NCBI GenBank assembly: GCA_963772365.1
Contig: CAVYXA010000003.1
Span: 320,001 to 384,000, forward strand
DNA: 64,000 nucleotides
Source: an uncultured Verrucomicrobiae bacterium
GTDB lineage: Bacteria; Verrucomicrobiota; Verrucomicrobiia; Chthoniobacterales; UBA10450
Direction: 5' to 3'
The stretch's first letter is position 1. The number at the start of each line of letters is the position of its first letter. The notes beneath the pieces are model-generated. The model had not been told where the DNA came from. It worked only from the letters and a program-made list of their open reading frames with translations, and ran no database searches. The position numbers and the translations under genes were made by a program. Shown here piece by piece: positions 1 through 64,000 of the stretch.

Positions 1-413
<413 letters not shown>

Positions 414-426
414 TTACTGGGTATTT

Positions 427-519
427 TGTCATTCTGAGCGAAGCGAAGAATCTCAAATCATTTCCACATCGATTGTCCGGGAAATCCGATTGAGATGTTT
501 CGCTCAGCTCAACATGACA
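427..519. repeat. REP/MITE-like palindromic element, copy 1
   Basis: TGTCATTCTGAGCGAAGCGAAGAATCTC...GAGATGTTTCGCTCAGCTCAACATGACA; imperfect terminal inverted arms, near-identical arms at 5534-5625. Confidence 0.9.
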
Positions 520-569
520 GAGGCAGGAATGGGTGGTGCTGCGAACAATGCGCTACACCGCGCCGCCCG

Positions 570-1148
570 CTACTTATTTTTATTCAGCAGCTCGCGCACT
601 TCCTCGATCGTCATCGGACGGTTCTTCTGATTCAGCGACTTCTGGCTTTTCCCTTGATCGAGGAATTTGTGCTGCCCGGCAAATTGTTTGCCATCGACCG
701 ACTTTTTCGAATCGCGCGCGGCATCGGGACCGCTCGCCATGCTGGTCGGATACTGTTTGCTTGAGTTTACAATCTGATTTCGAGAACTGGTATTCGCTTT
801 TCGTTTAGCACTCGAAAAGGAGCCCGCGTCGTAATTCGAAGTCGAAAAATCGCGCGTCCCGGCAAATTGTTTCGATACCGGTCTTTGCTGCATATAAAAA
901 GAGCCCAGCGTCGCCTTCTTTTGAACGGACGTCCGGTCAGCCGTAAATTTTTTGTTCTGCGCATCATTCTTCAGTTCCATGTCGGGACGAAGGAGGCGAT
1001 CAACCAGCTTGCGTTCCTGGTCCTGAGAGAACGCCCGCGCGACCAGAAGAAAACAAAGAAGACAAAATGTTACTGCGCAGCGCACGCGATCGAGGCTGAA
1101 GCAATGGGCGCGAAATTGTAAAGAAAATTGTCGATCTAATAATGGCAC
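570..1148 (-). CDS. Hypothetical exported protein (true start probably near 1085)
   Basis: ORF with signal-peptide-like segment (VRCAVTFCLLCFLLVARAFS/QDQE) and C-terminal MTIEEVRELLNKNK; co-oriented with tyrS. Confidence 0.65.
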   Translation of the reverse strand: MPLLDRQFSLQFRAHCFSLDRVRCAVTFCLLCFLLVARAFSQDQERKLVDRLLRPDMELKNDAQNKKFTADRTSVQKKATLGSFYMQQRPVSKQFAGTRDFSTSNYDAGSFSSAKRKANTSSRNQIVNSSKQYPTSMASGPDAARDSKKSVDGKQFAGQHKFLDQGKSQKSLNQKNRPMTIEEVRELLNKNK

Positions 1149-1188
1149 GTTGCCGGGTGGTGCGGAAAATTCTATAACTCACGCGCGC

Positions 1189-1659
1189 ATGAATGAACCA
1201 GTTCCCGATGAATCTCATATGCGTGAAGCGCTGCGGCAGGCGGAGAAGGCGCGCGCGGCAGATGAAGTTCCCGTCGGTGCAGTCGTTGTTCGCGAAGGAA
1301 AGATTATTGCTCGCGCCTACAACCAGGTTGAATTGCTCAAGGACGCTACCGCTCATGCCGAGATGCTCGCCTTAACCCAGGCCGAAGAAGCAGTCGGCGA
1401 TTGGCGTCTAGTTGATTGCGATCTTTACGTCACAAAGGAGCCCTGCGTGATGTGCGCAGGCGCGCTCGTCCACACCCGAATCCGCCGGGTTGTTTTTGGC
1501 TGTGCCGATCCAAGAAGCGGCGGAGGCGGTGGCATTATCAATCTGCTCCAGCATCCGGCATTGAATCATCGCTGCCAGATTACAATGGGCGTATTGCAGG
1601 ATGAATGCGCGTCGATACTACAGGAATTTTTTCGCAACAAGCGCCTCGGGGATTTGTAG
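1189..1659 (+). CDS. tadA: tRNA adenosine(34) deaminase
   Basis: EVPVGAVVV, ATAHAEM and EPCVMC deaminase motifs. Confidence 0.95.
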   Translation: MNEPVPDESHMREALRQAEKARAADEVPVGAVVVREGKIIARAYNQVELLKDATAHAEMLALTQAEEAVGDWRLVDCDLYVTKEPCVMCAGALVHTRIRRVVFGCADPRSGGGGGIINLLQHPALNHRCQITMGVLQDECASILQEFFRNKRLGDL

Positions 1660-1718
1660 GGGAAGGTGACACCTTCCCCAGCACGCAGACAGACATGAAA
1701 CTGTCAGTTTCCCCTACA
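1655..1718. repeat. GTAG-type REP doublet overlapping the tadA stop
   Basis: TGTAGGGGAAGGTGACACCTTCCC...GAAACTGTCAGTTTCCCCTACA; terminal inverted GTAGGGG/CCCCTAC with internal hairpins. Confidence 0.8.
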
Positions 1719-1775
1719 GCGAATGCTCCCGCGAGTTGCAGGCGTTTTGGTTTTCAGCGATTAATCTGCTTCACT

Positions 1776-1846
1776 TGCCTCGTGGTGTAACGGTAGCACC
1801 GGAGATTCTGGATCTCCTTGTCTAGGTTCGAATCCTAGCGAGGCAG
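1776..1846 (+). tRNA. tRNA-Gln (anticodon CTG), CCA not encoded
   Basis: Acceptor TGCCTCG/CGAGGCA, D-arm GGTGTAACGGTAGCACC, anticodon arm GGAGA-TTCTGGA-TCTCC, T-arm CTAGG-TTCGAAT-CCTAG. Confidence 0.95.
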
Positions 1847-1893
1847 ATAATTCTTCAAGCAAATTTTTCTGGGACTGAGTCAACTCGTTTTGA

Positions 1894-2871
1894 TCAGGAT
1901 GATAAAGCGGGCAAGACGATCTCATCGCCTTCGCGCGCGCCGATGATTTCCAACGTCGATTTGGAATTGGCTGCCAACGCCTGCGCTTGTTTCACCATTT
2001 CGTCTAGCATGGCATCATGGTGATTAGGATCATGATGGAATAGCACCAGCTTCTTGACTTGAGCATCACTACCCAGCCCTACTGCAGTTCCGATTGAACC
2101 ATGACCCCAGCCGACGTGCGACCGATATTCCTCGTCCGTGTACTGAACGTCGAGAATCAAAACGTCGCAGCGAGTCAAAAACTCGATCAACTCGGCTCGT
2201 CCCTTCTGCGCTCTTTCCTGCAGTTGCTGGGGACTGACCGAATCGGCTTTTACCGAGTGAAGTTTTAAGGCCTGGTACGGTTCGGTATCCGGCAGATAAG
2301 CAATTGCGCCGGCGCTGGTGTCCAGGCGATAACCCGCACAAACTCCCGGATGATTCATGAATCGCGAACGGACATGCACGTCGCCAATATCAAACTCCAT
2401 TTTTGGTGGTTTTCGGATGACGATCTTGCCGGGCAGATCAGAGAGTTCCACAGGAAAAAAAGGTATGGCCATTTGGCCTTTGAGGGTTTCCCGAAGGCCG
2501 GCATCCGTTCCGTCGTAGCCAAAGACCTGTATTTCACTCTTCTCGTTGTAAGCTGGACCGAAGAACGGGAACCCTTGAATGTGATCCCAATGCACATGGC
2601 TTATCAGCAAGCTGATCTTGATTGGCCGCGAACCAAACTCCTTTTCTAACGAATTCCCTAGCTCGCGGATGCCCGTCCCCGCATCGAGCACGATAATCTC
2701 GCCGTCGGCCCGGATTTCCACACAACTTGTGTTGCCGCCGTAACGCACCGTGCTTGGGCCGGGCACGGGAATCGATCCGCGAACACCCCAAAATTTTATA
2801 CGCGTAACCGACTCAGACGAAGCTGCCATGGACAAGAGAGCGATTTTGGCACGCAATTTTTGCGAAACCAA
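1894..2871 (-). CDS. MBL-fold metallo-hydrolase (phosphodiesterase-like; start may be ~2829)
   Basis: FWGVRGSIP, GGNTSC, LDAGTG, SHVHWDH (HxHxDH), WGH and LFHHDP motifs. Confidence 0.9.
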   Translation of the reverse strand: MVSQKLRAKIALLSMAASSESVTRIKFWGVRGSIPVPGPSTVRYGGNTSCVEIRADGEIIVLDAGTGIRELGNSLEKEFGSRPIKISLLISHVHWDHIQGFPFFGPAYNEKSEIQVFGYDGTDAGLRETLKGQMAIPFFPVELSDLPGKIVIRKPPKMEFDIGDVHVRSRFMNHPGVCAGYRLDTSAGAIAYLPDTEPYQALKLHSVKADSVSPQQLQERAQKGRAELIEFLTRCDVLILDVQYTDEEYRSHVGWGHGSIGTAVGLGSDAQVKKLVLFHHDPNHHDAMLDEMVKQAQALAANSKSTLEIIGAREGDEIVLPALSS

Positions 2872-2895
2872 GAATTTTCACGATGGATGATTCCG

Positions 2896-3282
2896 CTATA
2901 ACAAACTCGGCCCGAAGGGGGCCGGCCCTTTTTTCCAGCGCAGTTCCGGATCCAGATTGATTTCTTCCGCAGGAATCTCGAAACCCACCGATCGCAGTAA
3001 ATAGGATACTCCTTCCCGGCTTTCCATTGTTTCTTTCAAACTCCGCGCAAACAATTCGATATATTCCTTGTACGAATCCAAGGCTAGTTTTCCATCGGCG
3101 AAATGTTCGGCGAGCACTTCGTCATGATAATCGATCAAATCAACGAGGGCCCGTCGCAGGTCCAAACGAACCTTCGGATCAATTACAACTTTAAACGGCG
3201 TGGCCGCCGGGTCGGCTTTGGCGAGCGGGCCTCGTTTTGCCTGGTGCTGCGCGCTCGCTGTGATTTGGAAATCGTGGTCCAT
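2896..3282 (-). CDS. Hypothetical protein
   Basis: 128-aa ORF co-oriented between hppA and the MBL gene; no recognised motif. Confidence 0.6.
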   Translation of the reverse strand: MDHDFQITASAQHQAKRGPLAKADPAATPFKVVIDPKVRLDLRRALVDLIDYHDEVLAEHFADGKLALDSYKEYIELFARSLKETMESREGVSYLLRSVGFEIPAEEINLDPELRWKKGPAPFGPSLL

Positions 3283-3347
3283 CTTATGGCCACTGTCGAT
3301 CCTACCAGTTCCGAAGCGCTTGGCGAGCTTTAGAATCAGGATATTGG

Positions 3348-5426
3348 TTAAAAGAAAATCGGGATGATGAGGATCGCCAAGATATTCACCACCTTGATCA
3401 TCGGATTAATCGCCGGTCCCGCAGTATCCTTGTAGGGGTCGCCGACGGTGTCGCCCGTGACCGCCGCCTGATGGGCAAATGAGCCTTTGCCGCCGAGATT
3501 TCCTTCTTCGATGAACTTTTTCGCGTTATCCCAAGCGCCGCCACCGCTGGTCATCGCGATCGCGACAAATAATCCCGTTACAATGGTCCCGACCAACAGA
3601 CCGCCAAGAACCACCGGTCCGAGCGGTGGGATCATTGCTACCGCCACCACGAATGCGACAGGCAAAAGCGCTGGCACAATCATCTCCCGAAGCGCCGCTT
3701 TTGTCACAATATCGACGCAAGTCCCGTAGTCTGGCGTGTCTTGTCCTGTCAGAATTCCTGGCTTCGCCTGCAATTGACGTCGCACTTCGCGCACGACTGC
3801 CCCGGCCGCTTTCCCGACGGCGTCCATGCTGAACGCGGTAAAAATAAACGGAAGTAAGCCACCCAAAAAGAGGCCGATGATTACCTTTGGTTCGGTGAGA
3901 GAAAAGTGGAATGTGAACGGCGCCCCATTGCGTGTGACGTGTGCCTTCAACTCCTCGACATACGAGCCAAACAACACCAGCGCGGCCAATCCCGCCGAAG
4001 CGATGGCATAACCTTTGGTCACCGCTTTCATCGTATTGCCCACAGCATCGAGCTGATCGGTCACGTTGCGGACTTCCTTTGGCAGATTGCTCATGACCGC
4101 TACGCCGCCCGCGTTATCGGTGATCGGACCGAATGAATCGAGTGAGATAATGATTCCTGCCATCGACAACATCGACATCACCGCGATCGCGATCCCGTAG
4201 AGCCCGGCGAAATGAAAGCTCAGCAAAATCGCGATACCGATAAACCCCACCGGCAGCGCGGTGGCATGCTGCCCTACTGCCAGACCGGCGATGATGTTGG
4301 TCGCGTGTCCGGTCTCCGAGGCGTGAGCGATTTTCTGCACCGGCCGATAATGCATCGACGTGTAGTAATTCGTAATCACGACCACGACCGCGGTCATCAC
4401 CAAGCCAATAATTGACGCCAGATAAAGTTGCGTAGGCGACCGCAGCGTTCCGCTGATCGTAACGCCGGCAGGGAAAAGCCAGTGTGTTGTCGGCCAGAAA
4501 AGAATCGCTGAAACGACAGCGCTGGTTCCGACTGCGCCCATTAACACCGTTGCTGGTTTCCCTGCCGCGACGCTAACGAACAACACTCCGCAAATTGCCC
4601 CGAGCACTGAAATGCCACCGAGAACAAACGGATAAACGATGGCGGCAGGCACAGCACCGAGTGTGAGCGCGCCTACTAAAATCGCGCCGATCAAACTGAC
4701 GGCATAGGTTTCGAAAACATCCGCGGCCATGCCGGCGCAATCACCCACGTTATCGCCTACGTTGTCAGCAATCGTCGCCGGATTGCGCGGATCGTCCTCT
4801 TCCAGACCCGTTTCGATTTTACCGACGAGATCGGCGCCAACGTCAGCCGCTTTGGTATAAATGCCGCCGCCAAGCCGGGCGAACACGCTGATCAGACTTG
4901 CGCCTAAAGCCAGGCCGACAAGGCTGCGAATCGCCATATCGTGACCAACAATGTTGTTCGCGACAGTATAGAAAATTGCCACCGCCAGCAAAGCCAGCCC
5001 CACAACCAACAAACCGGTCACGGCACCGCCGTTAAATGCGATCCGCAAAGCCGAGATGAGCGATTGCGTTGCAGCTTGCGTTACGCGCACATTCGCGATT
5101 ACGGCGATGCGCATACCAATATAGCCCGCCGCGAGAGAACAAGAGGCGCCGACCACGAAGCCAATAGCCGTCGAGTGGTCCTTGAAGAAAAACAGTAGAA
5201 GGAAAATGATGACAGCGATTGCGCTGATCGTGATGACCTGCCGGTTCAAATATGCTTTGGCGCCTTCCTGAACGGCCGCGGAAATCTGTCGCATCCGTTC
5301 ATTACCAGAGGAGGCTTTCATGACGATGCCAATCAAGAACAGGGCAAAGACCAGCCCGATCCCGGCGCATATCATCGACAATGGCACTCCCCAATCGAGA
5401 AGAAAGTTGGCTGCAAGAAGAGTCAT
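3348..5426 (-). CDS. hppA: Membrane-bound H+-translocating pyrophosphatase, K+-independent type
   Basis: [53 protein letters not shown] has Lys at the GNxx(A/K) position. Confidence 0.95.
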
Positions 5427-5493
5427 GGGCGCTCGAATTAAAGCGCACGACTTTATGAAGAATCTGCCCGCTGGCAAAGCCTATCTTTTGAAT

Positions 5494-5533
5494 GTGGAGT
5501 ATTGGAGTGGTGGAGTCTTGGAGGTATGGATAT
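5494..5533. repeat. Degenerate octamer tandem repeat (TGGAGTnn)
   Basis: TGGAGTAT TGGAGTGG TGGAGTCT TGGAGGTA TGGATAT. Confidence 0.75.
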
Positions 5534-5625
5534 TGTCATTCTGAGCGAAGCGAAGAATCTCTGATCATTCCATGGGCGACGCTGGAACAAATGGTTTGAG
5601 ATGTTTCGCTCCGCTCAACATGACA
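5534..5625. repeat. REP/MITE-like palindromic element, copy 2
   Basis: TGTCATTCTGAGCGAAGCGAAGAATCTC...GAGATGTTTCGCTCCGCTCAACATGACA; same arms as 427-519, different spacer. Confidence 0.9.
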
Positions 5626-5641
5626 ACGACCCATCGCTCCA

Positions 5642-7027
5642 ATGCCTTCTGATATCCGCGTGCGATTCGCTCCCTCGCCGACCGGCTTTCTGCACATCGG
5701 CGGCGCTCGGACGGCTTTGTTTAATTGGCTGTTTGCCCGGCATCATGGCGGAAAATTCGTTCTGCGGATCGAAGATACCGATCGCACGCGCAACATTGAA
5801 GAAGGCATGGCTGCGATTTACGAAGGCCTGCGATGGTTGGGACTCGATTGGGATGAAGGACCGCACGTGGGCGGTGATTTTGGGCCGTATTTGCAAGGCG
5901 AACGCACACCGCTTTACGAGCGTTACCTGAAACAACTGCAGGACGCCGGTCATATTTTCGAAGATCAAGGCGCCATGCGGTTTCGTTCGCCGCGCGAGCA
6001 TGTCGTTGTCGATGATCTTGTCTGCGGCAGGATCGATTTCGATCTCAGCAACCCCGATACGCACCCGGACATGACCATTCGCCGCCCCGATGGCTCATGG
6101 ATTTTTCACTTCGTCAACGTGATCGATGATCTCGAAATGAAAATCTCGCACGTGATCCGGGGTGAAGATCATCTCTCAAATACGCCCAAACATATCGAGA
6201 TCATTCGTGCGCTCGGGGCCGAGCCGCCGCACTACGCCCATATCCCGCTCATCCTGAATCCCGGTGGCACTAAGATGAGCAAGCGGGACGAAGGCGCGCG
6301 GGTCGAGTATTACATTCGCCGCGGTTATTTGCCGGAAGCGGTCCGCAATTATCTCTGCCTGCTCGGCTGGTCGCCCAAGGATGATCGAGAAAAGATCGAG
6401 ATCGACGAAGTGATTCGAATCTTTGACCTTAAGAATATCCATCGAAACGCCGCCACGTTCGATCCGGCAAAGTTGCACTGGTTGAATGGCGAATACGCGC
6501 GCGAGCTGAACGACGCCGAATTTCATGATCTGGCGGTGAAAGAGCTGAGCGCCAGCGGAATTAAGATCGACAATTACTCCGCCGATTACGTCCGCGCCGC
6601 GCTCGCGACGTGCAAAGGCAAGATCAATACATTTGATGAGCTGCCAGGATACTGTGGTTTTTACTTCACCGACGATTTCGAATACAACGCCGAAGGCGCG
6701 GCGAAACATTTTACTCCCGAAAAAAAACCACTCCTGCGAGCCGTCCGCGCCGCTTTCGCCAGGATCGATCCGCCAGAGTCCGCCAGTCGGACGGGCTCGT
6801 CCGGTGGCGAGGACGGATTCGCCGTGGCGAACAAGTTCACCGCCGAGGAAATCGAGCGTACGATGAAATCAACTGCTGTTGATCTCGGGGTAAAGGTCGG
6901 CGCAATCGTGCACCCGACACGATTAGCCGTTACCGGCAGCAATGCCGGCCCCAGTCTATATCATCTGCTGGAAGTTCTCGGGAAAGAAAAAGTGCTGGCT
7001 CGAATTGATTGCGCGCTTGTGAAGTGA
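5642..7027 (+). CDS. gltX: Glutamyl-tRNA synthetase
   Basis: RFAPSPTGFLHIGG, LRIEDTD, HVIRGEDH, KMSKR. Confidence 0.97.
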   Translation: MPSDIRVRFAPSPTGFLHIGGARTALFNWLFARHHGGKFVLRIEDTDRTRNIEEGMAAIYEGLRWLGLDWDEGPHVGGDFGPYLQGERTPLYERYLKQLQDAGHIFEDQGAMRFRSPREHVVVDDLVCGRIDFDLSNPDTHPDMTIRRPDGSWIFHFVNVIDDLEMKISHVIRGEDHLSNTPKHIEIIRALGAEPPHYAHIPLILNPGGTKMSKRDEGARVEYYIRRGYLPEAVRNYLCLLGWSPKDDREKIEIDEVIRIFDLKNIHRNAATFDPAKLHWLNGEYARELNDAEFHDLAVKELSASGIKIDNYSADYVRAALATCKGKINTFDELPGYCGFYFTDDFEYNAEGAAKHFTPEKKPLLRAVRAAFARIDPPESASRTGSSGGEDGFAVANKFTAEEIERTMKSTAVDLGVKVGAIVHPTRLAVTGSNAGPSLYHLLEVLGKEKVLARIDCALVK

Positions 7028-7084
7028 AAGACGCGCCTTGGTCAGAAGAACGGTTGCTCACGCTACAGTAGTCTCGTAAAGAGC

Positions 7085-8947
7085 ATGGCCAAACGAACGG
7101 GGCGAAAAAGAAAAACCGGGCGAACTATTGCAGTAAAGCGACACAGCGAGATCCGGCTCAGCCACCGCGCAACATTCCAGCGAGCGGATCTTCTCATCCT
7201 GCTCGGCTTGGCGGTAGCGACGGTTGGGATATATGCGCAAGTGATCGGCCATCAGTTCATCACTCTCGATGACCCGACGTACATCGAACAAAATCCGATG
7301 GTGAATCACGGCGTTAGCGGCGCCGGACTCGCCTGGGCTTTCAGCACCTTTTACGCGACAAACTGGCATCCGCTCACATGGATTTCACACATGATTGATT
7401 GCCAGCTCTTTGGCATGAACGCAGGCGGCCACCTGCTGGTCAACTCGCTGATTCATGCGGCAAACACATTGCTTGTCTTCTTGTTTCTGTTGCGAGCAAC
7501 TCACTCCCGGTGGCCGAGCGCACTTGTCGCCGCGCTTTTCGCGTTGCATCCGTTGCACGTGGAATCGGTTGCCTGGGCATCTGAACGCAAAGATACACTC
7601 TCCGCATTTTTTGGATTGCTCTCCCTGTTGGCTTATACGCGTTACGCGAAGTCACCTTCAATCAGTCGCTACACATGGGTCGTCATAACGCTCGCACTGG
7701 GCCTACTGGCTAAGCCGATGTTGGTGACGTGGCCGTTCGTACTATTGTTGCTCGATTACTGGCCGTTGCGCAGACCGGCACCTGTACCGAAGCTGGTCGT
7801 TGAAAAAATCCCGCTATTCGCCATCGCGGCGGCGTCGGCGATCATCACATTCATCGCACAATCTCATGGCGGGGCTGTGCGCACATTCAGGGATATTCCG
7901 ATTGCGCTGCGGCTTGCAAACGCGGTTGTGTCGTATGCGAAATACTTGCAGCTCAGCTTCTGGCCAAATGATCTGGCAATCTACTATCCGTTCGCAGCGG
8001 CAGGCATACTCGCCTGGCAGATTATTGGCGCGGTGTTCTTGCTGATCGGAGTTACCGCGTTTTGCTTTTCGCATCGGAAAATGCAGCCATATCTCATCGT
8101 GGGGTGGCTTTGGTTTCTCGGAACATTGGTTCCCGTCGTAGGAATTATTCAGGTAGGAGGGCAAACCATGGCGGACCGCTATTTTTACATTCCGTCGATT
8201 GGTTTATTCATTGCAGTGGTGTTCGGATTAGCCGACCTCGCCCGGAGTTGGCGTGTTACGCCATTGCTTAGCGCAGCAATAGCGAGCGGTGTTCTGTTGA
8301 TTCTGGCCACTCTTACAAACGCGCAGATTCATTACTGGCGTGACAGCTTCACTTTGTTTGAGCACACGCTCGCAGTCACTCCACCTAATCTCCACATTGA
8401 ACACAATCTCGGTCTGGCCATGGGCGGTAGTGGCAAATACGATGAGGCTGCAGCGCATTTCGAGAAGGCGTTGCAGATCGATCCCAATTTTTACGATGGC
8501 CTGGTGGGAATGGGCGTCACTCGTGGACTTCAGGGTCGGTTCCCGGAAGCCATCGAGTATTTCCATGCCGCAATCCGTTCAAAGCCGGACGCTCCCGCGG
8601 CCTACACAGAGCTTGCTCACGTACGTTGGAAGCAGAACCGCGATCAAGATGCGTTCGAGGAGCTGCAACGCGCGTCACAGTTGGCGCCCAAAGACGCAGA
8701 CATTCAGGCTGATTTCGGACTTGCGCTGGAGTTGGTGGGCAAAATGCCAGAGGCTATTGAGCAACTTCAAGAAGCGCTCCGGCTTAATCCGAACAATGCG
8801 GAGGCTCATGGCAATTTGGCGATGGCTCTGCTCTCCTCTGGCAAAGCGCGGGAAAGCATTGCCGAATTTGAGGCAGCCCTCCGTCTCAAGCCCGATTTGA
8901 AAGGCGCTGCGGATAATCTCCGCCGCGCCCGGGCGCAACCGAAGTGA
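7085..8947 (+). CDS. TMTC-like membrane glycosyltransferase domain plus C-terminal TPRs
   Basis: FITLDDPTY, WHPLTW, HPLHVESVAW, ADRYFY motifs; multiple TM segments then TPR repeats. Confidence 0.85.
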   Translation: MAKRTGRKRKTGRTIAVKRHSEIRLSHRATFQRADLLILLGLAVATVGIYAQVIGHQFITLDDPTYIEQNPMVNHGVSGAGLAWAFSTFYATNWHPLTWISHMIDCQLFGMNAGGHLLVNSLIHAANTLLVFLFLLRATHSRWPSALVAALFALHPLHVESVAWASERKDTLSAFFGLLSLLAYTRYAKSPSISRYTWVVITLALGLLAKPMLVTWPFVLLLLDYWPLRRPAPVPKLVVEKIPLFAIAAASAIITFIAQSHGGAVRTFRDIPIALRLANAVVSYAKYLQLSFWPNDLAIYYPFAAAGILAWQIIGAVFLLIGVTAFCFSHRKMQPYLIVGWLWFLGTLVPVVGIIQVGGQTMADRYFYIPSIGLFIAVVFGLADLARSWRVTPLLSAAIASGVLLILATLTNAQIHYWRDSFTLFEHTLAVTPPNLHIEHNLGLAMGGSGKYDEAAAHFEKALQIDPNFYDGLVGMGVTRGLQGRFPEAIEYFHAAIRSKPDAPAAYTELAHVRWKQNRDQDAFEELQRASQLAPKDADIQADFGLALELVGKMPEAIEQLQEALRLNPNNAEAHGNLAMALLSSGKARESIAEFEAALRLKPDLKGAADNLRRARAQPK

Positions 8948-8991
8948 CGATCGAAAGGCTTTGGCCTGATTGAACGAGCTCTGAAGACTTT

Positions 8992-10713
8992 CTAACGCGC
9001 TGTCTTTTTCGCTTCTTTCGCCCACGCGTCTTTCAGCGTAATCGTGCGATTCCAGATTTGTCGATTGTCCGTGGAATCAGGATCGAGAGCGAAATAGCCG
9101 AGGCGCTCGAATTGGTAGCGTTCTTCAGCGCGCGCATTCGCGAGGGCCGGCTCGCATTTGGCGGTGACCACTTCCAACGAGTCCGGATTGATGAACGACT
9201 TGAAATCGCGCGGTGACCCTGTCACGCCGGAGCCTTCGGCGGAGGCGGAATCTGGCTCGGGGACGCTGAACAATCGATCGTACAATCGAACCTCTCCATC
9301 GATCGCATGCGCGGCGCTGACCCAGTGGATCGTGCCTTTGACTTTGCGGTTTGATGTCGCGCCGCCGGATTTACTCTCAAGATCGACAGCGCATCGCAGC
9401 TCCGTCACATTGCCTGCGCTGTCTTTCACGACTTCATCGCACTTGATGATGTAAGCATATTTCAATCGCACTTCGCCTCCCGCCCTCAATCGAAAAAATT
9501 TCGGCGGTGGTGATTCCATGAAATCATCGCGATCGATGTAAAGCTCGCGACTGAACGGAAGTTTGCGAACTCCTGCATTCGGATCTTCGGGATTATTGAT
9601 CGCATCCAGCTCTTCGGTTTTTCCTTCTGGATAATTTGTCAGCACAATTTTAATCGGCCGCAGTACGACGAGCCTTCGCGTAGCCGTGCGATTGAATTCA
9701 TCTCGCATCGTGTGCTCAAGCACGGCCATGTCGGTCATGCTCGGGTATTTTGTAATGCCAATGTTGTAAGCGAATGTGCGCAACGCGCTCGCGGTCACGC
9801 CGCGCCGGCGCAGACCAGAGATGGTGAGCATGCGCGGATCGTCCCAGCCGTTCACGAGCTCTTCATTCACGAGCTGTATCAGCTTACGTTTGCTCATCAC
9901 CGAATAAGTGAGGTTGAGCCTGGCGAACTCGTATTGATGCGGGCGCGGCTCGGTGATTTCGAGCGCGTCGAGAATCCAATCGTAAAGCGGACGATGCACT
10001 TCAAACTCGAGTGTGCAGACTGAGTGCGTGATTCCCTCGATATAATCGCTGAGCGTGTGCGCCCAATCGTACATTGGGTAAATGCACCATTTATCACCGG
10101 TCCGATGGTGGGACGCGTGGCGGATTCGATACAGCACCGGATCGCGCAGCCACATGTTCGGCGCCTGCATGTCGATTTTCGCTCGCAGTGTCTTGGCGCC
10201 GTCGGGGAATTCGCCCGATTTCATGCGCGAAAAAAGATCGAGAGTTTCTTCAATCGGACGATTCCGAAACGGGCTTTCTTTGCCGATACGTCGGTATTCA
10301 TCCGTTTGCTCGGGCGTCATTTCGTCCACGTAAGCTTTGCCTTTGCGGATAAGATCGACAGCGTAATGGTAAAACTTGTCGAAGTAATCCGACGCATAGA
10401 AGGGCGAGCCGCCGACGGTTTTGTCAGCCCAGCCATCAATCAGCCAATGGACGTCAGCCATAATGGATTGGACATACGCGGTTTCCTCCTTCGTCGGATT
10501 CGTGTCGTCCATTCGGATGTTGTAAATCCCGCCGAACTCGCGGGCGATGCCGAAATTGAGGCAGATCGATTTTGCGTGCCCAATGTGCAGATAGCCGTTC
10601 GGCTCCGGCGGAAACCGGGTCACGATCTGTTTGTATTTCCCCGTGCGAATGTCCTCCGCGACGACGTCGCGAATAAAATCCGAAGGAGCGGCTGTCTCGG
10701 TGGATTCCGTCAT
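8992..10713 (-). CDS. glnS: Glutaminyl-tRNA synthetase
   Basis: TRFPPEPNGYLHIGHAKSICLNF, WCIYPMYD, MSKRKL, FERLGYF. Confidence 0.97.
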   Translation of the reverse strand: MTESTETAAPSDFIRDVVAEDIRTGKYKQIVTRFPPEPNGYLHIGHAKSICLNFGIAREFGGIYNIRMDDTNPTKEETAYVQSIMADVHWLIDGWADKTVGGSPFYASDYFDKFYHYAVDLIRKGKAYVDEMTPEQTDEYRRIGKESPFRNRPIEETLDLFSRMKSGEFPDGAKTLRAKIDMQAPNMWLRDPVLYRIRHASHHRTGDKWCIYPMYDWAHTLSDYIEGITHSVCTLEFEVHRPLYDWILDALEITEPRPHQYEFARLNLTYSVMSKRKLIQLVNEELVNGWDDPRMLTISGLRRRGVTASALRTFAYNIGITKYPSMTDMAVLEHTMRDEFNRTATRRLVVLRPIKIVLTNYPEGKTEELDAINNPEDPNAGVRKLPFSRELYIDRDDFMESPPPKFFRLRAGGEVRLKYAYIIKCDEVVKDSAGNVTELRCAVDLESKSGGATSNRKVKGTIHWVSAAHAIDGEVRLYDRLFSVPEPDSASAEGSGVTGSPRDFKSFINPDSLEVVTAKCEPALANARAEERYQFERLGYFALDPDSTDNRQIWNRTITLKDAWAKEAKKTAR

Positions 10714-10774
10714 CGTAATCGTGCGACAGTAGCAGACGAACCATTAGATCGACAACTCGCGTCGGAAGGATTGG

Positions 10775-10914
10775 GTAGCGCGTGCGTCTCGCGTGCTGGC
10801 GAAGCCGTCCTCGGGTTCGCGAACTTTTCTACAATTTTCGAGGAAGAACACAGTGCAAGGGAGAAGTCCGTTTCGGCGTGACGCCGAAACCAGGAGGCGA
10901 GACGCGTGTGCTAC
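10775..10914. repeat. Compound GTAG-type REP-like element
   Basis: GTAGCGCGTGCGTCTCGCGTGCTGG...CCAGGAGGCGAGACGCGTGTGCTAC outer arms; inner hairpin GTTTCGGCG-TGA-CGCCGAAAC. Confidence 0.8.
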
Positions 10915-10933
10915 AGGATGCCCGCTCGTTTAT

Positions 10934-11497
10934 TTAGCCCGGGGAGATCGGCGGCGCCGCTGGAGCCGGCTTCTTTTTGGCCGCCGCTTCCGCGAGCTTT
11001 CCATCGACATCGGCGGCATCGGTCGGGCAGATGGCGTGATAATACTCATTCGACTTCGACAAATCACCTTTGCGCATCAGCAATGCATCGAAACGTTCGC
11101 GTGTGCTTAGCTCAAACACCTTGTCCATCTTGATCGCTTCAAACGGGCAAACTTCGACGCAAATCTGGCAGCTCATGCAAACCGAGATGTCGATGTCGAA
11201 GATCGCCGGATAAAATTGCGGTTTGCCCATGTAGTCCGGCTTCTTGTCGTCACTCTTGACGATATAAATGCATTGCGGCGGACATTCCTTCTCGCAAATC
11301 TTGCAGGCGACACAGCGAAGTCCGGCCTGGGAATTGTCGCCGTCGTAAATCAAAAATGGAAAGTTGCGGTAGTTCTCCGGCAGCGGAATGCGTTCCTCGG
11401 GATATTGCACCGTGATCAGGCGCTCCTTCTCGAAATAACTGCCTGCGAAGTTCCGCAGCGTCACCGCCATTCCTTTGAGTATGCCCGTGCCAATCAT
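10934..11497 (-). CDS. nuoI: NADH-quinone oxidoreductase subunit I (2x[4Fe-4S])
   Basis: TVQYPEER, CVACKICEKECP and CMSCQICVEVCP; start taken at ATG 11497 (MIGTGILKG). Confidence 0.9.
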   Translation of the reverse strand: MIGTGILKGMAVTLRNFAGSYFEKERLITVQYPEERIPLPENYRNFPFLIYDGDNSQAGLRCVACKICEKECPPQCIYIVKSDDKKPDYMGKPQFYPAIFDIDISVCMSCQICVEVCPFEAIKMDKVFELSTRERFDALLMRKGDLSKSNEYYHAICPTDAADVDGKLAEAAAKKKPAPAAPPISPG

Positions 11498-11539
11498 GTT
11501 CAGTTCTTTTACCTCAACGACTGAATAGCGCAACAATCG

Positions 11540-11685
11540 CTATTGGTTGGCGACGGCTGTATGGCTTCGGTTGTCGGACGATGGACAGCTCGTCACTCGA
11601 AAGCTTCTCCAGCATTCCAGTGGCATACGAGCGGCGGCCATTAGCAAGCTGGCCGACGATGAAACCGACCAGCCAAGGGAAAATC
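11540..11685 (-). pseudogene. Frameshifted 3' remnant of a ccsA paralog
   Basis: Two frames give FPWLVGFIVGQLA and LMAAARMPLECWRSF, matching the ccsA C-terminus FPWLVGFMISQLALMVVASMPLERWRSF at 16.25-16.33 kb. Confidence 0.8.
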
Positions 11686-12081
11686 GATGGAGACCGGATC
11701 GGAGCGCGCATTTAGGATACAGGCGCCTTCGCAAAGTCGATCTTGCGGACAAACCCGACTGCAAATCTCCGGCATGTTGCTGGTGGAACGAGAGAGCTCG
11801 GCGGCTTCGAGAAAACGTCCCTCGGCGGTGAGCGCGAGCCATTCGGGAATTCGATTTGCCAACGGGCAGCTGTTTTTCGCGCAGGGCGGATCGGGACAAT
11901 TGATGCAGCGACTGGCCTGAGCGCGCACCGTTGCCTCATCGAAGAGCCCGTAGATTTCATCGAAATCGCAGATGCGTTCGGCCACATCGCGCTTCGGCGG
12001 CGTCTCGCGTGCGATGTAACGCCAGTTGTGCTTCGCCGGCCAGGGCGGTGTCGCTGTTTGCATCGACCTCAATATTCGCAC
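11686..12081 (-). pseudogene. N-terminal Fe-S fragment of a GltD/NfnB-family oxidoreductase
   Basis: QASRCINCPDPPC...CPLANRIPEWL...NMPEICSRVCPQDRLCEGAC...PVSI, then no FAD/NAD(P)H-binding domain. Confidence 0.85.
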
Positions 12082-12227
12082 GACCGGCGCCGCTGCCTAC
12101 GCGCCAGTTGCTAAACATTGTGCATTGATTGACCGGCTACGGCTCAGAGAGACAATTCCGTGCTTGTAACAACTACACTCTTTGGTGAACGAATGGATTT
12201 GAATCCGTGGGAACGATCTGAATACCA

Positions 12228-12515
12228 ATGCACGTCATCACCAGAAAACGTTTGAATGAATTCGCGGACGAGCATCCAGACACCAGATCATCACTCGCGC
12301 GCTGGTATGCGGTCATGCGGAAAAGTCGCTTTGCGAATTTTGCTGAGTTGCGTGCCACCTTTCCGCATGCCGATCAAGTCGGCAAGTTCACGGTCTTTAA
12401 CATTGGCGGAAACAAGGTTCGACTGGTCGCCGCTGTGCACTATAATAGAAACAAGATCTATATCCGCGACGTGCTAACGCATGGCGAGTATGACGCTGGT
12501 CGCTGGAAAGAATAA
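12228..12515 (+). CDS. higB: HigB-family toxin
   Basis: MHVITRKRL...TFPHADQVGKFTVFNIGGNKVRLV...VLTHGEYD matches the HigB (YgjN) pattern. Confidence 0.85.
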   Translation: MHVITRKRLNEFADEHPDTRSSLARWYAVMRKSRFANFAELRATFPHADQVGKFTVFNIGGNKVRLVAAVHYNRNKIYIRDVLTHGEYDAGRWKE

Positions 12516-12516
12516 C

Positions 12517-12744
12517 ATGTCCGTAGCCGAGATCGAAAAAGTCGCAAAGGCATGGCCGCCCATCTCCCATGCCGTGCGCGTCCCGCACACTGATGCGGAT
12601 TATGAAGAGCTCGTAGAATTGCTCGACCGAGTGATCGATGAAGTCGGCGAGGACGAAAATCATCCTCTGGCTTCATTGATGGACGTACTCGGCGTTTTGA
12701 TCGAGAAATATGAGGACGAGCGCGTGCCCGAATTGACGGAGTGA
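12517..12744 (+). CDS. HigA-like antitoxin, N-terminal domain only
   Basis: Follows higB; DYEELVELLD...HPLASLMDVLGVLIEKYE; ends with no HTH. Confidence 0.75.
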   Translation: MSVAEIEKVAKAWPPISHAVRVPHTDADYEELVELLDRVIDEVGEDENHPLASLMDVLGVLIEKYEDERVPELTE

Positions 12745-12948
12745 TTTGCAGCCTGGAAGGATATCCCGCGTTTTAGATCTGCACCGCGGGCGAGATCAGT
12801 GATCCCTCGCTTGGAGAGCAAGCCGGATAAAATGTCACTGAGGCGTTCTCGACCTCGGCAACCAGCTACGAACCCAGTGCATTCCAGGCTCCGGCTCTGA
12901 TTTGGCGGTGTGAGCTGCTGGGCAACGCGTTCTCCGCCGCGCGGATTT

Positions 12949-12987
12949 TGGTTGAAAATCAACCACTATCTGGTTGAATATCCACCA
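12949..12987. promoter_or_regulatory. Tandem palindromic operator-like sites
   Basis: TGGTTGAAAATCAACCA (12949-12965) and TGGTTGAATATCCACCA (12971-12987), 22-bp period, ending at the ATG of the ATPase. Confidence 0.7.
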
Positions 12988-14243
12988 TGAAACGGCGGAA
13001 TCTCATGCCTCAAATTTTGGCCGCATTACGGGACACGCCGGTTGTATATCTGCAAGGACCGCGGCAGGCGGGCAAGTCCACGCTCGCCCAGGCGCTGTGG
13101 GACGACGGTTACGAGGCGGAGTATTTCACGCTGGATGAGGCCGTCACCCTGGCAGCGGCGCAAAGCGACCCGGACGGTTTCGTCGCCGGGCTGCCAGAAC
13201 GCGTAATCCTCGACGAAGTGCAGCGCGCCCCTGAGTTGTTCCGCGCCATCAAACGCAGTGTGGACGCGAATCGCAAGCCAGGACGTTTTCTCCTCACCGG
13301 GTCAGCGCAGGCGCTCGTGTTGCCAAAACTATCCGAGTCGCTGGCCGGGCGGATGGAGGTGTTGACGCTCTGGCCGTTCTCGCAGGGCGAAATTGCCGTA
13401 CGGCGAGAAGGTTTCGTGGACGCTTGTTTCGCGCGAGAGTTCAAGCCAGGCGCGTTCCGCAACACGGGTTGGCCGTTGCTGACGGAGCGCATCGTGACCG
13501 GCGGGTATCCTGAAGTGGTGAGCCGCACGGAAGCCGCACGGCGGCAGGCATGGTTTGGCTCTTATATTACCACGATTCTCGAACGTGACGTGCGCGACCT
13601 CGCGAATGTTGCCGGTCTGCGCGATCTCCCGCGCCTGTTGCGGCTGGCAGCCTCGCGAACGATGGGTTTACTGAACTTTGCCGATTTATCGCGTGACGCA
13701 GCCATGCCGCAGACGACGCTGCAACGTTACTGGGCACTGTTCGAGGCGACGTTTCTGGTGCGCCCGCTGCCGCCGTGGCACGGAAACCTCGGCTTGCGCC
13801 TGGTCAAGACGCCGAAGGTTTTGCTCGCTGACACCGGGCTGCTGTGTCACCTGCTCGGCCTGGATGCAGCGCGGTTGCAGGCGGACGACCTGATGACCGG
13901 CGCGGCTTTAGAATGTTTCGTGGCGTGCGAGTTGACCAAGCAAATCGCCTGGAGCAAAACCCGTCCGGGACTTTTTCACTACCGGACGCACACACAACAA
14001 GAGGTAGATTTCGTGTTGGAAGATGCGCGAGGGCGGTTGGTCGGAATTGAGGTGAAGAAGACGGCCAGCCCGACCAGCAGCGACTTCAAGGGGCTGCGTC
14101 ATCTGGCCCACCAGACCGGCAAACGCTTTCTGCGCGGCATTTTGCTCTACACCGGGTCGGCGACTGTGGCATTTGGCCCGGACCTTCACGCGTTGCCGGT
14201 GAGCGCGCTTTGGGAGATGGTGGCCGCGTCGGTTAAGCATTGA
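12987..14243 (+). CDS. AAA_14/DUF4143 ATP-binding protein
   Basis: GPRQAGKS Walker A, ILDEVQ Walker B, LLTGS, ESLAGR, GGYP, C-terminal EVDFVLE...IEVK nuclease-like motif. Confidence 0.9.
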   Translation: MKRRNLMPQILAALRDTPVVYLQGPRQAGKSTLAQALWDDGYEAEYFTLDEAVTLAAAQSDPDGFVAGLPERVILDEVQRAPELFRAIKRSVDANRKPGRFLLTGSAQALVLPKLSESLAGRMEVLTLWPFSQGEIAVRREGFVDACFAREFKPGAFRNTGWPLLTERIVTGGYPEVVSRTEAARRQAWFGSYITTILERDVRDLANVAGLRDLPRLLRLAASRTMGLLNFADLSRDAAMPQTTLQRYWALFEATFLVRPLPPWHGNLGLRLVKTPKVLLADTGLLCHLLGLDAARLQADDLMTGAALECFVACELTKQIAWSKTRPGLFHYRTHTQQEVDFVLEDARGRLVGIEVKKTASPTSSDFKGLRHLAHQTGKRFLRGILLYTGSATVAFGPDLHALPVSALWEMVAASVKH

Positions 14244-14364
14244 AAACATTTTGCGCGAGCTTGAAACGGTTTTGTCCAATCCGTCGAAGCAGTCACCGAT
14301 TACGAACGGCACCGATCCGACCTCGCTCAAGACGCGTCCTGGATTTCCGGAAGGACTTACATGC

Positions 14365-14845
14365 TCACTCCATTGGAGCCGGATAAAATGTCATGGATCC
14401 ATTCTCGACCTTGGCAACCAATTCCTGATATGGCTTGATGCGCTCATGAAGGATCGCTTTCGCTAACGGCTGTGCGATCAACTGCTCGATGGCGCGTTCC
14501 ATTTGGCGCGCGCCGAACTCGTCGCTGTAGCCCTTTTCCATCAGTAGCGAATAGGCTGATTCGTCCATGGTGAGCCGCAGATTCTGCTCGCCCAGGCGAG
14601 CGTTTAATCGGCCGATAAACCTATCGATTATTTCTCGAACATCCGCGCGACTGAAAGGATTGAAAATTATGGTTCGGGAAAATCGATTCACTAGTTCTGG
14701 ACGAAGGTCGCGCTTCATCGCTTCCATGACCCGCGCCCGCAAGTCTTCGATCCGATTTTCGGCTTCGGATTTGGCTCCACGACCCTTGTGTGAAACTCAA
14801 AACGGCACGCAATGGACTGAAAACTGCTTCGCTAGATCGGTTAGA
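14365..14845 (-). pseudogene. C-terminal (D2/small domain) fragment of a ClpB/ClpC-type ATPase
   Basis: LRPELVNRFSRTIIFNPF, KGYSDEFGARQMERAIEQLIAQPLA; in-frame TGA just upstream, no Walker motifs. Confidence 0.75.
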
Positions 14846-14859
14846 CTCGAACTCTGATC

Positions 14860-15171
14860 ATGAATCCCACATCCTGTTGGTCAGCCAATGAATGGGCCTT
14901 ACTTCTCGCAATCGTGATGCCTTACTTAGCGATGGCAGCTATGTATTTTGCGATGATCAAGGCGAATCGGAATACAACTGGTGAGATCAAGTTCATTCTC
15001 CCACCGAAGACCACATTCAAAATAGTGGCTGTAATTATGATTGTTCAAGCCACACTGCTTTTAGCGGTTCAGAAGATTTTGGAGCCGAGCGCCGTGGCAG
15101 CTCTGATTGGTGCGGTTGCGACAGCAACGATCGGAATGAGGAGTGTGAATGAAGACCCCGATCGAAAATAG
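14860..15171 (+). CDS. Hypothetical small membrane protein
   Basis: 103-aa ATG-initiated ORF with about three hydrophobic segments. Confidence 0.5.
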   Translation: MNPTSCWSANEWALLLAIVMPYLAMAAMYFAMIKANRNTTGEIKFILPPKTTFKIVAVIMIVQATLLLAVQKILEPSAVAALIGAVATATIGMRSVNEDPDRK

Positions 15172-15195
15172 AAAACAGCCTAACCGCGATCGGTT

Positions 15196-15513
15196 GTGAG
15201 GGAGTGTCAGATTCTACATGAGGTCTCGGAGGCGTTGGCGCGCCGCCGAGAACAGATTTTTCGAGCGACACTTTTGGATAAAGACGGCCAGCCTCTTTCG
15301 ACTGGAAAAGCAATTCTTGAGGGCGATCCCCTACATGGAACGTTTTGGCCGGATCGCCCAGACAGCGTGGACATTCCGCCATCTGGCGCAGTGGCTCTGC
15401 ATCGCTCAGGTTTGGCCCCCGTTCGTCTAACTAACTTTCGCCGGTGCAGGGTACGCTCTTCGGCAATTCATCATCACTTTCGAGTTGAAAAATCTTGCCT
15501 AATGAAGCCCTGA
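15196..15513 (+). CDS. Hypothetical protein
   Basis: 105-aa ORF with no recognised motif. Confidence 0.3.
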   Translation: MRECQILHEVSEALARRREQIFRATLLDKDGQPLSTGKAILEGDPLHGTFWPDRPDSVDIPPSGAVALHRSGLAPVRLTNFRRCRVRSSAIHHHFRVEKSCLMKP

Positions 15514-15754
15514 GATTGGGTTCGTTAAGCCCTTTTCCGCTTTCGGGCCGTGCTTCATTTTATGCTCGCGACCAGGTTGTCGATCTTGATGCTGAGGCAG
15601 GTGAAGTCTCTTTTCCTTTGGCCTGCCAACGAAATTCCCTTTTCAGGCAATGATCACACATTTCGGCAATGCGCCTGCTCGAAGGCTTCGCGCCTTCTCG
15701 GTACGAGTGATGCTTTCACATTTCGAATATCACCGCGCGATGTAGCGAGGCGCA

Positions 15755-16021
15755 ATGAAACTCATAATTGGAACCGCAATCTTCCTGTTAATCGGTATCC
15801 TCGGCGCGGTGGGTCATTACGCATCGATTGGTCGTAGTCCACTGACAATGCTGAACACGGACACTGTAAGCTTCTGCGTCGCTATGTTGCTGGTCGCGAG
15901 CTTCGCAAACTTGTTACCAAAATGCGTCGAGGTGCGACTCGACGGAGGCCGGCCATTTCGGCTCCCAGTGCAAGTGCTGTTCATTGGGGGAATGTGGTTG
16001 ATTGCCACGCTGCTCAAATAG
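15755..16021 (+). CDS. Hypothetical small membrane protein
   Basis: GAGG SD before ATG; three hydrophobic segments. Confidence 0.5.
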   Translation: MKLIIGTAIFLLIGILGAVGHYASIGRSPLTMLNTDTVSFCVAMLLVASFANLLPKCVEVRLDGGRPFRLPVQVLFIGGMWLIATLLK

Positions 16022-16170
16022 TCGGGGGGAATTGGGGTCATAATTTTTTCTATCGTTCATAGCTATTGCGGTATCAGGACGTTCACGTCTGAGTTTAAGC
16101 GAACGCAGGATTTCACAATATCGCGTGTCACTGCCATTCGTGTTGTTTCTGAACTTGCTGTTGGATGCTG

Positions 16171-18066
16171 CTATATTTTTTGCCCGCCGGATAGAGCGGT
16201 CGAAATCTGTGGCTGCGGTCCCTGCGAGGAAATGCTGGCTGCACTGAAACTTCGCCAGCGCTCCAGCGGCATCGACGCGACTACCATCAAAGCGAGTTGG
16301 CTGATCATGAACCCAACCAACCACGGAAATGCTTTCTGCATGAATCCGTAGGAATGGAGACCGACGCCGAGCATGTTGACTCCAAACCAGGAAAAACTCG
16401 TCACGACATTGCCGAAGATCGCCATGACCATTAGCCCACGCTGCTTAATGAATCCGCCCCAGCGCGCATGCAAAATGATTGCGCACCAGAGAACGATCAG
16501 CACGGCGCCATTCTCTTTCGGGTCCCAGCCCCAGAAACGGCCCCACGATTGATCAGCCCAGATCCCGCCGAGCACGGTGCCGACAAAGCTGAACAGGGTA
16601 GCAAAACAAACCACGCCATACGTCATGCGAGCGAGCGAACGGGCCGTTTCCTTTGTGAGCGAACGCGTGAATACACCACGAATGATGTAAATAATAGCCA
16701 GCATCCCCGCCAGGAACATTGCCGCGTAACCGGTGGTAACAACGACCACATGTGTCGCCAGCCAGATATTCGTATCGAGCACTGCCTGCAGCATCTCGAG
16801 TGTGTCACCGCTGCCAGCCAGGTGATGCGCGATGATCAACGTAATGAAACCGATGGCGCCCGCGCAGGCCGCACCGATGCCGTCGCGATAGATTCTTTCC
16901 AGAATCAGCGCCACGATCACTGCGCCCCAGCCAATGAAAATTGCGGATGAATAGAGATTGGTTACTGGCGGGCGCTCTTGAAGATACATTCGTGAGATCA
17001 AACCAAATGTGTGAATGGCGAGCGCGAGTAATAAAACGTAAAACGCTGAACGCCTGAGCGGACCACTCCAGCCCAGCCACGATGCGCACGCCAGGAGTAA
17101 AGCCAGTACGTAGAGCGCCATGCTTTGGTAAAATGGCTGAAGCCGGTTGAACAAAAACTCGAACGACGCACGCTTGGTCGCGCTCGGCTCGTTTTTCGTG
17201 AACCATTTCGACATAAGATCGACATGTTCGTTGAACAATGCACGATCCCCTTTTCGGTAGGCGTCGCCGATGATTGCGTACTCGAGAACAATCGGGTGAA
17301 GCTGGCCGGTGCCGATCGAACGCAAAAGGCTATCACCGACCCGGTGCCATTCGCCCTTCGGTTGCACCGGAGGCACCGCGAGAATATAGGCCATTTCCGA
17401 TAATCTTTCGTAGCGTTGAACGAGCGTAGCGACATCGTCGAGCTGTGCCTTGTCGAAAGCTTCGCCCGCCGCGCGCTGGCTGGCCGCATGGGCGGCGCCC
17501 GGGACCGCTTGTTCGAAAGCTTGAAGTTCCGCCGTGAAATTCTCCGCATCTTCCGGCTGGATGCTATTCTTGAGGCGCTGGTATAGAACAATGCCGTTGC
17601 GCAGATTCAGGATGGCGTTTTGATAGGCCGAGCGCTGGACCGACTCGAGCTTGTCCGATTGCGCGCCTTCTTCGTCGATCTTTTTCAGAAACGGACTGAA
17701 CTCAGCGAAACTGAAATATTTGCGGTTGCTTTGTTCCCAGCCAAACAGGCCGAGAACCTCGGCATTATCGACACGGAATACCGGATACTGATCCGCGACG
17801 GAGGAATTGAAGAGAACGTCGGTCAGCCATTGCATCGCGCTGAGATGGCGGCCGTTGTCCAGATTGAGCGTCTGTTTCCCATGGATGATCAACAGCGAAT
17901 TGCGCGCGACGGTATCGAGCGGCTTCATCCGTCCGCCCACCAGCACGGAAATCTTGCTGAGCTTGCTAACATCGACATCGCCTTTGCTGGCCGGGTGCGG
18001 CCAAAAGTTGGCCGCGACCCAGCTTGCGGCGAATAGCAAAACAATTAAGGGGAGAAAACGTTTCAT
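16171..18066 (-). CDS. ccsA: Cytochrome c biogenesis protein CcsA/ResC (system II)
   Basis: WWD domain GGIWADQSWGRFWGWDPKEN, WLATHV, GLHSYG; start taken at ATG 18066 (MKRFLP). Confidence 0.92.
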   Translation of the reverse strand: MKRFLPLIVLLFAASWVAANFWPHPASKGDVDVSKLSKISVLVGGRMKPLDTVARNSLLIIHGKQTLNLDNGRHLSAMQWLTDVLFNSSVADQYPVFRVDNAEVLGLFGWEQSNRKYFSFAEFSPFLKKIDEEGAQSDKLESVQRSAYQNAILNLRNGIVLYQRLKNSIQPEDAENFTAELQAFEQAVPGAAHAASQRAAGEAFDKAQLDDVATLVQRYERLSEMAYILAVPPVQPKGEWHRVGDSLLRSIGTGQLHPIVLEYAIIGDAYRKGDRALFNEHVDLMSKWFTKNEPSATKRASFEFLFNRLQPFYQSMALYVLALLLACASWLGWSGPLRRSAFYVLLLALAIHTFGLISRMYLQERPPVTNLYSSAIFIGWGAVIVALILERIYRDGIGAACAGAIGFITLIIAHHLAGSGDTLEMLQAVLDTNIWLATHVVVVTTGYAAMFLAGMLAIIYIIRGVFTRSLTKETARSLARMTYGVVCFATLFSFVGTVLGGIWADQSWGRFWGWDPKENGAVLIVLWCAIILHARWGGFIKQRGLMVMAIFGNVVTSFSWFGVNMLGVGLHSYGFMQKAFPWLVGFMISQLALMVVASMPLERWRSFSAASISSQGPQPQISTALSGGQKI

Positions 18067-18100
18067 GGTGATCTGTCTAGCATCCATCGGCGTGCGTCTG

Positions 18101-18210
18101 CCCCTTCTCCCCTCGCTGGAGGGGAGAGGACTAAGGAGAGGGGTTCTTCAGCGCGGAGCGACCAATGCTTGCCAACCCTTACCCAACCCTCTCCCTTGCC
18201 AAGGGAGAGG
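18101..18210. repeat. CCCTCTCCC/GGGAGAGG double-hairpin repeat inside a 59-aa mini-ORF (18063-18242, - strand)
   Basis: CCCCTTCTCCCCTCGCTGGAGGGGAGAGG...CCCTCTCCCTTGCCAAGGGAGAGG. Confidence 0.8.
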
Positions 18211-18238
18211 TGAATCTGTTGCGGCAAATAGATGCGTT

Positions 18239-19399
18239 TCATGCGATGGCAGTTCGTCGTTTTCTGGCGAACCCGACTAAATGAAAACCAAATTGCACTA
18301 GCAAACCCACAGCTACGATCACGCAAGCGACATACGGCGCGAGGAAGCTCGGGTTATGCACGACCTGCAGGATCGTGGCCGAATCGTCCTTTTGAAATCC
18401 TGCCTGATAAAATGTCTCCCCGCGATATCGCAACGGATGATTCATATAGATCAGCACATCTCGATTTACCGATTTCTCCGGATCGATCAATGTGACTTTG
18501 CTGGAAAAATCCTTCGGAATGTCGGTGCCTGCGTAGCGGGCGTGGGTGAACTTCTGCAGCGTGACACTATAAGGGTGATAGTAACGAGCAGACCGCATTG
18601 CGATCCTCCAGGTGCGTCCATCGCAGGAAAACGTCTGGGGAGCGCCCAGTGCGTCCGAAACCAGCCAGGTACCGAGTGATTCCCCGGATTTTTTAGAAAC
18701 GATTTCAATCGCCGCGCTTGGCACATCGCGTTCGTCGATACCAGTGGCGCGCAGAGCCGGTTCAACCGCAATCATCGCACCCGGGCCTTTATTGGCGATC
18801 GGCCGCACGTCGCTGTCCGATTGACTCGCCATTTTCAATCTGGAATTTTGGTAATAATTCCTTACTACGATTCGAAACGGCAGACTCTCATGATCGATGA
18901 TGCGATCGTGTTCCAACACCGTTTGGGGAATTGCGGTCACCTGATCAAAATCGCTGTTGCTCGTCTCGATCACAGCCAATTCCACGGCTATTCCGTCCTC
19001 GGTGTAATTTTTCGTATCACCCCGGGAAAGCTGCATGTGACTCTCAACAGCAAAGAGGTCGGTGAACAGACCGCCCGCCAGCATGATGATCAAACCGGCA
19101 TGAGTGAGATGAATGCCTAGTTTGCGCCACGCCCAACGAAATCGTTTTGCATGAGCGGCGATAAGATTGACCAGCAACACAGCGCCGATGAGATGACCTC
19201 CGGGGAAGACCGGAATCTGAAATCCACGACTTTCCGCCGGCCACCAGATCAACATGCTCTGGAAATAGCGCTGCTGTGCTTCATGTGTGCCGAGATGGAC
19301 TTGCGCGATTGTCCCAGCGAAAATGAGGGCCATCGCTGCCGCCAGACAAACGATCGTCAGCTTGAGAGAAGTGAGAACATCAATGAATCGGCGCCACAT
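18239..19399 (-). CDS. Cytochrome c biogenesis protein ResB/CcsB-like
   Basis: LTSLKLTIVCL, GIHLTHAG, IYMNHPLRYRGETFYQAGF; adjacent to ccsA. Confidence 0.85.
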   Translation of the reverse strand: MWRRFIDVLTSLKLTIVCLAAAMALIFAGTIAQVHLGTHEAQQRYFQSMLIWWPAESRGFQIPVFPGGHLIGAVLLVNLIAAHAKRFRWAWRKLGIHLTHAGLIIMLAGGLFTDLFAVESHMQLSRGDTKNYTEDGIAVELAVIETSNSDFDQVTAIPQTVLEHDRIIDHESLPFRIVVRNYYQNSRLKMASQSDSDVRPIANKGPGAMIAVEPALRATGIDERDVPSAAIEIVSKKSGESLGTWLVSDALGAPQTFSCDGRTWRIAMRSARYYHPYSVTLQKFTHARYAGTDIPKDFSSKVTLIDPEKSVNRDVLIYMNHPLRYRGETFYQAGFQKDDSATILQVVHNPSFLAPYVACVIVAVGLLVQFGFHLVGFARKRRTAIA

Positions 19400-19405
19400 G
19401 TTTCG

Positions 19406-20485
19406 TCAGGAATTAAACTGAATCGAGCGGACAAAATCGAAGAATTTCGGTTTTTCTTTTTCCACCGCGGCATTGGACCCGGTCATTTTGAAAAACCAGA
19501 CGCGGCCATCGCGGCGTGTCCAGGCAGCGACCGTGCGGTTTTCCGGGCCGGCAATATCCGTGGTTGAAAAATCTGTCTCTTCTGTTTTCAGCGGATTGAT
19601 TTCGGAAGTTACAGCGTTTTCATCAGCCGGCGCCAGACCGATCTGTCGTCGCCAACGATTAATGTTATCGACGTCGCTTCCGCCGTCTCCGGGAAAAGTA
19701 ACAACAGAAATGTCGATCTTACCGCCATTGTCGCCCGCGGTGCTGAAGCTAGCGTAGCGCATGGTGGAGGGCGGAACCTGCGTCCAATCTTTCGGAGTTT
19801 GCCATTTGATCTGTGGCGGGGCCGAACTCTCCGGCATGGCTGCCATTTCCGGCGATTTATTTTCTGTTTGTGCGTTGCAGACGGCTGCGACCCATTTAAT
19901 GAAATCCAGCTTTTGCTCCTCGGTCAGCTCTGAATTGCCACGGATTTTGAAAAATAGAGTTGCGGTACTCGTAGGCGCGATGCCGGCAATGATCCGGCCA
20001 TCTTTGGCCGGGTCGCCTTCTTTGGGTAGCCCGGTAAGATCGACAATGGTTACCGGACCGATTGATGTAGTAAGCTGTTGGGTGATCTCGTTCAGTTTTT
20101 GCTCGTTGATCGGTGGCTGATCAAGTTGATTGAGCCAGCGATTCACATTCTCGAGCACATTGGCTGCAGCCGGTCCAAGGCTCACCAGTGAAATGTCTGC
20201 GGCTGTGCCATGCTCGCCTTTGACGAGAAAACTGGCCTGCCGCATCTCCGAAAGCGGCTGCGGTTGCCACTTTGGCGGTCTGCTTACAGAGTTCGAAGAG
20301 ACCGGCGCGGCCATCTCTCCCGAAAGCGATGGGGAGGGACCATTGGTCGGCATCGCATTTTGCTGTTCCGGCCCCGAATCTTCCAATGGGGCTTTGGAAA
20401 CACGGTAAACTTTTATTTCCGACTTCTGATCGCAGCTCGCGAGGAGCAGTGCGAACGACGCCAGCCAAACCAAATCCCTTTTCAT
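19406..20485 (-). CDS. Lipoprotein with two internal repeats, in the ccs operon
   Basis: Lipobox LLLASC; duplicated unit W...MR(Q/Y)ASF...DIS...NVNRW/NINRW...FFK. Confidence 0.75.
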   Translation of the reverse strand: MKRDLVWLASFALLLASCDQKSEIKVYRVSKAPLEDSGPEQQNAMPTNGPSPSLSGEMAAPVSSNSVSRPPKWQPQPLSEMRQASFLVKGEHGTAADISLVSLGPAAANVLENVNRWLNQLDQPPINEQKLNEITQQLTTSIGPVTIVDLTGLPKEGDPAKDGRIIAGIAPTSTATLFFKIRGNSELTEEQKLDFIKWVAAVCNAQTENKSPEMAAMPESSAPPQIKWQTPKDWTQVPPSTMRYASFSTAGDNGGKIDISVVTFPGDGGSDVDNINRWRRQIGLAPADENAVTSEINPLKTEETDFSTTDIAGPENRTVAAWTRRDGRVWFFKMTGSNAAVEKEKPKFFDFVRSIQFNS

Positions 20486-20489
20486 CCAA

Positions 20490-20800
20490 CTATTTTTGAA
20501 TCCCGCCTGTGTGGCACTCCGCGCATGAAAACTCGGAGTATGGGGCATCAATATGCACAAAATCGAACCCCTGGGCATTTATTTGATTCATTGCGGCCGC
20601 GCCGCTGCCTTGGGCGAGAATGAGATGGCACGATTTGCAATCGCTGGCTTGGATCGAGTTTTTCCCATCAGTAGCAACGTGTTTGCCATCGTGGCAACGG
20701 AAGCACCCATTCCAATTTTTGTGACCGACAAAATCGGGGTGTGTGCGCCAATCGACTTTGACCTCCGGGAAAAAATTCGCGCGATAGATCTCCAGCGTTT
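20490..20800 (-). pseudogene. 3' fragment of a multiheme cytochrome c
   Basis: IYRANFFPEVKVDW...GCFRCH, DCKSCH, SCAECH (three CxxCH); no signal peptide or credible start upstream. Confidence 0.8.
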
Positions 20801-20901
20801 GAAGTTTGCAAAAGACGGGGCGCGAACAATTCCAGAGATTCGTAAAGATTCTGGTATGATCTTTGCGCGTTCTCTGAAAGAATGCTAAGAAACCGTTGCC
20901 G

Positions 20902-21258
20902 ATGGAAAAGATAAGATCGACATCGATATCATTGTTGATTGCGCTGGCGTTGGGTACGTCGGTCACGCCGCTTTCCGCGCACGATTGTATCTTTCCTCAA
21001 GCTTCTGCCAAACAGGTTTGTGCGAAGACCTGTTGCTCGGTGAAAGCATGCTGCGCCAAACCGGCCAAGGAGGATTCTTCGGCGGCGCAACCGCTCGCAA
21101 CCAATCCAACGGGACCGCAGTTTTTCTTTACTGGTTCTGCAAGCGTCGGAACAATCACTTACAATTTTCAGTCGGCCACTTCTCCTCTGGATCAGAGCGA
21201 ATTGAGGCCCGCAAACTCGCGGCTCCAACGAGCCCTTCTCTGCACGTTTCTTATCTGA
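20902..21258 (+). CDS. Small Cys-rich exported protein/leader upstream of the efflux operon
   Basis: Signal-like N-terminus, CAKTCCSVKACC cluster, C-terminal LLCTFLI. Confidence 0.7.
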   Translation: MEKIRSTSISLLIALALGTSVTPLSAHDCIFPQASAKQVCAKTCCSVKACCAKPAKEDSSAAQPLATNPTGPQFFFTGSASVGTITYNFQSATSPLDQSELRPANSRLQRALLCTFLI

Positions 21259-21338
21259 TTCGGGAGCGCTGACAGGCGCAGTGTGCCCATCGCCCGGCAC
21301 TCACTCTTCGAGCTCACATCGCTCGGACCCCGAATCTT

Positions 21339-22613
21339 ATGAAAAGAATTTACGTTTTAGTTTTTTGCAGCTTAATCATTAGCAAATTCGTTAACGCTGA
21401 GCCAGTCGACAGGCTGGTGAGGGAAGTCTTGCGCCAAAATCCGGCATTAGCGGCCGCTCGCGCAAAATGGGAGGCGCTCCGGGAGCGGCCAACAATCGTC
21501 GGGTCGCTTCCCGATCCGACGGTGAGCTACGGCTATTTCTTCGACAATGTGGAAACTCGGGTTGGTGCGCAGAATCAAAGAGTCGGCGCATCGCAAAAGA
21601 TTCCGTTTCCCGCCAAGTTGTCGCTTGCCGCAAAAAAAGCGCGGCAGGAAGCGATCATCGCCAGGTGGGAATATCAGACGCTTGCGCGCGAGCTGATTCT
21701 GCGAGCGAAGATTGCCTACTACGATCTCTATCAAGTCGAGCGTTCGCGAGAGATCGTTAACTCTGAATTATCGCTTCTCGGCGCGATTACCAAAACTAGT
21801 CAGGTTCGTTATGAAACGGGCGAGACGCAGCAGGCCGACGTGCTGAGAGCGCAGGTAACGACGTCGGAAATTCAAAAACAGTTACTCGAGCTTTCTCAAC
21901 AACGTGAAGCTGCGCGGGCGCGTTTGAACGCGCTGCGAAATGCCCCGCAAAGCTCGGCAATTGAAGTGAGTTCGGAACTGCAAAATGCCGCATTGCCTGA
22001 TCGCTCACGCGCAATCGCCATTGCCTTGCAATATCGCCAGGAATTGCAGCAGGCCGGAGTGGCAATCGAGCGCGACAAAACCGGCCTCTCTCTCGCGCGG
22101 ATGGACCGGATCCCGGACTTCAGCTTCGGCGTCGATTACACCCAGGTGAATTCGAACGTTTTCTCCAATCCTCCGGATAACGGACACGATGCGCTCATGG
22201 GGTCCGTCAGTGTGAGCGTTCCGATTTGGTTCTGGAAATTGAACGCGGAAGAGCGCGAGGCCGCAAGACATCTCGATCAGAGCCGGGCCGCGGCCGCCGA
22301 TGTTCGCAACAGTGTGGAGGCGGATGTGCAATCGGCTTGGTTCCGCGCGCAACTGTCGCACGATCAACTCCTACTCTACCGGCAAACGCTCGTGCCGCAG
22401 GCCCAGCAAAGTTTCGATGCTACCCGCGCTGGATATGAGTCGGCCAAAAATAACTTTATCGACTTGCTCGACAGCGAACGCGCGCTTCTGGCGTTGCGGC
22501 TGGGCGAAGTCATGAGCGAAGCCGACCTCGCTCGCGCGCTGGCCCAGCTTGAACGCGCCATCGGCGTGGATTTAAGCGTGATCGGGAAGCGGAAGGAGCA
22601 CGACTTAAAATGA
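21339..22613 (+). CDS. TolC/CusC-family outer membrane efflux protein
   Basis: NPALAAAR, LPDP, SQKIPFPAKL, SVPIW, FIDLLDSERAL; first gene of the RND operon. Confidence 0.9.
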   Translation: MKRIYVLVFCSLIISKFVNAEPVDRLVREVLRQNPALAAARAKWEALRERPTIVGSLPDPTVSYGYFFDNVETRVGAQNQRVGASQKIPFPAKLSLAAKKARQEAIIARWEYQTLARELILRAKIAYYDLYQVERSREIVNSELSLLGAITKTSQVRYETGETQQADVLRAQVTTSEIQKQLLELSQQREAARARLNALRNAPQSSAIEVSSELQNAALPDRSRAIAIALQYRQELQQAGVAIERDKTGLSLARMDRIPDFSFGVDYTQVNSNVFSNPPDNGHDALMGSVSVSVPIWFWKLNAEEREAARHLDQSRAAAADVRNSVEADVQSAWFRAQLSHDQLLLYRQTLVPQAQQSFDATRAGYESAKNNFIDLLDSERALLALRLGEVMSEADLARALAQLERAIGVDLSVIGKRKEHDLK

Positions 22614-24055
22614 AAACGCCCACATTGCTCATTACCTTTGTGCCAGATCGATTGGTAGGGCGCGATTGCCGATCGCGCCGCAACGCGCGAATGGTCGCGC
22701 GCCGCGACGGACGGCCCGGCGGTCCGTCCCTACCAATCATTCTGACGACCGTTTTACTTCTTTTGGGAACTTTTATTTCTGGCTGCTCGAAAAAAGAAGA
22801 ATCAATGATTTCGGATGAAAGCGGCGACCACAATCACTCGGTCCCGAGTTCGAAGCCTTCAAGCGGCAAGCAGCTTTACCAATGCTCGATGCATCCCAAC
22901 GTCATTTCGGATCAGCCGGGAAAATGCCCGATCTGCGGAATGGATTTACAACCGGTCAAACAGATCAAGGAGAAAGGAATTCAAGGTCGTGCTCCGGTCC
23001 AGCTGACAGGTGTGCAGCAGCAGTTGATCAACATTCGCGTCGCGCCGGTGGAACGTACCGAGGCAGCGCGAACAATTCGCGCCGTTGGTTCCATCACTTA
23101 CGACGAAACCAAGGTTGCCGATCTCAACAGCAAAGTGAAAGGCTGGGTCCAGAAACTGTATGTCGATAAGCCAGGACAATCGGTCGACATGGGCGAGCCG
23201 CTGATGGCGCTCTATAGCCCGGACCTTTACTCGACCCAGCAGGAATATTTGCTCGCCTATCAAAGACCACCCGGCTCCGGGAAAGCTGCGGGACTGAGCG
23301 CCCAAATGCGCAAATTCTCTTCCGAGAATAGCCAGGCCGAACGGTCGCTTCTTCAATCCGCACGAAAACGGCTGGAGCTTTGGGACATCAGCGCTGCCCA
23401 AATCAAAGCGCTGGAGGAATCCGCCACACCGAAAGACACGCTGGAACTTACTGCGCCCAGGAAAGGAGTCGTCGTGAAAAAAAATGTTTTTCCTAACCAG
23501 ATGATCAGTCCGGGCATGCTTCTCTATCGGATCGCGGATCTTTCCGAGGTTTGGCTCGATGCGGAGATCTATGAATATGAATTGCCGCTGATCCGGCTCG
23601 GCCAGAAAGCGGACATCAGTGTCGGTGCCTACCCGGACAAAACGTTCGAAGGCGAGATCTCGTTCATCTATCCATATCTGCAAGACAAAACGCGCACCGC
23701 CAAGGTGCGTCTCGTCTTGGAAAACCCCGGAGAACTGCTCAAGCCCGGCATGTATGCGAACGTAACGATCAAATCTGGTCTGGGCGATCAGCTCACGGTG
23801 CCGGCAAGCGCGATTTTCGACACCGGAACGCGGCAATATGTTTTCGTGCAGGTTCAAAACGGCGTTTTCGCGCCAAAGGAAATCAAGCTTGGTCCAAAGA
23901 GCGGCGAGCGCGTTGTCGTTACAAAAGGCCTAGAAGACGGCGAACAAGTGGTGGTGGATGGAAACTTTCTGCTCGACAGCGAGAGCCAACTCAAAGCCGC
24001 CGCAAACGGCAGCATGCAGATGCCCATGTCCCAAACAGAAGATCATCATCACTGA
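22610..24055 (+). CDS. cusB: CusB-like RND periplasmic adaptor with heavy-metal-binding domain
   Basis: YQCSMHP...PGKCPICGMDL, YSPDLYSTQQEYL, LKPGMYA, GNFLLDSESQL. Confidence 0.85.
   Translation: MKTPTLLITFVPDRLVGRDCRSRRNARMVARRDGRPGGPSLPIILTTVLLLLGTFISGCSKKEESMISDESGDHNHSVPSSKPSSGKQLYQCSMHPNVISDQPGKCPICGMDLQPVKQIKEKGIQGRAPVQLTGVQQQLINIRVAPVERTEAARTIRAVGSITYDETKVADLNSKVKGWVQKLYVDKPGQSVDMGEPLMALYSPDLYSTQQEYLLAYQRPPGSGKAAGLSAQMRKFSSENSQAERSLLQSARKRLELWDISAAQIKALEESATPKDTLELTAPRKGVVVKKNVFPNQMISPGMLLYRIADLSEVWLDAEIYEYELPLIRLGQKADISVGAYPDKTFEGEISFIYPYLQDKTRTAKVRLVLENPGELLKPGMYANVTIKSGLGDQLTVPASAIFDTGTRQYVFVQVQNGVFAPKEIKLGPKSGERVVVTKGLEDGEQVVVDGNFLLDSESQLKAAANGSMQMPMSQTEDHHH
22650..22738. repeat. 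GTAG-type REP doublet in-frame in the cusB signal peptide region
   Basis: GATTGGTAGGGCGCGATTGCCGATCGCGCCG...CGGACGGCCCGGCGGTCCGTCCCTACCAATC. Confidence 0.85.
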
Positions 24056-24067
24056 GAGTGAAGAGTC

Positions 24068-24146
24068 GAAACGGCGACGCGGCGAGGCGGAGAAGAAATA
24101 ATGAAGCAAAACGAAACGGTGAAACGGCGAATCGGTGAAACGGCGA
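24068..24146. repeat. Octamer tandem repeat (GAAACGGY) spanning the cusA start
   Basis: GAAACGGC GACGCGGC GAGGCGGA ... GAAACGGT GAAACGGC GAATCGGT GAAACGGC. Confidence 0.75.
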
Positions 24147-27100
24147 GAAAACCGTCTGCCGCCTCAACGCTCACTGAGCGTCTCATCGCCTGGTGCGCCA
24201 ACAATCGTTTCCTGGTTTTGATCTGTGTTTTTTTCGCGATTGCTGCCGGGGTTTTTGCCATTCGAAACATTCCGCTGGATGCGATCCCGGACCTGTCTGA
24301 CGTGCAGGTGATCGTCTTTACGGAATGGCCGGGTCGTGCGCCGACCATTGTCGAAGATCAAGTCACGTATCCGATTGTCAGCACTCTCGCGGCGGCGCCG
24401 AAGGTGAAATATGCCCGCGGCCAAAGCTTTTTCGGGCTTTCGTTCGTGAACGTCATTTTCGAGGACGGCACCGACATCTACTGGGCGCGCTCGCGCGTTC
24501 TGGAATATCTCAACCAGGTCCGTAATCAGTTACCGGAAAATGTGAACCCTGTGCTGGGCCCGGACGCGACCGGTGTTGGTTGGGTTTACGAATACGCGCT
24601 GGTTGACGATTCGGGAAAGCACAGCCTGGCCGAGCTGCGATCGTTTCAAGATTGGAGGCTGCGCTATTACCTGCAAAACACCCCGGGCGTGGCGGAGGTG
24701 GCTTCGTTAGGCGGTTACGTCAATCAGTACCAGATCGATGTCGATCCTAACAAGCTGGTCGCGTTTCATATCCCGATCAATCGTTTGATCGAGGCCATTC
24801 GCGCCTCGAATAATGACGTCGGCGGGCGCGTGGTCCAATTCGGCGAAACCGAATACATGGTCCGCGGCGAGGGTTACATCAGGAACCTCGCCGACATTGA
24901 AAAAGTCGTGATCGGCACCGGCGACAACGGGGTGCCGGTCACCGTTACGGACGTCGCCAATGTCCATCGCGGCCCGGATATCCGGCGCGGCCTGCTCGAC
25001 CTGGATGGAAAGGGAGAAGCTGTTGGCGGCATCGTAGTCATGCGTTATGGCGAGAACGCGCTCCAGACCATTAATGCTGTCAAAAAGAAGCTCGCAGATT
25101 TCAAATCGTCCCTTCCTCCGGGCGTCCGCATCGTCACCGGTTACGATCGCTCCGATCTCATCAAGCGCGCGATTGCGACGCTGCGCTCGAAGTTGATCGA
25201 GGAAAGCATTATCGTTAGTCTGATCTGTCTTTTATTCCTATTCCATTTCCGCAGCGCTCTGGTCGCGATCCTGACGTTGCCTATCGCGATTCTGCTCTCG
25301 TTCATTCCGATGCACGCGCTCGGACTCTCATCGAATATCATGTCGTTAGGTGGAATCGCGATTGCCATTGGTGCGATGGTGGACGCAGCCATCGTCATGG
25401 TCGAGAACGCACACAAATGGCTCGAGCGATGGGAACATGCCCGATTGAAACGCGATCGGGAAGGACAAGCCGCTCTTTCTCCAGCCGAACTGGAAGTCGT
25501 GAATCTGAGTCGGGTTCGCGTGATCGTAAGAGCGGCACAACAGGTAGGCCGGCCGCTCTTTTTCTCACTGCTCATCATCACCGTTTCGTTTCTGCCCGTC
25601 TTCTCCCTGCAAGCCCAGTCCGGCCGGCTATTCAAGCCGCTGGCCTACACCAAGACTTTCGCCATGTTTTTTGCTGCGCTGCTTTCGATCACGCTCGCGC
25701 CGATCCTGATGGTCTGGTTCATTCGAGGGAAAATCCCCGACGAATCGAAAAATCCCATCAACCGTTTCCTGATCTGGATCTATCAACCGCTCGTTCGCCT
25801 GGTTCTGCGCCACCGCTGGGCCACGCTTGTGACCGCCGCTGTGATTCTCCTGCTAACTGTGATTCCGCATTCCCGGATCGGGTCGGAATTCATGCCGCCG
25901 CTAAACGAAGGAAGTCTTCTTTATATGCCGACTGCTGTGCCGGGCGTCGCGATCAGCGAGGCGAAACGAATTCTTCAGACGCAGGATCAGATCATTGCGA
26001 AGTATCCAGAAGTTGCACGCGTTTACGGTAAGGTGGGCCGCTCGCGCAGCGCGACGGATCCCGCCCCGCTGTCGATGGTCGAGACGGTCATCACCTTGAA
26101 GCCGGAAAATCAGTGGCGACACGGGATGACTTTCGACAAAATCAAACAGGAACTCGGGAAACGTCTTCCTTTCCCCGGTATGCCGGCGATCTGGTGGATG
26201 CCGATCCAGACTCGCATCGAGATGATGGCCACGGGAATTCGCAGTCAAATCGGCATCAAAGTGCTCGGCAGCGATTTGGCGAAGATCGAACAGATCGCAA
26301 CTCAAATCGAAGGTCTGCTCCGAGACGCGCCGCATACATCGTCGGCTTTCGCCGAACGCCTCACCGGAGGCTATTACGTCGATTTCAAAATCAAACGGGA
26401 CGCGATCGCCCGGTACGGCCTTCGCGTGAGCGATGTCCAAGATGTCATCGAAAGCGCCATTGGCGGGAAAAACATTTCCATGACGGTGGAAGGTCGCGAT
26501 CGCTTTCCGATCAACGTGAGGTATGCGCGTGATTTTCGCACGGACCTTCCGGCGTTGCGCCGCGTTCTGGTGGCGACGCCGGGCGGCGCACAGGTCCCGC
26601 TGGAACAGCTCGCGCAGATCGGACTTAGCACCGGACCACCTTCCATTCGTGATGAGAACGGTGTTTTGGCCGGCTTCGTTTTTGTAGACACGGCGGGAAT
26701 CGATCTTGGGACCTACGTCGAGAGCGCGAAGAAACTCATTGCCGCTCACGTAAAGCTGCCGCCCGGATACTACATTCAGTGGGGCGGCCAATATCAATAT
26801 CTGGTCAAGGCCCGTGAAAACCTTCGTATCGCCATCCCCATCACGCTTCTGATCATTTTCCTCCTCCTCTACCTAAACTTCCGCAATGTGACCGAAACGT
26901 TGATCGTGATGTTGAGCGTCCCGTTTGCGCTGGTCGGCGGAGTCTGGCTGCTCTATTTGCTGGGTTACAACTACAGCGCCGCGGTCGCAGTCGGTTTCAT
27001 CGCTCTGGCCGGTGTCGCGGCAGAAACCGGCGTTGTCATGATTGTTTACCTCGACGAAGCGTGGCAAGATTTGAAACATCGTATCGTCCATCCGCGCACG

Positions 27101-27406
27101 CACGACCTCTACGATGCGGTCATGATTGGCGCAGTCCAGCGCGTCCGGCCGAAGATGATGACCGTGATTGCGATCATTGCGGGTCTGCTTCCGATCATGT
27201 GGAGCCACGGTGCCGGCGCAGACACGATGAAACGCATCGCCGCGCCGATGGTGGGCGGCATGGTCAGTTCGACCATTCTGACGCTGCTGATTATTCCCGC
27301 CATTTACTTCCAGTGGCGGCGTCGGCAATTGGAGGACAGGAGCGAACAGGCCGCAGTTATCTCATCCGCCCAAGCATTTTCGCAGGAGGCTCAAGAGGTC
27401 CGATGA
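24101..27406 (+). CDS. cusA: CusA/SilA-type Cu(I)/Ag(I) RND efflux permease
   Basis: DAIPDLSDVQVI, GPDATGVGWVYEYAL, AIAIGAMVDAAIVMVEN; Met-triad positions LLYMP, PLSMVET, RIEMM. Confidence 0.93.
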   Translation: MKQNETVKRRIGETARKPSAASTLTERLIAWCANNRFLVLICVFFAIAAGVFAIRNIPLDAIPDLSDVQVIVFTEWPGRAPTIVEDQVTYPIVSTLAAAPKVKYARGQSFFGLSFVNVIFEDGTDIYWARSRVLEYLNQVRNQLPENVNPVLGPDATGVGWVYEYALVDDSGKHSLAELRSFQDWRLRYYLQNTPGVAEVASLGGYVNQYQIDVDPNKLVAFHIPINRLIEAIRASNNDVGGRVVQFGETEYMVRGEGYIRNLADIEKVVIGTGDNGVPVTVTDVANVHRGPDIRRGLLDLDGKGEAVGGIVVMRYGENALQTINAVKKKLADFKSSLPPGVRIVTGYDRSDLIKRAIATLRSKLIEESIIVSLICLLFLFHFRSALVAILTLPIAILLSFIPMHALGLSSNIMSLGGIAIAIGAMVDAAIVMVENAHKWLERWEHARLKRDREGQAALSPAELEVVNLSRVRVIVRAAQQVGRPLFFSLLIITVSFLPVFSLQAQSGRLFKPLAYTKTFAMFFAALLSITLAPILMVWFIRGKIPDESKNPINRFLIWIYQPLVRLVLRHRWATLVTAAVILLLTVIPHSRIGSEFMPPLNEGSLLYMPTAVPGVAISEAKRILQTQDQIIAKYPEVARVYGKVGRSRSATDPAPLSMVETVITLKPENQWRHGMTFDKIKQELGKRLPFPGMPAIWWMPIQTRIEMMATGIRSQIGIKVLGSDLAKIEQIATQIEGLLRDAPHTSSAFAERLTGGYYVDFKIKRDAIARYGLRVSDVQDVIESAIGGKNISMTVEGRDRFPINVRYARDFRTDLPALRRVLVATPGGAQVPLEQLAQIGLSTGPPSIRDENGVLAGFVFVDTAGIDLGTYVESAKKLIAAHVKLPPGYYIQWGGQYQYLVKARENLRIAIPITLLIIFLLLYLNFRNVTETLIVMLSVPFALVGGVWLLYLLGYNYSAAVAVGFIALAGVAAETGVVMIVYLDEAWQDLKHRIVHPRTHDLYDAVMIGAVQRVRPKMMTVIAIIAGLLPIMWSHGAGADTMKRIAAPMVGGMVSSTILTLLIIPAIYFQWRRRQLEDRSEQAAVISSAQAFSQEAQEVR

Positions 27407-28884
27407 AATCCAGCGCGATCGTTATAATCGCCGTGGGAATGTTGGTGATTCCATTCTCGCTGTTGTCATTCGCAGCCGAGCAGCCGCGACAGGCTTCGGC
27501 GTCGTCTAAGTACACGTGTTTGATGCACCCGGAAGTGATCAGCGACAAACCGGGAGAGTGTCCGAAATGCGGCATGAAGCTTGTGCCACTGAAATCGCAG
27601 CGATCGGAGAATCGATCGGTCGTTTCGGCTTCACACGAAACGTCCGCCGCCCCCGGCCACGAAATGAGCATGCAGTCGTCGATCAACATTGCCGAACCGA
27701 TGTCGATCGAGAGTTCGGGAACGGCGTGGATTCCGGAGACAACTCCGATTTACGGAAAAATGTTCATGCTCGGTAATGATATGTTGATGCTGCATGGCGC
27801 GGCATTCCCGCGCTACACCAATGCGAGCACGCGACGCGGCGATGATCGCTTCGACATGCCCAATTGGTTCATGGCGATGTATTCGCATTTGCTCGATAGC
27901 AATTCACAAATTGGCGCACGCCTGATGATGAGTCTCGATCCGCTGACTGAAGGCGGACGCGGCTATCCGCTGTTATTTCAATCGGGTGAATCGTGGAACG
28001 ATGAGCCGCTTCACGATCGACAACATCCGCATGATTTGTTCGACGAATTATCGCTGAGCTATTCCCGCAAGGTTGCGGGCGATTTTTCCAGCTATCTTTA
28101 TTTTGGATATCCGGGCGAGCCTGCGCTTGGCCCCCCGACGTTCATGCATCGGCTCAGCGCAATGGACAATCCCGACGCGCCAATCGGCCATCATTGGATG
28201 GATTCGACCCACATTACCTTTGGCGTTGCGACTGGCGGACTAGTTTGGAAGAGCATTAAGCTCGAAGGAAGCATCTTTACAGGTCGTGAGCCCGACGAGA
28301 ACCGGTACGATTTCGACCGGCCGCGCTTCGATTCCTACAGCGGCAGAGTTTCCTGGAATCCGATGCCAAATCTGGCGTTACAAGTTTCCCATGGTTATCT
28401 GCACAGCCCCGAAGCGCTCGAGCCTGATGTGAATCAACATCGAACGACCGCCTCGGCGATCTACGATCTCCCGCTGGGGCCTGATTCGAACTGGTCGAGC
28501 TCGCTTGTATGGGCGCAGGATCGGAACTCTGGTGAGCGATCCACGCATGCATTTCTCGCCGAGTCCCAGTATCAACGGGGGCGCGATTCGGTTTACGTGC
28601 GTTGGGAGCGGGTCGAAAAATCAGGGCATGAGTTAGTTCTGGACGAAATGGATCATGACAAGATTTTTGCGGTATCAGGCTATTCCATGGGTTACGTGCA
28701 CGATTTCGTGCATGATCGGGGGGTCGACGTCGGCCTCGGCGCGCAATTCACCTTCAATGAAATGCCCGATTATCTCGAAAAATACTACGGCGACGATTTG
28801 CCGTATTCGTTTCAGTTCTTTCTGCGTGTCCGGCCTTCCTTAATGAAGATGGACCACGCGCAGATGACGGGCATGACGAAGTGA
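27403..28884 (+). CDS. Heavy-metal-binding domain fused to a probable outer-membrane beta-barrel
   Basis: ATG 27403 overlaps the cusA stop; signal peptide, YTCLMHPEV...CPKCGMKL, SGTAWIP, GYPLLFQSGE, DRQHPHDLF, alternating beta strands. Confidence 0.75.
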   Translation: MKSSAIVIIAVGMLVIPFSLLSFAAEQPRQASASSKYTCLMHPEVISDKPGECPKCGMKLVPLKSQRSENRSVVSASHETSAAPGHEMSMQSSINIAEPMSIESSGTAWIPETTPIYGKMFMLGNDMLMLHGAAFPRYTNASTRRGDDRFDMPNWFMAMYSHLLDSNSQIGARLMMSLDPLTEGGRGYPLLFQSGESWNDEPLHDRQHPHDLFDELSLSYSRKVAGDFSSYLYFGYPGEPALGPPTFMHRLSAMDNPDAPIGHHWMDSTHITFGVATGGLVWKSIKLEGSIFTGREPDENRYDFDRPRFDSYSGRVSWNPMPNLALQVSHGYLHSPEALEPDVNQHRTTASAIYDLPLGPDSNWSSSLVWAQDRNSGERSTHAFLAESQYQRGRDSVYVRWERVEKSGHELVLDEMDHDKIFAVSGYSMGYVHDFVHDRGVDVGLGAQFTFNEMPDYLEKYYGDDLPYSFQFFLRVRPSLMKMDHAQMTGMTK

Positions 28885-28892
28885 TCCGCTCC

Positions 28893-29890
28893 TCAGGATT
28901 TTGTGACCGGATAACTTGAAAGCGCACGCATGTATTGAGCGCGCTCGAATGCACTCGGATCGGGACAATTCTGCTGGCTCATGCTGCCTTTGAGTTGCTC
29001 GACAGATTCGTATTCGTGTTCGTCAAGCCACTCGCGCATTTCGCGCTCGATCACGCGGATATGATCGATGCCGCGCCGCAACAGGATTGAGCAGAGCATC
29101 GTGACGTCGGCTCCGGCCATCAACATTTTCAACGCATCGGTGGCGCGATGAATTCCGCTGGTCGCGGCCAGGTTCGCACCGATCCGGCCGTATAAGAGCG
29201 CAATCCAGCGCATCGGCAACCGCATCGCCATCGGCGTGCTCAGCAAAATATTCGGACTGATTTCGAGCGTCTCCAGTTCGATATCCGGTTGATAGAATCG
29301 ATTGAACAAAACCAGCGCGTCGGCCCCATTGCGATCAAGACTGCGCGCGAACCGCGCGAAATTAGTGAAGAAAGGGCTCAGCTTTACCGCCACCGGGATC
29401 TTTACCTGCGCTTTCACCGAAGCGATAATTGTCAGGTAATCGTTCTCGATTTCGTCAGCGCTTTGATCGGGATTGGTCGGCACATTGTAGATGTTCAATT
29501 CCAACCCATCCGCGCCAGCCTGCTCGATCTCCCGGGCGTACTTCATCCAGCCACCGAAGGTGGTGCCATTGAGACTACCAATGATCGGAATATCGACCGC
29601 CGCTTTTGCCTGCGCGATGTGCTCGACATACGCCTCCGGGCCGACCTTGAACTCGGTGGGCTCGGCGAAATAAGTCAGCGCTTCGGGATGCGATTCCGCT
29701 CCTTGCTCGAGATAATAATGCAGCTCGTGATGTTCGCGGCGCAGTTGCTCTTCAAATAGGGAATGAAAGACAATGGCCGAAGCGCCCGCATCCTCCATGC
29801 GTTTGATGTTGTTGATGTCCTGCGAAAGCGGTGATGCCGAGGGCACCAACGGCGTGCGCAATTGAAAACCGAGATAAGTAGTAGCGAGGT

Positions 29891-29894
<4 letters not shown>
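28893..29894 (-). CDS. Dihydroorotate dehydrogenase-like flavoprotein (PFOR-associated)
   Basis: LATTYLG...SASPL, SLFEEQ, VAVKLSPFF, LFNRFYQPD, FERAQYM; ATGA-coupled to PFOR. Confidence 0.88.
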
Positions 29895-33523
<3,629 letters not shown>

Positions 33524-33601
33524 AAGCGAATTTCAAATTCGCCCAGAGGTTAAACGCGGCCGCGCGGAAGCGATGTACACTCCTTGCTTTTTGCTGTGCA
33601 G

Positions 33602-34492
33602 TTATTGCGGGGGCAATTTGGCTATTTCGTTGATCACTTCCTGCGGTTTCCAGCCGTTGCCTCTCCAAATCTGAATGATCTTGCCGCCCGGCCCGATCAA
33701 GGCCGTGGCTAACCCATGGGAGATGGTGCCCCCTTCCGGTTGGACGTAAACGGAGAATGCGGCGGTGAGCTTGTCGATCTCCGCTGCGTCACCGGTCGCA
33801 AATGTCCAGATGCTCGGGTCCGCGTTTTGGTAATCGGCGTATTTGGCGAGCACTTCGGGAGTGTCGAATGCCGGATCGATGGTAATGCTTAACAGTTTCG
33901 TTTGGCTTAACGTAGCCTGACCGGTTTTTATCGCGGTTTGAATTTGAAAGAAATTTTGCGACATGCGTGGGCAAAACGTCGGCAGCGGACAACGAGTGAA
34001 AACAAAGGTGAGGACGAAGGGCGCGCCGCGAAATTTCTCCAGCGTGACGCGTTGTCGGTTTTGATCGACAAGGTCGAATGGCGGCATCTGGTCACCCTGG
34101 TGCAACCGGGCCGACGATGCCGCCGGACGCGCCGGCGACGGTTTCGGCGGTGGCAAATGAACTTCACTGGCCGCGATTGTTTTTACCTTGTCGATCCAAA
34201 CGTCTTCGTCCGTGACATTGAGCCGAAACGAAATTGCGTCACCGATCCTTAGACTGGCAATTTTCTGCGGATCATGCGCAGAGAGCGGCATTGTCATCGA
34301 GGGCATGAAACCGCGAATGTCTTCATGCTCAATGTCGATAGTTCGATGGTCCGGCGCCAGGCCGCGAATGATCCCTCGCGCTTCATAATGACGCGCGCTG
34401 TCATCGTGAGCCTGCGGAGCACGGTGACACGCACCGAGCGCGCCCGCGATGCAGAGCAACGCGATCAGGTCAAGTCCTCGAAATTTTCCCAT
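33602..34492 (-). CDS. Lipoprotein: CusF-like Cu-binding domain plus SCO/SenC domain
   Basis: Lipobox LGAC; IEHEDIRGFMPSMTMP; FTRCPLPTFCP and ISHGLAT. Confidence 0.88.
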   Translation of the reverse strand: MGKFRGLDLIALLCIAGALGACHRAPQAHDDSARHYEARGIIRGLAPDHRTIDIEHEDIRGFMPSMTMPLSAHDPQKIASLRIGDAISFRLNVTDEDVWIDKVKTIAASEVHLPPPKPSPARPAASSARLHQGDQMPPFDLVDQNRQRVTLEKFRGAPFVLTFVFTRCPLPTFCPRMSQNFFQIQTAIKTGQATLSQTKLLSITIDPAFDTPEVLAKYADYQNADPSIWTFATGDAAEIDKLTAAFSVYVQPEGGTISHGLATALIGPGGKIIQIWRGNGWKPQEVINEIAKLPPQ

Positions 34493-34545
34493 GCAGCAAT
34501 TGAAATCGCGGCCCGAATCCGTCTAGGAAAAAATCGCTGGAAACC

Positions 34546-34559
34546 TTGATCTGCATCAA
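34546..34559. promoter_or_regulatory. Perfect FNR/DNR box
   Basis: TTGAT-CTGC-ATCAA, centred 41.5 bp upstream of ATG 34594; TACTCT at 34582-34587. Confidence 0.9.
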
Positions 34560-34593
34560 GGCCGGTCGCGGCAGCTGGACCTACTCTGGAGCC

Positions 34594-35073
34594 ATGAAAA
34601 ACTTATTTGCACCGCTAATCACCGCCGCGGCCAGCGGACTTATCTTTCTGGTCAATGGATGTTCGCCCGCGCCGCAAGCGCCGCCGAAAGCAGTCACCAT
34701 TCAAGCCGACGATAAGATGCGCTATGATCTGACGGCATTCGACGCGTCGCCAGGCCAGAAAATTTCCGTCACGATCAAGAACGTCGGCACGACCCCGAAG
34801 TTTTCGATGGGACATAACTTTGTGATGCTCGATCGCGCCATAAATACCGGTAACGTGCAGGCGTCATTCCTCGATAAAGCGTCGATGGAAGCGTCGCACG
34901 ATTACGTTCCGCCCGGCGACAAGAATGTGCTCGCGCATTCGAAACTGCTCGGCCCGGGCGAGAGCGAAGTCGTTACCTTCAATGCGCCATTCATTCCGGG
35001 CGAGTATCTCTATCTCTGCTCGTTCCCCGGCCATTACTCACAGGGCACAAAGGGTTTCATGACAGTGAAATAA
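34594..35073 (+). CDS. Azurin/auracyanin-like cupredoxin lipoprotein
   Basis: Lipobox-like VNGC; MGHNFV, LLGPGESEVVTF, YLCSFPGH. Confidence 0.9.
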   Translation: MKNLFAPLITAAASGLIFLVNGCSPAPQAPPKAVTIQADDKMRYDLTAFDASPGQKISVTIKNVGTTPKFSMGHNFVMLDRAINTGNVQASFLDKASMEASHDYVPPGDKNVLAHSKLLGPGESEVVTFNAPFIPGEYLYLCSFPGHYSQGTKGFMTVK

Positions 35074-35091
35074 GTTCAGAAAGGATCGACA

Positions 35092-36987
35092 ATGAAAAAC
35101 AAAATCACGCTCACGCTCGCGATCATTATCACCGCGGCCGGTTTAATTAGCTGCGGCAAATCCGGGACCAGTAAGGGAGATCGCACTGCAAACGCAGTCG
35201 CAACTTACGTCGCACCGGGCGAAAAGGATGAATATTATTTGTTCTATTCCGGCGGGCATTCGGGACAGGTGTTTGTCGCGGGGATTCCATCGCTGCGTCA
35301 TATCGTGACCATACCGGTGTTCGCGCCATATCCCGGCACGGGCTACGGCTTCGATGAAGAATCGAAAAAGATGCTCGGCGATTTCACCTGGGGCGATGTG
35401 CATCACCCTGGACTGTCGCAAACGAATTCCAAGTATGACGGGCGCTGGCTATTCGTGAATGACAATGCGAACAACCGGATTGCCCGAATCAATCTTCATG
35501 ACTTTAAGACCCATCAGATCCTTGGGCCGATAGCGAATTCCATCGGCAACCACGGCTCGTCCTTCGTAACGGAGAACACGGAATATATCCTGTGCGCAAC
35601 GCGGTTCTCTGTGCCGCTGCCCAAAGGGCGCGTGGCAGATCCCAAGGATTACGAGAAAGAATTCAACGGAATGGTGAGTGGCATCAAGGTCGATCCGCAA
35701 ACCGGCGACATGAAAGTCGGCTGGCAGATTCTGACGCCGCCATTCGATTGGGACCTGGGCTCGACCGGAAAAGGGCCATCAAGTGGCTGGGCATTCTGGA
35801 CCAGTTATAACTCGGAGATGGCGCACGATCTCCTGGAAGTGAATTCGAGCCAGAAAGATCGCGATCTCTGCGCAATCGTAAATTGGCGCGCGGCCGAGAA
35901 AGCCGTCGCGGATGGCAAAGCGACTATGATGGATGGCGTGCCGATCATCGATCCGGCCAAAGTTCCCGGCGTTTTATATTTCGTCCCAATCGCCAAATCT
36001 CCTCACGGGTTCGATGTCGATCCTACGGGTAAATGGGTGGTGGCCGGCGGAAAACTTTCGCCAACCGCCACGGTCTTGAACTTCGAAAAAGTTCAGGCCG
36101 CGATTAATAACAAGACGTTTGAAGGCGATTTTCGCGGCATTCCAATTTTAAAGTACGAAGCCGTAGTGGAAGGCGAAGTTCCGGTGGGGCTCGGTCCGCT
36201 TCACACCCAATTCGACGGCCGAGGCTTCGCTTACAGCTCGTTATTTATCGATTCGAATATCACCAAGTGGAAACTGCCGCCGTGGACGGATGAAGAGAAA
36301 AAGGACATGAACAAAACTGTGCTCGACAAAGTGCAAACGCACTTCAGTACCGGGCACCTCGTCGTCGCGGGTAGCGATACGGCTCATCCCTACGGAAAAT
36401 GGCTCGTGGCCATGAACAAACTTTCAGCTGGCCGGCACATTGACGTCGGCCCGTCGCAACCGGAATCGAGTCAATTGATCGACATCAGCGGCGACAAAAT
36501 GAAGATGGTAGCCGAGTCGTATAGCGAGCCGGAGCCGCATTTTGCTCAGATTCTCAAAGTGAGTGAAATCCAGCCAGCCGAAATTCTTCCGAAGGACGAA
36601 AATAAAGATCCCGATGCGGTTTGGGACAAAGCGCAGACCGGCGTGACCCGCACCGGCAATCAGGTGGTTGCGAAAATTCTCGCGATTCGCAGCCGTTATT
36701 ATCCCGACCGGATTGATGCGCAAGTAGGCGACGATTTGATCGTGCACGTCACCAATGTCGAGCAAACACGCGACATGATTCACGGGTTCGGTTTGGTCGA
36801 GCACAATATCAACATGGTAATGGACCCAGGCGAAACGAAAACGTTCCACATCAAGTTGACCAAGCCCGGCGTATTTCCGTTCTATTGCACTAACTTCTGC
36901 TCGGCGCTCCACCAGGAAATGCAGGGTTATCTCGTTGTGCGAAATGCGGGACCGACCAGTCCCACGGTCACAGGCGGAGGTAAATGA
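35092..36987 (+). CDS. nosZ: Nitrous oxide reductase, clade II (Sec/lipoprotein signal)
   Basis: CuZ His motifs DVHH, GNHG, SPHG, GPLH, TGHL, EPH; CuA IHGF...CTNFCSALHQEM; no twin-arginine, LISC lipobox. Confidence 0.97.
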   Translation: MKNKITLTLAIIITAAGLISCGKSGTSKGDRTANAVATYVAPGEKDEYYLFYSGGHSGQVFVAGIPSLRHIVTIPVFAPYPGTGYGFDEESKKMLGDFTWGDVHHPGLSQTNSKYDGRWLFVNDNANNRIARINLHDFKTHQILGPIANSIGNHGSSFVTENTEYILCATRFSVPLPKGRVADPKDYEKEFNGMVSGIKVDPQTGDMKVGWQILTPPFDWDLGSTGKGPSSGWAFWTSYNSEMAHDLLEVNSSQKDRDLCAIVNWRAAEKAVADGKATMMDGVPIIDPAKVPGVLYFVPIAKSPHGFDVDPTGKWVVAGGKLSPTATVLNFEKVQAAINNKTFEGDFRGIPILKYEAVVEGEVPVGLGPLHTQFDGRGFAYSSLFIDSNITKWKLPPWTDEEKKDMNKTVLDKVQTHFSTGHLVVAGSDTAHPYGKWLVAMNKLSAGRHIDVGPSQPESSQLIDISGDKMKMVAESYSEPEPHFAQILKVSEIQPAEILPKDENKDPDAVWDKAQTGVTRTGNQVVAKILAIRSRYYPDRIDAQVGDDLIVHVTNVEQTRDMIHGFGLVEHNINMVMDPGETKTFHIKLTKPGVFPFYCTNFCSALHQEMQGYLVVRNAGPTSPTVTGGGK

Positions 36988-37751
36988 ATGGGCAAGCTGA
37001 GAATCTGGAGATCGGAGGCTGTAGCGTGCGCTCTCCTGAGCGCATCTCCTTCGCACATCGCAACAAACAATCCGCTGCGGACAGCGGACGCGACAGCCCT
37101 CACCGAACAAGATCGACAATGACCCAACAAGTTTCAGGATTACTGCGACGCGAGTTCCGGTTTTTGCACAGGCCGCTTAACGGTTGGTCGAGGCTTTTGC
37201 TTCTGGTGGCAGCAGTCACAATTGTGGTCTCGATCTTTTTCCCTCTGTGGAAAATGCATTTGGTGGCGCCCCAATATTCCGACGGACTCGATCTCTACAT
37301 CTTCAGTTACAGGATCCAGGGCGGCGGTTATCACGGCCAGCATCTCGCCGAGATCAACAATCTCAATCATTACATCGGCATGAAAGCGCTCCAGCCCGCC
37401 GATTTCATGGAGATGCGCTGGATGCCATTTGTATTTGGTCTAATCATTTTGCTTACGCTTCGTTCCGTCGTCTTCGGCGAGATGAGCAATGTGGTCGATC
37501 TCTTTGCGCTCTATTCCTATTTCGGCGTGTTTTCGATCGGCTCGTTTTGGTACCGGCTTTATGAATATGGCCACAATCTCGATCCGCACGCGCCCGTGCA
37601 TATCAAGCCGTTCACGCCAATGCTGATCGGTGTGAAGCAAATCGCAAATTTTCGCGAGTACAGTTTCCCGCAAGCCGGAGCGTATCTGCTGTGCGTGTCA
37701 GTGTTGCTGATCGTGCTTGCCGGCTGGGTTTCCAGAAAGGAGCCAGCGTGA
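36984..37751 (+). CDS. nosB: NosB-like membrane protein (alternative start 37119)
   Basis: PLWKMHLVAPQYSDGL, EINNLNHYIGM, LYEYGHNLDPHAP; directly after clade II nosZ. Confidence 0.85.
   Translation: MNGQAENLEIGGCSVRSPERISFAHRNKQSAADSGRDSPHRTRSTMTQQVSGLLRREFRFLHRPLNGWSRLLLLVAAVTIVVSIFFPLWKMHLVAPQYSDGLDLYIFSYRIQGGGYHGQHLAEINNLNHYIGMKALQPADFMEMRWMPFVFGLIILLTLRSVVFGEMSNVVDLFALYSYFGVFSIGSFWYRLYEYGHNLDPHAPVHIKPFTPMLIGVKQIANFREYSFPQAGAYLLCVSVLLIVLAGWVSRKEPA
37017..37098. repeat. GTAG-type REP doublet at the nosZ-nosB junction
   Basis: GGCTGTAGCGTGCGCTCTCCTGAGCGCAT...TCCGCTGCGGACAGCGGACGCGACAGCC. Confidence 0.8.
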
Positions 37752-39076
37752 AGTTATCCGTCCCCCAGATTGTCGCGATCACGCTTTGTCTGACGCTCAA
37801 CGCGGGCGCAGCGATGTTACAGGAGCGCATCGACGCCGCTGCACGTGGCGATACGATCCACGTCGCAGCTGGCATTCACGCCGGTCCGATTAAGATCGAC
37901 AAGTCCATCACGTTGATTGGTGAAGCCGGCGCAGAGATTCGTGGCAACGCAACAGGCAAGGTAATCACGATCGTTGCCGATAATGTAACCATCCGCGGCC
38001 TGCGAATCACCGGTTCCGGCCTGCGATTATCGGACGATGACGCCGCGATCTTCGTGACCGGCAATCGGGTTGCGATCGATAACTGCGAAATCGCCGATTG
38101 CCTCCACGGTATTTACCTCAAAAAAGTTTCCGGCGCGCAGATTCTAAACAACCGCGTCCAAGGCAAGACAACGCTTAAGATTTCAACCGAGCCGGTCGAA
38201 AAGGCGATCGGGCAGAGCGCGGAGAATTGCGATACGACGCTGGTTACGGATCGCCGCGGCAACGGAATTCACCAATGGAATTGCGATGGAAATATAATTC
38301 GCGGCAATGAAATCAGCGATACGCGGGACGGGATTTATTTTTCATTTACCAACAATTCGCGCGTGGAAAACAATCGTATCCACCACGTTCGATACGGCCT
38401 GCATTACATGTATTCGGACGCCAACTCTTTTGAAAACAATAGCTTTAGCGAAAATGCGGCCGGTGCGGCGATCATGTTTTCGAAAGGGCTCGTTGTGCGC
38501 GGGAATCGTTTTATCAACAATCGTGGGCATCGCGCCTATGGCCTGCTATTTCAATCTTGCGATAATAGCCGCATCGTCGGCAACGAGATCAGCGAAAACG
38601 CGATCGGCCTTTCGTTGAATCAATGCAACAACAACGAAGTCACGGCTAATCGCGTCGCGAAAAATTACATTGGATTGCGGTTTGGTTCGAACTCGGACGG
38701 GAATCGATTTACCGAAAACGTTTTTGTCCGGAATTTGCATCCGGTTGAGACCGGCGCGTCCGACGTTTCCAGCAGCAATTGGGAAGTGAATGGAGTTGGT
38801 AATTATTGGGGCGGCGATGTCGATCTTGATCTGGACCGCGACGGCATTAACGACGTGCCGCATCGCGAACTCGATCTGCTCGGAATTTTGCGTCGTGATT
38901 TCCCCGCAATTGCATTTCTCTCCGATAGTCCCGCGTTGAAGCTGCTGCGATTTGCCCATCAGCGCGCCAGCATTCCGGGCGCAAGCTCAATCGAGGATCC
39001 GGCGCCGCTGACCTCGCATTTCTGGCAGATCCGCGCGCAGCGTCTGGCGCGCACAGCTTTGACCAACAACAAATGA
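37748..39076 (+). CDS. nosD: NosD periplasmic maturation protein
   Basis: GTG overlapping the nosB stop; beta-helix repeats, RGNGIH, RDGIYF, RYGLHYMYS, GNYW, DLDRDGINDVP. Confidence 0.93.
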   Translation: MKLSVPQIVAITLCLTLNAGAAMLQERIDAAARGDTIHVAAGIHAGPIKIDKSITLIGEAGAEIRGNATGKVITIVADNVTIRGLRITGSGLRLSDDDAAIFVTGNRVAIDNCEIADCLHGIYLKKVSGAQILNNRVQGKTTLKISTEPVEKAIGQSAENCDTTLVTDRRGNGIHQWNCDGNIIRGNEISDTRDGIYFSFTNNSRVENNRIHHVRYGLHYMYSDANSFENNSFSENAAGAAIMFSKGLVVRGNRFINNRGHRAYGLLFQSCDNSRIVGNEISENAIGLSLNQCNNNEVTANRVAKNYIGLRFGSNSDGNRFTENVFVRNLHPVETGASDVSSSNWEVNGVGNYWGGDVDLDLDRDGINDVPHRELDLLGILRRDFPAIAFLSDSPALKLLRFAHQRASIPGASSIEDPAPLTSHFWQIRAQRLARTALTNNK

Positions 39077-39780
39077 TCGCAGCAGAAAATTTAACAAAAA
39101 GTTACGGACATACAAAAGTGCTGCGCGGCATTTCGCTCGTTGCGGAAACGAAACAAATCACTTTGCTCGTCGGCCCGAACGGTGCCGGCAAAAGCACGTC
39201 GATGAAAATCTTCGCTGGATTGATCCGACCGACTGCGGGCCGCGCGTTTATCGACAAGATCGATATCGGCGAAAAACGGATTGCGGCGCAACGCTTGATT
39301 TCTTACTTACCGCAGAACCCGAGCTTTCACCCGAGGCTCAGTTGCATCGAGATCTTGCGCTTCTATGCGGGACTGCGGAGCGTTGCCGAGTCGCGCTGCG
39401 ACGCGATGCTCGAGCGCACGAGATTGAGCGAGATTGCGAACGTACCTACGGGAAAACTTTCCGGCGGAATGCTGCAACGGCTCGGGCTTGCCTTGCTGCT
39501 GTTGCCCGACGCACCGGTTTTGTTGCTCGACGAGCCGGGCCTGAGTCTCGATCCAGGTTGGCGGAAATGGTTGCAGCAAACGCTCCGTTTCGAGGCTGAG
39601 CGCGGTAAAACGATTCTGATCACGACACATCTGATCGCAGAATGGAACAACGTCGCGCATCGGGCGCTGCTTTGCCGCGATGGCCTCATAGAACGGCAAC
39701 TCGATCCAGCGGATCTGCCACACAATTTCGACGAACTCGAGGATGACAAAGGTGAACTTCGCCTTATCCAAGCGATTTGA
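39073..39780 (+). CDS. nosF: NosF ABC ATPase
   Basis: GPNGAGKS, LSGGMLQR, LLDEP; between nosD and the permease. Confidence 0.88.
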   Translation: MIAAENLTKSYGHTKVLRGISLVAETKQITLLVGPNGAGKSTSMKIFAGLIRPTAGRAFIDKIDIGEKRIAAQRLISYLPQNPSFHPRLSCIEILRFYAGLRSVAESRCDAMLERTRLSEIANVPTGKLSGGMLQRLGLALLLLPDAPVLLLDEPGLSLDPGWRKWLQQTLRFEAERGKTILITTHLIAEWNNVAHRALLCRDGLIERQLDPADLPHNFDELEDDKGELRLIQAI

Positions 39781-40555
39781 CGGGCACCCGATCCACGCCC
39801 TGTTTGCGCGGGAGTTTCGGGCGGCGTTGATCAACCGATATTTCCAGGTTTTTTGCGCGCTTGCGTTAATCGGCGGGATCGCGGCCGCTCTGCTAGCGGA
39901 AGATGCGAATGCAGCCGCAGTATTCGATCTGCAACTGGCGCTCTATTTCGTGTCGCTGTTTGCGCTGCTCGCCGGGGTCGGCAGCGCGCAAGCCGAGCGC
40001 GAAGAATGGCAACTGCTCTTTACGCAACCGTTGCCGCGATCCGGCTACGCGCTGGGGAAATTTTTATCGTTATTGTCGATCTTCGCCGCGGTACTGCTGC
40101 TCTTGTTTTTGCCCGCGCTGTTTGCCGGGACATCGATCCGCATGCTCGCGCCGTTATATGGGCATACCCTTCTTTTCAGTGCGGTATTTCTCGCACTCGG
40201 CCTGGTGTCGGGTTATCTCGCGCAGGATCGTGCACACGCGCTGGTGATCGGCGTAAGCGTGTGGTTGCTGCTGCTCATTGGCGTCGATCTTATCGGCTTG
40301 TTTGCCGCCCGTTGGCCACTCATCCAAAAATTTCCAGATGTGTGGGTCTTGCTCTTAATGTTGAACCCGCTCGATTCTTTTCGAATCGAAGCACTCTTCG
40401 CGCTCGAGCAAATTCCAGCGGAAGCGGCGGACAAGACAGCCCTCGCCAGCTGGTGGATTGCGCATGGCGGCGCGTGGTTCGGCGCGATCGCGATTGCCTG
40501 GTCGTCAGTAATACTCGCGCTAACGAGTTGGCGCTTGCATCGATGGGAGGAATGA
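39743..40555 (+). CDS. nosY: NosY ABC permease
   Basis: Multi-TM protein; LLFTQPL.R, LNPLDSFR; follows nosF. Confidence 0.85.
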   Translation: MTKVNFALSKRFDGHPIHALFAREFRAALINRYFQVFCALALIGGIAAALLAEDANAAAVFDLQLALYFVSLFALLAGVGSAQAEREEWQLLFTQPLPRSGYALGKFLSLLSIFAAVLLLLFLPALFAGTSIRMLAPLYGHTLLFSAVFLALGLVSGYLAQDRAHALVIGVSVWLLLLIGVDLIGLFAARWPLIQKFPDVWVLLLMLNPLDSFRIEALFALEQIPAEAADKTALASWWIAHGGAWFGAIAIAWSSVILALTSWRLHRWEE

Positions 40556-40791
40556 ACATGACTCGCAACTTCAAAACACTCGATGTTCGTCCGATCATCG
40601 CCAAAGGCGTTGAGCCGTTCGAAAAAATTCGGGCCAGTGTCGGCGCGTTGAAATGCGGCGAGGGTTTGTCGATCATCGCGCCGTTTTTGCCTTCTCCTCT
40701 GATTGAGAAGCTCGGCAACGAGGGATTTCAATCTCGCGTCGAACGCCAGCCGGGAGGCGTGTGGGTCACCCATTTTTGGCGGGACGATTGA
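40552..40791 (+). CDS. DUF2249-like small protein
   Basis: ATG overlapping the nosY stop with GGAGG SD; LDVRP...EPFEKI...APFLPSPL. Confidence 0.75.
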   Translation: MNMTRNFKTLDVRPIIAKGVEPFEKIRASVGALKCGEGLSIIAPFLPSPLIEKLGNEGFQSRVERQPGGVWVTHFWRDD

Positions 40792-40815
40792 AAGTGGCTT
40801 GACTACCTTCCAGTC

Positions 40816-41538
40816 ATGCCGCTGGAAGCGACGAAGTTTAGACAAGCCGTCATCGAAAACACGCTGAGCAGTTGCCAGCTTTTCATGGGATTGCCGGCAG
40901 TAGACATCGCGGCGATCGCGTCATTTGTGGTCCCGAAGCACCTGGCAAAAGGAGATTACCTTTTTCGCGAAGGCGATCGTAGCGAAGGATTTTACATCGT
41001 GCAAAAGGGCGCGATCAACGTGCATCGGGTCGGCGCGGCGGGAAAAGAGCAGGTGATTCATCTGTTTCGTCCGGTTGAATCCTTCGCTGAAGCGACGCTC
41101 GCGACCGAGAGCGGTTATCCCGCCGACGCGCGTGCGACCGAGCCGGCAACAGTGCTGCTCATTCCCAAAACAGATTTTGTCGATCTGCTTCGGAAAAGGC
41201 CCGAGCTTTCGTTGCGCATGCTCGGTTCGATGAGCCAGCATTTACGTGTAATTGTCGGGTTGCTCGACGATCTCACGCTCAAAGATATGGAGACGCGCGT
41301 GGCCAACTGGCTGCTGAAACGTTGCCCGCGCCCAATTGGCGATCGGGCAGCCGAGATCAAACTCGACCAAACAAAGCGCGTTCTGGCCGCAGAACTGGGC
41401 GCCAGCAGCGAGACGCTCTCGCGCACCCTGGCAAAATTTCGGGACAAGAACCTGCTGAGGGTGAAAGGGAACAGGATTACTCTGACCGGGCCGCGAGAGT
41501 TGCAGAAGTTGCTTCAGCGGAACCTGGGCGAATTGTAG
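40816..41538 (+). CDS. Crp/Fnr regulator, DNR/NnrR-like
   Basis: LFREGD, YPADARA; recognition helix ETLSR; lacks the FNR N-terminal Cys cluster. Confidence 0.9.
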   Translation: MPLEATKFRQAVIENTLSSCQLFMGLPAVDIAAIASFVVPKHLAKGDYLFREGDRSEGFYIVQKGAINVHRVGAAGKEQVIHLFRPVESFAEATLATESGYPADARATEPATVLLIPKTDFVDLLRKRPELSLRMLGSMSQHLRVIVGLLDDLTLKDMETRVANWLLKRCPRPIGDRAAEIKLDQTKRVLAAELGASSETLSRTLAKFRDKNLLRVKGNRITLTGPRELQKLLQRNLGEL

Positions 41539-41580
41539 TTCGTAAGGCGGCACAAATTAAGATAAGGGCGAGAAGACAAA

Positions 41581-41928
41581 ATGAGCATCAAGCTGGAACG
41601 AGCTTATGAAAAACCGGACAAAACCGATGGCACCCGCATTCTCGTGGACAGACTCTGGCCACGCGGTTTGACCAAGCGCAGAGCCAGCATTGATCTATGG
41701 TTGAAAGAGATTGCCCCGAGTACCGAATTGCGGAAATGGTTCGGGCACGATCCAAAGAAGTGGCGGACTTTCCGCGAACGCTATCAACGAGAGCTCAAAC
41801 GTCACCCCGAGCAGCTTAAGTTGATAAAGAATAAGGCCAGAGGAAGGACGATTACGCTCATCTACGGAGCGCGCGATCCAGAGCACAACCAGGCGGTTGT
41901 GTTGAAGCGGTCTCTTGAAAAGCGCTAA
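41581..41928 (+). CDS. DUF488 family protein
   Basis: RILVDRLWPRGL, IAPSTELRKWFGHDP, HNQAVVLK. Confidence 0.9.
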   Translation: MSIKLERAYEKPDKTDGTRILVDRLWPRGLTKRRASIDLWLKEIAPSTELRKWFGHDPKKWRTFRERYQRELKRHPEQLKLIKNKARGRTITLIYGARDPEHNQAVVLKRSLEKR

Positions 41929-42037
41929 GTGATAAAATGCTGCTCACTCTGCAAGTCAACGTTACTGATTGGAGCTACCGGCAAATAGATCATCCGAAGG
42001 TTGAGCGCGCTTCGAGAAGCAGCGAAGAGTAACGATC

Positions 42038-42574
42038 ATGCTCCTCGCGCACGACCATTCCGAGCTTGATGAAGTCCTCGCTGAATTTTTCCAGGCGCTC
42101 GCGGTGGGCGACGCCGCACAAAGCTTTGAAAAGCTCGATCTGTTTTGGGCGCGATTGGCAGTGCACATTCGCGCCGAACACCTTCACTTGTTTCCCACCC
42201 TGCTTCACGCTCTGGAGTCGCTCGGCCCGACGCAGGGGGGCCGCGTTCCATCTTTGGAGACCACACAAAACACGATCGCGCAACTACGCGCTGACCATGA
42301 CTTTTTCATGACTGAATTGGCGGGGGCAATCAAAGAAGTACGCCGATTGCGCGAAGGCACTCAGGACAAGTCGGCTCTTGTTCAAAACGTGCGGGAGAAA
42401 ATCGTCGCGGTCAGCGAGCGATTGAAGGTGCACAATGAACTGGAAGAGTCCGATGTTTACCCGTTGGCGGAGGTATTGCTCACACCGGTGGAGTGCGTGG
42501 CACTCAACGAGAAGATGCAAAAGGAACTCATCAATCTGCCGGCGCGGTTTAGCCAGCAGAAAAATAATCTTTGA
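42038..42574 (+). CDS. Hemerythrin-like (HHE) protein
   Basis: DHSELD, HIRAEHLHLFP, DHDFF, HNELEESDVYP. Confidence 0.8.
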   Translation: MLLAHDHSELDEVLAEFFQALAVGDAAQSFEKLDLFWARLAVHIRAEHLHLFPTLLHALESLGPTQGGRVPSLETTQNTIAQLRADHDFFMTELAGAIKEVRRLREGTQDKSALVQNVREKIVAVSERLKVHNELEESDVYPLAEVLLTPVECVALNEKMQKELINLPARFSQQKNNL

Positions 42575-42586
42575 ATGGTGGGCGTC

Positions 42587-44188
42587 TTATTGCGTCACGG
42601 TTAGCAGCCCGGCGGCGCCGAGGGTCATATCGCGCATACTGTGATCGACGATTGGATACGTCCCCGGGTGCGGCATAATCGCGTCGAAAACCACGCCCTG
42701 CCCGGGTCCGACGGAGTAAGTGGATACGCCAATAAGCGCATGGTTTGCATCTGCATCGGGGTAAACTGCGGCAAATATTCCGCCAATGATGTGGAAGGAA
42801 CTCCAAAGGTTCGGGCCGGCATCGACGAAGTAGAGCCGCACGCGTTGTCCGACTTTCGCCTGAAGTGGATTATCCTTGTATTGAAAGGCGATGCCATTGA
42901 ATACGACTTCGTCCGGAGTGACGGCGATCATCTTATTATAATCGCCGGTCATGAGGTTGCCTTCTACCTGCTGGGTGTACCATTCGCCTTGCACCAGAAC
43001 GTAGCTGACATCGGCCGGAGGCAGCGGCTTGAGCGGGTCGACTATGATTGCGCCATACATTCCGTTGCCGATGTGCTGCAATACAGGCGGCGTTCCGCAA
43101 TGATAAATGAATACGCCCGGCACCTGTGCCACAAACGAGAACTCCAGTTTCTCGCCCGGATTGATGGAGCGATAAGCAACGCTCCAGTCGATCTGCGCGG
43201 CGTGGAAATCGATCGAGTGCTGCATCATCCCGTTGTTGACGAATTTCACGTGCACAGTTTGTCCTTCGCGCACATGCAGGATTGGGGCCGGGACGGTGCC
43301 GTTGAATGTCCACGCCTGATACTGCACGCCGTTGGCGATTTCGATCGTCGCGTCAGTCGCGACCAGGTTGATATTGACCTCAGGGCCGTTGCCGATCAGC
43401 GGAGGAAGGATCGGAAGAGGCCGTTTGGTAGTTTGCTCCGCTGTGGCCATGCTCAAGGGCGAGATGCTCGTAGCGGCCAAGTTTAGAGGCGAGACCGCCG
43501 CGGCGGCATTGGCCGGAGTCGCAGGCAAGCGGCTGTTGTTCGTTGCGCTCGCCAGAGTGGAGAGCGCAAGGGCGAGGACGACAATGATCGCGCCAATCGC
43601 ACCGAGTTGATGGTCCCAATCAAATGCGGGGCGTACCTCTGGCCAGATCCGCTTCGGTTTCCATTCCGCTACTGATCTCCATCGCGGAAACCGGCGGCCG
43701 ATATAATGATCAAGGCTATAGGGCGAGGAACCGAGGAAACGCTCAAAGAGCGCAGCGGCAATAAAAACCAGCGCATACATGAGCGCCGGTCCGAGATTCG
43801 TTGCGCCCGAAGTGTATGGGCCGCCAAAACCTTCCGCCGTTGACCAGATGAGCAAGCTGAACAGCGCGCCGGCGATATAAGTAAGCCGGCGAGCGATGCC
43901 GAAGAGCAGCCCAATCGCAAGGGCGGTTTCAATCAGTCGCGTGGCGAGAACGAAGAAGCCATCCCGTGGTGAAACAAGTTGAATCCAGAAATGAAACCAC
44001 GCGATGAGCCAGGGGGGCTGCCCGTTGGCGGCGTTTTGCAGGTAACCCACATAATGGGCTGCAAAGCCCGGCTGCCATTTCAGGTAGGCATCGATCGCTA
44101 CGAAGATTCCAAACGTCGCCCGCATACCGGCTGCAGCCACAATCAACCACGCCAACGAGCGCCGATCTTCCATTGACTCCGAGTTCAT
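42587..44188 (-). CDS. nirK: DoxX/DoxD-like membrane domain fused to a Cu-containing nitrite reductase
   Basis: N-term: KWQPGF, IETALAIGLLFG, WSTAEGFGGPY, SLD. C-term: HSIDFH, YHCG, QHIGNGMYG, SSFHIIG, IVDH (all T1/T2 ligands and catalytic Asp/His). Confidence 0.85.
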   Translation of the reverse strand: MNSESMEDRRSLAWLIVAAAGMRATFGIFVAIDAYLKWQPGFAAHYVGYLQNAANGQPPWLIAWFHFWIQLVSPRDGFFVLATRLIETALAIGLLFGIARRLTYIAGALFSLLIWSTAEGFGGPYTSGATNLGPALMYALVFIAAALFERFLGSSPYSLDHYIGRRFPRWRSVAEWKPKRIWPEVRPAFDWDHQLGAIGAIIVVLALALSTLASATNNSRLPATPANAAAAVSPLNLAATSISPLSMATAEQTTKRPLPILPPLIGNGPEVNINLVATDATIEIANGVQYQAWTFNGTVPAPILHVREGQTVHVKFVNNGMMQHSIDFHAAQIDWSVAYRSINPGEKLEFSFVAQVPGVFIYHCGTPPVLQHIGNGMYGAIIVDPLKPLPPADVSYVLVQGEWYTQQVEGNLMTGDYNKMIAVTPDEVVFNGIAFQYKDNPLQAKVGQRVRLYFVDAGPNLWSSFHIIGGIFAAVYPDADANHALIGVSTYSVGPGQGVVFDAIMPHPGTYPIVDHSMRDMTLGAAGLLTVTQ

Positions 44189-44313
44189 ACATTAACATAA
44201 AGCCAAAGTTCGGTTTCAAAACCGCGTGTTTGCAAACAGGAAAGGGTTCGCGATGGAGTGTCTCATGGCTCTCTTTCCCGCCTCGCGCGCAGTTGTGAAT
44301 CCGTGTCTGTAAG

Positions 44314-45481
44314 TCACTCCTCCGGTTCGGCGATCAGCACCTTCGGGAGAACTTTGATCGCCCAAATCGCGGCACCAAGGATCCAAAAAATTGCCGCGGC
44401 GACGAGATGAATGGTGCGCACTGGCGGCACGAGGTCGGCGGCGTAACGGGAAAAGGCGGCCAGAAAAATCAGCGCAGCCACGGCAAGAAAAAACGGCAGG
44501 CGCTTTCTGAATAAATGTGCGTTCCCGCTGTGACCGAACACCACGCGAATACCAACAGTCACGGCAATAAATCCAAAACCGCTGATAAAGATAATATGAA
44601 GAGCGCCGACTCGATACAGCGGCCAGAGCGCTTCGCCAGCCGATCCCGATTACAATAGCCGCGATACCAATGCGCAGACAATCAGCGAGAAAGCTGCGTG
44701 CGCCCGATGGCAGTATTGCGATCAGATAAATCAGAATCGCGCCGAACCGCAGCCACGGTCCCAGCACAGTCAGGCGAAACGCGTCTGCGACGAAAGTAAG
44801 ATCGACAATGAGTCCGATGGCTACCGCGAAGGCTGCGCGAGGTCTCCAGCCGGGTGGAAACGCGCGCGACTCCGGCGCCTCGGGCACCGACATGTTGAGC
44901 AGCTTCGGTAACAGGAATGGCGCGATGCCGAGGATCGGCAACAAAACAAAACCTTGCTCGAGAAACATCGCGCCGAGTCGATAGCATTTCGCGTAGAGTT
45001 GATTTTCAAACAATCCGAGCAGAATTGCCCCGGCAAGACCATTCAAAAGACCGAGCGCCACGAGCGCGAAATTTGGCGGCGGCGAATCTTTGCGGCGGAT
45101 AAATCGTTTGCCGATCAAGAACAACAGAGTTGCGATGCAAAACGTGAACAAAAAATCGCCGCTGCGATTTGTGCCGCCGAAATGCAAACCCGCCGCGAGC
45201 AAGAGCAGGGTCAAAAGGCTCAGCACAGCCTTGCCCGAAAATGAAGCTGTCGATGTTATCCGCGGCCCGGCCGTTCCCAGAAACCCGATGATGAATGAGC
45301 CCATGAAGCCTTCGATCATCAATCGCGCGTGGGAAATTGACGGATACACACTGATCCAGCCAGCATAATAAGCCGGCCATAGCGCGACACCGATCATGCC
45401 GAGCAAAAGCCCGGTCGGGAAAAAGATCCGAAACGGCTCTTGGTAGAAAAATGGCGGGACGTGTGGAAGGAAAGCTTTCAT
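44314..45481 (-). pseudogene. nnrS: NnrS-family protein with a frameshift near 44640
   Basis: EPFRIFF, HARLMIEGF, GFLGTA in one frame; LHIIFISGFG...RVVFGHSG continues in another frame. Confidence 0.8.
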
Positions 45482-45822
45482 GCCGATGGCGACACTAATT
45501 CGCGGCACGCCAGATGATTTTCAAATCGCAAGCTTCAAAAACCATTCCGGGAGTGGGACTGCGTCGTGATCGATTACCCGGGCGGCGCGGCATTCGGGCC
45601 GGGTCGCAGGGCTGGCCGCTTTTTTTTGATTCGTTAGACCAAACAGAGTCGTCCGGCCCGGTTAGGCTGGAATTCGCCCGGCCAAGGCCATCGTCTCTAT
45701 CTAAAGGCAAGCTGGTTATTTCGTCGCCGAATCGACCAGGATCGCCGTGGTGGTGAGGCTATTTAGAGTCAAAACGTAAAATAGTGCGAAGGGGAACGAC
45801 TCCTGCTTTTTAAGTCGCCACT

Positions 45823-45918
45823 TTGACGACCAAGCCGTTCGATGTGGATGGGTTTTTGCGCATCATCGACAAACCGGTGATGCGTCAGATGGAAAGGAAC
45901 GCGTGCGTTGCCGCGTAG
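45823..45918 (+). pseudogene. 3' remnant of a receiver domain (hybrid kinase tail)
   Basis: LTTKPFDVDGFLRIIDK...* resembles LTKPLDVPEFFRVVD at the end of the 48636-50885 kinase. Confidence 0.6.
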
Positions 45919-45925
45919 GACTAGT

Positions 45926-46492
45926 GTGACCGAAGTAACTGAAGTAAGCGAAGAAACCGAAGACTACCTGGAGGCCTCAGAGTTTTACCAAGGCGATTTT
46001 GCCGGGCTGGCCAAAATGAAAATTCTGCTGGTGGACGATGAGCCGGTTAACCTCGCTTTGCTCGAGGCGCTCCTGGGTGACCATGGCTTTAACCGCACAA
46101 GGTCGATCAGCGATTCCCGACTCGCGCTGCAGGCTTGCCACGAGTTCGATCCCGATTTGGTTCTGCTCGATCTCATGATGCCTCCGCCCGACGGCTTCTC
46201 GATTCTGGAATCGATCCGTGCTGAGCATGGCGAAATCTTTCTACCCGTCATTGTGCTGACTGCGGATGCTAATAGAAGAACAAGATTCCGGGCCCTGCGC
46301 GCTGGAGCGACGGACTTCCTGCTCAAGCCCTTCGATCATCTTGAAGTTATGTTGCGCATTTCTAATCTGCTCGAGACGCGTCGGCTTCACCTGCAGTTAG
46401 ACATGGAACGCGCTGCCCTGGCCGACGCCGTTTACGCGCGCACGACCGAGTTACGCGATGTCCGATCCGAGTTGCATAAAAAGCAGACCTGA
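45926..46492 (+). CDS. Response regulator (receiver plus coiled coil, no output domain)
   Basis: KILLVDD, DLVLLDLMMP, VIVLTA, DFLLKPFD. Confidence 0.88.
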   Translation: MTEVTEVSEETEDYLEASEFYQGDFAGLAKMKILLVDDEPVNLALLEALLGDHGFNRTRSISDSRLALQACHEFDPDLVLLDLMMPPPDGFSILESIRAEHGEIFLPVIVLTADANRRTRFRALRAGATDFLLKPFDHLEVMLRISNLLETRRLHLQLDMERAALADAVYARTTELRDVRSELHKKQT

Positions 46493-46577
46493 TGATATGC
46501 GAGCGATCGTCGATCAAATGATTTCCCAGACGTACGACGATTGCCTGGGCGATTACGTATCCGCTTAACTCGGACAA

Positions 46578-48491
46578 CTATTTTCGTTGGGAACCGGGAT
46601 TTTTAGGCGCCAGATCAGCTACGATTTGCTGGAAGCGGGGATCGCCGCGCAGTGGATCCCAATATGGATGCAACTTTAGATTTCCGTAGCTCAATGTGCT
46701 GGGGATTCGGAGGGTTGCCTCGATTTGCTGAATGGCCAGATCTTTCTCGCCGCACCACGCGTAAATAGCGGCGAGATATTTCATCAGCTCCGCGCCATCG
46801 AGCGCGTCTTTCGTAACGGGCAGTATCTCGACAGCGCGCCGGCCTTCGCGCATCGCTTCATCGTTGCGTCCTAAGGCAGCGTCGATCATTCCCAGGACAG
46901 TGTAAACCGGACCGTAATCCGGTTGTTCACGAGCGGTCTTTTCCACTTGGGCACGGGCAGCGAGGAAAGCAGTTCGCGCTGTGACAGCATCGCCCTTGGC
47001 GCGAGCCGCGAGCGCTTCCCAATAGACGCGCGGGAAGTTCAAGTCAGTGGAAGTTCCGGTGGCGGGGATTGCCGCGAGCGCGCGAGCGATTCCGGCGGGA
47101 TCGCGCTCGCAAAGGGCAAGGTAAAGCCACTGGTCGGCCATGTCGCCAGCAGAGTGCGGATTCTCAGCAAGAAGGGCGTCGATCGTTTGATGCAGCCGCC
47201 GAGTGTCTGCCCGCCATTCGAGGTCCACCAAACCGCGCGTGATTCGGTTATCGAGATCGCGCGGCGCGAGCTCAAGCGCGCGGTCGAGCGCAGCAGCCAT
47301 CGCCCCAAATTGCCGAAATTCCTGATAACTGTATGCGATCTGCTGAAAGATGAAAACATTGCGCGGATCCAGTTTGACTGCTCGTTGCAAGCTGCGCGCC
47401 GATTCGTTCCATAAACCTTGTCGTCGGTCGATGTAGCCAGCCAGCTCGAAAGCCTCCGAGTTATTGGGAAGCAGACGTTGAGTGTGCGCAAGCTCGGCGC
47501 GAGCCCCATCGTAATCGAGGTGACAGCGATAGAGAAAATTTGCCCTGGCGAGATGCGTCTCGCCCGCCTCCGGGCGGAGGCGGATGACCGTCTTGAGCGC
47601 GGCCTCCGCCAATGCGAGCCGGGTGGGAGTATGATCAAATCCGAAGAAGTAAATGTAGTTGTGTGCCGCGCCTAATTGACACCAGGCGAGGTAAAAATTC
47701 GGATCGCGCGCAATGGCTTGATCGAGCGCTTGGACCGCTTGGAACAATTTCTCGTTGATTTGCGCGTTGGAAACTGTCGCAACAAGCGTCTTACCGCGAA
47801 GATAAAGAGCGTAGGCAGCAAGGTCATGAGTCGGCTGCTCCTCGACGGCGATTTTTTCCTGCGGTGAAACGGTCGCGTGCAGCTGGGAAGCGATTCGTTG
47901 CAGAATGTCGCCCTGTACGCCGAAGATGTCGCTCAGCTCGCGTTTGTAACTCACATTCCACAACCTGGCTCCTCGACGGGCATCCGTGAGTTGTACGGTG
48001 ATTTGCACTTTGTCACCCGCAAGACGCACTGTGCCTTCGAGAATATGGCCGGCGCCGAGACTCTGCGCGATCTCGCGCAGGTCACGCCGCCGATCCGGCG
48101 TATAGCTACTGACTGAAGTACGGCTGATCACCCTCAAATCCGCAACCTTGGAAAGCGTGGTGATAATGTCATCCTGCACGGCTTCCGCGAGAGATCGATC
48201 TTGCTCCGCATCACCCATTTCATCGAATGGCAGCACCACAATATTCTTTTCCGGGAAGGAAGCCACGTAAGCCGACTCTGCCGAGGGCGGGGCCGTGATT
48301 TGCGGGGCCAGCTGGCGGGAAAGGCTCCATAACCCGAAGCCCAGTGCAAATGCGGTCGCCAGCAGGACAACGACTGCAAGAGGCCGCCATCGTCTCTGGG
48401 CAAGAGGCGATGAAATATCCGTCCCCGGGGGTTGCGTTTCGTGATCAGTTGGCGTTTTGGGCTCGGCCATCTGCGCGGTGTGAAAATTCAT
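46578..48491 (-). CDS. Membrane-anchored TolB-N/FlgO-like plus TPR protein
   Basis: TM segment, IVVLPF, LRVISRTSV, TPRs, C-terminal WDPLRGDPRF; lacks the usual N-terminal kinase or cyclase domain. Confidence 0.8.
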   Translation of the reverse strand: MNFHTAQMAEPKTPTDHETQPPGTDISSPLAQRRWRPLAVVVLLATAFALGFGLWSLSRQLAPQITAPPSAESAYVASFPEKNIVVLPFDEMGDAEQDRSLAEAVQDDIITTLSKVADLRVISRTSVSSYTPDRRRDLREIAQSLGAGHILEGTVRLAGDKVQITVQLTDARRGARLWNVSYKRELSDIFGVQGDILQRIASQLHATVSPQEKIAVEEQPTHDLAAYALYLRGKTLVATVSNAQINEKLFQAVQALDQAIARDPNFYLAWCQLGAAHNYIYFFGFDHTPTRLALAEAALKTVIRLRPEAGETHLARANFLYRCHLDYDGARAELAHTQRLLPNNSEAFELAGYIDRRQGLWNESARSLQRAVKLDPRNVFIFQQIAYSYQEFRQFGAMAAALDRALELAPRDLDNRITRGLVDLEWRADTRRLHQTIDALLAENPHSAGDMADQWLYLALCERDPAGIARALAAIPATGTSTDLNFPRVYWEALAARAKGDAVTARTAFLAARAQVEKTAREQPDYGPVYTVLGMIDAALGRNDEAMREGRRAVEILPVTKDALDGAELMKYLAAIYAWCGEKDLAIQQIEATLRIPSTLSYGNLKLHPYWDPLRGDPRFQQIVADLAPKNPGSQRK

Positions 48492-48635
48492 CGGATGGGT
48501 GCTGATGCTCTTCGTGAAGCGAAGCAAGGGACGTTCCAAAAGCGACCCACTTCCCAGCGCTGCCTTGTTTGGGCCAAACGCAGAAATTGTTCCGGCCCGG
48601 CTCGAAAATAGCTTTGAACTACGAAGTACACGGCA

Positions 48636-50885
48636 ATGATCAACCTGCGCGATCGCCCCATCCGCCAAAAGATCATGCTCGTGATCATGTTGATTTCGGG
48701 CGTGGTGCTGCTCCTCGCCTTTGCCGCGCTTTTCTATTTTCAGGCTTACACTTTGCGCCAGCAGTCCGCGCACGAGCTTGCCGTCATCGGTAAAATTACC
48801 GCGCACAATTGTGCCAACGCGGTCATGTTCAAAGACGAGGACGCAGCCGCGCAAATTCTGGTGGGCCTAAAGACGATGCCAGAAATCGTGAGCGCACGAC
48901 TGGAATTGATGGACCGGCAGGGACTGGCGTTTTTCGGAGCAGCGCGCGACGAGATCTACATTAAAGCAGCGCGCTCCCAGGAGGGGTTCCAAGTGGGAGG
49001 CAATCGCATCCTTTTCGCGCAACCCGTTTTGCTCAACGGCAAACGCGAAGGAACGCTCTATCTTCTGGCCGATTTGCACACCATGACCTCGCAGTTGCTG
49101 AGGCTCTTCGGTGGCATCTTCGCTCTGGTTCTGGCCGCCTCGCTCCTTTTCACCTTCGTTCTTTCGAATCGGTTTCAGCGGTTCATCACAGATCCGATTC
49201 TCAGCCTGGCGGGTACCACGCGCACCGTTTCGGAGCATAATGACTATTCCGTCCGCGCGAAAAAAACGTGCAACGACGAAGTCGGGGTTCTGACCGACGC
49301 CTTTAACCAGATGCTGGGTCAAATCCAGACCCAGGACAGCGCGCTGCGCAAAGCCGAGGAAAAGTATCGGCTCATCTTCGAAAACGCAATCGAAGGAATG
49401 TTCCAAACCACTCCCGAAGGGAAATGTCTCAGCGTGAATCCGGCATTTGCGCGAATGTTTGACTACGATTCACCGGAAGAACTGATTGCGAACGCGAGCG
49501 ACCTTGCCCGCACTGTCTATGTCGATCCGGCGCGCCGGGAAGAGTTCAGAAGATTGATGGAAAGGCAGGGGTTCGTGGAGTTGTTTGATTACGAAGGCTA
49601 TCGTAAAGACGGGGCCCGGATCTGGTTGCGCGAAAACGCCCGTGCCGTCCGCGATTCCTCGGGGGCCATCGTCTATTATGAGGGCACAGTCCAGGACGTG
49701 ACGCAGCGCAAGCGCGTCGAAGAAGTCGAGCGAGCCAGTAAGGCTAAAACCGAATTCCTCTCCCGCGTCAGTCACGAGCTGCGGACGCCGCTAAATGCGA
49801 TTCTTGGATTTGGGCAACTGCTGGAACGCCAAAATCCTACCGAAACCCAGCGCACGCGGATTCATCACATCTTGAGCGCTGGAAAACACCTTCTGCGGCT
49901 TATCAACGAAGTGCTTGACATCAGCCGCATTGAGGCCGGCAAACTGCAGCTTTCGCTGGAACCGGTCTGCGTGGCAGACGCTCTGGCCGAGGCATCGGAT
50001 TTGATGCGCCCGCTTGCCGCTGAGCGCAAAATCGAGCTTTCTGCTGATGCCCAGGATGCGGATGTTTTCATCGTCGCGGATCGCCAGCGATTCAAGCAGG
50101 TGCTGCTTAATTTGCTCAGCAACGGCGTGAAATACACTCCGCAATTTGGTAAGGTCGCGGTCTCCTACTCTGCGCGAGGCGACAACATCAGAATTACCGT
50201 CAGCGACACAGGCTCTGGTATTCCTGCGAGCAAACGGGAGCGGTTATTCATGCCGTTCGAAAGGCTCGGCGCCGAGCAATCCAATGTAGAAGGCACAGGT
50301 CTGGGCCTAGCCTTGTCACAACGTCTCATGCACGCGATGGGCGGCTCAATCGGAGTCAATTCCAGTGAAGGAAAAGGCAGCCAGTTTTGGATCGAACTGC
50401 CGCGCACGGATTCGCCACTACCCCAGACGGGGCCGCGGAAAAAAACGCTGACGCGCGATGCACGTTCCAGCGCTGCCAATCGCAAGGTGCTTTACATCGA
50501 GGACAATCCTTCAAACCTAACGTTAGTTGAGGAACTGCTTGCCGAGCGCCCCGAGATCGAGCTCTTGACTGCTATACAAGGCAAACTCGGCCTCGAATTG
50601 GCCCGCCAGCATTCGCCCGATCTCATTCTTCTCGATCTTCATCTGCCGGATGTCCCAGGCCACGAAGTACTCGCTCAACTCAAATCTTCCGAGGCGACTC
50701 GGGCGGTTCCAGTTATCGTGGTTAGTGCAGACGCTACCACCAGTCAGGTCGATCGATTAATGGCCGCAGGGGCTACACGTTATCTTACCAAGCCATTGGA
50801 TGTTCCGGAGTTCTTCCGAGTCGTGGATACGGCAACCTCTCAGGCCAGCCATGGCGCGCACTTTCAACCAGGATCGACATCATAG
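48636..50885 (+). CDS. Hybrid sensor histidine kinase (periplasmic sensor, HAMP, PAS, HisKA, HATPase, REC)
   Basis: SHELRTPLN, NLLSNGVKY, GTGLGL, VLYIEDN, LLDLHLP. Confidence 0.93.
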   Translation: MINLRDRPIRQKIMLVIMLISGVVLLLAFAALFYFQAYTLRQQSAHELAVIGKITAHNCANAVMFKDEDAAAQILVGLKTMPEIVSARLELMDRQGLAFFGAARDEIYIKAARSQEGFQVGGNRILFAQPVLLNGKREGTLYLLADLHTMTSQLLRLFGGIFALVLAASLLFTFVLSNRFQRFITDPILSLAGTTRTVSEHNDYSVRAKKTCNDEVGVLTDAFNQMLGQIQTQDSALRKAEEKYRLIFENAIEGMFQTTPEGKCLSVNPAFARMFDYDSPEELIANASDLARTVYVDPARREEFRRLMERQGFVELFDYEGYRKDGARIWLRENARAVRDSSGAIVYYEGTVQDVTQRKRVEEVERASKAKTEFLSRVSHELRTPLNAILGFGQLLERQNPTETQRTRIHHILSAGKHLLRLINEVLDISRIEAGKLQLSLEPVCVADALAEASDLMRPLAAERKIELSADAQDADVFIVADRQRFKQVLLNLLSNGVKYTPQFGKVAVSYSARGDNIRITVSDTGSGIPASKRERLFMPFERLGAEQSNVEGTGLGLALSQRLMHAMGGSIGVNSSEGKGSQFWIELPRTDSPLPQTGPRKKTLTRDARSSAANRKVLYIEDNPSNLTLVEELLAERPEIELLTAIQGKLGLELARQHSPDLILLDLHLPDVPGHEVLAQLKSSEATRAVPVIVVSADATTSQVDRLMAAGATRYLTKPLDVPEFFRVVDTATSQASHGAHFQPGSTS

Positions 50886-51191
50886 TAGCTTGGGCAGTTT
50901 CAGCGGTCGCTCGACCATTTCATTCTTCTGGCTCAACGATTGTCACTTTCGGATTCCCGCGGGCGATCCAGTTCAGTGCCGCAATGATCCAGCAGACCAT
51001 GGCGGCGATTTGATGGATACTGCGCGCTTTAGGCGCAAGTTCGGCGGTGTAGCGCGACTAATTCGCGGCGGCTCAATCGTCGTCAACTAGCGCTTCATCA
51101 GTCTAAGCGGTTGACGTGAATTGCTCCCGGCTACAACGTGATTGGAACGATTTGGGGGATCGTTTGAAAATCAAAATGGAGGATTAGCAGA

Positions 51192-51797
51192 ATGAAGAAG
51201 TGGTCTTTTGATGCGGATTATCTTCAATCGTGCAATTGCGATTACGGCTGTCCGTGCGAGTTCGCCGCGCCTCCTACGACTGGTTTTTGCGAAGGCATGG
51301 GCGTGTGGAAGATCGACAAAGGTAAATATGGTGACCTGTCGCTGGACGGGCTGGGGCTCGGGTTCGCGGCGAAATGGCCGGGGGCGATCCACGAGGGTAA
51401 CGGCACCGTCTGTCTTTTTGTCGATGAAAAGGCATCGCAGGAACAACGCGATGCCTTGCTCGAGATCGGCTCGGGGAAGGCAGGTGGGCTGCCGTTTGAA
51501 ATTCTGGCCACGACATTCAGCACGTTGCTCGATCCGCAATTTGTTCCGTTCGATGTCAACATTGATGGACTCCAAAGCGCGGCCCGGTTGGGTGATAATT
51601 TCCGGATCGCCCTCGAGCCGATCAAAAATCCGGTGACTGGTGCGGAGGAAAGCGTGACCGTGAATCACGGGACTGGATTTATTTTCAAAAGCGCAGACTG
51701 CGCATCGGCCAGGGAAGGATCGGTCGCAGTGGACGAGATGAAGTTCAGCTACCCGAACAAAGCTGGGTTTGTCTCGCGCATTCACTACGGTAACTAG
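51192..51797 (+). CDS. DUF1326 family protein
   Basis: SCNCDYGCPC...FCEG, WPGAIHEGNG. Confidence 0.85.
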   Translation: MKKWSFDADYLQSCNCDYGCPCEFAAPPTTGFCEGMGVWKIDKGKYGDLSLDGLGLGFAAKWPGAIHEGNGTVCLFVDEKASQEQRDALLEIGSGKAGGLPFEILATTFSTLLDPQFVPFDVNIDGLQSAARLGDNFRIALEPIKNPVTGAEESVTVNHGTGFIFKSADCASAREGSVAVDEMKFSYPNKAGFVSRIHYGN

Positions 51798-51806
51798 TCG
51801 GCGGCT

Positions 51807-52610
51807 ATGAACGCATCGCTGGCCCTGCCGCGACGCGAACGTCTCCTCATCCTTGGAGGTGTGGGTGGCATCGCCGTGCTGGCATGGGCTTACACGATCT
51901 TTGAAGCGCGCCGGATGAACCTGACGAGTGTGTGCGAGTGCATGCGCATGAAAATGTCAGGCCCTGACCTCACGTCATGGCCGGCGATGACGCTGCTGCC
52001 GCTATTTCTAATGTGGGCGATCATGATGATCGCCATGATGCTGCCGAGCGCGATGCCGATGATCCTGACGTTCGCTGCCGTCTCGCGCAATCGTCAAGGT
52101 ATTGGGCGCCACTACATCCCGCTGTCGATCTTCGTTCTTGGTTACGTGGCAATCTGGTGTGCGTTCAGCGTTGTGGCCGCGGTCAGCCAATGGTGGCTGC
52201 ATCGAGCGGCGTTGCTGTCGGCATCAATGATGAGCAACAGCCGATGGTTTGCCGGCGCGCTTTTGCTCGCGGCCGCTGCTTTCCAATTCACGCCATTCAA
52301 ACGTGCTTGTCTCACTCATTGCCGTGGCCCGCTTGAATTCATCATGACCCGCTGGCGCGAAGGAAACGTTGGCGCCTTTCGAATGGGATTGGAACACGGT
52401 GCATTTTGCGCCGGTTGTTGCTGGGCATTGATGGCCTTGCTGTTCGTCGCCGGCGTGATGAACATTCTCTGGATCGCGGCACTGACCCTGTTCGTGTGCC
52501 TTGAAAAAGTAATGCCCGCTCGCGCTCGAGTGAGCGCATTGACCGGCGTGCTCCTCGCGGTGTGGGGGATCGCGATCCTCGCCGGCCAGTTCATTTCGAG
52601 CGTGTCTTGA
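51807..52610 (+). CDS. DUF2182 metal-binding membrane protein
   Basis: MMIAMMLPS, QFTPFKRACLTHCRGP, CAGCCWALM, GVMN. Confidence 0.88.
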   Translation: MNASLALPRRERLLILGGVGGIAVLAWAYTIFEARRMNLTSVCECMRMKMSGPDLTSWPAMTLLPLFLMWAIMMIAMMLPSAMPMILTFAAVSRNRQGIGRHYIPLSIFVLGYVAIWCAFSVVAAVSQWWLHRAALLSASMMSNSRWFAGALLLAAAAFQFTPFKRACLTHCRGPLEFIMTRWREGNVGAFRMGLEHGAFCAGCCWALMALLFVAGVMNILWIAALTLFVCLEKVMPARARVSALTGVLLAVWGIAILAGQFISSVS

Positions 52611-52622
52611 GAGAAATATTTC

Positions 52623-53276
52623 ATGGCAGATGCAGCGATCGAATTACGTTCGGCGCGATCGCGGGGTGAAGACCTCCGTCTCGCGCTTCTGCTTACTTAC
52701 ATCACGCTTGGGTGGATGACGATCGAGGGCGCGGCCTCGCTTCTGCTGGGCTGGGCGTCGAAAAGTCTTCTGCTCGAAGCGTTCGGGATCGACAGTGTGA
52801 TCGAACTCTTCAGCGCTGCGGTCTTGCTCTGGCGATTACGTGTGGAAGCGAGCGGTAGCGCGACACCGCAATGCGCTGAGGAGGTTGAGCGGCGCGCGTC
52901 GCGTTACATTGGCTATTCGTTGTACGCGCTGGTCGTATACGTGATCCTCAACTCCGGCTACGGATTGCTTATCGCGCGGATCACCGACACGCATGAAAGT
53001 GTCTGGGGCATCCTCATCGGTTTGGTGGCGAAGATCGGGATGCCGATTCTCGCCGGTTACAAACTGAAAGTAGCGGCGCGATTGAACTCCCGCGCCCTGC
53101 GAGCAGACGCAATCGAGTCGATCACATGCGGATACTTGTCGATCGTTCTGATGGGCGGTCTGGCCGCGACCCGGATCCTCGGCTGGTGGTGGCTGGACAG
53201 CGTCGCAGCACTCGCGCTGATTCCATTTCTAATCCAGGAAGGTTACGCCGCTATTCGCGGCGAATGCTGCGCCTGA
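52623..53276 (+). CDS. CDF-like cation transporter (membrane domain only)
   Basis: FGIDSVIE, LRADAIESITC, GWWWLDSVAAL. Confidence 0.8.
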   Translation: MADAAIELRSARSRGEDLRLALLLTYITLGWMTIEGAASLLLGWASKSLLLEAFGIDSVIELFSAAVLLWRLRVEASGSATPQCAEEVERRASRYIGYSLYALVVYVILNSGYGLLIARITDTHESVWGILIGLVAKIGMPILAGYKLKVAARLNSRALRADAIESITCGYLSIVLMGGLAATRILGWWWLDSVAALALIPFLIQEGYAAIRGECCA

Positions 53277-53291
53277 CGATCCGCTTTGTAT

Positions 53292-54446
53292 TTATCGATC
53301 CACTTCGCCCATGACGATGTCGATGCTGCCGAGGATGACCATCACATCGGCGACGGTGTGGCCGAGACACATATCTTCCAGCACCGTGAGATTGATGAAG
53401 CTGGGCGGGCGGACGCGATAGCGATACGGATTTGTTCCGCCGTCGCTGATCAAATAAAAACCGAGTTCACCTTTTGGCGCTTCGATCCGCCCGTAAGCTT
53501 CTCCAACAGGCGGCCGGAAGGCGCGGACTTTTACTTTCGGATTCATGATCGGCCCGGCCGGGATTTGTTCGAGCGCCTGTTTTAGGATTCCGATGCTTTC
53601 TCGCATTTCCAGCGCGCGCATCATCAACCGATCGTATGTATCGCCATGTTCGCCTAACGGGACGCGGAATTTGAATCGCGGATAAAATCCGTAGCCGTCC
53701 ACTTTGCGGATATCGTAGTTCACTCCGCACGCGCGCAGCATTGGGCCGGTGATGCCGGCGTTGATTGCCAGTTCCGCCGAAAGGCTCCCGACATTTTGCG
53801 TGCGCCCGATCACGATTTCGTTGCCGAGAATGAGTTCCTCGAATTCATCGAGAAACTTCGGGAAACGATCGACAATTTTTTTTGCTGCACTGAGCCAGTC
53901 TGAACTGGGATCAACCCGACAGCCGCCAAACCGCATGTAATCGCACATCATCCGCGCGCCTGACAGAGACTCGAACAGATCGAGAATCTTCTCGCGCTCG
54001 CGAAACGCATACATCAGCGGCGTCCCCCAGGCTCCCATGTCGCTGAGGAGAAACCCAAGCAACGAGGCGTGATTTTGCAGTCGAGTGAGCTCTGCCAGGA
54101 TAATTCTAAGGTACTCGGCGCGCTCCGGAACTTCGATACCGGCGAGCTGTTCCACACTGAGCGCGTAGGCCCAGTTGTTGGTCATGGAACAAAAATAATC
54201 GAGCCGATCTGTGTACGGCATGGATCCAAGATAAGTCGTTTGCTCGCCGATCTTCTCGTGGTTTCGATGCAGGTAACCGAAGACCGGTTTGAGCTTTCGA
54301 ACAATCTCGCCCTCGAGCGCCACGTTCATCCGAAACACGCCGTGCGTGGAGGGATGCTGCGGTCCCATCGACACTTCCAGCAACTCGCCTTCGATCCGCG
54401 AAGTCATTCCCGCTGGCGGTTCCAAGCTTTGAATTGTTGCGCTCAT
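53292..54446 (-). CDS. nuoD: NADH-quinone oxidoreductase subunit D
   Basis: [40 protein letters not shown]. Confidence 0.95.
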
Positions 54447-54463
54447 CTTAAAATTTTGAAGCA

Positions 54464-54539
54464 GCCACGGATGAACACAGATTTACACGGATAAAAGCAA
54501 AATTTCTGTATCCGTGTTTCATCCGTGTGAATTTGTGGC
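54464..54539. repeat. Inverted CACGGAT nonamer repeat, in a 24-aa mini-ORF (54448-54522, - strand)
   Basis: GCCACGGATGAACACAGATTTACACGGAT...ATCCGTGTTTCATCCGTGTGAATTTGTGGC. Confidence 0.8.
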
Positions 54540-55190
54540 GGTAATCTCTTCCGCTCCGTCCGTTTGCGGCCGCGCTGTGTAGCGCTGCTTCGCCCGCTCC
54601 AGCACCTGATCATGCGGCGTCGGCTCGTATTCGTAATCGTCCGGTTCGCGATAATCTTTGCGCATCGGGAAATCTTCGAACTCCTCCCACATCAGAATCC
54701 TGCGCAAATCGGGATGGCCATCGAATTGAATCCCGTAAAGATCGAAAATTTCTCTCTCTTGTAATTCTGCACTTCGCCAAATCGGCGTAAGCGATGGAAG
54801 TCGCGCGGCTTGCCGGCCGAGTGTCTGCATTCGAATGATCAGCGGCCCGTGTTTGTGCGCCATCGAGTAAAGATGGTAAACGGCTTCCAAATAGCCGGGA
54901 ATTTTCTCTTCCGTCGTTTGAGCGACTTCTTTCTCGATGCCATCTACAACTTGCTTCAACTTCGTGGTTGTCTTGATCGTCCGGTCAAGCCAATCGACAC
55001 CGGTTACATTCGAACAGAAATCCAGGCGCAGCGCTGGATCATCTCGGAGAAATTTCGCAATTGTTGTTGCATGCTCACGATCAATTAGAAGTGACTGTTG
55101 CTGAGACGGACTTGTGTTTTGAACGATATCGATCCTCGTGCCGGGAACGGCGGCTTCGATACGGGATTTGATGTCGTCCAGCGATTCCAT
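54519..55190 (-). CDS. nuoC: NADH-quinone oxidoreductase subunit C
   Basis: VTGVDW, EAVYHLYS, QEREIFDLYGIQFDGHPDLRRILM, PMRKDY. Confidence 0.93.
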   Translation of the reverse strand: MESLDDIKSRIEAAVPGTRIDIVQNTSPSQQQSLLIDREHATTIAKFLRDDPALRLDFCSNVTGVDWLDRTIKTTTKLKQVVDGIEKEVAQTTEEKIPGYLEAVYHLYSMAHKHGPLIIRMQTLGRQAARLPSLTPIWRSAELQEREIFDLYGIQFDGHPDLRRILMWEEFEDFPMRKDYREPDDYEYEPTPHDQVLERAKQRYTARPQTDGAEEITATNSHG

Positions 55191-55203
55191 CACAAAAAGC
55201 GAG

Positions 55204-55291
55204 GGTGGATCGTGTTCTCCGAACACGATGTTAAATCAGACGCCGAAGGCGCAAATATTCTTAGCATCGTCTTCAGAGAAGCCGATCCACC
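55204..55291. repeat. GGTGGATCG-type REP doublet in a 35-aa mini-ORF (55190-55297, - strand)
   Basis: GGTGGATCGTGTTCTCCGAACACGATG...CATCGTCTTCAGAGAAGCCGATCCACC. Confidence 0.8.
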
Positions 55292-55293
55292 TT

Positions 55294-55932
55294 TCATCTC
55301 TCGATTTTCATCGGGTGAAATACGCCCGGGTTCGCGGGCGGCTCCAAATCGTGTTTGCCGAACGCAGGCACCGGAAATTCGCTCGGCTGTTCCGGTTTCA
55401 AGAAGTCCGCCTTGGCCGCGCCACTTAGCTTTTGATTGTCGATCTTGCGCTGCAATTCCATAAACGCGTGCAACAATGCCTCTGGCCGGGGTGGACAACC
55501 GGGAATGTAAACATCGACAGGAATGTAGCGATCAATTCCTTTCAGAACGTTGTAGCCTTGTTTGAATGGTCCGCCCGAGATCGCGCAAGCCCCCATCGAG
55601 ATCACATATTTCGGATCCGGCATCTGGTTGTAGAGCCGCACAATTTGCGGCGCCATCTTCTTCGTGACAGTGCCGGCTACAATCATCAAGTCGGCTTGTC
55701 GCGGTGAAGGCCGAAAAACTTCACCGCCGAAACGGGCAATATCATAACGCGACGCCGCCGTGGCGATCATCTCGATCGCGCAACAAGCCAGTCCGAACTG
55801 CAGCGGCCAGATCGAATTCTTGCGGCCCCAGTTGTAAAGCTCCTGCATCGACGTCACCCAGACGCCTTGCCGTTGCAGTTCGCTGCGCAGCTTTTCGTCG
55901 ATTCCCATATGCCTGTCCGGCTCGGACTTCAT
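55294..55932 (-). CDS. nuoB: NADH-quinone oxidoreductase subunit B
   Basis: [33 protein letters not shown]. Confidence 0.95.
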
Positions 55933-56303
55933 TTCGCCCATTGTAAACATCCCTTGCCCCAAGCCCAAACCAACCCTTCAATCAGCAACAATAGAAAAAT
56001 AAGAATCGCAACAAACGCCCCGATTGGCAAACCAGTGAATGCCACTGCAAAAGGCACGAGAAAAATTGCCTCGACGTCGAAAATCAAAAAGATGATCGCG
56101 TAAAGATAATATTGCGATCGAAACTGGATCTGCGCGTCGCCGATCGATTCGACTCCGCATTCATAGATCGCATTCTTCTGAGCTCCCGGTTTCGGCGGCT
56201 GAAAGAATCTTCGCCACAGCCAGGCGAGCAACAGCGGCATCACCGGAAAAGCCAAGGCCACGCCGATAAAGATCACGATGAAGAGGTACGGATTCGGTGT
56301 CAC
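55929..56303 (-). CDS. nuoA: NADH-quinone oxidoreductase subunit A
   Basis: [19 protein letters not shown]; start taken at GTG 56303. Confidence 0.92.
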
Positions 56304-56450
56304 GAGATGAGATAATGAGCCACAGATGGATAAAGATTTACACAAATTTTTCTGAATGAGGAATCCATGACAAACCGGTAGCAATTCGGAGTCGTCTCCA
56401 CGGCTTGAAATTCATTCGGAAAGATCCGTTGGCGGGCCTATACTTTACCT

Positions 56451-56627
56451 GTGGAAAAGACGGCAAAGAAATTCCGCAACTTTGAAGAAGCTGAAAAAGC
56501 CGATCGCGATTTTTATAAGAAGCTCACCGGGAATGAGCGGCTGCAGATTTTGGTCGAACTCCTGAACCATGACCCTGAGCAAAGACTGGAGAGAGTTTCT
56601 CGAATTATTAAATTCCCGCGGCGTTGA
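56451..56627 (+). CDS. 58-aa partner of the nucleotidyltransferase (absent from the ORF track)
   Basis: GTG start: MEKTAKKFRNFEEAEKADRDFYKKLTGNERLQILVELL...; TATACT at -12 to -7; overlaps the NTase start. Confidence 0.7.
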   Translation: MEKTAKKFRNFEEAEKADRDFYKKLTGNERLQILVELLNHDPEQRLERVSRIIKFPRR

Positions 56628-57009
56628 ATACGTGATCGTCGGCGCACAGAGTCTCGCGTTTCACGGACGGCCACGATACACAGGCGATCTCGACATTCTC
56701 ATTCGCGCGACGCCAGCGAATGCGCGGACTCTCGTCCGCCTTTTGAATGATTTCGGGTTTGGCCAATCTGCTTTTAAGGAAGCCGATTTTCTTGAGCCCG
56801 AACAAGTGATTCAGCTTGGGCGAACGCCGGGGCGCATAGACCTGCTCACAAGTATCAACGGTGTGAGCGACGATGAGGCTTTTTTAACCAAGATCGCAGC
56901 CGAACTTGATGGCGTGCCGGTTTTCATCCTGAGCAAAGAATCACTAATCAAGAATAAGCGCGCTGTAGCTCGTCCCCAGGACTTGGCAGATCTCGAAACA
57001 TTGGGCTGA
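56569..57009 (+). CDS. Nucleotidyltransferase-like protein
   Basis: YVIVGAQSLAFHGRPRYTGDLDI, KNKRAVARPQDLADL. Confidence 0.85.
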   Translation: MTLSKDWREFLELLNSRGVEYVIVGAQSLAFHGRPRYTGDLDILIRATPANARTLVRLLNDFGFGQSAFKEADFLEPEQVIQLGRTPGRIDLLTSINGVSDDEAFLTKIAAELDGVPVFILSKESLIKNKRAVARPQDLADLETLG

Positions 57010-57054
57010 CTTTTTCTTGATTCCCGATTCGCTCACCGCTTTTCTTCTTGGTCA

Positions 57055-58245
57055 ATGAAAGGCGGCGCTGTCGATCAAATCTTTGCCTCGGCAAAAGCGT
57101 GGCTGCTTTCTTTTCTGGCCGGCGTGCCGGATTGGGTTATTGAGATCGTTTCCAGCCTCATCAATATCGTCGCGTTACTCGCGGTTTTCCTGACTCTCTT
57201 CGCGCTGATGTCGGTTTTGGAGCGAAAGATTCTTGGCCGGATGCAGAATCGCTACGGCCCAAACCGGGTCGGGCCATTTGGTCTCCTTCAACCGGTTGCC
57301 GATGGAATCAAAATGTTAACCAAAGAAGACGTAGTCCCTGCGCGAGCGGATAAGCTTGTTCATTTCCTTGCGCCGATTCTAATCGCTGCCGCGGCGATTC
57401 TCGCTTTAGGCGTGATTCCCTATGGCCGCAACATGACGCCGTTCTCGATCGACGGCGGGATTCTATTCTTTTTCGCCGTAGGATCGACAAACGAACTCGC
57501 CGTTTTCATGGCGGGTTGGGGGAGTAACAACAAATTTTCCATGTTGGGGGCGATGCGGGCGATCGCGCAGATGATCAGCTACGAATTGCCGCTCATCATT
57601 ACGGTCCTGCCTGTGGTGATGATTGTCGGCTCGCTCACGCCTGACGCGATTGTCGATGCTCAAGGCGGCTACACCTTTGGAGTTGTGCCGCGCTGGTTTG
57701 TTCTCACACCGTGGGGGGGAGTGGGCTTCATCCTGTTTTTCGTGTCGGGTTTAGTGGAGTCTAATCGCACACCGTTCGACGTGCCCGAGGGCGAATCGGA
57801 AATCGTGGCCGGACACATGACCGAATATTCCGGATTCAAATACGCCACGTTTTTCATGGCCGAATATCTGGGAATGTTTGCCGTTAGCGGTCTGGGGGCA
57901 ACGCTGTTTCTCGGGGGCTGGCACGCGCCGCTGCGGGTACTCGAATTTATCCCGTCTTACGTCTGGTTTTTCGCAAAGTTGTCTGTGTTGCTTTTCGTTT
58001 ACGTTTGGGCTCGGGCAACCTTGCCGCGCATTCGCGTCGATCAGATGATGAATTTCGCTTGGAAATTCATGTTGCCGATGTCGTTCACTTGCATCATCGC
58101 AGCGGCCGTTTGGCACTACACCGGGCGCCAATTACGAGGATGGCTTTGGTCGCTGGTTGTGATCGCAACGGTTTACGTTGCATTGTCGATCCTGCTCGAC
58201 ACAAAAAGAAAATTTGCGCCCCGCGTGTATCGATTTGCCGAATGA
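57055..58245 (+). CDS. nuoH: NADH-quinone oxidoreductase subunit H
   Basis: ERKILGRMQNRYGPNRVGP, ADGIKMLTKED, NRTPFDVPEGESEIVAG. Confidence 0.96.
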   Translation: MKGGAVDQIFASAKAWLLSFLAGVPDWVIEIVSSLINIVALLAVFLTLFALMSVLERKILGRMQNRYGPNRVGPFGLLQPVADGIKMLTKEDVVPARADKLVHFLAPILIAAAAILALGVIPYGRNMTPFSIDGGILFFFAVGSTNELAVFMAGWGSNNKFSMLGAMRAIAQMISYELPLIITVLPVVMIVGSLTPDAIVDAQGGYTFGVVPRWFVLTPWGGVGFILFFVSGLVESNRTPFDVPEGESEIVAGHMTEYSGFKYATFFMAEYLGMFAVSGLGATLFLGGWHAPLRVLEFIPSYVWFFAKLSVLLFVYVWARATLPRIRVDQMMNFAWKFMLPMSFTCIIAAAVWHYTGRQLRGWLWSLVVIATVYVALSILLDTKRKFAPRVYRFAE

Positions 58246-58267
58246 ACAATTTCACATCTGCCTGTTC

Positions 58268-58334
58268 AGTTGTAGGGCAAGCGCATCGCTTGGCAAATCA
58301 TGCACCCGGCAGGCGGTGCGCCTGCCCTACAACT
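58268..58334. repeat. GTAG-type REP doublet in a 34-aa mini-ORF (58242-58346, + strand)
   Basis: AGTTGTAGGGCAAGCGCATCGCTTG...GGCAGGCGGTGCGCCTGCCCTACAACT. Confidence 0.85.
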
Positions 58335-58342
58335 TTCCGCCA

Positions 58343-58825
58343 TTGAATACAGCAGCGTTCATCATTATCGCGGTTCTTACGCTCGCGGCCGGACTGGCGG
58401 CGGCGACGTTGCCCAAGCTCATGCACGCGGCGCTCAGCTTCGCAGTTTTGTTTGTGGGCGTGGCGGCGTTTTTCTTTCTGCTCGGAGCGGAGTTCGTCGG
58501 CCTGGTTCAAATTTTCGTCTACATCGGCGCGGTTGCGGTTCTCATCGTGTTCACGATTTTGCTTACCCGTAGAGACGTGGAAAAGGATCGAGGCTTCAAT
58601 TGGTCCGGCGTTATCGTGGCTATCGCGGTGTTCGCTGGATTGATTTTGACGATTCTGAAGACATCAGCGCTTGGTGTCGGCGCGCCACCGATTGAATCGC
58701 TCACCGTTAAACGAATCGGCGAGGTCCTCATGTCCGATTATGTGTGGCCGCTGCAATGCGTGGGTCTTCTGCTCACGGCAGCGCTCATTGGGGCGCTGGT
58801 TCTTGTGATGAATGAAAAGGAATGA
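58343..58825 (+). CDS. nuoJ: NADH-quinone oxidoreductase subunit J
   Basis: TTG start; HAALS, AEFVGLVQIFVYIGAVAVL, LLLTAALIGA. Confidence 0.9.
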   Translation: MNTAAFIIIAVLTLAAGLAAATLPKLMHAALSFAVLFVGVAAFFFLLGAEFVGLVQIFVYIGAVAVLIVFTILLTRRDVEKDRGFNWSGVIVAIAVFAGLILTILKTSALGVGAPPIESLTVKRIGEVLMSDYVWPLQCVGLLLTAALIGALVLVMNEKE

Positions 58826-58911
58826 AAAGTTAAATGATTGAAAAGTTAAAAAGTTAAATTGACCCAGCCACAGACTCCCTTTGTAACCATTTAACCTTTT
58901 AACTTTTTAAC
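58825..58911. repeat. Inverted AAAAGTTA/TAACTTTT octamer repeat
   Basis: AAAAGTTAAATGATTGAAAAGTTAAAAAGTTAAA...TAACCATTTAACCTTTTAACTTTTTAAC. Confidence 0.8.
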
Positions 58912-58920
58912 TCGATTGAG

Positions 58921-59235
58921 ATGACCCCAACACTCCAAATCATTCTCATCGTTTCCGCGGCATTATTTTGCCTGGGTCTGCTTGCCGCCCTGAGCCGGCG
59001 CCACGCCATTTTCATTTTGATCGGGATCGAGATGATGCTGGCCGCGGCCAACATCAATTTTATCGCCTTCTGGCGTTTCAGCGACCAAACCCAGCAGCCG
59101 ATCGGCGTGATGATCGCAATCTTTTCCATCGCCATAGCTCCGGCCGAATGGACTGTCGGTCTGGCGATGGTGATTGCTGTTTACCGTCATTATCGCACGA
59201 CGAATGTCGATCAACTCAATCAGCTCAAAGGATGA
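58921..59235 (+). CDS. nuoK: NADH-quinone oxidoreductase subunit K
   Basis: IGIEMMLAAANINFIAF, AEWTVGLA, QLKG. Confidence 0.92.
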   Translation: MTPTLQIILIVSAALFCLGLLAALSRRHAIFILIGIEMMLAAANINFIAFWRFSDQTQQPIGVMIAIFSIAIAPAEWTVGLAMVIAVYRHYRTTNVDQLNQLKG

Positions 59236-61220
59236 ACGGCTGGATCGTTGAGTATCTCTGGTTGATTCCCGCGATTCCGTTGGCCGGTTCGCTGGTGATT
59301 TTGAGTTTGGCGAAATCACGGCGCAAGGCCGCGGTTTTTGTTGCAGTGGTGGGGCAAATCGCTGCGCTTACTCTGTCGATCTTCGCTTTCGCCTGGACGC
59401 TCCAAGTCCCCGGTCTGCATGCGCCTCGCAATTTTGATTGGTTTACTTTTGGCGGCCAAGTGCTGCGCATCGGTTTTGTTCTCGATCCACTCGCTGCCGC
59501 CATGCTCGTGATGATCACCCTGGTTGGACTGTGCATTTTCATTTTCAGCATCGGCTACATGGCCGAAGACAAGAATTTCACTCGATTCTTTGCCTATCTG
59601 TCATTTTTCTCGGCGGCAATGCTTGGCGTTGTCATCGCCAACAGTTTGCTTCTGCTGTTCATTTGCTGGGAATTAGTCGGACTCGCTTCGTATCTGCTCA
59701 TTGGATTTTGGATCGAACGGCCCAGCGCGCCCGCGGCCGCGAAGAAAGCATTTATCACCACGCGGATTGGCGACATGGGATTTTTCCTTGGAATGCTTTG
59801 GCTATATGGCCGAACCGAAACGCTGCTTTTTTATGACAACGGCCACGGTTGTCTGGAAAGCGGTGGGCTCGCTACGATCGGTGCAAGCGCGACTTTTATC
59901 GCATTGCTGATTTTCTGTGGCGCTATCGGGAAATCGGGACAATTCCCGCTACACGTCTGGTTACCAGACGCGATGGAAGGACCGACACCGGTAAGCGCAT
60001 TGATTCACGCCGCAACGATGGTCGCCGCAGGTGTATTTCTCGTCGCGCGGACTTATCCAATTTTCTCTTTGGGCGCGATCAACGGAGTTACGCCTTCATT
60101 GACGGTCGTGGTTTGGATCGGTGTCGTCACGGGATTGATGGCGGCGCTCATTGCCATTGCTCAACCAGACATCAAACGAATTCTGGCTTATTCGACTGTT
60201 TCGCAGCTTGGCTTAATGATGGTCTCGCTAGGCGTAGGTGGAGTTGCGGCTGGGATCATGCATCTCCTGGCCCACGGATTCTTCAAAGCGCTTTTGTTTC
60301 TGGGATCAGGCTCGATGATCCATGGCTGCCATCACGAACAGGACATTCGCAAAATGGGAGGTCTGCGCCGTGCGATGCCAGTCACATTTATCACTTACGC
60401 GATCGGAATGATGGCGCTTAGCGGTGTGCCATTCTTTTTTTCCGGTGCATGGACGAAAGAACAAATCGTCCACGAAACGGCAGAGTGGCCGCCGTCGCAC
60501 ATTCCATATTATTTGACGCTGGCGGGTGTGGTTTTGACTGCGCTCTACATGACGCGGCAGATCATCTATGTCTTTTTCGGCAACGCGCGGGAGGCAGCGC
60601 GAAGCGCGCATGAAAGCCCGAGGGTGATGACATGGCCGTTGGTCGTGCTTGCCCTCTGCACAATTGGATTCAGCGTGGTGCTGACCCCGGCCTGGCCGTG
60701 GCTCTATTACTACCTGTTAGGGGAGCCGAATGTCAGGCCGACCTCATTGATTCAACCGATGCTGATCATTTCGCTGGCACTCGTGGTAATCGGTATTGGC
60801 GTCGCACTTCTCATCTATCGCAATGTCGGCATGCAGGATCGGACGATCGATGTCGATCCGCTGGAGAATCTGCAGCCCGCATTGTTTCGCTTTCTCGAGC
60901 GAAAAATGTGGATCGACGAATTCTATGAGAACACCGTGCTCCGCTGGAGCAAACTGCTTTCGCGTTTCTCCGATTTGATGGATCGCTATTTCTGGGATGG
61001 CTTGGTTCGGGCAATTGGCGGTCTGGGCCAGCTTTTCGGGAGATTTACCATGGGGATCGATGAGCGCGCGATTAATGCCGGTGTCGATGAAACAACAACA
61101 GGCGCGCGTGATTTCGGTCGCATAATTTCCGCAGCGCATTCCGGTCAAATCCAACTTTATCTCGGCATCGTCGCTATCGGTATGATCGCGCTCTTGCTTC
61201 TTTACGCATGGTTGGGCTAA
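59232..61220 (+). CDS. nuoL: NADH-quinone oxidoreductase subunit L
   Basis: ATG overlapping the nuoK stop; WELVGLASY, GKSGQFPLHVWLPDAMEGPTPVSALIHAATMV, HGFFKALLFL. Confidence 0.95.
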   Translation: MNGWIVEYLWLIPAIPLAGSLVILSLAKSRRKAAVFVAVVGQIAALTLSIFAFAWTLQVPGLHAPRNFDWFTFGGQVLRIGFVLDPLAAAMLVMITLVGLCIFIFSIGYMAEDKNFTRFFAYLSFFSAAMLGVVIANSLLLLFICWELVGLASYLLIGFWIERPSAPAAAKKAFITTRIGDMGFFLGMLWLYGRTETLLFYDNGHGCLESGGLATIGASATFIALLIFCGAIGKSGQFPLHVWLPDAMEGPTPVSALIHAATMVAAGVFLVARTYPIFSLGAINGVTPSLTVVVWIGVVTGLMAALIAIAQPDIKRILAYSTVSQLGLMMVSLGVGGVAAGIMHLLAHGFFKALLFLGSGSMIHGCHHEQDIRKMGGLRRAMPVTFITYAIGMMALSGVPFFFSGAWTKEQIVHETAEWPPSHIPYYLTLAGVVLTALYMTRQIIYVFFGNAREAARSAHESPRVMTWPLVVLALCTIGFSVVLTPAWPWLYYYLLGEPNVRPTSLIQPMLIISLALVVIGIGVALLIYRNVGMQDRTIDVDPLENLQPALFRFLERKMWIDEFYENTVLRWSKLLSRFSDLMDRYFWDGLVRAIGGLGQLFGRFTMGIDERAINAGVDETTTGARDFGRIISAAHSGQIQLYLGIVAIGMIALLLLYAWLG

Positions 61221-62689
61221 TCACGATTCTCATCATTATTCCGGTAGCGGGTGCGATTGCGCTTTACGTCGCTCCGGGGCGAATGATCCATCCGAGAAGG
61301 ATCACTCTTTTCTTCAATGCGCTTGCGGTTGTTTGCGCGATCATGCTCTGGCAAAGCTTCGACAATTCTGCAGCCGGTCTTCAACTCGTCGAACGGCACA
61401 ATTGGATTCCCGCAATTGGCGCAGAATACCTCCTGGGAGTGGATGGATTGAGTCTGCTTCTCGTCTTGTTGACGACACTCCTGATCCCATTCGCAATTCT
61501 CGCTCAACGCCTCCAGCGCGGTGCATGCGCGCTGCTTTTGATAATGCAAGCGGCTCTCTACGGCACGTTCACCGCCGAAAATTTCGTTCTCTGGTTTTTG
61601 TTTTACGAGATGAGCCTGATCCCGGCATTTCTGTTGATCAAAATCTGGGGCGGCGAAAAACGAGATCGGGCTGCGATCAAATTTTTTCTCTACACTTTCC
61701 TTGGCAGTGTAGCGATGCTGCTGGCCTTCCTGGGAATTTATTTTTCCAAGGGCACTTTCGATTTTGGGCGACTTACCGATCTGGCGAAAACTGGTCCTTT
61801 GTTGAACGGCGAGTTCGTCTGGCTGGCATTCGCGGGAGTCTTTTTAGGTCTAGCGGTAAAAGTGCCGCTGTTTCCTTTTCATACCTGGCTGCCCGATGCT
61901 TACGAAACGGCGCCGACCGGAGTGTCGATGGTGCTGACTGGCGTGCTCTCAAAAATGGGTGTTTACGGCTTCATCCGTCTGCTGCTACCGCTTTTTCCTA
62001 ACGAGATAAAAACCATCGGTCCCTGGCTGCTGGTGCTGGCCGTTTGTTCGATCGTGTTCGCGCCATTGGCGGCGTGGGCCCAGCGCGATTTGAAACGAAT
62101 GATCGCCTACCTGTCGATTAATCATCTCGGGTATTGCATGCTCGGTTTGTTCGTTATCAGCGCGACCTCGGCTTCATCTGCAATCGATACGCAAGCGGCG
62201 TTGAGCGGCGTTTTCATTCAGATGTTCAATCACGGAATCACTGCTGCCACTTTGTTCTATTTCGCCGGTTTACTTGAGCAACGCTGCGGTTTCCGCAACA
62301 TCGACAGTTTCGGCGGGCTCATGCAGCGTACTCCGCTGCTTTGCGGCTGGATGAGCGCGGCCATGTTTTCATCGCTCGGCTTGCCCGGCCTCAATGGATT
62401 CATTGGTGAATTCCTGATCTTCAAGGGTTCATTCGCGCTTGCTGCCATCTTCACGTCCATCGCCGTGCTCGGTCTATTGTTTACCGCGGTGACCTTCATG
62501 CGCGCGATGCAATCTCTCTTCAGCGGACCGCTGGCGACGAGCTGCCAATCGATTGTCGATCTTACGCGCGGCGAAAAATTCGTCATTGTCCCGATCACGC
62601 TGCTCATGTTCGCCATCGGCATCGCGCCGCAATTCATGTTCAGTCTGTTCAACACGACCGTAGCCCAAATGACGCGTTTGCTCGGTTAA
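61208..62689 (+). CDS. nuoM: NADH-quinone oxidoreductase subunit M (copy 1)
   Basis: GVDGLS, FYEMSLIP, KVPLFPFHTWLPDA, SLGLPGLNGFIGEF. Confidence 0.93.
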   Translation: MVGLITILIIIPVAGAIALYVAPGRMIHPRRITLFFNALAVVCAIMLWQSFDNSAAGLQLVERHNWIPAIGAEYLLGVDGLSLLLVLLTTLLIPFAILAQRLQRGACALLLIMQAALYGTFTAENFVLWFLFYEMSLIPAFLLIKIWGGEKRDRAAIKFFLYTFLGSVAMLLAFLGIYFSKGTFDFGRLTDLAKTGPLLNGEFVWLAFAGVFLGLAVKVPLFPFHTWLPDAYETAPTGVSMVLTGVLSKMGVYGFIRLLLPLFPNEIKTIGPWLLVLAVCSIVFAPLAAWAQRDLKRMIAYLSINHLGYCMLGLFVISATSASSAIDTQAALSGVFIQMFNHGITAATLFYFAGLLEQRCGFRNIDSFGGLMQRTPLLCGWMSAAMFSSLGLPGLNGFIGEFLIFKGSFALAAIFTSIAVLGLLFTAVTFMRAMQSLFSGPLATSCQSIVDLTRGEKFVIVPITLLMFAIGIAPQFMFSLFNTTVAQMTRLLG

Positions 62690-62700
62690 GAATCGTTCAG

Positions 62701-63252
62701 ATGAGCAAAGAAATTATTCCAGTTGAACAAATTGCTCCGCGAATCTTCAACGTCCGTGACGAGAGAGTGATGCTGAGCGCGGACTTAGCAAAGTTGTACG
62801 GCGTGAAGGTCAGCGCTTTGATGCAGGCGGTTAAAAGGAACTTGGGTCGATTTCCAGAAGATTTCATGTTTCAACTTACACCTCAGGAACTTGCAACCTT
62901 GAAATCACAAATTGTGATTTCAAGTTGGGGCGGGGCCCGGACCAGGCCATATGCTTTTACTGAACAAGGCATCGCCATGCTTTCCAGCGTGCTTAGAAGC
63001 CAGCGCGCAGTGAAAGTAAACATCGCCATCATGCGTGCCTTTGTGAAGTTGCGGCGGATGTTGGGCACAAATCGCGAACTCGCCAGGAAATTTTCCGAGC
63101 TGGAACGGCGTGTAGGAAGGCACGACGAAGAAATCGGTGCAATTCTCGAAGCAATCCGCCAACTCATGACGCCGCCGGAGAAAACGACTCGCGAGATCGG
63201 ATTTCACGTGCGCGAAAGCAGCGGACGGTACCGAACACGCAATCATCAATGA
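62701..63252 (+). CDS. ORF6N-domain protein
   Basis: VMLSADLAKLYGV, AVKRNLGRFPEDFMFQL, PYAFTEQGIAMLSSVL. Confidence 0.9.
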   Translation: MSKEIIPVEQIAPRIFNVRDERVMLSADLAKLYGVKVSALMQAVKRNLGRFPEDFMFQLTPQELATLKSQIVISSWGGARTRPYAFTEQGIAMLSSVLRSQRAVKVNIAIMRAFVKLRRMLGTNRELARKFSELERRVGRHDEEIGAILEAIRQLMTPPEKTTREIGFHVRESSGRYRTRNHQ

Positions 63253-64000
63253 TCGCCTGGACGATTTACATCACCTTCGGTGGCGCAATTCTCCTGCTGG
63301 TGCTGCCTCGCAATTGGTCGCGCTGGTTCGCGCTGCTCACCACAGTTGCCGGATTTGCAATCAGTCTGACGACCTTTTTCGCCTCCGATGTCGATCTAAT
63401 GCATTTCACAACGATCGTCCGCGTCCTCTGGGTGCCGATGCTGGGTATGAATTATCATCTCGCCATCGACGGCATCAGCCTAACCATGATGCTGGTCACG
63501 GGAATTTCCGCAGTCAGCGCAGTTCTTTTTTCCTGGGATGTCGAAGATCGCCAGAACGAATTCTTTTTTTGGCTACTTCTGGTGGTCGGCGGTTCCTACG
63601 GCGTTTTCCTGAGCGCCGATCTTTTTTTGCTCTTTCTCTTCTACGAACTCGTGATTGTGCCAAAATATTTCCTCATCGCCATCTTCGGATCCACTAACAA
63701 GGAATATGGCGCGATGAAATTGACGCTGTATTCGTTCTTCGGCGGCGCTTTGGTTTTTCTCGGAATCCTCGCCGCGTATGTCACCGCCGGATCTCTGGAG
63801 CTGGATCAGCTCGGGCAATTTGAATTTCCACCGCAGCTCGAAGCATGGGCTTTCCCGGTGTTGTTTCTCGGGTTCGCTGTCCTTGCCGGTATTTGGCCAT
63901 TGCATACATGGGCGCCGACGGGCCATGTGGCCGCGCCTACTGCAGGCTCAATGTTGCTGGCTGGCATCGTCATGAAACTTGGCGCCTACGCAGGACTGCG
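63249..64000 (+). CDS. nuoM: NADH-quinone oxidoreductase subunit M (copy 2, runs off the window)
   Basis: Manual translation from ATG 63249: MIAWTIY...HLAIDGIS...FYELVIVPKYFLI...WPLHTWAPTGHVAAPTAGSMLLAGIVMKLGAY. Confidence 0.88.
   Translation, partial: MIAWTIYITFGGAILLLVLPRNWSRWFALLTTVAGFAISLTTFFASDVDLMHFTTIVRVLWVPMLGMNYHLAIDGISLTMMLVTGISAVSAVLFSWDVEDRQNEFFFWLLLVVGGSYGVFLSADLFLLFLFYELVIVPKYFLIAIFGSTNKEYGAMKLTLYSFFGGALVFLGILAAYVTAGSLELDQLGQFEFPPQLEAWAFPVLFLGFAVLAGIWPLHTWAPTGHVAAPTAGSMLLAGIVMKLGAYAGL

Follow-up and report, generated by a model that had tools for sequence, protein, structure and literature searches.

What does a copper nitrite reductase (NirK) gain from a polytopic membrane domain placed in front of it, and could that domain supply its electrons? 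The question is raised by a gene in the window (the whole stretch of DNA that was analyzed, 64,000 nucleotides), where a single 533-aa ORF on the minus strand (42587..44188) encodes a DoxX-like domain, a fifth helix, a linker, and NirK in succession. We favor, at a probability of about 40%, a reading in which the DoxX-like domain holds NirK at the outer membrane face and possibly oxidizes menaquinol to feed the type 1 copper directly; the support for direct quinol feeding, our leading reading, is circumstantial. The anatomy of the fusion is solid, while its mechanism is not. If quinol does feed NirK directly, the proton-pumping complex III would be bypassed, with energy yield and the control of nitric oxide (NO) production changed accordingly.

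The original prediction had described one 533-aa ORF at this place, with about five hydrophobic helices and the motifs KWQPGF, IETALAIGLLFG, WSTAEGFGGPY, and SLD in its N-terminal part. The ORF is as described, now assigned to the minus strand, and all of the motifs are found in the translation; hydropathy gives four peaks of at least 1.5, with helix 3 (residues 104–118) below that value, and the AlphaFold2 model is helical at all five places. Four helices, with the N terminus predicted inside, make up the DoxX-like membrane domain (residues 14–176; 43661..44149, minus strand; delimited by model, hydropathy, and alignment). They are followed by a fifth membrane helix that is predicted to carry NirK to the outer face (residues 195–213; 43550..43606, minus strand; model and hydropathy), by a linker of low model confidence with a conserved TPxNAAAAVxPL motif (residues 214–262; 43403..43549, minus strand; alignment and model), and by the two-domain NirK with an SSFH-type active-site motif (residues 263–533; 42590..43402, minus strand; profile, fold, and ligand residues). 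Modeled as a single chain, the full protein had a pLDDT of 78.8 and a pTM of 0.54, with values below 50 across the disordered linker.

A chance fusion or an assembly error is ruled out by full-length homologs and by the occurrence of both parts in one ORF elsewhere. The best 120 of 2765 homologs cover 84 to 100% of the query at 58 to 92% identity. When the membrane domain alone was used as the query against species genomes and the best 80 of 276 relatives were retained, the DoxX-like domain and NirK lay within one ORF in 72 of the 80 loci (7 of these 72 shortened by a contig end or frameshift); of the remaining eight, five are cut by the contig edge, one is interrupted by a frameshift, and two are short additional copies whose genomes also carry an intact fusion. 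The possibility, raised with the original prediction, that homologs are always encoded as two genes is thus answered in the negative, and the search it proposed for the same architecture in other genomes returned about seven phyla. Two Verrucomicrobia genomes with an intact fusion carry, at L020 and L034, a second copy of the membrane domain that lacks NirK.

For the C-terminal part, the expectation had been that every NirK ligand and the catalytic Asp and His are kept, and all nine residues are indeed present and near-invariant across 185 full-length fusions. They are H324, C364, H372, and M377 for type 1 copper, H329, H363, and H516 for type 2 copper, and D327 and H466 for catalysis, roles that we take from motif position relative to characterized NirKs (numbering supported by the alignment to Geobacillus NirK). 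Eight of the nine are invariant in 185/185, and H516 is found in 182, with gaps in the other 3. A two-domain laccase is ruled out, as no HxH type 3 motif follows residue 255. The best solved sequence relative is Geobacillus NirK (PDB 3x1e, 3wkq; E 6e-62), which has the same ligand set, and comparison of the model with solved structures placed the NirK fold closest to two-cupredoxin nitrite reductases, with Nitrosomonas europaea NirK (4kns) as the best match (Z 34.5, rmsd 1.4 over 258 residues) and Geobacillus and N. europaea together spanning Z 33 to 34.5 and rmsd 1.4 to 1.8 over about 260 residues. The entries from both organisms lack a polytopic membrane domain and match only over residues 230–533 of the fusion. 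The TIGR02376 score of 191.7 bits falls under the curated cut-off of 296.3 bits, which lowers the automatic label only; four fused relatives score 195 to 213 bits, and in a profile search of the genome the fusion protein was the sole TIGR02376 match. The NirK identity of the C-terminal part is thus supported, and by analogy to its solved relatives it is predicted to form a trimer that reduces nitrite to NO. Because the score stays under the NCBI NirK cut-off and the NCBI name of fusion proteins is only "multicopper oxidase domain-containing protein", the fusion can be missed in annotation.

By record title, the loci (best 80 of 276) come from Verrucomicrobiota, Chloroflexota/Thermomicrobiota, Pseudomonadota, Gemmatimonadota, Acidobacteriota, Vulcanimicrobiota, and one Nitrospirota-labeled bin, which nests among Verrucomicrobia in the tree. 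The fusion also occurs in Nitrolancea, Rhodanobacter, Paraburkholderia, and Gemmatimonadota, and its cultured carriers include Opitutus terrae (P0118), Rhodanobacter thiooxydans, and Paraburkholderia denitrificans. The gene is patchy, with a match in 2/401 genomes of the phylum, 8/301 of the order, and 3/301 of the Anaerolineae-type class, and it is the main form of nirK in the family of this genome (this genome and 4 of 5 nirK-bearing relatives, 39 scored), whose closest named relatives are Ca. Udaeobacter and Chthoniobacterales. A C-terminal class I cytochrome c is present in 33 ORFs of the 80 loci and in one representative protein (34 in total). These DoxX-NirK-cytochrome c proteins of ∼665 aa are found at L041–L080, from Rhodanobacter, Paraburkholderia, Gemmatimonadota, and one Acidobacteriota bin; L080 holds two three-part copies within 7 kb. 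A tree built from 90 membrane domains places the 30 fused rows together (support 89), as sister to proteins with the fifth helix and without NirK; rows that keep Lys37, including the window protein, branch first, and the cytochrome c forms nest within the Lys-less group. The NirK tree is less clear on branching order, and because both are quick, midpoint-rooted trees, the order of events is a reading and not a result. We also observed other architectures of the domain (P0249, P0264, P0270, P0300, P0317, P0330, and P0255), namely tandem duplications and fusions to a cupredoxin-like tail (P0300, identified by eye and without a Pfam match), an HxH-bearing outer domain, or an N-terminal helix-turn-helix. 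We conclude that the NirK architecture is real and undescribed, and that the family takes the forms of stand-alone domain, DoxX-NirK, and DoxX-NirK-cytochrome c.

We call the membrane domain DoxX-like because its relatives and its fold support the label, not because the protein itself has a Pfam match. The fusion protein did not match Pfam DoxX or DoxD even at E 1 and does not reach the PF07681 gathering score of 23.6. Among 44 fused homologs, 14 have weak DoxX matches (E ≤0.5, best 0.0039) and 2 have weak DoxD matches (best E 0.005), while the DoxX cut-off is passed by 4 of 12 short relatives and by 9 of 74 representatives (the 74 tested out of 142 new ones). The stand-alone relatives are ∼200 aa long with about 50% identity to the membrane domain (pLDDT 82.1 for the one modeled), the R-x13-K, E, SxD layout is common to the domain and a canonical DoxX of this genome, and the ESM Atlas gave a DoxD/DoxX cluster (score 0.89), which is a lead only. 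DoxD is the membrane subunit of thiosulfate:quinone oxidoreductase (TQO), and it has the superfamily layout in common with the fusion, with R in the first helix, E in the second, and a terminal SxD. A true TQO DoxD is nevertheless ruled out: the score stays below the PF04173 cut-off, the hhalign probability is 7%, and the Cys loop, WLGxTCLDEW in strong DoxD members, is replaced by EGFGGPY in the family of the fusion, so that the domain is DoxX-like and not a TQO subunit. The systems differ further in that the scanned neighbors of the fusion lack DoxA and the fused partner is NirK. Thus, the original label "DoxX/DoxD-like" is supported as regards a DoxX-superfamily fold and fails for DoxD proper (no Pfam match, Cys loop replaced), and the HMMER check proposed alongside it was negative for the protein itself and positive for relatives that pass the DoxX cut-off.

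In three fold searches, with models of the full protein and of a stand-alone relative, the top match was NACHO/TMEM35A, presumably a DoxX-like family member and an assembly factor (Z 8.3 and 9.5, rmsd 3.1–3.3, Z values that are common for helical bundles). Foldseek gave this protein a probability of 0.98 at E 0.54 and returned no match to the membrane domain at E 0.001, and when solved structures were searched with a profile of the domain alignment, two nonsignificant cellulose synthase matches and nothing else came back. The numbers of Lys and Arg per loop (loop 4, 6.3; loop 2, 2.0; loop 3, 0.0) point to five helices with the N terminus in and the C terminus out. Because c-type heme is attached outside the membrane, the CxxCH cytochrome c that follows NirK in some relatives agrees with this topology, and the proposal that the fifth helix puts NirK outside is supported on both counts. 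We therefore predict from sequence an N-in/C-out protein of five helices with NirK on the outer face; in this predicted topology, loops 1 and 3, on the same side as NirK, carry most of the conserved residues.

The conserved residues of the membrane domain are R23, D33, K37, W38, R84, E87, W115, E119, N131, Y138, and D160. E87, W115, E119, Y138, and D160 are kept in all groups, fused and stand-alone, and H45, Y49, N52, R84, and N131 are kept in NirK fusions only. No heme, Fe-S, or Cys ligands are conserved in the membrane domain, nor is any Met, and His is conserved only at position 45, in fusions. The conserved polar and aromatic residues gather at the predicted outer face, on the NirK side. 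Across 67 fusions (2211 pairs), mean pairwise identity was 58% for the domain and 67% for NirK, with a minimum of 42% and a rank correlation of 0.76, and the domain is thus conserved far beyond the needs of an anchor. K37 is present in 115/151 fusions without cytochrome c and 0/34 with it, in 79/80 actinobacterial relatives, and in 64/68 distant relatives, counts taken from redundant groups after rows below 140 profile positions were dropped, with at least two of the "distant" rows being fragments of fusions. Lys37 loss tracks cytochrome c gain one way only, as 36/151 fusions lack both. Since K37 is lost in many fusions in which the domain is still conserved, Lys-based chemistry cannot be its sole job.

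A connection to quinol chemistry comes from remote kin. According to the accessible parts of the respective sources, Lys218 of gamma-glutamyl carboxylase (GGCX) deprotonates vitamin K hydroquinone (PMC12647623), TQO reduces decylubiquinone (PMC6335251), and menaquinol has been modeled in a bacterial HTTM protein (bioRxiv 10.64898/2026.08.19.745780). GGCX appeared in our fold searches with Z 7.0 and 7.7 (two models), and the better match (Z 7.7, rmsd 6.4) is to its first HTTM half, the half without Lys218. In hhalign with 124 HTTM rows, the family profile matched HTTM repeat 1 at a probability of 63% (E 7e-5), while the nonsignificant alignment to repeat 2 (E 0.11) sets R23, K37, and E87 on R204, K218, and D263, so that the R-x13-K spacing and the helix-2 acid fall in register. 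A local run that used five HTTM rows put repeat 1 at 44% and repeat 2 at 0.2%, and small HTTM and DoxD alignments gave probabilities of 1 to 12%. The domain of the fusion differs from the vitamin K carboxylase in being a single repeat without the lumenal domain. This genome also has an HTTM-domain gene of its own (G000:C5:199416-199979; 31 bits, above cut-off). The genome carries both menaquinone family genes of the futalosine pathway. Complex prediction with residues 8–236 and two NirK copies gave a score of 0.38 against 0.00 for the best control, which is weak support; the mark for this score is reached by 116/157 solved and 2/215 mismatched pairs, and only 18 of the 157 solved pairs, but both mismatches, lie at 0.60 or below. 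The runs shared at least 50% of contacts at a partner pLDDT of at least 69, with no interface given, and the partner included linker motif 224–236, which may be NirK's own arm.

In the mechanism that we propose, the DoxX-like domain would anchor NirK on the outer membrane face, and K37, E87, R84, and conserved Trp/Tyr residues would form a quinol site without cofactors, set within the outer half of the bundle. NirK would dock on the outer loops of the domain, and electrons would pass in one-electron steps from quinol to the type 1 copper. Lineages without K37 would have gained a tethered cytochrome c, and R84 may replace the Lys.

The same domain could instead be a scaffold or assembly module with no redox role, which anchors or oligomerizes NirK, aids its export or folding, or parks it beside complex III, with electrons arriving via azurin or cytochrome c. 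Under this alternative, which we judge somewhat unlikely, the match to the assembly factor NACHO, the lack of cofactor ligands, and the presence of complex III genes and azurin are what one would expect; the 34 fusions with their own cytochrome c retain the domain although K37 is absent, self-association is suggested by the tandem duplications seen for the domain, and MauE is a precedent for a DoxX-like maturation protein. However, E87, E119, D/N131, and Y138, all of them polar and buried, are conserved in fused and stand-alone forms, and together with the near-universal K37 of the actinobacterial and distant relatives this looks more like a site than a scaffold. Ordinary NirKs elsewhere, moreover, manage with just a signal peptide or a single anchor.

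The stand-alone relatives bring copper into the argument. We collected 80 metagenome loci of an actinobacteria-like stand-alone form (the lineage label being drawn from one source name and gene content), none of which contained the NirK fusion; they are close kin and not independent cases. A sulfocyanin-like gene, Met-rich and bearing a type 1 copper motif, lies directly downstream in 46 of the 55 loci with enough sequence, a CsoR-like repressor within 1.5 kb in 28/41, and a copA-like P1B ATPase in 14/26. At L084:4869-6445 and 45 similar loci, the stand-alone DoxX-like gene and the anchored Met-rich sulfocyanin-like protein form a two-gene unit divergent from SHOCT, CsoR-like, and cupredoxin-P1B ATPase genes, and this pair looks like an undescribed copper-homeostasis module. 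As an independent case, DoxX, HMA, and cupredoxin genes follow one another in one locus of the Anaerolineae-type class, and of four plasmid records, two have multicopper oxidase genes nearby, one has a metal-sensitive regulator, and one has nothing related. From these neighbors, the family keeps company with outer-face copper proteins, a pattern compatible with an electron link to type 1 copper and also with copper handling. The domain might accordingly deliver copper to the attached cupredoxin sites or set its redox state there, a role taken over from copper-homeostasis operons. The repressor, ATPase, and sulfocyanin-like genes, the HMA and cupredoxin genes of the Anaerolineae-type locus, and the multicopper oxidases on 2/4 plasmid records all speak for such a module, but we consider it unlikely: no Met or Cys is conserved, H45 is absent from stand-alone forms, a CusF-SCO chaperone is already in the window, and the other two plasmid records lack a copper enzyme nearby.

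Directly upstream of the fusion is nnrS (44317..45448, minus strand; Pfam), read in two frames owing to a frameshift that is possibly a sequencing error; several genes elsewhere in the genome are also in pieces (alternative complex III region, C3:534475-540485), which suggests long-read indel errors. Convergent with the fusion is a hemerythrin-domain gene (42038..42574, plus strand; Pfam), preceded by DUF2249, Crp/Fnr-family regulator, and DUF488 genes (40555..41928, plus strand; ORFs and Pfam) and by a clade II nos cluster of Sec-type nosZ, nosB-like, nosD, ABC ATPase, and permease genes (35092..40555, plus strand), in which nosZ and nosD score above cut-off and the nosB-like label is our assumption from position, with no Pfam match. 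A profile search identified an azurin-like cupredoxin (34594..35073, plus strand), 7.5 kb from the fusion, as a candidate conventional electron donor for NirK or NosZ. A CusF-SCO1 copper chaperone gene (33602..34492, minus strand; Pfam) is divergent from it, and between the SCO and azurin-nosZ genes lies a perfect FNR-type box (34546..34559, unstranded), the sole zero-mismatch site in the window to what we take to be the consensus. From the fusion to position 48100, no FNR-type box with up to two mismatches occurs, and nothing promoter-like was seen upstream of the fusion. A word-based comparison with public sequencing runs gave low shares of matching words and listed no RNA run as a carrier. 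At 51192-52610, the window further contains paired genes for DUF1326 and PpoB2 (copper chaperone), with a cation-efflux gene after them. Of note, the nos cluster, CusF-SCO, and FNR-type box (window 33602-42574) belong to a genome with nirK and no recognized NO reductase.

Among 33 Verrucomicrobia-type fused loci, nnrS (13), hemerythrin (10), and Crp/Fnr (6) genes recur beside the fusion; nosZ was not found in these 33, whose 6-kb flank would not reach it. A stress-protection module, in which the domain handles quinones, NO, or reactive species from the NirK site independently of electron supply, would fit this recurrence, the stress roles of other DoxX proteins, and a genome in which no NO reductase was recognized and three intact heme-copper oxidase subunits keep the HPxVY Tyr, but is improbable, as the same neighbors are nearly absent from the 47 other fused loci (nnrS 0, hemerythrin 0, Crp/Fnr 2) and from the 80 stand-alone loci, and the genome is 90% complete with a fourth oxidase gene in pieces.

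In the original prediction, the membrane domain could work without bc1 or soluble carriers, a proposal that is not supported in view of the bc-type, alternative complex III (ACIII)-type, and azurin-like genes of this genome. Its bc-type cytochrome b is clustered with a multiheme protein and an oxidase, and NrfD-family genes follow five-CxxCH and 1119-aa ORFs, as in ACIII. An E. coli control returned no bc-type cytochrome b. Among five further carrier genomes, three have cytochrome b and two have NrfD-family genes, so that with complex genes in 6/6 genomes checked, the fusion as a stand-in for a missing complex III is unsupported. The gene run at G000:C3:56380-65347 (Rieske-like, cytochrome b, nine-CxxCH, six-CxxCH, CuA-type subunit II with CxxCH, and ba3-like subunit I) is a possible bc-oxidase supercomplex, with labels assigned partly by eye.

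Returning to direct quinol feeding of NirK, we hold to it because the domain is conserved beyond an anchor, its polar and aromatic cluster faces NirK, and its relatives neighbor outer-face copper proteins, and because of its quinone-handling kin (TQO and vitamin K carboxylase), the weak complex score, and the futalosine menaquinone genes. We counted against it the absence of cofactor ligands, the K37 losses, the complex III-type and azurin-like genes, the copper-homeostasis clusters of relatives, NACHO as the best fold match, and the pTM of 0.54 with a disordered linker. As a doubtful extension, we postulate that this DoxX branch is a cofactor-free menaquinol:type-1-copper oxidoreductase module, remotely related to the vitamin K-binding half of gamma-glutamyl carboxylase and linked to NirK in one lineage, with sulfocyanin-like cupredoxins as its partners in others. 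If true, the protein would be the first known case of a copper nitrite reductase supplied straight from the quinone pool, and a large DoxX subfamily would gain a biochemical function. Whichever reading proves right, NO formation by the fusion offers a simple read-out for the old question of DoxX protein function.

In a literature search that lay mostly outside subscription journals, we found no description of a DoxX-NirK fusion. The terms "DoxX" and "transmembrane" are absent from the accessible parts of PMC10999283 and PMC12486414, as are "DoxX" and "Opitutus" from that of PMC4770552, whose sequence table may bear on the fusion. The portion of the latter source available to us describes cytochrome c and cupredoxin extensions of NirK, and also the long NirK of actinobacteria (Propionibacterium acnes type), whose predicted N-terminal membrane domain spans 400 aa and has no function assigned there (PMC4770552). 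With about 900 aa, a 400-aa membrane part, and an extra cupredoxin, that protein is unlike the window protein, and no protein of ∼900 aa is among the best 150 relatives of the domain (longest 672 aa). Further parallels are the NirKs of Ralstonia pickettii (3ziy) and Pseudoalteromonas haloplanktis (2zoo), tethered to cytochrome c, and those of Hyphomicrobium (2dv6) and Thermus scotoductus (6hbe), tethered to a cupredoxin, all of which carry an extra fused domain, as here. In those enzymes, the extra domains are soluble metal carriers, whereas in the window protein the added part is a cofactor-free membrane domain that precedes NirK, and nothing is appended after NirK. The 34 relatives that end in a class I cytochrome c share that feature with the cytochrome c-tethered NirKs, and these three-part proteins are extended at both ends, unlike the 267 NirKs among which, in the accessible part of the survey, no such double extension was found (PMC4770552).
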